Assembly (NCBI GenBank): GCA_965240325.2
Contig: OZ251227.1
Location: 1,922,001 to 1,986,000 of the forward strand
Source: Rebecca billardiae RCC1528
Taxonomy: Eukaryota; Protista; Haptophyta
Length of the DNA: 64,000 nt
Direction of reading: 5' to 3'
A model generated the notes under the pieces. It did no database searches. It was not told where the DNA came from and saw only the letters and a program-made list of their open reading frames with translations. The position numbers were made by a program, and so were the translations under genes. This document shows positions 1 to 64,000 of this stretch, piece by piece (within the stretch, counting starts at the first letter, position 1; each line of letters starts with the position of its first letter).

Positions 1-653
1 CGCTCGCCGGCCGCGGCGCGCTCGCCGGCCGCGGCGCGCTCGCCGGCCGCGGCGCGCAAGACGGCTGCGGCGCGGGCGGCGGCCGTTGTGTGCACGCGGA
101 CCGCAGCGCAAGCGGCGACCTTGGCGTGCTCGCCAAGCGCGCCGACAGCTGCGAGCGCGACAGCGCCAGTGAGCCCACCAGCTGCGGCGCCACGACCGTC
201 GACAGAGTATTACTCTGCCGGAGTGCCAGACTTCAGACGCAGCGAGCCCGGCACGCCACGGCTGTCAGCCTGTCATGGTCTGGGCTCGGTCTTGAACCAG
301 TAGCCACGCGCAGAGTAGTGCGCCGCACGAAGGGATCGTTTCGATCTGACGGGATTGCGATGATTGATTGATCCGGCTTCGAGCGTTACCGGCAAGTAAG
401 CCAAGGTGGGCATGCACACGCCGCAACGCGCGAACGGCATGCGCGAGCAAAGTATCCGATGCGGGCAAGGGTAGATGGGGTGGCCCAGGGAGAAGGGGGT
501 GGGCTGAGCTGGGCGTCCGTTACCAGGCTCAGCGCACTTCCACTTCACCCTGTGGCCACCGAAGACACAGCAGCGCGCGCAGCCATGAAGGGGGCGGGCT
601 GCACCGCACGACGTGCGCTCCGAGTCGACGGTGGCCAAGTCGATCGAGCCGCT

Positions 654-772
654 GGGCTGAGATAAGCGCTTATCTCAGCCCGGGCTGATTTAAGCTTATC
701 TCAGCCCGGGCTGATTTAAGCGCTTATCTCAGCCCGGGCTGATTTAAGCTTAAATCAGCCCGGGCTGATTTA
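654..772. repeat. Chain of alternating inverted ~13-14 bp units (GGGCTGA[GA/TT]TAAG) forming nested palindromes
   Basis: gggctgagataagc|gcttatctcagccc|gggctgatttaag|cttatctcagccc|...|cttaaatcagccc|gggctgatttag, about 9 half-units read directly. Confidence 0.9.
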
Positions 773-990
773 GCGCTGCCGCCGCTGCCCTCGCCCGCCC
801 CTGTGCTGCCGCCGCCAAGCTGCGACAGCCGTCCTGATGGATGAAAATCCGCCTACGATTCGGGCATTCGGCATGGCGGCAGCGGCGAGCGCGGCGATGG
901 AGGCGAAGCCGCGCATCTTGCTCATGGGGATGCGGAGGTGCGCCGCGCGCGCGCGCTTGTTCGCGCGTGGTGCCGGCCCATCTCGCCCCT

Positions 991-1029
991 TTAGATGAAG
1001 CCACGCACCAGGTAGAGTGCGCACGCGGC
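991..1029. repeat. 39-bp direct repeat, copy 1 (identical to the last 39 bp of the DUF218 gene, 3080-3118)
   Basis: ttagatgaagccacgcaccaggtagagtgcgcacgcggc at 991-1029 and 3080-3118. Confidence 0.92.
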
Positions 1030-1258
1030 CCTGTACAATCAATTCAGCGACTCCCTCGGCCGTACTTATAATTACAATCCAGGTGCATCTAATCTCCCGT
1101 AACGGTCGCGCCCTCGTGCCTGTGTCTTTAAATCATAGAATTGGTCGAGCACCCCTCGCTAGGCGAGGGGTGCTCGACCGTTACGGGAATCCCGCTGCTC
1201 AGGAACCACGTGCTCCGCGGGTCTTGTCACAGCAGACCGTGCGCGGTCCTCGTCGCCA

Positions 1259-2734
1259 ATGAGCAGTCCGTCGGGCATCCGAGTTCGTGCGCGCGTTCAC
1301 ACCGCCGCGTTCGAAGGGCTCCGCGGTATCGCGGCGCTCCAGGTGAGTCTGGGTCACTTCTGCCAGTTCATGCTCTACCAACCACTCGTGTACTTCAATG
1401 GCACGGCGGCTGTACAGCTCTTTTACGTGCTGGCCGGATTCATGACGTGCCTCGCCAACAACGAGGCGCCCTCGTCGGAAGCGGGGGGCTGCGGTCCGTT
1501 CGCGCGCCGATTCTGGGCTCGCAGGGTCGCCCGTCTTGGCCCCGTCAATTGGCTTTCGATCGTAGTTGGCACGCCGATCGCCGCCCTCCTGCACCCTCGG
1601 CCCCCGTGGCTCGTGCCGCTTAACGTCCTCCTGGACGCACTCTTTGTGCAGGCGTGGGTACCCGTCTTTCATTTGGTCAACGGGCCGCTCTTCTTCATGA
1701 ATGGGCTTGCGCTGTTCTACGGCGTGTTTCCCGCCATCCAGCGCCGCACGCAACAGCCGCGCTCAGCGCAGCGTGTCGTTCAGCTATGCTGGCGGCTCTG
1801 GGTTGCATACGTGGTGCTCTTTGTGCTGATTGCGGCTGCTTTCGAGTGCACCATCTCGCCTACCCCGGGCAGTTTGCCGTCGCAGACGCCGACCACCGCC
1901 GAGATCCTGCATCACGCGCGGCAGATGGCCCACAAGCACCCGTTGAGTAAGCTCCCCTTGTGCTTGATTGGCGCAGTGGTCGGCAGCTATGCAATGGCCC
2001 CCGCTGCCGACACCGCTGCAGGTGCCGAGGGCAGCTCTATCGCTGCGACGAAACCCGCAGCGTCCTTGCGCTGGGGCGGTGTTGCGAATGGCTGCGCTTT
2101 GGCTTACGCACTCTTCACGCTCGCCTTCCTCTGCGTGCCGCTGATCGCCTTCCAGACTTGTGGGTACGAATACGCCTGGATTGCTGAGGATGCCTTCGCA
2201 TACACAGCTGATCTGCTGCCTGGGCCGGCGTTCGCGCTGTGGCTTTACGCCCTGACGCAGGCGCCCGGCTGCGCAGCGGAGCGCTTCTTATCGAATGCGC
2301 TCCTCCAGTGGATTGGCAAGATCTCCTACTCATGGTACTGCATACATTTTCCCCTTTTCTACATCTGCGCATGGCTGAGGGGGCTGGCGCGCGCACCTGA
2401 TGACGGGATCGCTCCCCGCTATGCCGCCGGCTGGTCTGGATCCCCGCTGCTGCAATGGTGGGAGATTGTGCCCGTCATGGCCGTGGTGGCGATGGTGAGT
2501 GCTGCTGTCCATCGCTGGGTCGAAGAGCCCGCGCGGCGGATCATCTACCGTCTCGTCGACGGCACTCCTGCAACGGCCGCAACCCCCGACGATTCGATGG
2601 CGACACGGCGTCCCTGGCGCGGCGATGATGGATCTGATGCTGGGACCGGTATCGAACGCCGGTCGCTGCAGACTATGCCTGGTAGTTCTCTGATGACGTC
2701 GAATACGCCGAAGACGACGATGCCATTGGTCTGA
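1259..2734 (+). CDS. Acyltransferase family 3 (OafA/YrhL-like) multi-pass membrane protein
   Basis: 491-aa intronless ORF; motifs FEGLRGIAALQVSLGH, AVQLFYVLAGF, FWARRVARLGP, LQWIGKISYSWYCIHFP, HRWVEEP; many hydrophobic segments. Confidence 0.88.
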   Translation: MSSPSGIRVRARVHTAAFEGLRGIAALQVSLGHFCQFMLYQPLVYFNGTAAVQLFYVLAGFMTCLANNEAPSSEAGGCGPFARRFWARRVARLGPVNWLSIVVGTPIAALLHPRPPWLVPLNVLLDALFVQAWVPVFHLVNGPLFFMNGLALFYGVFPAIQRRTQQPRSAQRVVQLCWRLWVAYVVLFVLIAAAFECTISPTPGSLPSQTPTTAEILHHARQMAHKHPLSKLPLCLIGAVVGSYAMAPAADTAAGAEGSSIAATKPAASLRWGGVANGCALAYALFTLAFLCVPLIAFQTCGYEYAWIAEDAFAYTADLLPGPAFALWLYALTQAPGCAAERFLSNALLQWIGKISYSWYCIHFPLFYICAWLRGLARAPDDGIAPRYAAGWSGSPLLQWWEIVPVMAVVAMVSAAVHRWVEEPARRIIYRLVDGTPATAATPDDSMATRRPWRGDDGSDAGTGIERRSLQTMPGSSLMTSNTPKTTMPLV

Positions 2735-2748
2735 CGACGCCACAATAA

Positions 2749-3000
<252 letters not shown>

Positions 3001-3079
3001 ATATTTACATGTGTACAATATGTGTACAGTACGTACGGTATCATACGTACGTGCACGTTGACGTGTCGCCGATCAATGA

Positions 3080-3877
3080 TTAGATGAAGCCACGCACCAG
3101 GTAGAGTGCGCACGCGGCGATCTCGCGCACAAAATCGTGCACAGACGGACCGATATCCACCATCGCAGTGTTCGCCACGTCATCAGCATGAGCAGCAGTG
3201 GTGCCATCAGCTGCGCAGGGGACCACGAATGTACAGCCCGTCACGCCCAGGTCATGCGCGGCTTTGCGGAACGTGCGCAACGAGCGCCACTCGTGGAAGG
3301 TTGAGGTGACGAGTGCGACGGTGCCAGATGATCGGGGCGAGGCGGCACACGCGAGCATAGGGATCGTCAGCATGGCGTTTAGCCGGGTGGAGGTCGACGC
3401 GCGCTCCACGCGCAGCGTCGGTTTTCCCGTGGGCTTGAGTACGCGATACAGGAACGCGGCCATCACGTCCGCCTCTGTCGGCAGGTTGGCACGGACGCGC
3501 CAGCCAGTGCCCCCAGAGCAGAAGATCGTTGGCCGTGGATGCGTGAAGGACCACAGATCGGCGGCGCGCTCGAGGCGGCTCTGGAGCGTACGTGAGGGGG
3601 TGCCACGCTGATGGTCGACGGCGTAGCCGAGAACGACGATCTCTCTGGGCCTATATGCGGGCGTGAGCCTTTCACATGCTGACAGCACGTGCGCCATGCG
3701 CTGTGGTAGCTGCAGGTAGCCGACGCGCATGGCGAGCGCGAATGCGAGCGCCATCCCCATCAGCCCGGTCGTTGTGCAGCATGCTAATGCGAGCCGTACA
3801 AGGCGCGTCATGCCGTCGCGCTGCGCTGCAATCGGCCTCATTGCCACCTTCCGGCGCGTCTGTGTCGCCGCCGCCAT
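3080..3877 (-). CDS. DUF218 / YdcF-ElyC-SanA family protein with N-terminal TM segment
   Basis: IVVLG...LQSRLERAADLW...IFCSGG...TEADVM...ERASTSTRLNA...LVTSTFHEWRS...REIAA. Start placed at ATG 3877 (uncertain) because the ORF-track start (4033) lies inside a transposon TIR. Confidence 0.85.
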   Translation of the reverse strand: MAAATQTRRKVAMRPIAAQRDGMTRLVRLALACCTTTGLMGMALAFALAMRVGYLQLPQRMAHVLSACERLTPAYRPREIVVLGYAVDHQRGTPSRTLQSRLERAADLWSFTHPRPTIFCSGGTGWRVRANLPTEADVMAAFLYRVLKPTGKPTLRVERASTSTRLNAMLTIPMLACAASPRSSGTVALVTSTFHEWRSLRTFRKAAHDLGVTGCTFVVPCAADGTTAAHADDVANTAMVDIGPSVHDFVREIAACALYLVRGFI

Positions 3878-4013
3878 GCTGATCCACAATGCCGCACTGC
3901 TGATATGATACAAAACCGGTTCAAATTTGCCGGAGAGGCGGAGACTGGTCAGGAGGATCGGTCCCGCCCATCCCGCGGCCTTCTTGGTGACGAGCGCCGC
4001 GCGCGCGCCCCAC

Positions 4014-5307
4014 GGCTTGTCAGACAAACCCACGCTGGCGGCAGAATGTCCGGGAAGCGCAGATCACCAACCGGACGACCCCCCTTCGTAAGGGAGGGGG
4101 GTCGTCCGGTGCGCATCGAATAGGCGTCGCGCGTGCGCGGGCTGCGGACGCCAGCCCCAACGGCGGGATGGCGCTCACTGGGCGACGCGAGGGCCCGTCT
4201 GCGCCATGCGCCCAGGGCCGCATACGAGCTTGACGGCCGTGCGCGGGCGCCTCGTGGTGGCAAGAAGACCCGATGGCAGCATTTCCGCCGCCTTGTCCAC
4301 GCTCTCGTCACCCTTTATGCGCGCAAAGACCTGCTGACTGGCACGCGCGGCTCTAGATTGGAAGGCCTGCCCGATGAGCATGATGGTCGGCACGCGTGCA
4401 CCCCTCAGGTACTCAACGGTCGGGTTCTTTCGCTTCTGTGCGAGGGGCCTGAGAGTACTAGCATCACCGCTGCGCCTTGAGCCATGCTGGCATCAGTCCG
4501 AGACCGCACGCATGTGTGACAGCTGACAGGCCAGCGAGTCACCGTGCGGCCCGGCGCCGCCAATTCAGTCAGTGCTGCTTCTACACGCATAGCCTCGACC
4601 AACAACTAGGCTAGCACATCTGTTGCATCTTCTCCCGATACCTTGCGGTCTGCTTCGTCGCTCATGCCTCGATCGCCCTACCGTGTACGAATGGCGGCGC
4701 GGCGGCGCGGCGACCGGCTCGGGACTCACAGCCGTGACCGGCCTTCTTCGTGCAGCAGTGGACACCTTCCTGCTCCAGATCGGACCACACCACGCCACCA
4801 GCGTGGGCGCACACGAGCCTGCAGACGATCGCTCACAGGTCGAGCGCACTGTCTACGGCCAGCAGGTGCCCGAGAACGCACTCTGCAGCAACATGTGCAT
4901 TGAGCTGTTCAAACAATATGCTCAACAAGCAACAAAACCGCTCATCTCCGCTGAGTACGCGCGGGCATCGTCGCGCGCGGGGGCTCGTCGATGCGCCAAC
5001 ACCTAGGCCCATCGGGCAGAGGCCGTGGCTCATCTTAATTGGGCCTCTGGCACACGCGCGCGCGCGCTCTCGCGCGGCGGGCCGCCTCCTGGACGCGTCG
5101 CGCGGAAAGTAGCCGGGCCCTGCGCGCGGCGAGGGCGGCGAGGGCGGGCGGGAGCGCGCGCGATTGAGCCCCATAGGTGTCTTGAGCCGCGCCGACCTCG
5201 CGCGCGCACCCGCAGCGGCCGTGGGTGCGCGTCCGAGCGCGCCGCGTGAGGTCGCCATCGTGCCGTGCGCGCGCGGGGCCGCCCAGCGTGGGTTTGTCTG
5301 ACAAGCC
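4014..5307. mobile_element. Non-autonomous TIR DNA transposon (1294 bp), 25-bp perfect TIRs, 3-bp CAC target duplication
   Basis: ggcttgtcagacaaacccacgctgg (4014-4038) and its reverse complement (5283-5307); cac at 4011-4013 and 5308-5310; internal hairpin ~4071-4109. Confidence 0.8.
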
Positions 5308-5364
5308 CACGGCCAGGCTCCTCCTGAAGCAGCAACGGCGGGGATCACAGCCGCAGGCGCGAGC

Positions 5365-5754
5365 ATGGACCCGCTGGTGTTCGAGGCGGATGCCGTGAAG
5401 ATCGACGAGGGCTTGCCGGACGAGGCTACGCTTCCGCTGAGCTCCATCTTTGGTCTGAATCGCCAGGAACTCGCCAGCCTTTCCGCGAGCAGCGGCGGAG
5501 ATGCCTCTGGCATCGGCCAGCGCCCGACCGACTTGGTCAAATTCGGCGAGGCCTTCACCTCCTCGATGCACACGCAGCTGCAGCGGTCGCTGCTGGAGGA
5601 CAAGCAAGATCCGTACATGCTTGAGCTGCAGGCCACCCATCCAGACCAATTCGCCAAGCACCAGCACTCTGTGCGTCAGGCAGACATGGCCATCCAGACG
5701 ATTGGCGCACTGTTGGGCTCGCTGGGTGATCCGTCGTACGCATCCTTCGCATGA
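5365..5754 (+). CDS. Hypothetical protein (129 aa)
   Basis: ATG-started ORF with protein-like composition, divergent from the DUF218 gene; no recognised motif. Confidence 0.55.
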   Translation: MDPLVFEADAVKIDEGLPDEATLPLSSIFGLNRQELASLSASSGGDASGIGQRPTDLVKFGEAFTSSMHTQLQRSLLEDKQDPYMLELQATHPDQFAKHQHSVRQADMAIQTIGALLGSLGDPSYASFA

Positions 5755-6442
5755 GCACCCATGGCAGCGTTGGTGCGCACGGCTTCACTGCGCTACACGA
5801 ATGTACTTCGCCGAACACACGTCGTCATCGACCTCACCATCCGCTGCTGGCGATTGACGTGGGGCCCTGCTCACCGCTGCACTGTAGTGACTGTGGCTTT
5901 GGACTCGGTTTTTTTGCACTGCCGTGATCTGCGCGGGGCCCTAAGCCTGCCAGGCGGCACATTCCGGCCTCTAAGCCTGCCGGGCAGCGCTACGACAGAT
6001 GATCGCGAATCTATCGCTCGCGCCAGCCGGGCCGGCGGGTGGCGCCCGGGCCCGTCAGTCAGGGCTCAGCCGCGTTCCGCAGTTGTCCGGTTGAGATATT
6101 CACTAATTCCTAACGGTCTGACCGAGCCGACCGAGGCGGGCATCGGCGTCGTGGCTCGGAGCGCCTGCTGACAGTGCTGTCACAGTCAATATCAATCATA
6201 GTGTATGCGTCATTATATCGCGTCAGCAGGCGCTTGCGATGTTATTATTCCGCCAACTCGGGCGGCGGAGCCTCCGCGAACGAACTCCGAAGCCATATAT
6301 GATTATATGTTATCTGGAATCTGCGCGGCCCCGGATTGACTTTGAGCCCGGTACTCGTTATTCATTGTACTGCTTAGTTACATATTGTCGGATGAGTCTC
6401 ACTCTCGGGCGGCGGCCACGTGCAGCGCGCCGGGTCTTATAT

Positions 6443-6635
6443 GGCGCTCGGCCGCGGCGGCATCTGCCGTCGCCGCCGCGTGCCCCAGGCCGAGGCGGTG
6501 CTCCATCCCGGCCCCGCTCCCATAGGGGGGCAGGGCTGCGGGTGGCGCACTGTCTGACCTGGACGGAAGGCGCGGACGCATTCTATGTGTCTGCTGCACT
6601 CTGAGCCTGACGCTTGTTCGTTGCTGCCACGTCGT

Positions 6636-6638
<3 letters not shown>
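6443..6638 (+). mobile_element. 5'-truncated copy of a retroposed-like fragment ending GTCGTTAA
   Basis: Near-identical to 58696-58890, same 3' end, followed by (TA)n. Confidence 0.7.
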
Positions 6639-6788
<150 letters not shown>

Positions 6789-6797
6789 TAACTTATT

Positions 6798-8090
6798 ATG
6801 GCCCGCGGTGCAGGGCGGAGCGCGCAGCGTGGAGCCCGCACCAGCGGGCCCGAACCACGTTTCAAAAAGATCTTTGATCAAGAAAAAAGGGACGGGGGGC
6901 GGCGGAAAAAAAGGGACGGGGGGCGATTTTTAGGGCTGGCGGAGACCGAGTTTCGAGTTTTTGAGATCGCATTGAGAGGTCTATCAGGCCAAAAAAAACC
7001 GCGCCCAGCTGATTCCCTTAAGTAAAGTGCGATCTGGACGTCAGCTGGACGTGACATTAGTGTAACGGTTCGTTACGAGCGAATCGTACTCGTCTTCCCG
7101 GATCGCGTGACGTCCGGACTGGGCCACATCCGGATCGTCGGAGGTGACGTGCCCCGGCACGATGGGCGATGGCGGATATGCGGGACGGCGCCTGCACGTG
7201 CCTCCGGACCCGCCTCCCGCTTGCTGCTCACGCAGTCAGCTGCGACCGTGGCGCATGATCGCAGAAGCAGTGCCGGCAGTACGGCCTGCATCAGCTAGTG
7301 CCGCGCCGTCGTGGCGCGCGCGGTACGGTTGCGCGTTTGCAGCGCTCGCCGCTCGGCGACCGGGCACGCGCGTGCGGCTCAGGTGTGTCAAATGCGGTCT
7401 CGTCGGCGCGCTTTCGCCTGCCACCTCGTGCACCCGTGCCGCCAGTTTCATCGTCTTCATGAGGACTGCTGCTGCTGTCGCCATCCGCTCTCCATCACCC
7501 CGAGTCGCCGGTCGCGCGGCGCGCGCGGTAGGCACTAGGCAGGGCGTACGGTCACTCACCCGTGCAACGGGTCAAGTGGCCAGAGTACGTCTGGTCGTTG
7601 GCTGGCACGGGCCGCAGCGCTAAAGCACCCTGCTGTCACACCCGACTCCTTCAGTACTCCGAGCTCCGCGGCACGACTCACTCGGCACGATCGCGGACGG
7701 GTCGGATCCGAGCTGATCAGCCAGAGTTGGACACAGTTTGTTTGGCAGCTACTAGTAGTAATTCCGATGCCGATGGCACGATCGCGGACGGGTCGGATCC
7801 GAGCTGATCAGCCAGTTGGACATTTGGCAGCTAGTTGTCAGACGGACGTCCGATTTGACGACCGGTGCCGGGTGCGGTCTCAGGTCCGCTGCTGTGATTG
7901 TGTGAAGTGTGAATGAGTCTCGCGGTCGCGCAGGCAGGGCGACGGTCGGACTAATATAGCTTCAGTCATCTCAGAAGTCAGAACCGACTTCAACCGGCGA
8001 ACTGCCACTACGGCGGAGAGCCGCGATTGCACGGCCACCGCGGGCCCCCAACTGCGTTGATTCTATGCAGAAAAGGACCGCGGAACGCGG

Positions 8091-8094
<4 letters not shown>
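6798..8094 (+). mobile_element. Family A element, copy A (Helitron2/Helentron-like, non-autonomous)
   Basis: 5' ATGGCCCGCGGTG; subterminal inverted copy CACCGCGGGCC at 8036-8046; terminal hairpin GACCGCG-GAA-CGCGGTC at 8076-8092, then AT; flanked by microsatellites. Confidence 0.82.

Positions 8095-8170
<76 letters not shown>
8093..8170. repeat. (TA)n microsatellite
   Basis: Direct reading. Confidence 0.97.
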
Positions 8171-8175
<5 letters not shown>

Positions 8176-8654
8176 AATATAAAATATAATTATAAGGTAT
8201 AGTCACGCGGTTCATTCCGAGTACTTCGGACTAATTCTTAGACTTTATTCAGCACGACTATCGGTCTGAAGTCCTGTATGCCTGTTAGCGGTGTTAACCA
8301 TTCAGACGGGCATTGCCGGGTTGCACCCGGCAATGCTGCATTCACCCCGGTCCTACCGGAATGCAGGGCTCGCCCCGCTGGCCGCTCCAAGTAGTGCCGC
8401 GCCCGCACTGCGGCCACTTCATCGTCATCAAATATATTGCATGTATTCAGCATCGTCAATAATGATGATATATTAAATTCAAGATATCGCTCGGGCAGGA
8501 GCCTAAGTGGCACCGGGTGCCGGTCACCATCACATCGTCGGTCCGCCAGCGGTCGGTCACTCTCAGGCCAGGGTCCGGCAGTTCAAATACGCCCGAAATA
8601 CGGCGAGAGCAAACTCAGTAGGGCGCCAGCCCAGGAGCACTGGTCGGTGCCCGC

Positions 8655-9712
8655 ATGATGGTATGGTACTGCTGCACGCATGGTATGGTTATATATGGTA
8701 CTGCTGCGCGCATGGTATGGTAATGCAGCATGGCCGTGTATGGTATGAGTACTGCTGCGCGCATGGTATGGTACTGCATGGTACTGTATACATATATATA
8801 TGGTATGCCGGTACTGCTGCTGTGCGCATGGTATGGTACTGACATGCTGGTATGGTACTGCATGATGCCTGATGGCGTACGTACTGTAGCTATGGTATGC
8901 GGTACTGCTGCGCGCATGGTACATATATGGTACTGCTGCGCGCATCAGCATGGTATATGGTACTGCATATGGTAATGTAGTATGGTAGGTTATATGGTAC
9001 TGCTGTGCGCATGGTATGGTACTGCATCATGGTACGGTGGTACTGCTGTGCGCATGGTATGGTAATGCCGCATCAGGCTGTATGGTAGTGAGTAACTACT
9101 GCTGCGCGCATGGTATGGTACTGCATGGTACTGTATACAATACATATGGTATGGTACTGCTGCTGTGCGCATGGTATGGTACTGCATGATATGGTATTGC
9201 ATGATGGTACTGTATGGTATGGTTCTGCTGTGCGCATGGTACGTACGGTGACCTAATGGTGCTGCAGTGCACGCACAAGTGGTATGGTCACTGCACGGTA
9301 CTGTATGGTATGTACATGGTAATGCTGTGCGCATGGTACCGGTATGGTGCTGCTGCGCGCATGGTATGGTACTGCATGGTACTGTATGGTATGGTACTGC
9401 TGTGCGCAAGGCAGTAGTATGGTACTGCATCATGGCATGGTACTGCTGTGCGCATGGTATGGTACCGTGGCATCATGGTATGGTACTGCTGTGCGCATGG
9501 TACTTGGTACTGCATGGTATGGTACTGCATGATGGTACTATGTTGGATGGCGTTAATCACACCTTAACCAAGTGTGCACGTTAAATCATAGTAAACTGTA
9601 TCATGGTATGCAGGTACTGTGTCTGCTGCGCGCATGGTATGGTACTGCTGTGCGCATGGTATGGTGCTGCATGGTATGGTATGGTACTGCATCGTATGGT
9701 ACTGCGCGCATG
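8655..9712. repeat. Degenerate minisatellite built from GTATG/GTACT/GCTGTGCGCATG units
   Basis: Repeating gcgcatggtatggtactgc; overlapping ORFs in all frames are low-complexity. Confidence 0.92.
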
Positions 9713-10461
9713 CACATCGATCATGCGATGTACCGAGCTGACAGCATGATGCGCATCATGCGACGATTGTCGTGTACCGAGCTGACCGAGCATGATGTGA
9801 GCTCATGGCAGTCAGCACCACCACCATCTGCTACTACTGTCCTACCACTACAACGCCAGTCTACCGCCATCAAGCTGTTCCGACCACCACCACCTACTAC
9901 TTCCACCGCCGCCACCACCGCCACCACCATCACCACCACAACGCCTGAAGGAGGAAGCAGCCCGACACTAGGCTTGAAGGCCCGCCCGCACGCGTGCGGT
10001 GCGCGCGGCTGCGGTTGGCGCTTGGATCAGTCGGGCGGCAGGGGCGAGATTGACGTACGATGCAGCAGCTTCTGAAGCTGCTGCTTCCTCCTTCCGTCGA
10101 GCTGCTGTCTGAAGGAGGAAGCAGCACTGCGCGAAGCAGCCTCAGGCAGCAAACACTAATCAGCGTTTCACAGAAACGCGCGCGCGGGGCGAGGAGCGGC
10201 GGTCGCGGCGCGGGGGTCGGAAGGACAGCCGGGGCGGAATTCACGTATGAGGGGCACTCGTCAGTCGTCACTATGCCGCATGCGCATCGGCACTAACCAC
10301 GCGCCGCCTCCACTGGGGTGTCCGCGGTCGCAGGAGCGTGCGCCTCGCGAAGCAGGCGCCGCGTCAACGCGGCGGCACAGGTCCGGAACGTGCCGGTTCC
10401 GGTCCGTTGAGCAGGTAGAGAGCAGTGCACGCTATGCGAGTAATCAGAGCTGTTGCTCATC

Positions 10462-10964
10462 CGTGCACCACTCGGCAAATAATACAGGTGAAAGGAGGGT
10501 TGCACCAAAGTTGCACCACCACTGCTGCACCACTCCGAATAATACATCAGACGATGAAAGGAGGGGTGCACTTGTCGGGTGCACCACGACTGCTGCACCA
10601 CTCCGGATGATACATACAGATGAAAGGAGGGGTGCACCAGCACCGCACTCCGTGCACCACTCCAAATAATACAGATGAAAGGAGGGTTGATGCACCACCA
10701 CTGCTGCACCACTCCGAATAATACATCAGACGATGAAGGAGGGGTGCACTTGTTGGGTGCACCACCACTGCTGCACCACTCCGGATGATACCATACAGAT
10801 GAAAGGAGGGGTGCATGCACCACACTCCGTGCACCACTCCAAATAATACAGATGATGAAAGGAGGGTTGATGCACCACCACTGCGTCTGCTGCACCACTC
10901 CGAATACAGATGAAAGGGTGACCGTGCTGCAACACTCCGAATACAGATGAAAGGAGGGGTGCAC
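10462..10964. repeat. Degenerate minisatellite (tgcaccactccgaataatacagatgaaaggagggg-like unit, about 9 copies)
   Basis: Direct reading of repeated gatgaaaggaggg and tgcaccactcc. Confidence 0.9.
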
Positions 10965-11554
10965 GACTTACTTACTGATGTACCGGTCCGTGTTCATTAC
11001 TTACAACAAAACTTGCGATGCGGTACCACCCGGTCGGTACCCTCACTTTGCACGGAAAACCGTTGGCACCAATTGGGATCTGACTAAACTGTATTCCGTG
11101 GGATACTTATTGGAAGGCCATCAATCTTGTAGGAATCACCGGACTACGCGTGTCCTACCGGAAAACTCGCTCCGCTCGCATTGGTTGTTCTTACCGAACA
11201 CCAATGCGAGCGGGGCTCGCGATAATTAAGTAGTATAAGCTACTACACGGTCAAGTCAATAGCTCAGCTCAGTCAGTCATCAGCCGCCGCAGCTAGGACT
11301 TATTCCGCCCGAACTCCTCATATCAGAATTCAGACTGCGACTCAGGGCCTATAAGCCGCCTGCTTACTCAGTGAATGAGTTACGTCTTACGAGTCGATCA
11401 GCGGGAGACAGCTGGCGCTGATGCGGGAGTCCCGGACATATTGCCGCCTGCTAGTTGGACGTCGAAGCGTAGTCACTCAGTCGTAGAGACTTAGCACTGC
11501 TCAGTCAGGCCCGGCCCGCTGCTGCCTGCTGCCGCCAGCAGGGCTCTGCAGTGA

Positions 11555-13030
11555 TTATAATCCTATGCGCAAGACGCCGGAGGGCACGCGTTTCGTCGTC
11601 GTCCAGTGTACGGCACGCAGGGGCAGCAGCTGCGCCACGTGCTGTGGCGTCCTACGCGCTCCGCCTGGCTCACAGTCCATGCCGAGCCCAAGCGCGGCCG
11701 CTTGCGCACCGCATGAGAACACGCGAGCATCCGCCGTTGTGAAGAGAGCGTGGCTCCAGCTGAGCGCACAGTCGACCACACGTGTATGCACGAGTGCGCT
11801 CACCTGCTCGGGTAGCTTGCGCCGAGTGCAGCCCCCGAGGCCCAGGCGGCCATCCTCATTGCACCCAAACGTGTGCACGCTGCCGTCTGCACACACCACA
11901 GCGCTGGATGACACACTCGCGCTGGCGCGCACCGCTCGCAAGCCCCCGAGTGCTTTGATGCGCGCGGGCACGAATCTGTCAGCCCTGTCGCCGTGACCGA
12001 GCGCACCATCCTCGCCGGCGCCGAACGAGTGCACGCCACCCGTGGCGTCGACCACCAGGCTGTGTCCATCGCCAGCACTAACATGGACGGCGCGGACACA
12101 CCCGAGCGCCTCGATGCGTCGGGGCGCATGCAGGTGCTGCTCGTCGCCGTGTCCGAGCCCGCCGTCGTTGCAACTGCCACAGGAGAATACACCGCCGCAA
12201 GCCGAGAGCAGCAGCGTGTGCGCAGTGCCCGCAGCCACGCCGCCCACGCGCACGCTGTCCAGCGCCTCAACGCGCGACGGTGTTCGCCGCTCGTGGAAGT
12301 CGCCATGGCCGAGCTGGCCGCAGCTGTTGTCGCCCCAGCTGTACGCAGCGCCGGCAGCCGTGTACGCGAGACTGTAGTGCCTGCCGCTGGCGATGCCAAC
12401 GACGAGCTCGGCGACCAGCGCCTCCAGCCTCATGAACGCCCGTAGCTCAGCTGCGTCGCACACGCCAAGCTGGCCGTGTGCATTCTTGCCACACGCGTAT
12501 ACGGCGCCGGCCTCGCTGAGCGCGAGCAGGTGGGCACTTCCAGCAGCCAGCGCGCGGACGCGTACAGCCAAGAGCGAGCTGACACGCATCGGGACCAGCA
12601 CGTGGCAATCCCATCCGACATCGGGATGGCCCCAGGGCCTGCCACACGTGTGCACGCCACCGTCAGCATCGACAAACGCGCTGAAAATGCCCTCGCCCAG
12701 AAATACACCTTCTCCGCCAGCGGCGACGACGTGCGCGTGCGCGTGCGCCAGCTCGACGATATGTTCACGCGCGAATAACTCATCCGCCCACGTGCGCACA
12801 CCCGCGGGCAGGGCCGCCGGCAGCGCACGATCGTGCCCGCGCATGCGCGCGCGCTCGCGCAGGGCGTCCTCCAGCGGCGGCCCGCGGAAGAGACGCGCAG
12901 TGGCGCTGGCGGCGGCGAGGTCATGCGTGCCATCGAGATAGATGAGGATGCGCGCGATCAGCTCGGCTGGCAATTCGGGCAGGCCCCCAGCCGCCGCTTC
13001 CGACGATCGAGTTGCCGATGTCGGCGTCAT
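11555..13030 (-). CDS. F-box + RCC1 repeat (beta-propeller) protein
   Basis: LPELPAELIARILIYL F-box-like motif; repeated AG..H.L.....G.VY..G.N..GQLG units. Start at ATG 13030; the ORF-track extension runs into the foldback repeat. Confidence 0.9.
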   Translation of the reverse strand: MTPTSATRSSEAAAGGLPELPAELIARILIYLDGTHDLAAASATARLFRGPPLEDALRERARMRGHDRALPAALPAGVRTWADELFAREHIVELAHAHAHVVAAGGEGVFLGEGIFSAFVDADGGVHTCGRPWGHPDVGWDCHVLVPMRVSSLLAVRVRALAAGSAHLLALSEAGAVYACGKNAHGQLGVCDAAELRAFMRLEALVAELVVGIASGRHYSLAYTAAGAAYSWGDNSCGQLGHGDFHERRTPSRVEALDSVRVGGVAAGTAHTLLLSACGGVFSCGSCNDGGLGHGDEQHLHAPRRIEALGCVRAVHVSAGDGHSLVVDATGGVHSFGAGEDGALGHGDRADRFVPARIKALGGLRAVRASASVSSSAVVCADGSVHTFGCNEDGRLGLGGCTRRKLPEQVSALVHTRVVDCALSWSHALFTTADARVFSCGAQAAALGLGMDCEPGGARRTPQHVAQLLPLRAVHWTTTKRVPSGVLRIGL

Positions 13031-13137
13031 CGACGATGGCGGCCGCGCGGTCGGTCCGCAAGCGGGAAGGGTGACGGTTGGCAGTGCAAGACCGCAAGAG
13101 CAGGAGCCAATAAATACCCTATTGACCAAGGGCGCGA

Positions 13138-13826
13138 GAGGGGGTCGCTCGCTAAGCCCCACCCGCTCCGGCCAGCATGGCTGCCTGGCCGGCGGCGGCG
13201 TGTTCAAGCGAGCCGTAGGCCGGGAATCCACGCGCTGGCGGTGCGGTTTTGGCGGCGCAGGTGGCCTCGCAGGTCGCCTGCAGGTATGCTCAGAGCCTTA
13301 GGACAGCTTGGTGGCCCGCAAGCCCGGCTCCTTGTCGCTGCTTGCCGACTGCAAGCGATCACGCGTCGACCGTGCGGTCCCGCGTTGCACGCGGCCCAAC
13401 GTAGGGTGCTGCACATGCCAGCAGATGGTTAAGGGGGGTCGCCCGCCACGCAGACGTCCTCGGAGAGGACGTCGACCCCCGTGCGTCGCCTTGATTGGGC
13501 GTTGTCCCGCAAGGAGTCGCTGAAGGCCTGCTGCCCAGAGAGACACGGACAATGTGCAGTTCTAGCCCAAAAGTCGATATAACATTTTGAAATGCCTATG
13601 GTTGTTCGTATGTCATTGCATTGGGAAGCACGCAAGCCTGGGCTGGAGAGGTCGGGATCGAGACGACGCACGGGGGTCGACGTCCTCTCCGAGGACGTCT
13701 GCGTGGCGGGCGACCCCCCTTCACCATCTGCTAGCATGTGCAGCACCCTACGTTGGGCCGCGTGCACGCGGGATTGCACGGTCGACGCGTGATCGCGGGC
13801 GGGGGGGCTTAGCGAGCGACCCCCTC
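13138..13826. repeat. Foldback / MITE-like structure with nested inverted repeats
   Basis: 23-bp IR gagggggtcgctcgctaagcccc (13138-13160 vs 13804-13826); ~135-bp IR (~13355-13488 vs ~13664-13797); no TSD seen. Confidence 0.78.
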
Positions 13827-14281
13827 GGTACGTACGGACGAACCAGTGCCGTTTGTTCGTGTGACAAGGGGAGCGCTGCAGCCGCTGCTGAAGACTTGGG
13901 ACGTCCGCCGTCCGCCGCCGTCATTCGTATCGTCATTCCTTTGCCATCAATAACATTCGTAGCCTGCTGATGAATCACTGACCAAGTCTGTTGACTGTTC
14001 ATTGTCCACTGTGCTGACAGCTGAGTCAGTCACTTCGGAGTGCCCCGGCGGCGGACGGTCACGGGTGGCAGAGTGCCCGGGGATGGGCATGGACTTGTCA
14101 TGACCTTGGCCGTGACTCTGCCGACTCTGACTCTGTCGACTCAGCCTCCGAAAGGCTCCGCGCACAGAGACCGTCGACCGCCGAACTCGAAGCCGGCGTG
14201 GACTTTGCTTAGCACGCATGCGTAGCATCGCCGCGACGCAGCACGTCCTCGGTCCGTTTGCACGGGCACTGAGTTCATCCG

Positions 14282-14587
14282 TCACCTCAGGCATTGTGCG
14301 CTTTGACGTGCGATCTCCGCCCGAATGCGCGTGAGCGAGTCCACGACTTCTTGTGACGCAGCGAGCTGGACAGCCTCATTGTCAAACGCCGCATCCGCTG
14401 AGGAGCCCTCGAGCGCGCGCTGTTGTTGCGCGAGCATGCGCTTGCACTCAACGATCACGGGCACGGAGCGCTCCACGTGCTCCATGACGTAATACGCGCC
14501 GAGCGCTGGTTCGTTCGCGAGCATGTGCGTGCACTCGCTCGCAAGCTGAGCGGTCTTCGCCACCTGCGACTTCGGCTGCGAGTTCAT
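14282..14587 (-). CDS. BORCS8: BORC complex subunit 8 (BORCS8/MEF2BNB)-like protein
   Basis: 101 aa; MLANEPALGAYYVMEHVERSVP matches the recalled family signature LANEPS..LY..QEHVR.S.P. Confidence 0.8.
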   Translation of the reverse strand: MNSQPKSQVAKTAQLASECTHMLANEPALGAYYVMEHVERSVPVIVECKRMLAQQQRALEGSSADAAFDNEAVQLAASQEVVDSLTRIRAEIARQSAQCLR

Positions 14588-14711
14588 TTCGGGGCGGCAT
14601 CGTTTTGCCGGTCGCAGATTTATTTATCGTGATCATCATTATTTTCCGGTGGCAACTGGCGACAGGAAAAGAAATCCAGCAGAGATCTCGGGGACGACGT
14701 CGACGCGCAAG

Positions 14712-14828
14712 ATGGAGCCCGAGCTGCACGCGGCCACGGCCGACCGGAACACGAAATTCGCCATCTTCTTTGGCTTCTGCCTGGCCATCCGCCTCGTTCC
14801 TCCCGCCCTCCGGAAGGCCGGCTTTTGA
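14712..14828 (+). CDS. 38-aa tail-anchored micropeptide, TOM5-like
   Basis: Manual translation MEPELHAATADRNTKFAIFFGFCLAIRLVPPALRKAGF*; TM segment with R..P and a basic tail; divergent from BORCS8 across 124 bp. Confidence 0.6.
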   Translation: MEPELHAATADRNTKFAIFFGFCLAIRLVPPALRKAGF

Positions 14829-15664
14829 CCATCGGCGTCTGCTACATTTCGAGCTGCGGCGCGCATGCGCGCGTGCACATGTTTCGGCTACTCTTCCCGC
14901 CTTCGTGCATAGCAAATGGTCGTCGTCCGCCTGCCTGAGCGGTGGTGGTCCGTGCGCGAGTGAAAAGGACGACAAGCAGCTTGCCCGGCCGTTGGCACCC
15001 CGTTGAGATGACACCTGCTGGGAGCGCAGCTCCGCCGCGGCACAACGCCCTGCAATGTTGACGGCGTCGTCGGGGCATGGGCTGGCGCAGCCGCAGCCGC
15101 AGCCGGACGCAGGCCTGGCACCCAGTGCGGGCGCTATGCACGTACTGTGGCAAGTGCACACCGCAGAAATCGCACCGCGCAGGCGGTCGCGGCACGGTGC
15201 CACGAGGCACGACGGCGTCGCCGTCGGTCCATCACTATGCGCCCGGGTATAGAGTTATTACTCAGTTAACGACGGGATTTAAAATTATAAATACGTCACA
15301 GTCTTGCACTCAATGCTGATTCTGAGCTGACAGTATGAATCATGGTGCCAAACTTGATGCGGCATGTGATGAAGGCGTCTGACGATGAGACGATGTTGAT
15401 GATGATGACGATGTAAGATCAAGATGTTCGGATTGAGAGGTCAGTGGTTGAGAGCGCACCGCGACGCGCGAGTGCTGGCTTGTCGACGCGCCGCCTCTGC
15501 GTGACGCACTTCTTCTCCCGGCCGCGCGCCAGGCCAGGCGTCCTACCAGCGGTCAGGGCCGTGTCGTTCGTGCGGGCGGAGGCTGAGGCTCTTGATGACG
15601 ACAGACGGCATACTGCAGCGCGCGCGCACGCCTCTCGCGCGCCGGCGGCCTGGGCGCGCCGCCC

Positions 15665-18544
15665 CTACCCACCGCTCGCGTGCAGCCGCGCGCGCGCCTC
15701 CTGACGCTTCTTGATGCGCTCCTCGCGGCTCTGCCACTCGTTGATCTGCGCGAGCGCGCGCGCCGACCAGAGGCCACGCGTGTGAGCCGCACGCCGCCGC
15801 GCGTGAGCGCACGCGGCAGGGCACGTCCGCGCGCGCTCGGTTGCGCGGGCGCGGGCGCGAGCGCGCGGCCGCCGCGGCGCGGGCGCACCTCGGGCAACGG
15901 CGGGTAGCGCCTCGCCGAGAAGTTGGTCGCGTCCGCGAAGAAGGGCTTGGCGTAGGTGATGTACAGCACGGGCCTGGGCTCCGTCGACGAGTTCGCGAGG
16001 CCGCGGTGCTTCAGCCGGTAGTCGAAGGCTATGTACCCTCCGGCACCCACGGTGGGCGCGCACGGCTTGGCCGAGACGCTCCATGCGGCGTGCGAGCGCG
16101 GCACGAACTCGGTCGGCCCGTTGGCGGCGGTGAGCGGGACAAGCGGGACGAACACGTTGATGCAGTGCGGCGCAAAGTGGCGCAGCTCGGACAGGTGGTC
16201 CCCGTCCGAGTGCCACGGCTGCACCGCCGAGCCTGCGCCCAACCGCCGCGGCGCGCGCGCACGCACGGTGGCGGGTCGGGGCGGCGGCGCGCTCAGCTGT
16301 GTGCGCGCGAGGGAGTGCAGGCGGTTGCGAGTGGTTGCGCGGAGCCGCGCCAGCGGGGCGCGCGCGCGCGCGTCTCGCGCGGCGCGCACCCGGCATCGAG
16401 AGCATGCACCCGCAGTGCACGAGCTGCGCGTCCGCGCCGAGCGCCGCTCTCACGAGCTCCATCCACGGCGCGTCTCTAGCGGCGCAGCGCAGCGAGCGCT
16501 CGTGCAGCTCGGGCACTTGCACGTCGAAGCGGCCGTGGTGCCGCAGCTTGAGCTCGAGGAAGCCGCGCGAGGAGAGGTCCTCGGCGAGGTCGAGCGCGTT
16601 CACCACGCGCAGCGCGTGCGTGTACCGCGCCATCACCGCCTCCGCGCACCGCGCCACCTGCACCTCGCTCAGCGCGCGCTCGCACGTGACGTAACCGACT
16701 TGAAACAGCTCACGCGTGCGCCGCTGCGCCTCGGCCGAAAAGAGAGCGTGGCGCGCGGGCGCGGGCGCGCGCGGCGGCGGCGAGGCGCAGAGCAGCGCGG
16801 CCGAGGCGGAGGAGGGCTTGGCGCGCGGGCGCCCCGCCGCGCCGCCCGCCGCGCCCCCCGCCGCGCCGGCCGCGGGCGCGCAGCGCGCGCACACCAGCCC
16901 GGCCGCGGGCGCGTGAGGCAGCGGAGGATGGCAGCACCCCAGGTGCACCCAGCCTGCGCAGCGGGCGCAGTGCGCGCCCTCGCGCCGCTCGCAGCCGAGG
17001 CAGAGGATGCACCGCTCCGCCGGGCCCGCGCGCGCGGCGGCGCGCGCCTCCGCGGCGCGCGCGGCCACGTCGGCGCTGGGCGGCGGCAGCACGGGAGCGC
17101 TCGCCGCCGGCTGCGCGCGCGGCGCGCACGGAGCCGCCTCCTGCAGCGCCTGAGCCTTGCTGCTGCCGCCTTCGCGCGCGCTGTCGCCTGCCTTGGCCGA
17201 CGGCGCCGCGGCGACGCGCGCGCGCAGGTCGGCCTTGCGCGCCTCGGGCAGCTCGAGCCACGCGTTCGCCAGGTGCTTGCGCAGCTCCTCCCCGCCCAGC
17301 GGCTTGCGCGGGTCGGCGCCGTCCGCGCCGCCGCCGTCCGCGCCGCCGCCGTCCGCGCCGCCGCCGTCCGCGCCGCCGCCGTCCGCGTCGCCACCCGCCT
17401 GCGCGCCGCCGCCCGCCGCCGAGGGCAGCCCGGCACGCTCGCGCGCGCGCACTCTCGCCGTCTCCTCGCGGTAGAAGAGGGCGCGCGCGTGCCGCGTCTG
17501 CTGCCAGTGGGGCATGCCGTCGCCGCCCGCGCCGGGCTCGGCCTTGGGCTGCGCCGGCCCGCCCGGCTGCGGCGCGGCCGGCTGCGCGGCTGCGGGCGAG
17601 CGCGCCGCAGCGTTGCGCGCCGCCTCGAACAGCGCGGAGGTGGCGGCGGCGAGCGCGGGGTCGGCCGCGGCGAAGGGCGGGCCCGCGGCGTTCGAGCCGC
17701 CTCGCCGCCCGCCGCCGCGCTGCGCGCCCTTCTTCTCGCGCGGCTTGGCGCCGGGCGCGTCGGCGTCGGCGTCGGCGCCTCCACCCGACGGCGGCGCGGC
17801 GCATGCGGCCGCGGCGGCCGCGCCGCGCGGCGGCAAGTGGGGCGTGAGGAGGCTGAGCCGGCGGAGGGCGGCGTCGCGCTCCTTGGCACGCTTCTCCAAA
17901 GCCGCGCTCCGCGCGCCCTTCGCGTCGGCCGCCGCCTCCGCCGCCAGCGCCTCCGTCAGGATCGCCGCCTCGCCCGCGGCCAGCTTGCTCGCGAGCTCGG
18001 CGCGCTCGGACGCCGCCTGTGCGTCCTTCTCGCCGAGCGGGTGCGGGAGGGGCAGCAGGTGGGCGACGGCGGGGTCGGCCTCACGCTTGACGTACGCCGC
18101 CACCTGCTCGCGCGCCCACGCCGAGATGTCCAGACCCTTCATCGGCATCCAGCTCACGTCGTGCGGCCCTCCACGCCACTTGATCAGGTAGCACGCATCT
18201 GGGCCCGCGCCGTGCCGCTCGAGGACGCGCTCGATGATGCCCTTCTTGAGGCAGGCGGGGCAGAACCAGTCGGTCTCGGCGGGCATTCGCTCGAGCGCCG
18301 GGCGCAGGCACGCCCAGTGGAACACCTTCGTGCACCCCTCGCACACAATGTTGCGGTGGTCGGTGCACATCTGGCCGCACTTGCTGCACGGCGGGTCCCA
18401 GGACTCCTCGTCGTCGGAGGCGGCGGCGGATCCGGCGGCGCGCGTGTGACCGGCTGGTGCGTCGGTGGAGGCCGGCGCGTCGACCTCCGCCTCCGTCGTC
18501 GCGGGCTCCGCCACCGGCGCGCCCTCAACCTCGTCGTCGCCCAT
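15665..18544 (-). CDS. PHD + chromo + HMG-like + PHD + PhyH-type Fe(II)/2-oxoglutarate dioxygenase fusion (exons 18544-16390, 16232-15889, 15745-15665)
   Basis: C4HC3 PHD fingers; chromo-like IERVL..YLIKWRG..SW. Removing GT-AG introns 16389-16233 and 15888-15746 restores MPGSAVQPWHSD...INVFVPL...NGPTEFVPRSH...FDYRLKHRGLANSS..PRPVLYITY. Confidence 0.85.
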   Translation of the reverse strand: MGDDEVEGAPVAEPATTEAEVDAPASTDAPAGHTRAAGSAAASDDEESWDPPCSKCGQMCTDHRNIVCEGCTKVFHWACLRPALERMPAETDWFCPACLKKGIIERVLERHGAGPDACYLIKWRGGPHDVSWMPMKGLDISAWAREQVAAYVKREADPAVAHLLPLPHPLGEKDAQAASERAELASKLAAGEAAILTEALAAEAAADAKGARSAALEKRAKERDAALRRLSLLTPHLPPRGAAAAAACAAPPSGGGADADADAPGAKPREKKGAQRGGGRRGGSNAAGPPFAAADPALAAATSALFEAARNAAARSPAAAQPAAPQPGGPAQPKAEPGAGGDGMPHWQQTRHARALFYREETARVRARERAGLPSAAGGGAQAGGDADGGGADGGGADGGGADGGGADGADPRKPLGGEELRKHLANAWLELPEARKADLRARVAAAPSAKAGDSAREGGSSKAQALQEAAPCAPRAQPAASAPVLPPPSADVAARAAEARAAARAGPAERCILCLGCERREGAHCARCAGWVHLGCCHPPLPHAPAAGLVCARCAPAAGAAGGAAGGAAGRPRAKPSSASAALLCASPPPRAPAPARHALFSAEAQRRTRELFQVGYVTCERALSEVQVARCAEAVMARYTHALRVVNALDLAEDLSSRGFLELKLRHHGRFDVQVPELHERSLRCAARDAPWMELVRAALGADAQLVHCGCMLSMPGARRARRARARPAGAAPRNHSQPPALPRAHTAERAAAPTRHRACARAAAVGRRLGGAAVALGRGPPVRAAPLCAALHQRVRPACPAHRRQRADRVRAALARRMERLGQAVRAHRGCRRVHSLRLPAEAPRPRELVDGAQARAVHHLRQALLRGRDQLLGEALPAVARGAPAPRRPRARARARATERARTCPAACAHARRRAAHTRGLWSARALAQINEWQSREERIKKRQEARARLHASGG

Positions 18545-18746
18545 GCGCGCGTGTTCTACTGGTCGGTCTCGCGGACCGAACGGAAAACGCTCACTTGTTC
18601 ACCTCCGTCCACCAATGATCTTTTTGCAGCTCGCAGGAATGATATCATATTGTTTTTCACTTTTTCCGCCTCGGTGGCGAGCGCCTGTCATTCATTGATG
18701 GTCCTTTCGATCGGTAAACTGCTGTAGTGTGATCCGCGTTTTGACG

Positions 18747-20051
18747 ATGCGGGCCGTCGTGATTGCGGCGATCTCGGCGCTGTGCAGCTGCGCGCTGCCG
18801 CCCGCGGGGGCTCACGTGCCGGCGCGTGGGCGGGACACGCCAGTACGCGCGACACCGCGCTCGCCGCGCGCGCGCGCCCGAGCTCGCACCTCCGACGAGG
18901 CGTGGATGCACCGTGCGGTCGAGCTCGCAGAGCGAGGGCGGCGCACGGCCGCGCCCAACCCGTGGGTGGGCTGCGTGGTCGTGGGCGCGGACGGCGAGAG
19001 CGTGCTGGCGGAGGGATACCACATCGCACCCGGCCGCCCGCACGCCGAGGCCGCCGCGCTCGCCGACGCGGCAGCGCGCGGCGTGTCCGCGCATGCGCTC
19101 GCGGGCGCCACTCTTTACTGCACGCTCGAGCCGTGCCACGCAGGCCCGGGCAAGCGCACGCCGCCGTGCGACGAGGCGATCGTGCGCGCCGGGATCAAGC
19201 GCGTCGTCGTCGCGCAGCAAGACCCGGACCCGCTCTTCGGCGGCGCGGGCCTCGCCACGCTGCGCGCGGCGGGCATCGACGTGTGCGTGGGCGCGGGCGC
19301 GGCCGCGGCCGCCGCGTCGCTGGAGCCGTACCTGCACCAGCGCCGGACGCGGCGGCCGTTCTGCGTGGTGAAGACGGCCGTGAGCATCGACGGCGCGATC
19401 GGCTGCGCGGACGGCTCGTCCCAGTGGATCACGGGCGAGGCGGCGCGCGCGGACGCGCACGAGCTGCGCGCGCTCTCACACGCGATCGTTGTCGGCTCAG
19501 GCACGGCGCTGCGCGACAGGCCGAGGCTCAACGTGCGCGCGCAGGGGGCGGCGTGGGCGGCGCGCGGCGCGGAGGGAGCCGACGCGCCGCCGCCGCTGCG
19601 CGTGCTGCTCGACGCGCGCGGGCGCGTGCGCGAGGGCCCGCTGCTCGACCCCAGCATCGGCCCCACGCTCGTCTTCACCTCGGCGGCGTGCGACCCGGCC
19701 GCGCTGAGCGCGTGGGCGGCGGCCGGTGTGCAGTCGCAGGTGGTGGCGGCGGACGAGGCGCGCGGCGGGCTGGAGCTGGGCGCGGTGCTCGACGCGCTGG
19801 GCGAGCGGCGCATCATCCAGGTGATGTTCGAGGGCGGGCCCACGCTGCACAGCCGGCTGCTCGAGGCCGGCCTCGCCGACCGCCTCCAGCTGTACGTAGG
19901 GAACTGCCTGCTCGGCGCCGGCTCGCAGCCGTGGCTGAGCGCACCGATCGCGCGCACGATCGCTGACAAGCAGCTGTGGTCGCTGCGCGACGTGCGCAGG
20001 CTCGGGCAGGACGTGCGCCTGGTGTACGGGCGTGCCACGGGCGACGCGTGA
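18747..20051 (+). CDS. ribD: Bifunctional riboflavin biosynthesis deaminase/reductase RibD with probable bipartite plastid-targeting presequence
   Basis: PNPWVGCVVV, HAE, TLEPC...TPPC zinc motifs; SIDG..SQWITG..AR, VGSGT..D.P.L, EGG reductase motifs; hydrophobic N-terminus followed by an Arg-rich segment. Confidence 0.95.
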   Translation: MRAVVIAAISALCSCALPPAGAHVPARGRDTPVRATPRSPRARARARTSDEAWMHRAVELAERGRRTAAPNPWVGCVVVGADGESVLAEGYHIAPGRPHAEAAALADAAARGVSAHALAGATLYCTLEPCHAGPGKRTPPCDEAIVRAGIKRVVVAQQDPDPLFGGAGLATLRAAGIDVCVGAGAAAAAASLEPYLHQRRTRRPFCVVKTAVSIDGAIGCADGSSQWITGEAARADAHELRALSHAIVVGSGTALRDRPRLNVRAQGAAWAARGAEGADAPPPLRVLLDARGRVREGPLLDPSIGPTLVFTSAACDPAALSAWAAAGVQSQVVAADEARGGLELGAVLDALGERRIIQVMFEGGPTLHSRLLEAGLADRLQLYVGNCLLGAGSQPWLSAPIARTIADKQLWSLRDVRRLGQDVRLVYGRATGDA

Positions 20052-20775
20052 CGCGCGGGAGGCAGCGCGCTGGCTCAGGCTGCAGGTCCACGCACCGTGA
20101 AGCGTGATGCCGCCGCGGCGATTGGCACCGCAGCCCGTCTCGGCAGCATCAGGCGCAGGCAGCATGACTGCATGAGGCGCGGGCAGACGGTCGCCACACT
20201 CGATCCGTTCGCTCATCAGTCATCAGGCCGACCGGCTTTCACTTCGGCAGCGGCCAGTGGCAGCAGCGGGTGGCGTAGCCCTTGCAGTTGCAGGCCAGAC
20301 TCTGACCAGATTCGGAGACGGCTGATCGAACGACAGTCTGAGCCACTCACCGACACCGAGCAGGCGGCATGCGGATGACTCATGATGAGTGACTACTGAC
20401 AGTATGCACGCTAGTGCTGACCGCGCGCCGCCCCGCCGCCGAGCGCGCGGCCGCCGGGCCGATCCGGGGACCGCGTAATCCCGTACAATGACAAAGTGAC
20501 ATCATACTCTCCGCGCCGCCGCAGATCATAGTTACCGGCCGTCTCAGCGTGGCCGGGCCCGGAACAGCGCGCGCTTCCGCGCGTCCGCCGTAATAAATAA
20601 CAGAGGGCCGGGCGACGCCGTCTGCTCTCTCTCTCTCTCCGGTCTCTCTCGGACACTCTGCAGTGCCGAGCAGTGCGCGGCACTCGCGCGCCGTCATGGC
20701 ACATATCAGCCTGCAAGGCTGCCAACGCCGACTCTATCGTTCACAAGCAGTCTCAGACCCGCCTCCTAATGGCCA

Positions 20776-21579
20776 TCACCACATCAGGTACGACCTGCTG
20801 TAGTGGTGTGGACCGTGCTGCCACCAAAATGGATGCGGATGCGGATGCGTCATCGGATGATGATGATGGTGATGATGCGGATGATGATGATGCTGCTGGT
20901 ACAGTCGTGCTGGCGCAGCAGCGCTGGCGTCGATGCTTGCTGCTGGTCCTTGGTCGTGGCTGACAGGGGCAGCGCGGACTGCGTCATATGCACCATCATT
21001 GTCGTCCACCCCGCCATCAACCGAATAATGGATCGTGCCATCTTGCGAGCGCCAGCCGACGATTGTGACGGCGGACGGCGGCGGCGGTGGCGACAACGGT
21101 GGCGCGACGCGAGAGTCAGCGGCAGTGCGGCTGCTGTGCGTGCGCGGTCGCTTTGTGGCGCTCGTGTCCTGGTCGCCGGGGAGCCTGCGCTTGGGAATGG
21201 GCACCATCCCAGCCAGCTTGTGCAGACCGCACCGGCTGGCGCGCGCGTCGCCCGGCATGCCGAACGAACGACGCGTGGTGCAGCCCGCGTGATCACACTT
21301 GGGGCTCATCACGTCGATCATGCCGGCCAGCTTGTGCTCAGCGCACCGGCTGGCGCGTGCGTCGCCCAACATGCCGAACGAACAACGCTTGGTGCAGCCC
21401 GGATGATCACACTTGGGGTTCTTCACGTTGACCATGCCGGGTAGCTTATGCGCAGCGCACCGCCTAGCGCGCGAGCCGCCCGGCATGCCCAAGGAAGGCT
21501 GCTTGGTGCAACCGACGTGATCACACTTGGGGGTCACATCGAGCATGCCAGCCAGCTTGTGCGCCGGTGGCTTCGGCAA
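20776..21579 (-). CDS. EsV-1-7-type cysteine-rich repeat protein (5' end uncertain or truncated)
   Basis: About 3.3 copies of C.H.GCTK..SFGMPG..RA.RC..HKL.GM..V..PK (38 aa); ORF begins mid-repeat. Confidence 0.72.
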   Translation of the reverse strand: MPKPPAHKLAGMLDVTPKCDHVGCTKQPSLGMPGGSRARRCAAHKLPGMVNVKNPKCDHPGCTKRCSFGMLGDARASRCAEHKLAGMIDVMSPKCDHAGCTTRRSFGMPGDARASRCGLHKLAGMVPIPKRRLPGDQDTSATKRPRTHSSRTAADSRVAPPLSPPPPPSAVTIVGWRSQDGTIHYSVDGGVDDNDGAYDAVRAAPVSHDQGPAASIDASAAAPARLYQQHHHHPHHHHHHHPMTHPHPHPFWWQHGPHHYSRSYLMW

Positions 21580-22052
21580 TTGGAGTGGGGGTGGGTGCGG
21601 GGGGTGGGGGGGCGCGGGGCGCGAGCCAGCCGGGGGTGCCAGTTTTTAAGGACGTCTGTTTGCGCGAATATTCGAGAGCCTTATTTGAAAATACAGGTGC
21701 GCGTAAACTTGTTAAGTTGGTAGGCATGGGGGTATGATAGCAATCACGCCCTTATTCATCAGGGACGGGCGACGGGGTGAGTGGACCATTACTAGCGCTG
21801 GGCGGTAATGAATAATTATACTCGCGACGTAGCGGGGTAATTAGGAGGCGACGAGGCGTGGCCTACAGACACGGCACCGCTCGGGCGGGCCGGCTCCGGT
21901 TGATACGCCCGACGATTTGAGTGTCTCACATTACTCAGACGGTGCGCACCCCTCCGGGACTACCTACCTACCTACGGTGTACCTACCTACCGCCTTGCCC
22001 CTGGCCCCCTGCGCGCTTCAATACGCATTTGGATTTTGGAGCCCTTGCCGCA

Positions 22053-23022
22053 ATGGCGGTGGTCTCGGAGCATCTAGACGAGTTCGTCATCCTCTCGTCG
22101 GAGGCGCCGATCCCACCCGACGCGCAGCCTCCCTCGAACGAGGTAAACATGCGTCGACCGATCGACCTGTTACACCTCTCCAAGCGCCATCCTGGCGCCG
22201 CCGCCCCCCCCGCCACGCTGGGCGCAGCCATCGGCAGCAAGCGCGAGCCGCGTGCGATGCTAGCAGAGCACGCGACGCCGCTGGCGGCGGCGGCGGCGCC
22301 CGCGGCGGCGGTGGCCTCCGCGGCGCCTGCGGCGGCGGTACCGACAGTGATGCCCGCGCCCGCAGTGCCCACCACCGCGATGGCGATCGAGCTTGAGCCC
22401 GTGGACCCCGCCCTGGCGCCAGCGGCGGATGTGGATGAGCTCCCAATCGGTTCGCGCACGCGGCAAGTCGCATCGCACGTCGGGGTGCAGGACTTGCGAG
22501 AGGTCTCGCTCAAAATGGCGCAACAGCCACAGCTCTCGGTGCGCGAGACACGCCTGCGGACGCACGCGGAGCATTCGCCGGATGAGGGGGAGTTGGTCGC
22601 GCCGACGCTCGTGCCTGTGCGCGAGGTGCGCGCGAGCTCGCGAGCCACCGATGCACTCGAGCCGGCGGCCAAGCGGGCGAAGCATAAGGAGGTGCGGCCG
22701 GGCGATCGCACGTCGCCGCGCACGCAGACCACCGCGGGCCAAGACAAGGGGAAGAGCTTCATCGGGCAAGTGATCTACAAGCACTTTGACGGCCACGGCA
22801 CGTTCCGCGGGCAGGTGGTGGGCGTGCGCAAGTTTGATACCGGACTGGGGTACAGGGTCAAGTACAGCGACGGCGATGAGGAGGACTTGGTGCGCGCACG
22901 CACGGCGACGCGCGACGACGTGCGCACGCGCCTGACGCCGCGCGTCCACGCCCGCCCCGCTGCCCTGCGTGCAGGACGAGGCCGAGCTCCGCAAATGGAT
23001 CAGCACAAAAGGACGAACCTGA
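22053..23022 (+). CDS. Tudor-like domain protein (PTM/DIR17-type), exons 22053-22889 and 22975-23022
   Basis: FIGQVIYKHFDGHGTFRGQVV...YRVKYSDGDEEDL; GTGCGC...CAG intron 22890-22974 gives DEAELRKWISTKGRT*. Confidence 0.78.
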
Positions 23023-23337
23023 CTGACGAGGACGACTTGGGGGGGGCGCGGTGGCAGCCGAGGCGCACGCGTGGCAGGCGCTAGATCGCCTGGGCGCGCG
23101 TGCCGACCGGCGACATCGCCGCGCGCTCCATCGCTCCCAGCATGAAAAGAGGCAGAGCTGAGACACAGCGAGCGAGACTTGCAGGTGGCAGGGCCACGCC
23201 CGGTGCCCGCTCCGGGCACGTCACCCGTGCCCCGTGCGGCGAGTTAGGTACTACGAGACCGCGAGGCCCGGCAGATCGAGTGAGGCGTGACACGCCATTC
23301 ACTGTCCATTGGTAGTAACACATCAGCAGTGTGTCAG

Positions 23338-23340
<3 letters not shown>

Positions 23341-23380
<40 letters not shown>

Positions 23381-23451
23381 ACCGTAGTAAATAATAATAG
23401 AGAGAGAGAGAGTGAGAGAGACTTAGCACTGCTAAGTGAGACAGAGAGTCA

Positions 23452-23486
<35 letters not shown>
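23341..23486. repeat. (TA)n and (GA)n microsatellites
   Basis: Direct reading. Confidence 0.95.
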
Positions 23487-24567
23487 CACCCACGGTGGGC
23501 GCAGTCCGCGGTGCCGCGGCGCCACGGCTGGCACCGTCGCTGTCTGAGACTGTCAGACTGAGCGGCCCGGGGCCTGCCCGGCGGTTCACCAGCCACCAGG
23601 CAGCGCCGCGGCGTGCCGCCGCGCCTGCGGAGTGCGGGCTTGCGCCCGCGGAGTGGCGTGCCCGTGGCACGCGAGCAGTACAGAATACTACGACGGGCGG
23701 CGGCAATTAAGGGCGGCGGCGCCGCCGGGAGGCATCATCACTCTACCGGGCCCGAGCAGCTGGCCCCCCGACTCCGAGCCGGGCCCGGGGTGGATACGAG
23801 GGCAGGTCGATTCGATAATCGATGACTATAATGGTTGCTATATGCGGTAGTATGCCAGTGCCCAGTAGCAGCTTATCATGACATGGCCGGCCTGTCCGGG
23901 CGCCGGCGCGCCCGGCCGGGGATCGAATGATCCAGGCCGCGCTGCTCAGCTTAGCATGTGAGTGCATGCTCAGCAGCGCATTGGTCAATGGTCATCAGCA
24001 GTGGATTTGGGATGATTCGACAGGGCGGCACCGGCTTCGTTTGACCCCCTGACTCAACTTGAAGTCCGGTCATTCAGATTGGAGAAGCACATGTATAGTT
24101 GGTAGTGGAACACGGAATTCGGCGGCGGATCGCCGCCTCTCAGGTGATCAGTAGCGGAAAAATAGCAGCTACTACTCCTAGTACTCATACTAGTGAGACC
24201 ACCCGTCCACCGGCACCGGCAGGCGCGGACTGCCTGCTGCAGGCGACGGTGACCCCTTGGAGGACCTAATTAACGGCCATCACCGGGTCGAGATGAATTA
24301 ATGACGCCTTATTTTTGGGCACTATAGATCCGCACTATCGTGCCCGGTCTCGGGTCTGTGTATATTAACGACGTGATGGTATGCAACGGGCAGGCGTCAG
24401 ATTCTCAGCAAGCTGTAGTAGCAGCAGATCGAGCAGCAGAGACAAACACCAGGGTCAGCGCTCCAGTCGTCGTGCATGTCCCCCCACCCTCGTCACAGTC
24501 GCCCATAACTCCATCGCCGAGCGGAAGCTTCAGCTTGACGCACCGTCTGTCTGGCGTCGACGCGCGC

Positions 24568-24598
<31 letters not shown>

Positions 24599-24623
24599 TG
24601 TGTATATGTGTATGTATGTATAT

Positions 24624-26731
24624 ATGATCGGCTACGCCGATCTTCGGGTAGTAAACAACGAAGTTGAGGGCGCACGGCCCTACTGGTATGCAATAGTCGT
24701 CGCGTTCTTCACCGAATGACGATGCGCGCGCCCGGCGCGTCGCCGTGCAGGAGGCGCGGGCGCGAGTAATCGACGCGGTCGACGGCCCGGGCCTCGGGGG
24801 GCTGCGCCGCCTGTCGAACTCGACGCGCAGCAGCCGCAGCGCCTCCGCCCGGTGCGCATCGGGCAGCCCTGTTGTCTGTGGCCGCGCGCAGCGCGGAGAT
24901 CGCGCTCGGCAGCTCGCCCGTCTCAGCCTCGCACAGCCTCGCGTGCTCGGCGGGATCGGCGCAGCGTCGGACGAGCTCGCTGCGGGGAAGAGCGTCGCGA
25001 GCAGCCGCGGCTAGAGCCTGTCTATCTACGACCTCCCGCAGCCGCAGTAGCCGCTCCTTGCACGCCTTTGTCTGTCAGGCTCGCCGCCGCGTCGATGCAC
25101 TCGGTGCGAGGGCCGCTGCATGGCTGTGCGCGTCGGTGCCGCCGCGGGTGCTGTCGGCCGACGGCCCGGAGCGCGAGGACTACTGCGAGCACGGGCGAGA
25201 GGGGAGCACGGCGTCGCCCGTAGCATATGCCAACTCGCCATCATCGCGGGCTCGCCGCTCGCAGATCTAAGCCTGTGGCTCTCGTGTCAGGCACGGTCAG
25301 GCATCCGTCGAGTGAGCGCCAGAGCCCCTCCTCACGGTCAGCGCGCGGCTCGCGCGCCAAATGCTTGCCGCGCCGCCATGCGCAGCCGTCAGCACGCCGC
25401 ACGCGGCTCAGCCATCACAGCTCGGCCATGGTCATGGACGGCGCGAGCGTGAGCGGTGAGGGTTGGGCGAGCGACTTCTGAACATGCCGAGAGCCTCAGC
25501 TGCGCGGCGTGCGGCGTGGCGCGCGCGGGCGCGCGAATGGTCAGCTACGAGCCGGTCGACAACGGCCGCGTTCGTGCGACCGAGTGACGACGGCTCTCGT
25601 GTCAGGCACGGTCAGGCATCCGTCGAGTGAGCGCCAGAGCCCCTCCTCACGGTCAGCGCGCGGCTCGCGCGCCAAATGCTTGCCGCGCCGCCATGCGCAG
25701 CCGTCAGCACGCCGCACGCGGCTCAGCCATCACAGCTCGGCCATGGTCATGGACGGCGCGAGCGTGAGCGGTGAGGGTTGGGCGAGCGACTTCTGAACAT
25801 GCCGAGAGCCTCAGCTGCGCGGCGTGCGGCGTGGCGCGCGCGGGCGCGCGAATGGTCAGCTACGAGCCGGTCGACAACGGCCGCGTTCGTGCGACCGAGT
25901 GACGACGTGCTCGGTTGGAAAACGCACTGGGCCGAAGAGGCATGGCAGGGCGGGGCGCGCGGGGTGAACGAGGCACGAATGCGATGCCGACGGCCGTTGG
26001 GACCCGCCGCAGATCTGCGCGCACCTGCGCTGAGTCTTGTCGGATTGAACGATCGCGTGCAGTGCCCGCCTGTTCGCGAGCCCGCGTCGAGTTTGCCAGT
26101 GGCCAGTGGCCAAGGCAGTGGCAGCGCCTTTTGTAGCGATGAGCAGTATTAATCGACGGGAGATAAATATAGTAATCAGAAAAGGTACGGTTATGAATCG
26201 CGCGCGGGAACGGGAACGCCTTAAAGGGCTACCCGCGTCAATGATATATCTCGTCGCCCGCGAGGGTTCGTGCGAAACGATGCGGATCGCGTGCCCTAGA
26301 ACATAGCGCCATAACCTGATGATATCCGCCACTGAGAAGCGACGGTTCATGACTTCAGATGCCGGCAATACTTTACTTCAAGCGACATAAAAGCCGACCG
26401 AATCTCTCTTTTCTATGGTTGGCGAGCTGTTTCAGGCTCTTACAATTCAAGCATCTTACTATGACGGAATGTTCGAACACACGGCTGGTGTTATGTGCTA
26501 TTCCACCCTGCATTCCCCTAAGTGTTACTATCGTTAAAATTAGCATCTACTACAAACGCAATCATTGGCAGCGAAATGCGTCCACTAGGGGTCCGGTCAC
26601 TAACATCTGCTACAAAAATCCCCAAAATCCTGCGCGCATCCTCTTTTTGATTTTGCGGAGCACGTGCGCCGCCCCCCCCCCCCCGGCTTTCGCTCACGCT
26701 CAGACCTTTCGGGGGGGGGGCCGTGCGCCAT
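24624..26731 (-). mobile_element. Family E element, copy E1
   Basis: On -: 5' ATGGCGCACGGCC (26731); subterminal inverted copy at 24669-24679; terminal hairpin GATCGGC-GTA-GCCGATC then AT (24624); ends shared with E2; internal 315-bp tandem duplication ~25277-25906. Confidence 0.82.
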
Positions 26732-26743
26732 GACGACATATTA

Positions 26744-29266
26744 ATGGCCCGCGGTGCAGGGCGGAGCGCGTAGCGTGGAGCCCCCGCCGGGGGCCCTCAC
26801 TACGTTGTCAAAAAATCTTTTGATCAAAGAAAAGGGCATGGGGGACGATTTTGAGGGCTGTTGGAGGGTGAGTTTTCGACTTTTTGAGGGGGGTGTGCTG
26901 TCCATCACAGCTTAAAAGGCCGCGCCCGCTGCAATTCTTGTATCTACTATGGACGGACGTGGGATCAGATACCCCGGGGGTGAAACATGTGAGTATTTTT
27001 GTCCTTCTTGTATGCTGGAGTACGAGTTTGCCGAGCGACGTTTGATTGTTTTGGGTCGAAAACAGCTATGAGGCCAGATTCTTTTGAATAGCGCTTGCGA
27101 AAAGAAGTTACCCGCATGTCTCGATGGATGAACCGCCTCATGGTATTGAAAGAGATTCCTTTGAATGGCGTCAATTTTAAACCAAGTTACCCACCTGTCT
27201 CGTTGGATGAACCTCCTCATCATATTGAAGAGATTCTTTTGAATAGCGCTATTTAAAGTCAGTTACCCGCTTGCCTCGATGGATGAACCGCCTTGATAAT
27301 ATTGAAAGATATTCTTTTGAATAGAGCGCTTGTCACAACCAAGTTACCCGCCTGTCAGCTGTCTCGTGCTCGCGAGCGGCGCGACGACATCGGCCCGAGC
27401 GAGGATGCCGCCTTCAAAGGCGCGCACCGAGTGCGTGCGCGACGGGTGCCGGCCGGCCGCTGGTCTCGACCTATCGCCCTCGGCCCTCCCCGAGCGCGCC
27501 TGCAGGTACCTCCGGACGCGCATTCGGCTTGCTCACTCGATCAGCTCACTCACAGCTGCCGGTCACGCAGCCGCGCGGCGGCCCCGCGACCAGGTCCGCG
27601 GCCCAAAGTGTGTGTGCGCGCCGCGCCGGTGCCCTCGCGCCGGTGGCGTGGGCTGGCTGGCCGCTGGTCTCGCCCACGCGCCCCACTCGCCCCAAGCGCG
27701 CAACGCCTGCGGGAAGCGCCGGCACCATACCTAACTCCGCGACCAGGTCCGCGGCCCAAAGTGTGTGTGCGCGCCGCGCCGGTGCCCTCGCGCCGGTGGC
27801 GTGGGCTGGCTGGCCGCTGGTCTCGCCCACGCGCCCCACTCGCCCCAAGCGCGCAACGCCTGCGGGAAGCGCCGGCACCATACCTAACTAACCTGCGCGT
27901 CGACGCCCGTCCCGCCGCGGCCCGCGCCTCGATCGATCGTCGATCGGACCGCGTGCGTGCGACTCCGTCCGCGCCCGCGCGCAGGGTGGGAGGGGCTGAT
28001 GCAGGAGCAGATGCAGGACTACCTCGAAATTGCACGCGACGAGGAGGTGCCCAGCGCGCACTTTACGCTGCGCGCATCATCGAGTGGTCGCCCAGCGAGC
28101 GCGGCAGCTGGCCACCGGGCCGGCTGACGGCGGGCGCAGCTGCCAGCTGCGGACGCGCAGCGGGCGCGGAGTGGAAGCCGGCGCAGCGGCCGGGCAGCGG
28201 CGGCCGGCGCGGCAGCACGCTCGTATACATCGCGGCAGCTACCGCCGTCGTGCGGGGAAAGCACACGCTCTCGGCGGCTTCCAAGATGCCGACGGGCCAC
28301 GGCGTGGCACTGCAGTGGCTGTGTCGAGCTGCTGCGGCGTGTGCTCGAGGCGCGGCGCTCGCACGGGCTACGCGGGCGCAGCGGGTGCGCGCAGCTGGCG
28401 CACGCAGTGCCACGTCCTGCGGCGCCAGTTTGGCGGCCGTCCGCCCCCCCGAGCTCGAGTTCTGCGCGCTTTGCGACGGCGCGGCCGGCAGCGCCCATCT
28501 GCCTGCTTGCTTGGGCACGCCAGCATGTCCGCCGCCGGGCCTGCTGCGCGCGCCGAAGCTGGAGGGCGGAGGAGGGCGCTGGGCTGCTCCTATGGCGTGC
28601 TGCAGCCCGGGCAGGCTCTACCGCGGCGCGGCGAGGCCGTCGCGCCTGCTCGCCGCCGTCGAGTCGCCCGTGCTGCGTGACCCTCGGCCGCACGTGCTCG
28701 CTCGGCGGCATCGCAGCACTAGCAGGCGTCCCATAGTCCATACCAGTATACTCGAGCCGCTGTGCGCACCCAAGGCGCGAGCTGCTCGAGCGGGCCAGGT
28801 GGGCCCAGGGGGTGCGTGCAGCTGGCACACGCAGCCCCGGCCCGTGTCATGGGGTGTCGGTTTGACGGTCGCCAGCCCCTGTGGGCTCGAGCGCTGTGCG
28901 CTTCACCACGGAGGTGCTGGCAGCGCCCCGCGGCGCGCAACGGCGGGGCAGCATGGCCGCCGCCGGCGCCGCCGCACATGCCGCCGCTTACGGGCAGTCG
29001 AGAGCTTGGGGCAGCACCTACGGCGCATGCTGCAGCTCGGGGCGGGCTCTGCCAGCCTGCTGTGGCGTGATCGCGCATTTTCCAGACCGTCGACTCGCCC
29101 GCGCTGCATAATATTCCATTATTCGTTTGCCGCGCGTGCTCGACGGCGCTCCGCGCTGCTGCTGCCGCTACGGCCGCGCGTTGGACGGACAGCATATGCC
29201 GACGGAGAGTGCACCGCGGGCCCCTAACTACGTTGGTTCTACGGAAGGACCGCGGAACGCGGTCAT
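26744..29266 (+). mobile_element. Family A element, copy B
   Basis: 5' ATGGCCCGCGGTGC; GCACCGCGGGCC at 29211-29222; hairpin GACCGCG-GAA-CGCGGTC then AT; internal 153-bp duplication ~27584-27889 and ~78-bp AT-rich repeats. Confidence 0.82.
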
Positions 29267-29323
29267 AGTATATATTACAATGATAATATATTATATATAC
29301 ATGTATTATTATTAATACATATT

Positions 29324-31365
29324 ATGATCGGCTACGCCGATCTTCGGGTAGTGAACAATGAAGTTGAGGGCGCACGGCCCTATGTACAGAATATCACAGT
29401 TGCATAAACTCACAATCACAGCATGCCTACCAGAATACGTGTAACCGTACTCGCGGTTGTACTTGTAGTCGGCGTCGCGAGTTCACCAATGACCGAGCAG
29501 GCAGCCAATACACGGCACGATTGAGGCCCGCGACCAGCCTCGTGAGCGCGACCGAGCCAGAGGTGGTCGGCGGCATCGAACCCCACCGCGCTCGCTCGTC
29601 GAGCTGCGCACGGGTATCGGTGCGCGCGCGCCAACGCGGCGCGCCGTGCTCGCGCCCGGCGGCTGCACTGAGTGCACACCTGCCGTCGCGCGCGCACGGG
29701 CGCGTGATGGACCGAGGAGGTCGCGCGAGCATGCGCGATGTGTCTGGATGGAGCGTGTAGTAGGTGTAGGCTGCGCTCCGCACGCGCTCCACCCCGATGC
29801 ACCGCGTCTCTCCATACGCGTCGAAACACACCGCGCTCGCTCGTCGAGCTGCGCACGGGTATCGGTGCGCGCGCGCCAACGCGGCGCGCCGTGCTCGCTC
29901 GCGCCCGGCAGCTGCCGAAACCTGCTCGCGCGCGCACGCGCGCGTGATGGACCGAGGAGGTCGCGCGAGCATGCGCGATGTGTCTGGATGGAGCGTGTAG
30001 TAGGTGTAGGCTGCGCTCCGCACGCGCTCCGCCACCGTGCACCGCGCTGCCCCTCGTCCACGCGGTCACCGCCGAGCTCGAATTCTGAACGCGTGCGTGA
30101 GCCCCCCGGAGCGCGCCTCCGAGCAGCAGTCGCAGCCATCGTGTCGAAGGCGTGGCGAGAGGAAGATGGCAAGTAGCGCGATGATGCACCATCTCGTCGC
30201 GCCCACGGGCAGCGCGCGGTGCGCGCCTTCGCGCCTCGAGCAGGCTGCCGAGCCGAGCCGTGCCGGCCTGCCGCGCTCGATGCGCGCGTCGAGTCGCGCG
30301 TCCACCACCGTGATGAGCACGGATGAGCGCGCGCAGCCGTGTCGTAGTTCAGGTGGGGTCCCCCGATCGCACGCACCACCGCGCCGCCACGTCTGCACCC
30401 GCCTTGTGGCACCACGCGGGGGCACGCGCCGGGCCGCGCAGGCAGCACAGCAAGCACGGCTCGACCGGCAAACGGTCAGCGCGCGGCGAGGGTGGAGTCC
30501 GGTGAGGGGCGACCGGGGTGTCCGGCGCGACGGAGGTGGTCCACGCCGTGGTCGCCGACGCGTTCCTCACCACCTCCGAGGCCGTGGTGGCCGCCCGGGA
30601 GAAGGAATGCTCCCCGTCGCACCGCGCCTGTGCAGTGCAGCACCCCGCATTGCCAACCGCAAGCAACGAGCCGTGCCTCTTCGGCCTTGGGCCGTGCGTG
30701 CCTCTTCGACGTCCAAATCACGTTTCAGTTGAAGATCTCTTGATTCTAGTCGTCACCGATAAAATGTTAACCAAGTGTGCACGTTAATAATAGTAAACTG
30801 TACTTTACTTCGCGGGCCACCCGGCACCCAGTGCGCACCCACTTGGGTATTTTGAGCGCCTTCCGGCTTTAAAAGATATTACCCGTGTATGAATCAAGGG
30901 TAATCAATGGGCTTTTAACAAGGGGCTTAACGAGTTAACGGCCTTAACCTGATGATATCCGCCACTGAGAAGCGACGGTTCATGAATCATGACTTCAGAT
31001 GCCGGCATAATAATTCTTTACTTCAAGCGACATAAAATCTGACTCAACCTCTCTTTTCTATGGTTGGCGAGCTGTTTCAGGCTCTTACAATTCAAGCATC
31101 TTACTATGACGGAATGTTCGAACACACGGCTGGTGTTATATGCTATTCCACCCGGCATTCCCCTAAGTGTTACTATCGTTAAAATTAGCATCTACTACAA
31201 ACGCAATCATTGGCAGCGAAATCCACTCATACGTACGGTAAGGCCACCCACAAAAATCCCCAAAATCCTGCGCGCATCCTCTTTTTGATTTTGCGGAGCA
31301 CGTGCGCCGCCCCCCCCCCGGCTTTCGCTCACGCTCAGACCTTTCGGGGGGGGGCCGTGCGCCAT
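29324..31365 (-). mobile_element. Family E element, copy E2
   Basis: Same ends as E1 (~60 bp at the hairpin end, ~400 bp at the 5' end) with a different interior; ~240-bp duplication ~29584-30035. Confidence 0.82.
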
Positions 31366-33372
31366 GACCGCGTTCCGCGGTCCTTTTTCCGTAGAACGAA
31401 CGTAGTTCAGGGCCCGCGGTGGCGGTGCACCCTCCGTCGCAGTCGTCTATTGACAGACCAGTTGCATATGCCCGTACAACTAGACTCCATCAGCGGCGCG
31501 CCGCCGCCCGCCGCGCCGGGCGGGCCCATTGCAGCCGCCGGCGCGGCGCCGATTGTGTACAGGCGGATGCGACGAGGCGTGATCGACGCATGAGCGCGAC
31601 TCCACGTGCACACCAGGCCACGCGGAGCTGACAGCCAGGGAGCACGGTGCGGGGCCGCGGATTCGTTCGGGCCGCTGCTGCTGACCGCTGTCCCCGGGGT
31701 CACCCCCCGCGCCGGCAGCGCCCGGGAGTAGGGCTGGAGGAGTAGGGTCCGAGTAGGGTTCGACCAGCGCCTGCGCGACGGCCGACAGGCGGGCGCGAGG
31801 CGTGATCGACGCATGAGCGCAACTCTACGTGCACGCCAGGCCACGCGGAGCTGACAGCCCGAGGGAGCACGGTGCCGAGGTGCGAGGGCACCGGTGATCC
31901 GGTTCGCGCACTCGCCGCGCGTGCACGGGCAGCTGACACACCTCGATCAGGCACGGCACGCGTTGCAGAGGCACGGCCAGCTCTGGGGACGTCACGCACC
32001 ACCGTCGCCCGCGCAGCTCGTCCTCCTCGTAGAGTACCGTTCAGTTCCGAGGCGTAGCCCTCGCTCAGAGTCGACCGACGATGGACTCGGATCGTCGGCG
32101 CGCCTGCTCTCTCTCAATCAAGAAGAGTTCTGGGAGACCCCGGAAAGGCATGGCAAGGGCGGCGCGTGGTGAAGTCGAAGGCTCAGAGATCGATCAGTCC
32201 GGCATCAGGCGCCGCTGCCCCCGAGCTTGCGAGAGCCCGAACACAGGGCGGCGGCTGCGGCGCCGGCTCGCGGACGCGCCGGGGCCGCGCAAGGCCGCGC
32301 CGAGGCATCGACAGGGCGGCAGGGGCGGCGGGGGCGCGCGGAGTGAGCGGGGGCACGACGAACGCGATGTCGACGGCAGTCGGGACCCGCCGCAGCCGCG
32401 CGCTCCAGGCGCCATTCGCCGCGCGCACCTGCCCATCGCCGTCCTCACCCGTCGGTCGCTCGTGAGTGAGCCTCGTGCCCGTGGCTCGCCTCCAAACGCG
32501 GGCCGCCTCTGGTGGGCCGCCGCCCGGGGCCACGCGCGCGCCCAACCAAGTCCGTTCGCGTCAGATAGTATAGAGCCCGAACACAGGGCGGCGGCTGCGG
32601 CGCCGGCTCGCGGACGCGCCGGGGCCGCGCAAGGCCGCGCCGAGGCATCGACAGGGCGGCAGGGGCGGCGGGGGCGCGCGGAGTGAGCGGGGGCACGACG
32701 AACGCGATGTCGACGGCAGTCGGGACCCGCCGCAGCCGCGCGCTCCAGGCGCCATTCGCCGCGCGCACCTGCCCATCGCCGTCCTCACCCGTCGGTCGCT
32801 CGTGAGCCTCGTGCCCGTGGCTCGCCTCCAAACGCGGGCCGCCTCTGGTGGGCCGCCGCCCGGGGCCACGCGCGCGCCCAACCAAGTCCGTTCGCGTCAG
32901 ATAGTATTGAGATTCGCCGAGGTTGGCCCATCGGCTACTGACCCTTGCCTCGTCGGCTCCTGATACAGACACGGCGCGATTGAATAGTTGATTCAACTGA
33001 TTCAAGGGACGTACATGGTCACATCGGTTCGCGGCAATCTCTATCTAGATACGTCATCGCTCCTTGGACCTTGCTGCAATCTCATTGGCCGGAAAAATCG
33101 CTTGTAACGGTTCGTTACGTTAGGGATCCTAAAGGGCGTGAAGTTTTTTGGACGGGCGTCACTCCACGCTTTACTATGAACTTGCCGTGGGCGCGACCTT
33201 TTTCGGCCGTGATGCATGTTAGAGAGGGTCTCAAAATTCGAAACTCGGTCTCCTCCAGCCATGAAAATCGTCCCCCGTCCCTTTTTTCTTGATCAAAGAT
33301 CTTTTTGAAACGTTGTTCGGGCCCGCTGGTGCGGGCTCCACGCTGCGCGCTCCGCCCTGCACCGCGGGCCAT
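31364..33372 (-). mobile_element. Family A element, copy C
   Basis: Hairpin end at 31364; subterminal IR at 31411-31421; 5' end at 33372; ~340-bp internal duplication ~32233-32908. Confidence 0.85.
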
Positions 33373-35022
33373 GACCGCGTTCCGCGGTCCTTTTCCGTAG
33401 AACGAACGTAGTTCAGGGCCCGCGGTGGCGGTGCACCCTCCGTCGCAGTCGTCCATTGACAGACCCGGACGGAGTTGCATGCCCGTACAACTAGACTCTC
33501 CACCAGCGGCGCGCCGCCGCCCGCCGCGCCGCGGGCGGGCCCATCGCACTTCGCAGCCGCCGGTGCGGCGCCGATTGTGTACAGGCGGATGCGACGAGGC
33601 GTGATCGACGCATGAGCGCGACTCCACGTGCACGCCAGGCCACGCGAAGCTGACAGCCAGGGAGCACGGTGCGGGGCCGCGGATTCGTTCGGGCCGCCGT
33701 GCTGCTGACTGTGACCGCTGTCCCGGGTCACCGCGCACCGGCAGCGCCAGGATAGTTAGATGATTTGCACTGGTCCGAGTAGGGTTCGACCAGCGCCTGC
33801 GCGACGGCCGACAGGCGGGCGCGAGGCGTGATCGACGCATGAGCGCAACTCTACGTGCACGCCAGGCCACGCGGAGCTGACAGCCCGAGGGACGGCACGC
33901 AGTGCCGAGGTTCGAGGGCACCGCAGTCACAGATCGTTCGCGCACGCCGCGCGTGCACGGGCGGGCACACCTCGATCAGGCTCGGCACGCGTTGCAGAGG
34001 CACAGCCAGCTCTGGGGACGGCACGCACCACCGTCGCCCGCGCAGCTCGTCCTCGGCTCGTAAAGTACCGTTCAGTTCCGAGGCGTAGCCCTCGCTCAGA
34101 GTCGACCGTCGACGATGGACTCGGATCGTCGGCGCTCCCCGGAAAGGCATGGCAAGGGCGGCGCGTGGTGAAGTCGAAGACTCAGAGATCGATCAGTCCG
34201 GCATCAGGCGCCGCTGCCCCCGAGCTTGCGAGAGCCCGAATACAGGGCGGCTGCCGCGGCGCGGCCGGGGCGCCCCCGGCGACGCGCGCGGCCGCGCGCA
34301 GGCATCGACACGGGGCGGCGGGGGCGCGCGGAGTGAGCGGGGGCACGAACGCGATGTCGACGGCAGTCGGGACCCGCCACAGCCGCGCGCTCCAGGCGCA
34401 ACTCGCCGCGCGCACCTGCCCATCGCCGTACACTCACCCGTCGGTCGCTCGTGCGGCTCGCGACCCTCTCGCGGAGCCAGTGCGCAGCAACCAAGGTTTG
34501 GCTTTGCTGGGCAGCCGTCCGGCTCCAGACTCGTGTCGTCAGATAGTATTGAGATTTGGCGGCGCATCGGCTACTGACCCTTGCCACAGTGTTGGCTCCT
34601 GATACCGAGACACGGCGCGATTCGGAATAGTTGATTCAACTGATTCAAGGGACGTACATGGCCACATCGGTTCGCGGCAATCTCTATCTAGACTATACGT
34701 CATCGCTCCTTGGACCTTGCTGCAATCTCATTGGCCGAAAAAATCGCTTGTAACGGTTCGTTACGTTAGGGATCCTAAAGGGCGTGAAGTTTTTTGGACG
34801 GGCGAGTCACTCTGACACGCTTTACTATGAACTTGTTGTGGGCGCGACCTTTTTCGGCCGTGATGCGTGTTAGAGAGGCTCTCAAAAGTCGAAACTCGGT
34901 CTCCTCCAGCCATGAAAATCGTCCCCCGTCCCTTTTTTCTTGATCAAAGATCTTTTTGAAACGTGGTTAGGGCCCACGGAGCGGGCTCCACGCTGCGCGC
35001 TCCGCCCTGCACCGCGGGCCAT
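33371..35022 (-). mobile_element. Family A element, copy D (diverged tandem paralog of C)
   Basis: Colinear with C end to end; joined to C at gggccATgaccg. Confidence 0.85.
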
Positions 35023-35151
35023 AAATATAAATATTATAAATTTATCTTGCGCGTGTCTTGCGTCTGTGACGACAGACGCGTCTGTGACGACGGAAATAAA
35101 CGCAGCGCCATTGCGGTGCTCATCAGTCAGCCGCAGTGGCTGGACCGTTAG

Positions 35152-36747
35152 CTATTGTCCGCTGGTCCCTGCGTGCCATTCAGTGTCGCCGCGCCCTGCG
35201 CCGCGCCGCTGTTGCTGGCGGCGCGAGACGAGGATTGCTGCCAGCGCGATGACGAGCGTCAGCGCAGCTGTGAGAGCGAGCAGCGCACCGATCGAGGCGA
35301 AGCTGGCTGCCAGATGTGCGTGTGAGGCGCCCTGCCAGCGGCGCGCGACCGCCGGCGCAAGCCGGCGCCGGCGCGCGCCGCAGCCGCTCGGTCCATAGCC
35401 GAGGCCCAGGTCGCAGAGGAGATCGAGCGCCTGGTCGAGGAGGAGGGTGCGGCAGCGCGACCGCTTGATCCAGCGCCACCACGGGCCACTGGTACAGAAG
35501 CGGCGGCGGCGAGCATCGCCATCGTCGTCACCACCCTGGCCGGGCGGAGGCGACGGCGGCGGCGACGGCGCCGTCGGCGGCAGCGCGGCTGCGGCCGGGC
35601 AGAGGTCGTCACCCTGGAGGTCCCACGCACCCTTGGCGCCCGACGCAGTGGGGCGCGCGCAGCACGCGCCCGCAGAGTCTGTCGGGCACAGCAGCGAGAG
35701 GAAGGTGAGCTGCAGGAGCCACACGCCCGTCGAGTACTCCGGCGGCACGACGCGCACGCCGTTGAACAGGCCCTCCAGCGCGCTGTCCGGGTCCTGCTGG
35801 TCCATGTGCACGGCCGCGTCGTACGCGCCGCCGTGCTCGTGCGCGTACGGGCACTCGAGCGCGCCGCCGCTCTCGAAGGTCGAGAAGGGCACGGTGCTCG
35901 AGTCCTTGTGCGTGTACTGGACGTTCCATGCGTCGAAGTCGAAGAACGAGGGCAGCACGTTGTACCCGCGCGCGTCGGGCGTGTCGCCTGGCTGCGCGAC
36001 CGCGCTACCGCCCGGCGCGTCAAGCACAGTCACGCCCACGCGGAGCACGTCCGGCCGCGTCGTCTTCAGCTCGACCGTGACGTTGCTCAGGTTGCCGACG
36101 GTGCTCATCGCGGTGATGGTCAGCTCGACGGGCGCGGTGTCGTTGAACGGCAGCACGCCGAGCGGGTGCACACAGTCGCGCTGCCACGCGGAGAAGGGAT
36201 CGTTCGCGGGCGCGTCCCGGATCTCAAAGTGCAGATGGTCGTACCCGGACGCACTCTCACCGCTGGTGCCGATGTACTGGCCCCTGGCTACATTGTCGCC
36301 GATGCTCACGTTCCACGAGTTCACATGCAGGTAGTTGCTCGTGTAGCACCCCTGATTCGAGCACGTGCTCTCCCCCGGCCGGTAGTGTCGGAGCTGGATC
36401 ACCGGGTCTGAGAAGCCGCTCGAGGGGCCAGCCTTGCGCACCTCGCCGTCGGCGACGGCGAAGAGCGGCGTGCCGATGGGCGCAGAGAGGTCGATGCCGC
36501 GATGGAAGTCGTAACGGTCCGATGCGCTCGCCAGCGGACGCGGACCGAACGTGGAGTGGACGGGAAGGTCGGCGAACGCCGCCGAGCCGTGGCGGTCGAT
36601 TGGGCAGCCATCGGCCAAGGCCCAGCCGGGCGGCGGGTTGTCGGTGATGCGCCCGCACAGTGGCCACGCCATCAGCGGGTCGTACCGGGGGATAGACTGG
36701 CCGAGCGCGGCCAGCGTGCACGCCAGGGAGGCCGCGAACGCAGCCAT
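35152..36747 (-). CDS. M23-family (LytM-like) zinc metallopeptidase with signal peptide and C-terminal TM anchor
   Basis: STFGPR...FHRGIDLSAPIGTPLFAVADGEV...YLH...V..GQYIG.SG....HLHFEIR; hydrophobic N- and C-termini; intronless. Confidence 0.88.
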   Translation of the reverse strand: MAAFAASLACTLAALGQSIPRYDPLMAWPLCGRITDNPPPGWALADGCPIDRHGSAAFADLPVHSTFGPRPLASASDRYDFHRGIDLSAPIGTPLFAVADGEVRKAGPSSGFSDPVIQLRHYRPGESTCSNQGCYTSNYLHVNSWNVSIGDNVARGQYIGTSGESASGYDHLHFEIRDAPANDPFSAWQRDCVHPLGVLPFNDTAPVELTITAMSTVGNLSNVTVELKTTRPDVLRVGVTVLDAPGGSAVAQPGDTPDARGYNVLPSFFDFDAWNVQYTHKDSSTVPFSTFESGGALECPYAHEHGGAYDAAVHMDQQDPDSALEGLFNGVRVVPPEYSTGVWLLQLTFLSLLCPTDSAGACCARPTASGAKGAWDLQGDDLCPAAAALPPTAPSPPPSPPPGQGGDDDGDARRRRFCTSGPWWRWIKRSRCRTLLLDQALDLLCDLGLGYGPSGCGARRRRLAPAVARRWQGASHAHLAASFASIGALLALTAALTLVIALAAILVSRRQQQRRGAGRGDTEWHAGTSGQ

Positions 36748-37452
36748 CGAGGGGGCCGTTCGTCCCTTGACCAAGCTTGGAGGGCGGTCCCTTGACGAAC
36801 ATCCCTCGCCCGTGTGACATTCTCCTGTTCTCTATTCTCAATTCGGATGACCCGCGTGGGACTTGCTATGAAAGAACGTGGCGAAAACGTAGCAACCGAC
36901 CCATCTTCGTCTGGCGTTCTGCGACTCCATCAAGCTTCCCAATATTTTTAAATTCCCCTTTATAACGGGCTCCGGGTGATCAGGCTGGCGGCCGAAGCCT
37001 CCAGCCCTACCCTGGCCAGCCCCCAACCAACCACCACCCTCACCCAACCTCAAACCACTGACCGAGACACCTACAGTAGTGTCTTGACACCACTCCACTG
37101 TGGACAGCCCGCCTCCAGAGGGGGCGGGGGTATGCCATTGCCAACAGCATACGAGCCCAACACTGTGGGGTGGTCCCAGGTACAAGCAGTGTACGGCCTT
37201 GCAATTCAAGATCATCGAGTTTGAGCCGAGTCGGCAGCAGGGGCACCCCCTACTCGAGGAAAAAGATCCGCGGCCCCGGCCGTGCTACGCAAACGATATC
37301 CTCACCGGTGACTGGCACCCTTGCTGGCACTACGGTGGCAAGTGGCAGACTGACTGGCTACCACTCTCACAACTCACTGTCTGAAACCGACACGGTGACG
37401 GTGACCATTTAGACCAACTTAGCCGACCGGGCATCTGTTGAGGAGACTGAGT

Positions 37453-37683
37453 GACGACCAGCCGGGGTCATCGTGCGGCGCTGAAGGCGAGTGAAGCCTG
37501 GCCAGACCTGTGACTGGCAGTGACTGAGTGGTCACTGCACCTGACCACCCGTACGGCCCGCCTCACCAGCACGGCCGATGACGACCAGCCGGGGTCATCG
37601 TGCGGCGCTGAAGCCTGGCCAGACCTGTGACTGAGTGGTCACGGCACCTGACCACCTACGGCCCCCTCACCAGCACGGCCGTA
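37453..37683. repeat. Imperfect tandem duplication (~127 + ~104 bp)
   Basis: gacgaccagccggggtcatcgtgcggcgctgaag occurs twice; copy 1 carries small extra insertions. Confidence 0.85.
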
Positions 37684-39907
37684 ACGGGCGTCTGTACAGA
37701 GTAGTGCGTCCGACCGGGCCGCCCTCCAGCACGAGCCGCACGCTAGGTGGCGCGCTCCTTCCGCTTCCCTGCCGATTCAGATTTGACACCTGGCATCATT
37801 GGTCCCGTGAGCTGCGGCTGCTGCAGCCGCAACGTGCTGGCGCGGCGAGACAGTGGAGTGAGTGCGGACCAAGACCGTGACACTAAGCACCGTGGCTTAC
37901 TCGTGCAGCATCCGCACCGTGCGCGCACAAAGAGTTCATAGCGTAACGCAGGGCGACGCGCGCGCGCGGCGAGCGAGCCGGACAACCACCGCCCGCCTCC
38001 ACATGCAGCCCCCGCGCGCGGCGCGCGCACCATGACCATCCGCCCCAGAGTGCCGCATAGCGCGCAGCGTGCGCGGTCGCACCTGGGTCGTTGGACGTAT
38101 GCCGTGGCGCGGGCACGGCGCGGCGATGCCGCGCTTGCTTCTCCCGGGGGCCTGAGGCCCCCACGCGCGGCGGACTCCGTGCGCGCGCCCCGCCTGATGA
38201 GCGCGCGGCGCGCGGCCATCGAGCCTCCATGTTCAATGTGCTGGGCCGTTGCGCGTGCCGCCTGGTGCGTATTCGGTCTCGTCAGATGCGTGCTCGGTCT
38301 CGTCAATCGTTACCCGCGTCGCTTGCGGCAGGCAGCCCCCCTTCTAGCGGTTCTCGAGGCCAAACCATCGACGCTTGGACGCCTACGGCCGCGCGAAGCG
38401 ACGGCGCCGAGCGGGCGCGCGCGCCCGGTACGAGAGGTAGACTCCCACATCGTGCCTCCACACCCCGCCCGCGCCAGCGCACCCGCCCCTGGAGCTCTTC
38501 CCGCTCGTCGACGGCGCTCGGCACCCGAGCCGAGCCGAACGTGTGCACGGCGCACGACGCAGCGCGGCGCGACGGGCGCGGCGCGGCGCGCTCGGGCGAA
38601 AGTCCCCCGGGGCTCCGAGCGTACGGGCCGACGCGCCCACTCGCGGCGCGCTCCGCGCGCGCCCCGCCAAATGCGAGGTGACACACGAGGCGCGGGTCGA
38701 GACGCTCGGGTGCTCGGCGCGGCCGTCAAACAGGGCCCCCCGCGAGTTGAAGAGCGTCCCCGGATTCCATTTTCCGGACTCTCCTTGATGCTACGCAAAG
38801 CCGCGGGGGCGGCCGTCCCGTCGAAACGGACGTGCCCCCCCCGCGGAAAAAGCTTCCCAGACCCAGTCTGTGCGTCCGCCTGATGCACAAGGGCCTGATG
38901 CTTCTCCACAGGGAACCCCCGCTGGTGGCAGCCAGCGGCGCGAGGGAGGTGGTGGCGCGCCTTCTAAAGCTCCCCTGCATCCCGCCCCGCGCCGAGCGCG
39001 CAAGTCGGCTCCGCCGGCGCGCGCGCTCGCCGCGCAGGGCTCGGGTACTGGAGTGCAGGCTGCAAACGGCGAGCAGCAGCACTCTCAGAAGCGGAAGAAG
39101 AAGCCTCGGCGCGGGAAGCGCGGGCCTCGGCGTGACGCGCAAGGCAGGCGGATTCGATCTCCATCGAGCCGCCGCACCTCGTCGCGGCGCGCCGTCGAGA
39201 AACGCCAGGAGCGCAAGGCGGCGCGGCTGGCGGCCTCTCTGCCCGCAGCACCTGCGCCTGCTCCAGCTGCTGTCCCCCACGCGGACCGAGACTCGTCCAT
39301 GGACGACGACTCGGACGACGAGGATGCGCAGCAGTCGGGGGCAAAGCGTACCCTGCACGCCGCAGCAGCGCCAGCCGCCGCCAGCAAGCCAGCTGAGCAG
39401 AGCGGCAAGCGCGCACGCGGCCGCGCAGGGCACACGGGGACGACTACATCACCGCCGGATCACCCGCCAGGGCCCAGCGGCTGAGACGGCCGTCTGACAT
39501 CCGGACCTGCACCCTCGCCCTCGCTCGGGGCACAGCAGGTCCATGCGAGCCGCGCAGCGCAGGTGGATCGCGCTCCAGCAGCTCAAGGCCGCGCTCAAGC
39601 CATTCGATCGCGGTTCAGGCTATGCTCTGCCACCAGCGCCGACTTCGTGTCGACGATCGGGCACTGCCGACGACGAATCAGGAGACCTGCGCCGTCCTAC
39701 CTGTGTCGTTAAATCATAGAATGAGTCTACCCATCACACATAACACCCTCGTCTACTGGAGCCCGCCCCTGCTGCTGAGGTGGCAGAGCCAGGCCCACCT
39801 GCTGAAGACTCGCCAGCCCCCAATGAGCTGCTGCAACAGCAGCCGGCCGCAGCTGCCCCACCTGCTGCAGGTGCCCCCGCCAGCTAGATGCGCAGGCGCC
39901 CGCTGCG

Positions 39908-41842
39908 TTGGGGCCTGGCCTTGCTCCAGCAGCGGCGAGCCACCCCCTGCCTGCACAGCTGCTGGGCCCGGTGCCGGAGGGCGCCGCAGCTGAGCCGCCA
40001 GCAGCAGCGCACGCTGGCCTGGCTGGCGCGGCGATGCACGGCGCACAGCGTGGCAGCAGGCGGCGGCCCCGCTCGCCCGATGCAGACGCCCTGGCACACC
40101 AGGATGAAAACGGTGCGAGTGGGCCCCCTGCCCAGCAGCGGCGGTTAACAGCAGCAGCAGGCTCCACCCCTCGCACTGCGGGCCCCCCAAGCGACGATGT
40201 GGCTGCCGGCCACTCTCAACACCCTGCACACCGGCGGCCAGCAGTGCGGCTGCCACCTATGCCTGCCTACGCTGCTGTCCAGCCGCAGTGGCGCGGGGCG
40301 GCCACTGAGCTGCTGGCAGCAGCGGGGCATGCTGTGTACCCTACTTGCATGCATGGGGACTGCCTCCTGCTGGCAGCCATGGGCTATGTCGAGGAGCGTG
40401 CCGCCGCAGTGGGCCCCTGCACCGCCGCCTACCAGGCAGTCCGCTTCCTCAGGGCAGCTGCTGTGGACTGGGTGCTCGGCACGGCACGTCTCTCACGGAC
40501 TCACCGGCTCCAACTGGGGCTCGTGGATGCGGATGGACTGGAGGCCATCAGCATGTCAGACAGCTATAGGGCCACGTACCATGGGCAGGGCGCCCAGCCA
40601 ACCCTGCAAGAGTTCGCCGCGCCGCTCAGGGCTGCCGCACGATACGGGGCCGATGGCAGGCTCGCCGCCGGTGGGGCGTCGAGGTACTGGCCCACTGTCA
40701 TGATACCAGCGGTTGCTGCCGTCATGGGGCGTGACATCGCAGTGTTCCAGCCGCGCGCCAGCCAGGCTGCCCCTGCTGGTGGGACAGCAGGCAGGCCCGA
40801 GAGCTCTGATGCAGTCGGGCACCTGGTGGCGTGCACGCTGTATAGGCACGTGCCGCGGTGGTCCAGCATGAACAACCCAGTGTATACGGACCCCCAACGC
40901 TGGCAACACCCGCAGGGGGGGCCTGCAGGTGCTCCCGTGGGCCCGCGCCAGCAACAGTCGGTACGCGAACGCCTCCTTGCGCGTGACCCAACTCTTGCAG
41001 CAGTGTACTTTGATGGCACCGGGCACTACGAGCCTGTGCTGCCGCTGCCGAGCCGACCGGGGCTTGAGGACAGGGAGAGCTGCCCCACAAGCAATCGGCG
41101 CGGCAAACAGCCCAGGGACCGGCCAGACGACTGCCCTGAAGACCATGGCACAGGTGCTGGTGATGGGCAGCGGCGGTTGCCGGACAGCTCTGCGCTGCCT
41201 CCGCCCAGCACCGCGGCAGGCACCGGTAAGCGCCCTATGCACAGGGCCTGCACAGGCAGCCCCCAGTCACCGGTGGCACTCGCCCCCCCGCTTGGACACC
41301 CCCCGGGGTGTAGCCAGGGAGGTGCCAGCAGCAGCGCCGGCGCTCAAGCACCACCCGTCGCGCCGCGTGGCGACCCCCCCGCGGTGGGGCGTGGCCCGCC
41401 GGCCAAACGGAGCCGCCCGGATTCCGATACCCTGCAGCAGCCTCTCTGGCCTGGCGCCCCCTCTCCTGACCAGCCCAGACCCCCGACGCCTGCGGGGCCG
41501 GACGCCCCGCCCCTACGCAAGTCTGCCAGGCTGTGCCAGCGCCGCACGCGCGGCGCAGGCATGACTGCAGCTCCACACCAGCAAAACGACGCTTCGCGCG
41601 CACCCGGCGCGCCGACACAGCCTGCCCGGGAGAAGCCAGCAGGGGCTGACCTTTGGCAGCAGCCATACATGCAGGCCAGCATGAGCGGCGGGGTGGCATC
41701 AGTGCCGGCCCCGGCCCGCAAACGTAAACAGCCGGACGCCCCGGCCCACACAGCTGATGCGCCAGCAAACCCTGCTCCGGGCCACAGAACCCTGCCGCCG
41801 GCTTTGAGGCCGACTCGCCACACTGGGGCACATATCACCTGA
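39908..41842 (+). CDS. Divergent OTU-like cysteine protease ORF, probably transposon-derived or partial
   Basis: HGDCLLLA...VRFLRAAAVDW...YW....IPAVAAVMGRDIAVF...VYFDGTGHYEPV; codon style differs from host genes; no clear ATG start. Confidence 0.55.
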   Translation: MGPGLAPAAASHPLPAQLLGPVPEGAAAEPPAAAHAGLAGAAMHGAQRGSRRRPRSPDADALAHQDENGASGPPAQQRRLTAAAGSTPRTAGPPSDDVAAGHSQHPAHRRPAVRLPPMPAYAAVQPQWRGAATELLAAAGHAVYPTCMHGDCLLLAAMGYVEERAAAVGPCTAAYQAVRFLRAAAVDWVLGTARLSRTHRLQLGLVDADGLEAISMSDSYRATYHGQGAQPTLQEFAAPLRAAARYGADGRLAAGGASRYWPTVMIPAVAAVMGRDIAVFQPRASQAAPAGGTAGRPESSDAVGHLVACTLYRHVPRWSSMNNPVYTDPQRWQHPQGGPAGAPVGPRQQQSVRERLLARDPTLAAVYFDGTGHYEPVLPLPSRPGLEDRESCPTSNRRGKQPRDRPDDCPEDHGTGAGDGQRRLPDSSALPPPSTAAGTGKRPMHRACTGSPQSPVALAPPLGHPPGCSQGGASSSAGAQAPPVAPRGDPPAVGRGPPAKRSRPDSDTLQQPLWPGAPSPDQPRPPTPAGPDAPPLRKSARLCQRRTRGAGMTAAPHQQNDASRAPGAPTQPAREKPAGADLWQQPYMQASMSGGVASVPAPARKRKQPDAPAHTADAPANPAPGHRTLPPALRPTRHTGAHIT

Positions 41843-42257
41843 GGGCCAGGCCTTCTGTGTGACAAGCTACCCCAGTCATGCCGCTTGATACACACCTTCC
41901 CCAACCGACAGTGGGGCTCTACATTCCCTACTACATCCTCATCCTGTCGGCGCGCTGTCGCATCGGCGCCCAGTCGGCGAGTTCGGACGACGACGTTTTG
42001 TGGACGACGGTGGCCACGGTGGGGCGAGGACGACGGGCGCTGGCGCGCCGCAGGCGGCCGCAGCCCTCATCCAGGCCTCGCAGGCGGACGGCTGAACGAA
42101 TTTTTCCGGCGGCGCTACCATCGGCGACGGCTTCATGGGCGGTGACAGTTGGCGGGCGTCAATCTCGCCTGCCTGAGCTGTGTGCGTCTCTTATTCTTAG
42201 TAAACTGTACTCTACTCGGGGTCATCTAATAACACTCACACTCCGAGCCCTACCGTA

Positions 42258-43589
42258 CTAATCCTTGGGCTCGATGCTGGAGTAGTGCACCTCGGCGAAG
42301 AAGGCGAGCCAAAGCGTGCGCACCTCGTCCGCTCCCGCCTCGACCGCGGGCGGCTTGGGGCCCGCGCCCACCGCCGTGTGCGCCCCACCGGCCGCCTGGC
42401 CGCGCGTGAACGCGTCGGCCCCGGCGAAGCGCACCCCCTCGTCCGCTTCGACCGACGGCATTCGCGCCGGGGGCGTGGCCACGCCCCGGCAGTGCGGCCG
42501 AGGCATCACCGTGATGACGGCGTCGGCCGCACTGTCCTCGGCGCCGCCCGCCTCCGCGGCGGCGGCGGCGAAGCTCGTCACCAGGCTGATCTCCGCGCCC
42601 AGCCTGTCCGCGCACGCCTGCAGCGTGACGTGGTCGCCCCACGCGCCCGGCTGCGCCATGCGGGACACGTACGCGTCGAACGGCTCGCTCGCGCCGGCGG
42701 CCCCGGGCTCGGGCGGCTCGGCGAGCACGAAGTCGCGGTACGCGCTCGGCGCCGCGCGCAGCTGCTCGACCACCAGCCTGCGCACGGTGAGGTGCTCCCT
42801 CTGGTGGCCGTACATTTGGTCGGCGAGCGCTCGGAACTGGCAGTTGCCGTCGCCGTCCACCGCGCGCTCGCGCAGGCCGAAGAAGTCGAGGCGCGAGAGC
42901 AGCCGCGCGTGCGCGAGGCTCGACTCGGCGTGAGACGGCCGCCGCGTCGGCGGGCACGGGTGCAGCACCAGCGCGCTGCGCACCAGCTCGACGGGCGCGG
43001 CGCCCAACAGCTCCTGGATCGTGCCGCTGCTCGTGCGGTCGACGGCCGGCCGCGGCTTGCGATCGCTCACGCTGAGCGAGCCGGCGAGGGCGGCCATCTC
43101 GCCGTCACGCGCGGCCGACGCGGCTGGCGTGCCACCCGCCGCCCCTTCTCCTGCCGCCGCCGCCGCTCTCGCCTCGTCCGCGCCGAGTGGCTCGACAGCG
43201 CCGCTGACGCGGTACGCCTTGCGGCCGGAGCGCGGCACGATGTAGTATCGCGCGCCGTTGCCCGATTCGTACACCCGCCGCCGCTCGCCGGACACGAGCG
43301 TGTACCCGACACACGGGTTCCCCTCGTGCTCGCCGTCCACCTCCATCTCGCCGCGCCCCAGGATGGCGTCGACCCATGTCGCCTTGTGCCCCTTGTGCCC
43401 GCGCGGGTTCTTGATGCCGAGGGCCGCCGCGCGCTGCTTGAGCTCCTCGAGCGTGAGCCGCACGATGGCGCGCTCGAGCGTCTGCCGATCGCTCGCCGCC
43501 GCGTCGAGGAGCACGTGCTCTCCCAGAAGCTGCTGTGCGATGGCATGGAGGTCCTCGAGCGAGCAGCGGCTGAGCTCGCCGGCGTCCAT
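42258..43589 (-). CDS. OTU-domain deubiquitinase with an N-terminal Rho-N-like helical motif
   Basis: DGDGNCQFRALADQMYG...WGDHVTLQACAD...LWLAFFAEVHYSSI. Confidence 0.92.
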   Translation of the reverse strand: MDAGELSRCSLEDLHAIAQQLLGEHVLLDAAASDRQTLERAIVRLTLEELKQRAAALGIKNPRGHKGHKATWVDAILGRGEMEVDGEHEGNPCVGYTLVSGERRRVYESGNGARYYIVPRSGRKAYRVSGAVEPLGADEARAAAAAGEGAAGGTPAASAARDGEMAALAGSLSVSDRKPRPAVDRTSSGTIQELLGAAPVELVRSALVLHPCPPTRRPSHAESSLAHARLLSRLDFFGLRERAVDGDGNCQFRALADQMYGHQREHLTVRRLVVEQLRAAPSAYRDFVLAEPPEPGAAGASEPFDAYVSRMAQPGAWGDHVTLQACADRLGAEISLVTSFAAAAAEAGGAEDSAADAVITVMPRPHCRGVATPPARMPSVEADEGVRFAGADAFTRGQAAGGAHTAVGAGPKPPAVEAGADEVRTLWLAFFAEVHYSSIEPKD

Positions 43590-44222
43590 CGTGATGCGTG
43601 CCCTCACGAATCGGTAATCGGTACAGTGTAGGTAACTACACAGTTACAACTACTATAAAGTATGCTACTGACAGTACCAAGCTGGGCGGGTCATGAAACA
43701 GAATTGTCGCACACATCCGGTCACATGTTCTGAGCTGACACACAGCAGGCAATCTGGTCTCTACTGAGTACTGCAGAAGTCATCACGGGCAGTTCTCCAT
43801 CAGATTCGCATGCGAACAGTACGGCAAACCAAGCTCACCATCATGCACGGCAGAGCAGACTCTCCTTGAAGTGCAGCAGCTCGGGCAATCCCAGACCGTC
43901 ACCGTGGCCGAGCACCCGCACCGGCACCGCCGATCACATCACGCCGGGGCACAGTACTTCCGCGGACAAACACTCATGCTGCACGCTGCTGGCCACACAG
44001 CTGGCCACCGAGGCGCGCCTGCCACCGGGTGTGCACCGAGTGTGACACTCCCGTGTTGGCGCGGCGCGGCGCGGTGCCGCGGCGTGCGCGGTCACACTCC
44101 CAGCATGCGGTCGCGGACGGCCAGCCGGCGGCGCCACGCACGGCGGCAGGCACGGCCGCATCGGAGCCCGACGTCGCGGGGCCGCGCACCGCCGGAGGCG
44201 CGACGCATCGCCGACCGCGTCC

Positions 44223-47126
44223 TCAGTTCATCAGCCGGTGATGTGCGCCGGCGCCGGCGTACGTCGCCGCGGCCTGCTGCGCGCCGAAGAGCGCCGCGGC
44301 GTAGTCGTACGCGCCGCTCATCTGCGCGACGGTTGCCGCCGCCTCCTCCTCCTCCTCCGGTGTGAGCTGACGCCCAGCCGGCACCGGCCGCGCCGGACCG
44401 CGCGCCCTCGGCTGCGGCTGGGCGAACGAGAGCGCCGCCGGGCCGCACGCCATCGACATGGCGAGGGCGCCCTCCATCTCGGCAAAGGCCGCGCCGGCGG
44501 CGCTCGCGCCCGGCGAGTAGCTCAGGAGGGTCCGGCCAGTCTCGCGCTGCGGGCGCGGTGGCGTGGCAGCGAGCGGCGCTGACGTAGGCACGCCCGGCGC
44601 GCACTGCGCGAACGCCTGGTGCAAGTGCGCCGGCAGCGCGGCGCACGACGACGGCGGCTGCGGCGGCGCGTGCCCCGAGTACGCGTGCTGCGCCGCCGGC
44701 TGCTGCTGCAGCAGCAGCGCGCTCTCGAGTGACCACCCAGTAGCGGCGCGCGCGCGCTGCGGCAGCGCAGGCTCCCGCGGCTGAGTGCACGCGTGCGCGC
44801 CCGGCACGGCGTACGCGTGGTGCGCGCCGGCGGGCTGGTGCCGCTGCTGGCGGGCCATGCCCGTGGGCATCAGAATCTGGCTCGCCGCAGCGGCGCTGAA
44901 GCCCGCCGCCGCCGTGTCGGCGGCGCCGCCGGCGGCCGAGCATCCGAGAGCGTGCAGCCAGCCGCCGCCGGCCGCGCCGGCCGCGCCCCCGTGCGAGGCG
45001 GTGCGCAGCGCGAGCTGCGAGCAGTGCGCGCCGGCGCAGGGAGAGAGCACGCCGGCGTGCGCGCGGTCCGCCCCGATCTCGTGCCGCGCGGCCGACTCCG
45101 CCCCGAACAGATCGGCACCGCCGGCCTCGTCGTAAGCGCAGCCCGCGAGCAGGGCCCCCGGGCTGCGCGCACTCGGCGCGCGCGCGCTCGCGCGCCGCTC
45201 GCGCTCGGCGCGCTCTGCGGCTGCAGCGTGCGCGCGCACCGCCGCGTCGTACTCCGCTTTGGCCGCGCGGAAGCGCTCCATGCCGGCGCGGTAGTCCTGC
45301 TTGAACCGCTCCTGCTCCGGCGGAGCCAGCGCGTTCCACCGCTCCGCCAGCTTGCACGCAACCGCCGTGGGCGAGATCCGCGGCTCGTCCGCGAGCAGCA
45401 ATGGCCGCCGCTCTGCGCAGAAGCGCAAGAAGGCGGTGCCCGGCCGCTTGGGCGGCGGCGGGAGCGGCGGCAGGCCACCGGCGCCGAGCTGCGCCGCGCG
45501 CGGTGCTGGCGCCGCGGTGGCGTTGGCCGCGCGTGCGTGCCGGCCCTGGGCTGGGCCGGCCGCAGCCGCACCCGTTGGGGGCGGTGCGGACGGCACCGGG
45601 CGGCGGCCGGCCGCGCGCGGCGCGCTCGCGCCACACGTGTGCGCGCGATGCCGCCCGCGGCACGCTGGGCACGGCATCGCCATCGCGCCGTACCGCTGCC
45701 GCCGGTACTCGTAGTACCCCACGCCAGACTCCTTGGTCCAGCCCTGCGGCCGGCCGCGGCTTGCGATCGCCGCTGCACTCTCGCGCTCCTCCGCCGCGCA
45801 CGAGCGCGGCGGCGCGCGCGGCGCGCGCGCGCTGCCGCGCGCGGCGCGCGCGAGGCCGGGGTGCGCCGGCGCGCTCGACGCAAATGGCGGCTGCGCCCGG
45901 CCGCGTGCGCGCGACATGCGCGTGCGCAGCGCGGGCGCAGCGCGCGGGAGCAATGTACTCAGCTGCGCGTGCGCGGCGGTGCGCTTGGCTGCCCGCCCGC
46001 CCATCAGCTGATCGCCCTCGAGCGCACCGCTCGCGCCAGTGTCGTCTTCTGACTCGTCGTCGGATTCGTCGCCGACGTCTTCGAATCCACACTGCGCCAG
46101 GACGATCCGCTCGACCCCGTCCGCGTGAGCCTCGCCCTCGTACAGCTCACCCTCCTCGTACAGCTCCCCCTCCTCCTCCTCCTCCATCCCCTCCTCCTCC
46201 TCCTCGCCGCCAGCCGCATCCGGCGCGATGCATGCGGCCTGGTCGATGGGCGGCGCGTCGATGCGGCCCATGGCGACGGCGTCCTCGTCGAGGGGCGAGA
46301 AGCTCGCGGTGCGCGTGAGGAAGCCGCCGTGGAGCTGCTCATCCACCGCCTCCTCCACCGCGTGCCGCGCGCCCGCCTGCAGCGCGGCTGCTCCGCCCCG
46401 GCCTGTCAGCTCATCAGCGCCGTGCGCAGCGCCGCCGCCGTCGGCGGCCACTGCCGCCTGGAGCGCGGCGCCGAGGCCCAAGCTGGCGGCAGGCTGGGAC
46501 AGCGCGCCCGTCGGGCCCTGGTGCTGCGCGTCCCGCTCGAATGAGCCGGTGCGCGGGGTCACGAGCGTCAGGCCGTGCTCCTGGTCGAGGCCTGGGTCCC
46601 CGGCCAGCTGCGGCGGTGCGTGAGACGACGCCGTGATCGCCGCGGCCGTGTCGTTGCGGGGGTAGCGTGCCGCCGCGCGGACGAGGCGCTCGGAGTGCTC
46701 GGGCGCCTTCTCGTCGGATGCGGCCGGATCCAGGCCTGCCCTCTTGCCCGCCGGAGACTCGGCGAGGAGCAGCTCGTCCTCGCTCGGCAAGAAGGCGGAC
46801 GCCGCGTGATCGTGGCCGCGCGCCCGGCCATGCAGATCTGCTCCACCGCCGTTGAGCATGTCGAAGAGCTCTTGGTGCGGCTCGGCGGCGACAACGCGAG
46901 CGGAGCCTTTGCCCACCGCCCGCGCGAGGTCGTCCCCGTCCGGGCCGATCGCGTACAGAGCGAACGCATCCTCGCCCGCGTGATCAGCGCGCATGCCAAG
47001 CGCTCCGTCCGCGCCGCCCGCGCCGGCAGGAGAGGGGGAGGGGTGCACGGGGCTGGCCGGCGGTGTTCTCGGGTACGTGTCCGGCTTCAGCGTCGCCGGC
47101 CACGGCCCAGCTCCGTCGCTCGCCAT
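44223..47126 (-). CDS. HMG-box protein with a CPACRGRHRAHTC motif
   Basis: PKRPGTAFLRFCAERRP...KLAERWNAL...ERFKQDY...EY; acidic tract; internal introns not excluded. Confidence 0.82.
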   Translation of the reverse strand: MASDGAGPWPATLKPDTYPRTPPASPVHPSPSPAGAGGADGALGMRADHAGEDAFALYAIGPDGDDLARAVGKGSARVVAAEPHQELFDMLNGGGADLHGRARGHDHAASAFLPSEDELLLAESPAGKRAGLDPAASDEKAPEHSERLVRAAARYPRNDTAAAITASSHAPPQLAGDPGLDQEHGLTLVTPRTGSFERDAQHQGPTGALSQPAASLGLGAALQAAVAADGGGAAHGADELTGRGGAAALQAGARHAVEEAVDEQLHGGFLTRTASFSPLDEDAVAMGRIDAPPIDQAACIAPDAAGGEEEEEGMEEEEEGELYEEGELYEGEAHADGVERIVLAQCGFEDVGDESDDESEDDTGASGALEGDQLMGGRAAKRTAAHAQLSTLLPRAAPALRTRMSRARGRAQPPFASSAPAHPGLARAARGSARAPRAPPRSCAAEERESAAAIASRGRPQGWTKESGVGYYEYRRQRYGAMAMPCPACRGRHRAHTCGASAPRAAGRRPVPSAPPPTGAAAAGPAQGRHARAANATAAPAPRAAQLGAGGLPPLPPPPKRPGTAFLRFCAERRPLLLADEPRISPTAVACKLAERWNALAPPEQERFKQDYRAGMERFRAAKAEYDAAVRAHAAAAERAERERRASARAPSARSPGALLAGCAYDEAGGADLFGAESAARHEIGADRAHAGVLSPCAGAHCSQLALRTASHGGAAGAAGGGWLHALGCSAAGGAADTAAAGFSAAAASQILMPTGMARQQRHQPAGAHHAYAVPGAHACTQPREPALPQRARAATGWSLESALLLQQQPAAQHAYSGHAPPQPPSSCAALPAHLHQAFAQCAPGVPTSAPLAATPPRPQRETGRTLLSYSPGASAAGAAFAEMEGALAMSMACGPAALSFAQPQPRARGPARPVPAGRQLTPEEEEEAAATVAQMSGAYDYAAALFGAQQAAATYAGAGAHHRLMN

Positions 47127-47776
47127 GCGCTCGCGACCCGGCCGCCGGTGTGTGTGGAACCCTCCTGGCGTGTAGACGGAGCTTTCCTCCCCTCTTGCCG
47201 GCGGTCGCGGTGCGTCGACCGAAGGGCGTGCCGAGGCGCACGTTCGCTCGGTTCAGCTCGGTCAACGGAGTCAGGGCGGGGCGGTTGCGAGGGCACTTGC
47301 ACCCGCCCCGCAGATGCAGCAGATGACAATCAGTCCGTAATCAGACGCACCTGATTGCCACTTTGCGTTAGGGTTCGTCTGCGGAAGCTGCGTTATGATT
47401 GGTCCTTGTACCAGCAAGCTTCTGGGGAGCCCCTGAAAATGGTTGCTCTAATCATTTCTGAGATGCCGCTTATCAGGCGGTTGGCCTTCAATTAACGCCT
47501 CCAACACACCAGCCTCCTATGTCTGAGTGTCCAGGACACACTCAATTTCATCTGACGTCGCACCCGGAACACTCTCGCAGTCTTTCCGTCCGCGAATGAT
47601 ATCAGGTCTGGAGTTCAAGGCTAGCAAGTTTGTACGGCCCTTCGTTCAAGAGTATTCATCACATTCGCGGGGTATCCGTGATGAGTAAAACCGTTGACAC
47701 AAATGCAACGACCAGGACTCTGCACTGAACGCTCCACCGGACTCAACGAGCCACTCGGACTGGAGGGGATCGATCG

Positions 47777-49699
47777 ATGGCGACCAACGAGGCCACGACG
47801 GTGTTCCGCCTCCTGTCTTCCCCCGCCTCGGGGGGAGGGGCGCACATCGCGGAGGATGTCTTCTGCGAGTACCTGTCGCCACCGCTCCTCCCTGATCTCG
47901 GCGTAGCGCTCTGGCGTCGTTTCGTCGAGCGGCCGGCGGCGACACACCAACGCGCGGCGGCAGCCGAGCCATCGCGCACGCCAAAGCCGCGCATCGGCCT
48001 GTCGTTGCCCCTCCCCAGCGGCGTGCTCGGATTCGCGGGCGCGGCGTCTCAGCCGCCCGCAGCCTCCGCCCCCGCCGACGCGCCTCGCATGTCGCACCGC
48101 GTCTTCGTGCGCGGCGTCGCCGCGCTCGTCGGCGAGCCGAGCGCCGAGCGCCGACTCGAGGAGCTCTTCGACGTGCTGCTGCCAGCGCCCGGCGGCGGCG
48201 CGGCGGCGCACGCGGCGGCGTCCGCTCGCGCTGCGGCTGAGCGCGACGTGGCCGCCGTGCTCGCCCGCGCGTACACGCTCGACACCGGCGCCGCCCCGGC
48301 GGACGTCGGTGTGTTCCGGTGCGCCGCGATGGCCGCGGCGCCGTACTTTGCCGCCGCCGTCCTCGACGACGAGCCGGCGGCGCCGGCGCGCACGTTCGCG
48401 CGCTGGGCGGCGGGCGCGCTGCCAGGGCTGACCGACGTGCTGCGCCGCCACGTCGAGCGCCTCTGCGCCTCGCAGCCCGCCATCGGCTCGGCGATGGACA
48501 CGCGCGAGCGCCGCGGCCTCGGAGAGCCTCCGCCTGAGCTCACACTGGGCGAGCTGCTCCGCCTCGACTCGGACGCGCTGCGGGCGCACCTCGCGCGCGC
48601 GAACCGGCGCGCGACGCCGCGGGACGGCGGCTCGGCGCCGGAGCCGCTGCTCCGGCCGGCGGAAGGCGCGCCCGACCCAGCGGCCGTCGGCGCGGCGGGC
48701 GCGGACGCCTCGCCTGACGCCGCGCCCGCCGCCGCCGCCGCCACGCCCGCCGAGGGTGGCCGTAGCGGCCCGTCGTCCGGCCCCGCCGCGGGCAGCGCCG
48801 AGGGCGGCTCGCTGCTCGGCGCCGAGGCGCTGTGGGTCCTGCGCCTGGCGCTCGAGCTGCGCACGCCCGACGCGGACGGCGCATGCGACGCCGACGAGGG
48901 CGGCGGCGGCGCCGCCGGCCGCGGCGAGTGGAGCTGCCTCTTCGACTCGCGCGTGCACGGCTGCTCGCTGCACACGCTGGTCGATCGCACCGCCGGGTAC
49001 GGCGACGGCGCGACCGCCGAGATTGAGCGCGGCCAGCTGCTCGTGTGCGCGGCGAGCGGCCACGTCTTCGGCCTGTGGGCCGACCGCGGCCTCGCGCCGA
49101 CGGCGAGCGCAGACTTCAGCGGCAGCGAGGGCTGCGCGCTCGTGCGGCTGCGGCCCAGCCTCCTCGTCTGCCGCTCCCGGCGCAAGCTCGCGGCGAGCGC
49201 AGCCGACGGCGCGGCGCAGCACGCCGCGTCGCTCGTGAGCCGCGCGTCCAGCGCGGCGAGCGCGCGCCGCCGCGGCGAGGCCGTCGCCGCGCCGACGGAC
49301 GCCAACTTCGTTCTGGTGAGCAACAAGCGCGGCCACCGGCGCGGCATCAGCATCGGCGGCACGCTCGCCGAGCCGCGGCTCTTCCTCGCGCCCTCGCTCG
49401 AGCGCGGCGCCTCGGGCGGCGCGTGCGATACGTTCGAGGAGGGCCTGATCGCGCCGGGGGAGGAGTTCGCACTGGACGCGGTGGAGGTGTGGGCGTGCGG
49501 CGGACGCGCGGCGCGGCGCGCGCAGAGCGAGTGGCGCGAGGGGCAGGCGGAGCAGCGCAGGCGCACGATGCGCGCCTTCCTCAAGTCGGAGGTGGACGGC
49601 GAGGAGAAGGGCGTGGTCGACGGCATGGGCAAGGAGGACAAGTGGATGATGTCGCTCATGCGCTTCACGGGCAAGTTCGGGCAGGCGGACGCGTACTGA
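47777..49699 (+). CDS. TLDc-domain protein (MEAK7/OXR1-like)
   Basis: WSCLFDSRVHGCSLHTL...GHVFG...FSGSEGCALVRLRP...GISIGG...CDTF...EFALDAVEVW. Confidence 0.88.
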   Translation: MATNEATTVFRLLSSPASGGGAHIAEDVFCEYLSPPLLPDLGVALWRRFVERPAATHQRAAAAEPSRTPKPRIGLSLPLPSGVLGFAGAASQPPAASAPADAPRMSHRVFVRGVAALVGEPSAERRLEELFDVLLPAPGGGAAAHAAASARAAAERDVAAVLARAYTLDTGAAPADVGVFRCAAMAAAPYFAAAVLDDEPAAPARTFARWAAGALPGLTDVLRRHVERLCASQPAIGSAMDTRERRGLGEPPPELTLGELLRLDSDALRAHLARANRRATPRDGGSAPEPLLRPAEGAPDPAAVGAAGADASPDAAPAAAAATPAEGGRSGPSSGPAAGSAEGGSLLGAEALWVLRLALELRTPDADGACDADEGGGGAAGRGEWSCLFDSRVHGCSLHTLVDRTAGYGDGATAEIERGQLLVCAASGHVFGLWADRGLAPTASADFSGSEGCALVRLRPSLLVCRSRRKLAASAADGAAQHAASLVSRASSAASARRRGEAVAAPTDANFVLVSNKRGHRRGISIGGTLAEPRLFLAPSLERGASGGACDTFEEGLIAPGEEFALDAVEVWACGGRAARRAQSEWREGQAEQRRRTMRAFLKSEVDGEEKGVVDGMGKEDKWMMSLMRFTGKFGQADAY

Positions 49700-49775
49700 T
49701 GTAGTAGTAGTGCGGTAAGTGCCGCGAGGCGCCGACGGCCCGCGCCACGCCAATGAGTCCGCGCTTCGGCACTTA

Positions 49776-49826
<51 letters not shown>

Positions 49827-49940
49827 GCTACCGTGTCCTGAATCAGTGACCGACCGCCCCGATACGCCGTTACGCGCGCCGCTTACGTTACTCGGCATCA
49901 ATATCATCACATCCGTGGATTTACACTAATCACTACTGTG

Positions 49941-51839
<1,899 letters not shown>

Positions 51840-51845
51840 ATATAT

Positions 51846-52696
51846 GTCTAGCCGTCCTCGAAGCGCCTGCGCCATCCAGATCGGCAGCGAGGAGGCGAGG
51901 CACACGCCGGGCAGGGCGGAGCCACGCGGCGAGATACCAGACTTTACACATTGCTGTATCATATGGGATTTTGTTCCTCGGAAACAAAGTGCGAGCGGCA
52001 GCCAGCGCTCGGGCCGAGCGCGCGGCAGGACTGGCCGCTCGACGCCGACAGACGCGCGGTGTGATGGATCTCCGCGCGCCGGCCCGCAGACTGAGAGAGC
52101 GAGCAGCATGCCAAACCGAGGAGTGGCATCGACGGCGGAGGGCGCACCGCGCCGACGCAGCAGCAAAGGTGCCAGGCAACAAGCAGGCAACAGCAGGGGC
52201 GGGCGGGCGGGGCAGCTTGGAAGGCGCAGCTCGAGAGCCGCCAAGCCGCACGAGAGCAAGGCACGAAGCACCATCGTGCAGAGGGCATCGCGAAGATGCG
52301 GGCCGGAAACAGCTGCAGCCATCATGCCAGTGGGCACTTCCGAAGGGCGTTCGCTGCGAGTGAGCGAGAGGCACTGGACTGCGTCGGTTCGCTCGGCGCC
52401 TGATGATAAAACCCAGTTCACCAATTGGCCGTCCTGTGCCGCCGCCAACCTTGCCTATTTGCCTCAAGCCCAGGAGCATCACAGCAAAGTAGGTTGTTCG
52501 GGGTCGTTGTGCGAGCGCACAGAGCAGGCTCGAAAGTCCCTCGTGGCACGAGAAGAGGGTGGCCAAGATGATGGCACTGGCAGCCCGACTTGAGCTCGGC
52601 CGCCTGGCTCGGGCCGAATGGCAGGCAGGTGTTGATACGGCGCATTGCGCTCCCACCGTCCTCTTAGACAATCAGTTATTGTGCCAATAACCCCAC
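51846..52696 (+). mobile_element. Family G element G2 (851 bp)
   Basis: Starts GTCTAGCC; ends TAGACAATCA-GTTATTG-TGC-CAATAAC-CCCAC. Confidence 0.85.
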
Positions 52697-53259
52697 GTCT
52701 AGCCGTCCTCGAAGCGCCTGCGCCATCCAGATCGGCAGCGAGGAGGCGAGGCACACGCCGGGCAGGGCGGAGCCACGCGGCGAGATACCAGACTTTACAC
52801 ATTGCTGTATCATATGGGATTTTGTTCCTCGGAAACAAAGTGCGAGCGGCAGCCAGCGCTCGGGCCGAGCGCGCGGCAGGACTGGCCGCTCGACGCCGAC
52901 AGACGCGCGGTGTGATGGATCCCATTTGTGGTTGTATTGGAGGGTGGTCCGCGCGTCGAGGTTGAAGAGGAAATCCCATAAATAAAGGTGGACAAAGTGG
53001 GGAAGGCAACCAGGCGAGGACGAGACTGGCAGTGGATGCGGCCCACCCGCCCAGGACCGGACCCAGCCAAAGGCAAGCACGGCAGAGGCAGCTGCGAACG
53101 ACGGCGTCACAAAGCCCAGAGCGACGAGTGCCAGTGGAGCGGGCGGTCGAGCCAGTGAACCAAACGCATGGAGCGGCGAGCGACTAGAGCGCGGAGCGAG
53201 ACCAAAGACGTCGCCAGCACGAGAGGCCAGACTGGGGGAGCCACTTGGGGTGGTCAGCA

Positions 53260-54227
53260 CGCACGACCCGAGGGCCGCGCGCGCCAGCCACGTGCCGGAT
53301 GCATGGGGGCCAAGGGTAGCCGGCACACACGACCTGAGGGCCGCGCGCGCCAGCCACGGGCTGGATGCATGGGGGCCAAGGGTAGCCGGCACACACGACC
53401 CGAGGGCCGCGCGCGCCGGCCGGATGCATGGGGGCCAAGGGTAGCCGGCACACACGACCCGAGGGCCGCGCGCGCCGGCCACGGGCCGGATGCATGGGGG
53501 CCGAGGGTAGCAGGCACACACGACCCGAGGGCCGCGCGCGCCGGCCACGGGCCGGATGCATGGGGGCCAAGGGTAGCCGGCACACACGACCCGAGGGCCG
53601 CGCGCGCCGGCCACGGGCCGGATGCATGGGGGCCAAGGGTAGCCGGCACACACGACCCGAGGGCCGCGCGCGCCGGCCACGGGCCGGATGCATGGGGGCC
53701 AAGGGTAGCCGGCACACACGACCCGAGGGCCGCGCGCGCCGGCCACGGGCCGGATGCATGGGGGCCAAGGGTAGCCGGCACACACGACCCGAGGGCCGCG
53801 CGCGCCGGCCACGGGCCGGATGCATGGGGGCCAAGGGTAGCCGGCACACACGACCCGAGGGCCGCGCGCGCCAGCCACGGGCTGGATGCATGGGGGCCAA
53901 GGGTAGCCGGCACACACGACCCGAGGGCCGCGCGCGCCGGCCACGGGCCGGATGCATGGGGGCCAAGGGTAGCCGGCACACACGACCCGAGGGCCGCGCG
54001 CGCCGGCCACGGGCCGGATGCATGGGGGCCAAGGGTAGCCGGCACACACGACCCGAGGGCCGCGCGCGCCGGCCACGGGCCGGATGCATGGGGGCCAAGG
54101 GTAGCCGGCACACACGACCTGAGGGCCGCGCGCGCCGGCCACGGGCCGGATGCATGGGGGCCAAGGGTAGCCGGCACACACGACCTGAGGGCCGCGCGCG
54201 CCAGCCACGGGCCGGATGCATGGGGGC
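53260..54227. repeat. 66-bp tandem minisatellite, about 15 copies
   Basis: Unit cacacgacccgagggccgcgcgcgccggccacgggccggatgcatgggggccaagggtagccggca. Confidence 0.95.
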
Positions 54228-54229
54228 TC

Positions 54230-57200
54230 CGCCACCGCACGCCGTGGCGGCAGCAGCGGGCGGCGAGCCGTCGAGGCAGGAGCGCTGCGGCAGCGAGCGC
54301 GCCGGCCGGCCGCGCGGCCGCAGGCTGCCGAGCTCAGCTGCGCGAGCGCGCGCGCGCCCTGCCGCGGGCGAGCGGCAGCGGGCGACGGCGCGAGCGGAGC
54401 GGGCGGCGAGCACGGCCACGCCAAGTGCGAGCGGCACCGCCACCGCGCGCCGTGGCTGCAGCAGCGGGCGGCGAGCCGTAGCGGAGCGGGCGGCGAGCAC
54501 AGCCACGCCGAGTGCGAGCGGCACCGCCACCGCGCGCCGTGGCTGCAGCAGCGGGCGGCGAGTTGTAGCGGAGCCGGCGGCGAGCACAGCCACGCCGAGT
54601 GCGAGCGGCACCGCCACCGCGCGCCGTGGCTGCAGCAGCGGGCGGCGAGCCGTCGAGGCAGGGGCGCTGTGGCAGCGAGCGCGCCGGCCGGCTGCACGGC
54701 CGCAGGCGAGCTGCGCGAGCGCGCGCGCGCCCTGCTGCGGGCGAGCGGCAGCGGGCGGCGGCGCGAGCGGAGCGGGCGGCGAGCACGGCCACGCCGAGTG
54801 CGAGCGGCACAGCCACCGCGCGCCGTGGCTGCAGCAGCGGGCGGCGAGCCGTCGAGGCAGGAGCGCTGTGGCAGCGAGCGCGCCGGCCGGCTGCGCGGCC
54901 GCAGGCGAGCTGCGCGAGCGCGCGCGCGCCCTGCTGCGGGCGAGCGGCAGCGGGCGGCGGCGCGAACGGAGCGGGCGGCGAGCACGGCCACACCGAGTGC
55001 GAGCGGCACCGCCACTGCGCGCCGTGGCTGCAGCAGCGGGCGGCGAGCCGTCGAGGCAGGAGCGCTGTGGCAGCGAGCGCGCCGGCCGGCTGCGCGGCCG
55101 CAGGCGAGCTGCGCGAGCGCGCGCGCGCCCTGCTGCGGGCGAGCGGCAGCGGGCGGCGGCGCGAACGGAACGGGCGGCGAGCATGGCCAAGCCGAGTGCG
55201 AGCGGCACCGCCACCGCGCGCCGTGGCGGCAGCAGCGGGCGGCGAGCCGTCGAGGCAGGAGCGCTGCGGCAGCGAGCGCGCCGGCCGGCCGCACGGCTGA
55301 GGCTGCTGAGCTGCGCGAGCGCGCGCGCGCCCTGCTGCGGGCGAGCGGCAGCGGGCGGCGGCGCGAGCGGAGCGGGCGGCGAGCACGCGCGAGCGGCACC
55401 GCCACCGCACGCCGTGGCGGCAGCAGCGGGCGGCGAGCCGTCGCGGCAGGAGCGCAGCAGCAGCGAGCGCGCCGGCCGGCCGCACGGCTGAGGCTGCTGA
55501 GCTGCGCGAGCGCGCGCGCGCCCTGCTGCGGGCGAGCGGCAGCGGGCGGCGGCGCGAGCGGAGCGGGCGGCGAGCACGCGCGAGCGGCACCGCCACCGCA
55601 CGCCGTGGCGGCAGCAGCGGGCGGCGAGCCGTCGCGGCAGGAGCGCAGCAGCAGCGAGCGCGCCGGCCGGCCGCACGGCTGAGGCTGCTGAGCTGCGCGA
55701 GCGCGCGCGCGCCCTGCCGCGGGCGAGCGGCAGCGGGCGACGGCGCGAGCGGAGCGGGCGGCGAGCACAGCCACGCCAAGTGCGAGCGGCACCGCCACCG
55801 CGCGCCGTGGCTGCAGCAGCGGGCGGCGAGCCGTAGCGGAGCGGGCGGCGAGCACGGCCACGGCAAGTGCGAGCGGCACCGCCACCGCGCGCCGTGGCTG
55901 CAGCAGCGGGCGGCGAGCCGTCGAGGCGGGAGCGCTGCGGCAGCGAGCGCGCCGGCCGGCCGCGCGGCCGCAGGCGAGCTGCGCGAGCGCGCGCGCGCCC
56001 TGCTGCGGGCGAGCGGCAGCGGGCGGCGGCGCGAACGGAACGGGCGGCGAGCACGGCCACGCCGAGTGCGAGCGGCACCGCCTCCGCGCGCCGTAGCTGC
56101 AGCAGCGGGCGGCGAGCCGTCGAGGCAGGAGCGCTGCGGTAGCGAGCGCGCCGGCCGGCCGCACGGCTGAGGCTGCTGAGCCGCGCGAGCGCGCACTGCC
56201 CTGCTGCGGGCGAGCGGCAGCGGGCGGCGGCGCGAGCGGAGCGGGCGGCGAGCACGCGCGAGCGGCACCGCCATCGCACGCCGTGGCTGCAGCAGCAGGC
56301 GGCGAGCCGTCGAGGCGGGAGCGCTGCGGCAGCGAGCGCGCCGGCCGGCCGCGCGGCCGAGGCTGCTGAGCTGCGCGAACGCGCGCGCGCCCTGCTGCGG
56401 GCGAGCGGCAGCGGGCGGCGAGCACGGCCACGTCGAGTGCGAGCGGCACCGCCACCGCGCGCCGTGGCAGCAGCAGCGGGCGGCGAGCCGTCAAGGCAGG
56501 AGCGCTGTGGCAGTGAGCGCGCCGGCCGGCTGCGCGGCCGCAGGCGAGCTGCGCGAGCGCGCGCGCGCCCTGCCGCGGGCGAGCGGCAGCGGGCGACGGC
56601 GCGAGCGGAGCGGGCGGCGAGTACGTGCGAGCGGCACCACTACCGTGCGCCGTGGCGGCAGCAGCGGGCGGCGAGCCGTCGAGGCGGGAGCGCTGCGGCA
56701 GCGAGCGCGCCGGCCGGCCGCGCGGCTGAGGCTGCTGAGCCGCGCGAGCGCGCGCTGCCCTGCTGCGGGCGAGCGGCAGCGGGCGGCGGCGCGAGCGGAG
56801 CGGGCGGCGAGCACGTGCGAGCGGCACCACCTTCGGCACGAGGGCAGCTGAGAAACAGCACGCAGCCGAACAGCTTGCCAGAGGGCTGGGGATCCAGCTG
56901 GCAGCTGGCTCGCCGAAACCGAGGGCGAGCGGCGTCGTGCGCCGCGCGTCTATGAGCGCGCGGGCAGCAGGCGGCTGTCGAGCGGCGCGGGCGCGAGCTC
57001 GCGCCTGCGCGGGCGAGCGGCGGCGAGCGGCGGCGAGCGTAGAGCGAGTAGCGAACGCAGCGCGCCGACTGCGAGCGGCGCAGCCACCGTGCCGCGAGGC
57101 GACGACGGCGGAGCGAGCCGACGAGGCATGTGCGCGCCGCGCGTCGATGAGCGCGCGGGCAGCAGGCGGCTGTCGAGCGGCGCGGGCGCGAGCTCGCGCC

Positions 57201-57720
57201 TGCGCGGGCGAGCGGCGGCGAGCGGCGGCGAGCGTAGAGCGAGTAGCGAACGCAGCGCGCCGACTGCGAGCGGCGCAGCCACCGTGCCGCGAGGCGACGG
57301 CGGCGGAGCGAGCCGACGAGGCATGTGCGCGCCGCGCGTCTATGAGCGCGCGGGCAGCAGGCTGCTGTCAAGCGGCGCGGGCGCGCGCTCGCTCATGCGC
57401 GGGCGAGCGGCAACGAGCGGCGGCGTGCGGCGGCGAGTGGAGAGCGTGTAGCGAACGCAACGCGCCGACTGCGAGCGGCGCAGCCACCGTGCCGCGAGGC
57501 GAGGACGGCGGAGCGAGCCGACGAGGCACGTGCGCGCCGCGCGTCGATGAGCGCGCGGGCAGCAGGCGGCTGTCGAGCGGCGCGGGCGCGAGCTCGCGCC
57601 TGCGCGGGCGAGCGGCGGCGAGCGGCGGCGAGCGTAGAGCGAGTAGCGAACGCAGCGCGCCGACTGCGAGCGGCGCAGCCACCGTGCCGCGAGGCGACGG
57701 CGGCGGAGCGAGCCGACGAG
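54230..57720. repeat. GC-rich tandem arrays: modular ~190-bp unit (54230-56830) and 195-205-bp unit x4 (~56940-57720)
   Basis: Recurrent gcgagcggcaccgccaccgc and tgagcgcgcgggcagcaggc (56953, 57148, 57343, 57548). Confidence 0.9.
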
Positions 57721-58270
57721 AGGCGCAGCTCGAGAGCCGCCAAGCCGCACGAGAGCAAGGCACGAAGCACCAAAGGCACGAAGCACCATCAGCTTGGAAG
57801 GCGCAGCTCGAGAGCCGCCAAGCCGCACGAGAGCAAGGCACGAAGCACCATCGTGCAGAGGGCATCGCGAAGATGCGGGCCGGAAACAGCTGCAGCCATC
57901 ATGCCAGTGGGCACTTCCGAAGGGCGTTCGCTGCGAGTGAGCGAGAGGCACTGGACTGCGTCGGTTCGCTCGGCGCCTGATGATAAAACCCAGTTCACCA
58001 ATTGGCCGTCCTGTGCCGCCGCCAACCTTGCCTATTTGCCTCAAGCCCAGGAGCATCACAGCAAAGTAGGTTGTTCGGGGTCGTTGTGCGAGCGCACAGA
58101 GCAGGCTCGAAAGTCCCTCGTGGCACGAGAAGAGGGTGGCCAAGATGATGGCACTGGCAGCCCGACTTGAGCTCGGCCGCCTGGCTCGGGCCGAATGGCA
58201 GGCAGGTGTTGATACGGCGCATTGCGCTCCCACCGTCCTCTTAGACAATCAGTTATTGTGCCAATAACCC

Positions 58271-58396
<126 letters not shown>

Positions 58397-58400
58397 TCGC

Positions 58401-58890
58401 GCATCTGCAGCAGCCCGCCGGCGGGCTGGGCTGCGACATCGACTACCACCTCATCTGCTTCATCGCCCAGAGCGCGCTAGGCGGCGCGCTCACTCTCCAA
58501 GCCCCTCTTCTGCAGCTGCGCGCCGCTTGGCCGGCGCGCGGCGACGCGTACTACGACGACCTCATCCTCATCCAGGCGCCCACGCGGGCGCACGGGGGCG
58601 ACAGCCGCGGCTGCCGCTTGCCGGAGCTGCTCGCCGCTAGGTCGGCGGGCGGCGACATCGACTACGACCTCACCCTCATCCAAGTGCTCCGGAAGGCGCT
58701 CGGCCGCGGCGGCATCTGCCGTCGCCGCCGCGTGCCCCAGGCCGAGGCGGTGCTCCATCCCGGCCCCGCTCCCGTAGGGGGGCAGGGCTGCGGGTGGCGC
58801 ACTGTCTGACCTGGACGGAAGGCGCGGACGCATTCTATGTGTCTGTTGCGCTCTGAGCCTGACGCTTGTCCGATGCTGCCACGTCGTTAA
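58401..58890 (+). mobile_element. Retroposed-like fragment with a 13-bp target-site duplication
   Basis: atatatcagtcgc at 58388-58400 and 58891-58903; carries the 3' part of an ORF (stop 58809) plus trailer ending GTCGTTAA; second copy at 6443-6638. Confidence 0.75.
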
Positions 58891-59166
58891 ATATATCAGT
58901 CGCAGCCATAATAAAGTCGAGACTCGAGTACGTATTAAGTTGTTAGTATAGACGATATTCCGGAACGTGACTCATCATCGTCGATCATCATTCAGTAGTA
59001 TCAGTGCTGTCGTAGCAGTCATATTGACGATGAGCGCGCATCATCATTGCTGACCGACTTTGATGGCAGCAACGCGATGCGCCGATGACACACTGGGCCA
59101 CTGGCCCTGCGGGGCCGCTCGGTGGCGTCTCTGTCGGGTCTCAGTCAGATCGACATCAGACGAGAT

Positions 59167-59198
<32 letters not shown>

Positions 59199-59216
59199 AT
59201 CATCAAGCTTATTTGC

Positions 59217-60497
59217 TTAGTATTCAAGCTTGCGCGCCGCAGCTGATCGTGGCGCCTCGCATACTCTGTGCGGGATGCCCGCTGCCAGAGTCGGGTCAAA
59301 GCGGCGACGACTCAGCACGAAGGTGCTGTTCTTGACCAGCGCGGACTTCCACGCCTCGCCGTCCTGGCACATCGCCCAGCACGGCGCCGAGGGCACCTGC
59401 CGCAGCCCCCTGTTCGACGTCGCGTCCCAGTTGAAGTGCTGGCACGAGGAGAAGCGCGGCGCTGCGGGCGTGAGCAGGACAAACGCGTAGCACATCTCGT
59501 GGGTCCAGAACGGGACGCCCAGCCGGGTCTCGCGCGTGCGCGCGCGGCTGTCGTACACGCAGGTCACCTGCAGCGCGTCGGTGGCGCGCAGCCGCACCGG
59601 CCGCGCGAGCGGCGGCGTCGGCGCCTTGAACCGCCCGTCCGCGTCGCGCAGCGCGAGCGCGTCCGTCTCGACCATGAGCGGCGTCGCGCTGCCGTCCGCG
59701 TGCACGATCTCAGCGGCGGTCTTGACGCCCAGCCGGTGCATGTGGCTCGAGACGCGCAGGATGTCGAAGTGGTCGGCGCGCGCTGAAGCGAGCGCGCGCG
59801 CGATGCACCGCGCCGCGCACACGGAGCTCACGCGGTACGCCGCCTCGCCGGGCGGCACGTGGAGCATGCCCGTGCGTGAGCCGACCCCGAGCAGAGCCGC
59901 CTCGCGCAGCCGGCCGCGCGGCTGCACAGGCACGCGCAGTCCGGTCGAGTCGCGGAGCGTGAGGGCGCGCGAGGTGCCCGCGGGTGCCTTGAAGTGCACC
60001 TGGATCAGCGCGAGCGCGGGCACGGGCTGGCCGTACCCCGCGGGCATCACGTCCGCCGTCTGCCCGTCCGAGTTGACCCACTCAGTCGGGCAGCCCAGCC
60101 GCAGCGGCGAGAGCGCGCACGGGAAGTGCGTGGCGTTCTCGTACCCGTTGGGCTTGCGGGCCCATCGGGCCGGACACTCCAAGATGGTGATGTGGTGCAC
60201 GTACGCGTGCGTCTCGGGCGTCCGCGTAAACGTCGCGAACTGGCCGCTGGTGACGAGCGGGCCGTGCCGCTTGAGCACGGCCGCCCCGATCCGAGCGAGC
60301 GCGCACACGTACACGTCGCCGCCGGGGCGGAGCGGGACAGTGGCGTCGGACAGGGCGACCACTAGGTGGCCGTCGCGCAGCTCGACGAGAGGCTCGGCGC
60401 ACGACGCCGCGCAGGCGTGCCACAAGGCCAGCCATGCCCGCAGGCGGCGCTGCGCGCGCGATGACCGCGCCTCCGCGCCACGCAGGCACCTCGCCAT
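59217..60497 (-). CDS. Copper type II ascorbate-dependent monooxygenase (DBH/PHM/MOXD1-like)
   Basis: VHHITI, QVHF, SHMHRLG, CVYDS, EMCYAF copper-ligand motifs; signal-like N-terminus. Confidence 0.88.
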   Translation of the reverse strand: MARCLRGAEARSSRAQRRLRAWLALWHACAASCAEPLVELRDGHLVVALSDATVPLRPGGDVYVCALARIGAAVLKRHGPLVTSGQFATFTRTPETHAYVHHITILECPARWARKPNGYENATHFPCALSPLRLGCPTEWVNSDGQTADVMPAGYGQPVPALALIQVHFKAPAGTSRALTLRDSTGLRVPVQPRGRLREAALLGVGSRTGMLHVPPGEAAYRVSSVCAARCIARALASARADHFDILRVSSHMHRLGVKTAAEIVHADGSATPLMVETDALALRDADGRFKAPTPPLARPVRLRATDALQVTCVYDSRARTRETRLGVPFWTHEMCYAFVLLTPAAPRFSSCQHFNWDATSNRGLRQVPSAPCWAMCQDGEAWKSALVKNSTFVLSRRRFDPTLAAGIPHRVCEAPRSAAARKLEY

Positions 60498-60842
60498 GCG
60501 GACGTGTTGCCTTCACCGCAGACGGTCTCGCCACGAGGCGGCCCCACACACCCGACCCTCTCTCGCAGACGACCGCAGGCTCCTGCTGTGTGGTCTTGAT
60601 CACGCTGCGCGCGCAGAGGACGACGTGCAGTGGTCCCGTGAGGCTGGAGGCAGGCGAGACAGGTGACGCGCCCGAGTCATCATCTAATACTACTAGTAGT
60701 ACTGCGTACTTTAGCTTCTCGGTAAAGTAGTCATCATTGGCGTCAATCTCGTACGTATCCATCATGCGGCATCTCTACAACATTCATCGGACGGGGACCT
60801 GCTTGCAATAATAAGCGCTGACCACGCGGCGTGCATTTTACG

Positions 60843-63310
60843 ATGGGGGACAGCCTGCTCCTACACCACGCCGAGCGCACGCTGCGGGGCGCGCGCACGG
60901 CGGACGACGCGCGGCTTGCCCTGCGCGTGCTCGCGTGCCTGATCGACCCATCGGCGCCGCCGCCGCCCGAGGCCCCTGCCAGCCCGGCATCGTTGGCGCT
61001 CGCCCAGCTGGCCTCGGAGGCGCTCGGGCCGCTCCACGCGCACGAGCGCGAGGCGCTCACGCGCGGCCTCGTGCGGAGCGGCGGGTGCGAGCGCGCGCTC
61101 GTGCTCCTCCTCGAGCCGTGCGCCGTGCAGTGGATGGCCCTGTGGAGCGAGGCCGAGCTCGTCGGGCCGCACTTTGTCGCGCCCTTCCTGCGCGCGCCGC
61201 CGCTCGTGGCGCTCGCAGCGCTCGCAGACGGCATCGGCCTGCGCTGCGCGGCGGCGAGCGCGGAGCACGCGGGGAGCGAGGGCACGCATGCCTCCGCGCC
61301 AGCGCTCGCCGCGCTCTTCCGCTGCCTGCTCCGCGTGTGGCGGCCGGACGCTCTCGGGCCGACCCCGAGCAGCGCGGTGGATGGACGCGGCGCGGGCGCG
61401 GCCCGCGGCGCCGGGCTGCAGCGCGCTGTGCTCGACGAGCTCGAGGCGCAGTGCGCGCGCGCGGAGGGCGGCGCGGGGCCGCCGCCGACGCTCGCGCCCA
61501 CCGTGCGCCTGCTCGCCTCCCTCCCGGACCGCCTCGCCAACCTGCTCGGCGCCGAGCTCCGCACGGCCCGCGGCGCCGACGGCGGCGGCGGTGGCTTTGT
61601 TGCGCCTCCGGCCGCGTGGTCAGATTCAGCGCGCGCACTGCACGGCGCCCTCGTGCAGCCGCGCGCCTTCTTCGGCGGGCTGGTCGAGGAGGCGGTGCGC
61701 GCGGCGTGCGCCGCGCGCGGCGGCCCCGCGCCCCACGCGGCCGGCGGCTCGGCCGTCGTGCGCGAGCTGCTGTCGCGCGCCGCACGGCTCGGACAGGCGG
61801 ACGCAGCCGTGGCACCGCTGGCGGAGGCGGCGGCGCGCGAGCGCGGCGCGGCGGCCCGGGCGGAGGGGGCGGCGTGCGCTGTGCTGGACGGGGCGGACGC
61901 GCACACGCTCCCGCTCCTGCTCTCCGCCGTGCTGCGCGCGTGCCTCGAGCCTGCCACGCTGCGCGCGCTGCTCAGCGCACAGCGTCCAAGCTCGGTGCGT
62001 GGCGGCACAGACGGCGCTGACGACACGGGCGGGGTGCTTGCTCGGGGCGCGCGCGACGCCGTTGCAGCGGGCGACGCGCGCGCGCAGGAGGCGGCGGGCC
62101 TCGCGCTCCTCGACGCGCTCGGCGGCGCGATCGTGCGCCCGCTCTGCGCCGCGGCCGTGCGCCGCGCGGCCGAGCGCGCCCCGGACTCCCTCGAGGCGGT
62201 GCACTTGCTGCTGCTCGCAGCGCCGCGCGCGCTCGACCCGGGCGGTTTGGAGCGCGGCGCCGAGGGCGGCGGTGCGCGGCCGCGCGGCGAGGAGGCGCCC
62301 TCCTCGCCGCGCGGCTGCGCGCGCGACGCGCACTGCGCGCTGTACCTGCGGCTGCTGCGCGACGCCTCGGACGCGCCGCCCTGCGCGCCGCGTGCGGACG
62401 ACGGGGGCGGGGCGCCGCAGCCCGCGGGCTCGCCCTGCCCTGAGCTCGTGGGCGCGTGCGCGCGTGACACGCTGGCCCCCGTGTGGGCATCGAGCACGCA
62501 CGCGCAGCGCGCGCCGATCGGGCAGCAGACGGCGCTCTCGCGCGCGCTGATCGGCTGCCTCCGGCTGTGCACGCGCGCCCAGGCCGAGGCGCTCACGCCC
62601 GTGCTGCTCCCGGGCGTCTCCGCCCACCTCGACTCGACGGATGCGGACGTGCGCGCCCTTGGGATGGCGGTGGCGGAGGCTTTCTCCCGAGCGGCGCAGC
62701 CCGACGGGCCGCCGCTGCTGTTCGCAGCGGAGGGCGGAGAGGAGGGCGGCTCGGCCGCGCGCGGCGACGGCGGCGCGGCGGCGGCGGAGGCGGCGCGCTA
62801 CGACACGCGGCACGACCCTCACGCGCTTGGCGCGCGCGTGCTCGCGCGCCTCGCAGCGAGCGCGGCCGCGACGGGTGGCGCGGGTGGCGCGGCGCGCGGC
62901 GCGGCGCGCGCCGCTGCCGGCGAGCACGCAGCATCGGCCGCCCTGCAGCCGGCGCAGGACGCGGCGGCGGATGCGCGGCAGGCGGCGGCGCGGGAGCGCG
63001 AGGCGTGCGCGCGCGCGCCCGCACTCGCCCCGCTCAGCTTCGGCACAGACGGCGCGCACGACGCAGCGCTCGCGCGCGCGCGCGTGAGCGCGCGCGGCGC
63101 GGACGGCGCTGGCCCGCCAGTCCCACTGCACAGCTGGGCAGCCTGCATGGCGGTGGCGCTTGGGGAGGAGGAGGAGGCGCTGCGCGCGATGGCGACCGAG
63201 CGGCGCGCCGCGCGCGAGGCGAGCGCGCGCGCGCGCCGCGCCGCCCCTGACGCTTCCGCCACCGCCGGCGCCGCCGCCGCGCTCGACGCTAGCCTCAGGC
63301 TGAGCGGACT

Positions 63311-63346
<36 letters not shown>

Positions 63347-64000
63347 AGGCGGCGGCGGCGGCGGCGACGGAGGCGAGTTGGCCGGTGGGTCCTCTGAGTG
63401 GGCGGCTGGGCCGGCGGAGGAGGATGCCGAGCTCGTGCCGTACGACCTGAGCGACGACCGCTCAGACCTCGCGGCCGCGCAGCCGCCCCGCTACCTGAGC
63501 GAGCTTCTCAGCGCCGTGCGCGAGAGCAAGGAGGGCTGTGCGCGGCAGCTCGAGGCCGCACTGGGCGCGGCCGCGCGGCTGATCCGCGCGTGCGCCGCGC
63601 CGCCGGGCGGAGTGCCCAACGCTGCCACCGCCGAGCTCGACCGGCTCGCGCCCGAGCTGGCGCGCGCGCTGCTGCACCTGAGCGATGCGTTCGCCCTCGA
63701 GCACTTTGCCGAGCGCAGGCGCGCCGCACTCGTCGCGCTCGCCGCCGCGCGGCCGCTGCCTGTCTGCGCACTCCTCACAGCCGAGCTGAGCGCGCCCGAC
63801 CTCGCGGCCTCCATGCCCGTGGCCACGCAGCTCGACGCGCTGCACGTGCTCGGCGCGGCCGCGCTCGAGATCTGGGCGGGCGAGGGCGGCACGGAGCGGG
63901 AGGCGCGAGGCGGCGGGGCGTCGACCTCTGCGCCGAGGGCAGGGCCGCTCGCGCCGCCGCGGGGCGGCGCGCCCGCCCCCGACGAGCGCGCGGCGGCGGA
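60843..64000 (+). CDS. TELO2: Telomere length regulation protein TEL2 homolog (runs off the window end)
   Basis: Frame from ATG 60843 (absent from the ORF track because there is no stop in the window) contains LLPGVSAHLDS.D.DVRALGMAVAEAFS (62601) and LVPYDLSDD...PPRYLSELL (63435), both in frame. Confidence 0.82.

Follow-up and report, generated by a model that had tools for sequence, protein, structure and literature searches.

The window analysed here is a stretch of 64,000 nt from contig OZ251227.1 of Rebecca billardiae RCC1528 (1,922,001 to 1,986,000), and all coordinates given below are positions in it. On its minus strand lies a predicted gene of three exons (18544-16390, 16232-15889 and 15745-15665), which encodes a protein of about 859 aa (Table 1). 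Read straight through, the same interval (15665-18544) is a minus-strand ORF of 959 aa, which confirms the claim of the original prediction that chromatin-reader domains and the N-terminal half of a PhyH domain share one ORF. An Rfam scan of the locus gave no match.

Table 1. Features of the predicted Rebecca gene, in positions of the window
Feature	Position	Strand	Remarks
Exon 1	16390..18544	-	ATG at 18544; 718 codons plus one base; PHD1, chromodomain, low-complexity linkers, HMG-like stretch, PHD2 and N-terminal PhyH half
Intron 1	16233..16389	-	157 bp, GT..AG, phase 1
Exon 2	15889..16232	-	C-terminal PhyH half with all metal and 2OG ligands
Intron 2	15746..15888	-	143 bp, GT..AG, phase 0; absent from the original prediction
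Exon 3	15665..15745	-	26 codons plus TAG stop; short basic C-terminal helix
PHD finger 1	18251..18388	-	aa 53-98; Pfam PHD full-length, profile positions 1-47
Chromodomain	18083..18235	-	aa 104-154, immediately behind PHD1
HMG-like stretch	17204..17512	-	aa ~345-447, broken by a (GGGAD)n tract
PHD finger 2	16880..17011	-	aa 512-555; second Pfam PHD stretch, adjoins the PhyH domain upstream
PhyH domain, N-terminal half	16390..16747	-	helical region and first strands; 53% identity to P0001 in the aligned block
HxD iron ligands (His-Ser-Asp of WHSD)	16204..16212	-	His 16210-16212, Asp 16204-16206; aligned with H.D of KanJ
Distal His (KHRG) and RP-motif Arg	15973..16008	-	His 16006-16008, Arg 15973-15975; aligned with HRG...RP of KanJ

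Exon 1 is an unbroken ORF that is colinear with the relative P0152 and with P0001 (KFE25_010973), a 1025-aa orthologue of the same architecture from Diacronema lutheri, and it matches the profile of the family described below over profile positions 3-113, that is, the N-terminal PhyH half (E 1.1e-34). The first intron had already been proposed and holds: its removal joins ..MLSMPG to SAVQPWHSDGDH.., and the orthologues are contiguous at this junction. In particular, the junction (..LSMPG/SAVQPWHSD..) falls inside a conserved block, LSLPGS..Q.WHSDG.H, which is unbroken in P0001, in the transcript ORF P0034 and in 20 more family members. The second intron had been overlooked. It is needed for the true C-terminus (..PPLPE/INEWQSREER..), where exon 3 has its counterpart in ..VAEWHGREER.. 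of P0001 and ..VAEWQGGDER.. of P0034, right behind ..PPLPE; the domain model of the orthologue also shows the C-terminal helix. Because this intron is required, the last approximately 240 residues of the 959-aa ORF are mostly intron and out-of-frame exon.

A problem arises with any gene model of this kind: very GC-rich DNA gives long ORFs in many frames, and the model might therefore join two neighbouring genes, or describe a decaying pseudogene whose frames merely look spliceable. We consider this very improbable. Exon 1 alone runs from PHD1 into the first PhyH half without a stop, so that the fusion is independent of any splice. Each intron begins with GT and ends with AG, and once both are removed all three exons are exactly colinear with three relatives (P0001, P0034 and P0079). 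The PHD-chromo module is 65% identical to that of the orthologue and the catalytic domain 53-74% (74% for exon 2), and all catalytic residues are kept. Moreover, two separate genes, the outcome named at the outset as a refutation, are not what the relatives show, since their readers and PhyH domain lie in one protein, including ORFs from transcript assemblies; for example, Telonema (P0008) and the pavlovophyte-like P0152, a cluster mate of the MMETSP ORF P0034, each have PHD and PhyH together on one transcript-derived ORF. As judged from these alignments, readers and PhyH domain thus evidently belong to one nuclear gene.

Both of the PHD fingers claimed originally are significant. The two stretches have the Cys4-His-Cys3 pattern, match Pfam PHD (PF00628) with E 1e-8 and 35.5 bits against a cut-off of 24, and also find PDB sequences. 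The PDB sequences closest to PHD1 are WSTF (E 3.9e-9), KMT2D, UHRF1, ATXR5, KDM5B PHD1, BAZ2A/B and AIRE, and those closest to PHD2 are the ORC1b PHD (E 5.8e-4), PHF21A/BHC80 (E 3e-3) and CHD4. A PHD finger immediately upstream of the PhyH domain is also present in P0001, P0152 and P0008. The UHRF1, BHC80, KDM5B PHD1, AIRE and BAZ2-type fingers are ones that we take to be readers of the unmodified H3 N-terminus, and it is these readers that both Rebecca fingers appear to resemble most, a putative specificity that we infer from nearest-neighbour similarity. The H3 genes found in the Rebecca genome all have an intron after about codon 20.

The chromo-like domain is probably a true chromodomain homologue. 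In the PDB sequence search it matches the cpSRP43 chromodomains (E 1.2e-5) and CBX1/CBX5 (E 4e-4 to 7e-4); with Pfam Chromo (PF00385) it stays below threshold, scoring 12 bits (E 0.2) where 25.1 are required. Only one of the three positions of its aromatic cage is kept (the Trp of KW), the other two reading as Gly in the alignment with CBX1, which makes methyl-lysine reading doubtful. A model of the PHD-chromo module, calculated from a two-sequence alignment, has a pLDDT of 43.8 and is too poor for use. The HMG-like segment, on the other hand, had been over-read. Neither PF00505 nor PF09011 matches the Rebecca gene at E up to 1, and BLASTP of the stretch against its orthologous copy gives nothing significant; even the unbroken counterpart in the orthologue reaches only E 0.04 with Pfam HMG_box_2, below the cut-off, and E 0.3-0.5 with HMG boxes in the PDB. 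The stretch, whose (GGGAD)n tract is encoded by a 15-bp tandem repeat (17317-17421), is apparently a degenerate linker, with a weak resemblance to an HMG box and without statistical support as one.

The catalytic domain is split between the first two exons. The exon-2 frame scores 40.5 bits (E 4.9e-10) with Pfam PhyH (PF05721), for which the cut-off is 22 and P0001 reaches 48.3 bits, and it matches the family profile with E 5.2e-54 and KanJ with E 2.8e-9. The N-terminal half alone finds no match in the PDB by phmmer and is recognizable through the family alignment only. The HxD...H...R set (WHSD, KHRG, RP) that the original prediction described is intact. All 96 family domains have the His and Asp of HxD, and the distal His, which is the predicted third iron ligand, and the Arg, which is predicted to bind the C5-carboxylate of 2OG, are each present in 95 of the 96.

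To which oxygenase family the domain belongs can be stated from three kinds of evidence, namely Pfam, a profile search of the PDB, and the predicted fold. Against the PDB, the family profile gives 55 matches, of which KanJ is the best solved relative (E 1.1e-23) and none is a JmjC, TET or AlkB chain. For the fold we used an AlphaFold model of the PhyH domain of the Diacronema orthologue, which stands in for the Rebecca domain; it has a pLDDT of 90.4, and Foldseek places KanJ first (E 1e-15, TM ~0.7), the top matches being KanJ, AndA, TlxJ, DhiD (8zyb) and SptF. The structure prediction that had been suggested as a check thus gives a KanJ-like fold, and the predicted double-stranded beta-helix is most like those of solved PhyH-family enzymes. 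The Pfam models JmjC, JmjC_2 and Cupin_8 do not match the Rebecca gene at E up to 1, and TET/JBP and AlkB are likewise without a Pfam match and appear neither in the PDB profile search nor among the 50 Foldseek matches listed. The catalytic domain is therefore of the PhyH/KanJ type and not JmjC, TET or AlkB, and the other outcome named at the outset as a refutation, a known JmjC/TET family, is not found either.

The Rebecca gene is one member of an uncharacterised family that is found in several marine protist groups. A word search found about 200 relatives, and the 96 domains of the residue count above belong to this family. The orthologue P0001 has the same domain order as the Rebecca protein; it is itself uncharacterised and carries only an automatic name (UniRef 'PHD-type domain-containing protein'). 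It differs from the Rebecca protein in its longer N-terminus, an insert in the chromodomain, and its unbroken HMG-like stretch. The catalytic clade is seen in haptophytes, diatoms, a pelagophyte, Telonema, Picozoa and Rhizaria. Altogether 31 relatives are multi-domain proteins, which carry PHD, PHDvar_NSD, HMG_box, MBD, Chromo, MSL3-chromo/Tudor-knot or SET, with PHD as the commonest partner. The domain-architecture search that had been proposed thus turned up PHD, HMG, MBD, chromo and MSL3-chromo fusions in distant protists. All of these fall in one clade of 38 rows (SH-aLRT 92), whereas the SET fusion is in a separate sister clade and so arose independently. Since a single catalytic clade is fused to such varied chromatin modules, the candidate non-JmjC chromatin oxygenase, hedged as it was in the original prediction, is supported. 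The wider family includes bacterial members, and the Rebecca genome also holds stand-alone PhyH paralogues (L011 and L006), so that the fold itself does not point to macromolecules. The myxobacterial relatives are flanked by a Ser/Thr kinase on one side and a methylmalonyl-CoA mutase on the other, which offers no functional clue.

A chromatin-tethered oxygenase is a well-supported prediction for the Rebecca protein, as far as domain composition and conservation can tell. More specifically, we give an even chance to a chromatin-tethered Fe(II)/2OG dioxygenase that uses its readers to dock on nucleosomes and oxidises a chromatin substrate, preferably a histone side chain. The two PHD fingers and the chromodomain would dock the protein, and the PhyH domain would then oxidise a C-H bond of the substrate with O2 and 2OG. 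In the preferred case, the attacked carbon of the histone side chain would adjoin a nitrogen, as in the chemistry of KanJ on an amine-bearing carbon, and the outcome might be demethylation of N-methyl-lysine or N-methyl-arginine, lysine hydroxylation, or oxidative deamination. For KanJ, PMC13707489 (citing Sucipto et al. 2012) describes oxidation at such a carbon, namely the C2' oxidative deamination of kanamycin B.

Note that we can only infer whether a histone side chain, a DNA base or something else is the substrate, and the MBD and HMG fusions of the relatives suit a DNA substrate equally well, which speaks against a preference for histones. The enzyme could be tethered to chromatin and yet oxidise a base of DNA or RNA, for example a methylated one, in the manner of TET/JBP or AlkB, with the PHD and chromodomains serving only to position it. 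Relatives in the same clade indeed carry an MBD (P0007, E 9.4e-9) and true HMG boxes (P0005 and P0010). The fused clade also has less acidic catalytic domains (median pI 6.9 to 8.9) than the rest of the family (5.6), although net charge and pI, which we computed as a substrate clue, are too weak to decide. Nevertheless, we consider a nucleic-acid substrate unlikely: the commonest partner is PHD, a histone-tail reader, and the sister clade carries SET, a domain that methylates proteins; histone-modifying complexes, too, often contain MBD and HMG domains; and we know of no nucleic-acid oxygenase with a PhyH-type domain, nor is there one in the PDB profile list.

Alternatively, the readers might give location only, to a small-molecule enzyme parked on chromatin (acting, e.g., on a polyamine or another chromatin-bound amine) or to a sensor of O2, 2OG or iron. 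All the characterised relatives in the PDB list (KanJ, FtmOx1, AndA, EctD and GriE) are small-molecule enzymes, and stand-alone members exist both in the same genome and in bacteria. However, the two stand-alone Rebecca paralogues fall in other clades of the tree, and a metabolic role would not readily account for repeated fusion, in distant lineages, to six or more kinds of chromatin module; we regard this alternative as quite improbable.

In the widest reading, the PhyH/KanJ-type oxygenases would be one more chromatin-modifying class, so far undescribed, beside JmjC, TET/JBP and AlkB, present in haptophytes, stramenopiles, Telonemia, Picozoa and Rhizaria and writing or erasing a histone mark (by lysine/arginine demethylation, hydroxylation or oxidative deamination) or a DNA mark. 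This wider proposal is possible, with our judgement leaning slightly against it, and the SET-PhyH fusions of the sister clade give a hint of writer-eraser coupling. To our knowledge, every oxidative enzyme known to write or erase a chromatin mark does so with a JmjC, TET/JBP or AlkB domain. We found no account of PhyH fused to chromatin domains in the open full-text literature; an earlier mention in subscription reviews of chromatin domain architectures is possible. If true, a conserved and catalytically intact PhyH oxygenase combined with PHD, chromo, MBD, HMG and SET would constitute a new class of chromatin enzyme. Among its carriers are haptophytes and diatoms, both of them ecologically dominant marine phytoplankton, as well as deep-branching protists, and it could account for chromatin marks, or for their erasure, in lineages about whose epigenetic toolkits little is known. 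The idea can be tested directly, with diatom homologues in genetically tractable species and a compact catalytic domain (about 240 aa) for which there is a high-confidence model.

Among known systems, the closest solved relative by both sequence profile and predicted fold is KanJ, the kanamycin B dioxygenase of Streptomyces kanamyceticus (PDB 6s0r, 7cl2), which belongs to the PhyH family and has the motifs H.D..HL, VPL.D...NG.TE..P.SH and RL.HRG..N.S..RP in common with the Rebecca family. KanJ is, however, a stand-alone bacterial enzyme of an antibiotic pathway, about 280 aa long, with an aminoglycoside substrate and about 24% identity, whereas the catalytic domain of the Rebecca protein ends an 859-aa protein with predicted histone-reader domains. 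TET/JBP and AlkB enzymes likewise depend on Fe(II) and 2OG and have a double-stranded beta-helix; their targets are chromatin or nucleic acids, and some of them are fused to DNA- or chromatin-binding modules, but they are a different family by sequence profile and fold search. The JmjC demethylases, i.e. KDM5 with its PHD fingers and PHF8/PHF2/KDM7 with PHD plus JmjC, follow the same logic of readers and an Fe(II)/2OG oxygenase in one polypeptide, and the Rebecca PHD1 is near KDM5A and KDM5B PHD1 in sequence; the Rebecca protein would combine this logic with a catalytic domain that is not JmjC.

The 959-aa ORF of the original prediction was found by ORF scanning at 15665-18544 on the minus strand, where the GC content across the gene is 72-85%. 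We also obtained the same 157-bp GT-AG intron, with an exon 1/exon 2 junction that reads ..MLSMPG/SAVQPWHSDGDH.., although a second intron had been overlooked; the stop codon quoted was nevertheless correct because the two introns total 300 bp. As predicted here, the gene consists of three exons (2155 + 344 + 81 nt) encoding 859 aa, with both splices supported by comparison with relatives. In particular, when the part of exon 1 that encodes the N-terminal half of PhyH was used as seed, a word search gave a single protein, the Diacronema lutheri orthologue P0001 (KFE25_010973, 1025 aa, E 4.9e-28), which bears only automatic names in databases and in which Pfam identifies two PHD fingers, an HMG_box_2-like stretch (E 0.04) and PhyH. 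Its sequence is unbroken over both predicted junctions, as are the transcript-derived MMETSP ORF P0034 and the Logan ORF P0079, and P0152 (483 aa, a cluster mate of P0034) contains PHD and PhyH colinear with the PHD2-PhyH part of exon 1. When all six frames of the organism's own 72-Mb, 41-contig assembly were searched with the family profile, both catalytic exon pieces were matched, with E 1.1e-34 and 5.2e-54. We consider an erroneous gene model very improbable, and the fusion of readers and oxygenase is independent of any splice, since the readers and the first half of the oxygenase share one uninterrupted exon.

Features discussed in the text; positions are those of the window unless a locus is named
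Feature	Location	Strand read	Remarks
Exon 1	3' end at 16390	minus	2155 nt
Intron 1	16389-16233	minus	157 bp, GT..AG ends
Exon 2	16232-15889	minus	344 nt, ends ..RRYPPLPE, GT next
Intron 2	closes with AG at 15747-15746	minus	GT..AG ends
Exon 3	stop 15667-15665	minus	81 nt, INEWQSREER.., correct phase
PHD1	18388-18251	minus	nearest fingers WSTF, KMT2D, UHRF1, ATXR5, KDM5B PHD1, BAZ2A/B, AIRE (E 4e-9 to 1e-6)
Chromo piece	18235-18083	minus	cpSRP43 chromodomain E 1.2e-5; CBX1, CBX5 E 4e-4 to 7e-4
Tandem repeat	17317-17421		in-frame, 15 bp, 7.1 copies, encodes (GGGAD)n
PHD2	17011-16880	minus	nearest fingers ORC1b, PHF21A/BHC80, CHD4
RibD	18729-20051	plus	deaminase + RibD_C reductase, E 2e-37
BORCS8-like ORF	14282-14587	minus	E 4.5e-15
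RCC1-repeat protein	11555-13231	minus	E 3e-65
L011, PhyH-like paralogue	5599-6597	plus	
L006, PhyH-like paralogue	1198-2100	minus	
L012 (G000:C10:3181000-3190999)	5009-8092	minus	1028-aa ORF, JmjC/Cupin_8 (E 1.5e-13) + PhyH (E 9.5e-17)
L013, bacterial	2384-11015		
L014, bacterial	2173-11194		
L018, histone H3	~1318	plus	tail intron
L019, histone H3	~2013	minus	tail intron
L020, histone H3	~1981	minus	tail intron

Pfam confirmed both PHD fingers in the 959-aa ORF (E 1e-8; score 35.5 bits, threshold 24). Several fingers resembling them bind the unmodified H3 N-terminus, which by analogy is a lead to their possible target. The histone H3 genes found in the same genome apparently have an intron right after ..GGKAPRKQ (~codon 20), within the tail-coding region. 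The predicted chromo-like domain matches solved chromodomains but stays below the Pfam Chromo threshold (E 0.2), and in an alignment with CBX1 the aromatic cage is reduced to its Trp; the predicted structure of the PHD-chromo module is of low confidence (pLDDT 43.8). As for the interrupted HMG-like segment, the interruption is present, whereas the HMG identity is not supported, since this stretch had no significant match in the window gene and only a marginal one in P0001. The (GGGAD)n tract splits the stretch here, and that of the Diacronema orthologue is unsplit.

In the second frame, Pfam identifies PhyH (E 4.9e-10; score 40.5 bits, threshold 22). Exon 2 alone matches KanJ, kanamycin B dioxygenase, with E 2.8e-9, and the H.D, HRG and RP motifs are aligned, in agreement with the predicted HxD...H...R set; both His residues, Asp and Arg are each conserved in 95-96 of the 96 domains of the wider family, which are predicted to be active hydroxylase-type enzymes rather than halogenases. 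When a profile of 22 family domains and the two window pieces was searched against the PDB, KanJ ranked first (E 1.1e-23), followed by DhiD, FtmOx1, TlxI, AndA, EctD, SptF and GriE, and no JmjC, TET or AlkB chain was matched, which bears out the proposed PhyH-type, non-JmjC assignment. The fold was examined on the domain of the orthologue (P0001:780-1025) standing in for the window protein; using the same alignment, the predicted structure had pLDDT 90.4 and pTM 0.86, and Foldseek again placed KanJ first (E 1e-15, TM ~0.7), then AndA, TlxJ, DhiD and SptF. The characterised relatives are all small-molecule enzymes, which would suit a small-molecule or sensor role; we regard such a role as improbable.

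With the orthologue's catalytic domain as seed, 31 multi-domain relatives were collected at full-protein length, in which the Pfam partners are PHD and NSD-type variant PHD, HMG_box (P0005, P0010), MBD (P0007), two Chromo domains (P0019), MSL3-chromo/Tudor-knot (P0009) and SET (P0025, P0026). Sources identified by name include Diacronema (haptophyte), Chrysophaeum (pelagophyte), Pseudo-nitzschia and Thalassiosira (diatoms), Telonema, Picozoa and, with a shorter sequence, the rhizarian Mataza. A further 169 proteins came from a word search run with a profile at domain length; many of these, from short contigs, are probably fragments. Bacterial relatives include P0070 of Nannocystaceae and, at 34-38% identity, sequences from Myxococcota or Polyangia genomes. 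The closest, in marine MAGs of these groups (L013 and L014, 36-38%), lie in a conserved setting with a Ser/Thr kinase gene on one side and methylmalonyl-CoA mutase genes on the other; in L014 the PhyH domain is C-terminal in an ORF of 890 aa, and Pfam recognised nothing in the first ~640 aa of this ORF.

A quick maximum-likelihood tree, built from 96 domains and midpoint-rooted for drawing only, unites all the PHD, chromo, HMG, MBD and MSL3-chromo fusions in one 38-row clade (SH-aLRT 92), which also includes long diatom proteins. The SET fusion falls in another clade and is therefore of independent origin; it occurs in marine metagenome proteins, P0025 (a 14-member cluster) and P0026. Myxobacterial sequences and the stand-alone paralogues L011 and L006 from the own genome lie outside the 38-row clade. 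Note that many "short" rows are unreliable evidence for stand-alone genes. The own genome has at least a dozen PhyH-like loci (16 matches listed); one of them, a closely related stand-alone paralogue with a 332-aa ORF (E 3e-54 against the family profile), does not share the clade of the window gene, and L012 combines two different 2OG oxygenase domains in a single reading frame.

A search of full-text literature, which did not extend to older subscription-journal architecture surveys that might mention such fusions, gave no account of PhyH domains joined to chromatin-reader domains. The family is present, unremarked, in public databases, so the window gene is one member of an uncharacterised family and not unique. 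The ATG of the gene lies 184 bp from the start of the divergent RibD gene, a spacing that suggests a short promoter region in common; its downstream neighbours encode the BORCS8-like and RCC1-repeat proteins.

Judged by these comparisons, one gene encodes reader domains and a KanJ-like PhyH domain with intact predicted catalytic residues, the domain architecture is conserved, and the catalytic clade is recurrently joined to chromatin modules. No member of the PhyH-type catalytic family is known to act on chromatin, and we class the gene as a reader-fused 2OG oxygenase whose catalytic family lacks a known chromatin role. The protein would be nuclear, its PHD fingers would dock it on H3 tails, and the PhyH domain would oxidise a chromatin substrate. 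A DNA or RNA base could serve as that substrate, as the MBD and HMG partners among relatives might indicate, but we think this rather unlikely. A histone side chain is preferred because PHD is the commonest partner and a sister clade bears the SET fusion, and we give the full statement, this substrate included, an even chance. The preference also draws on the nearest characterised enzyme: KanJ attacks a carbon that bears an amine, the chemistry that N-demethylation or deamination would require.
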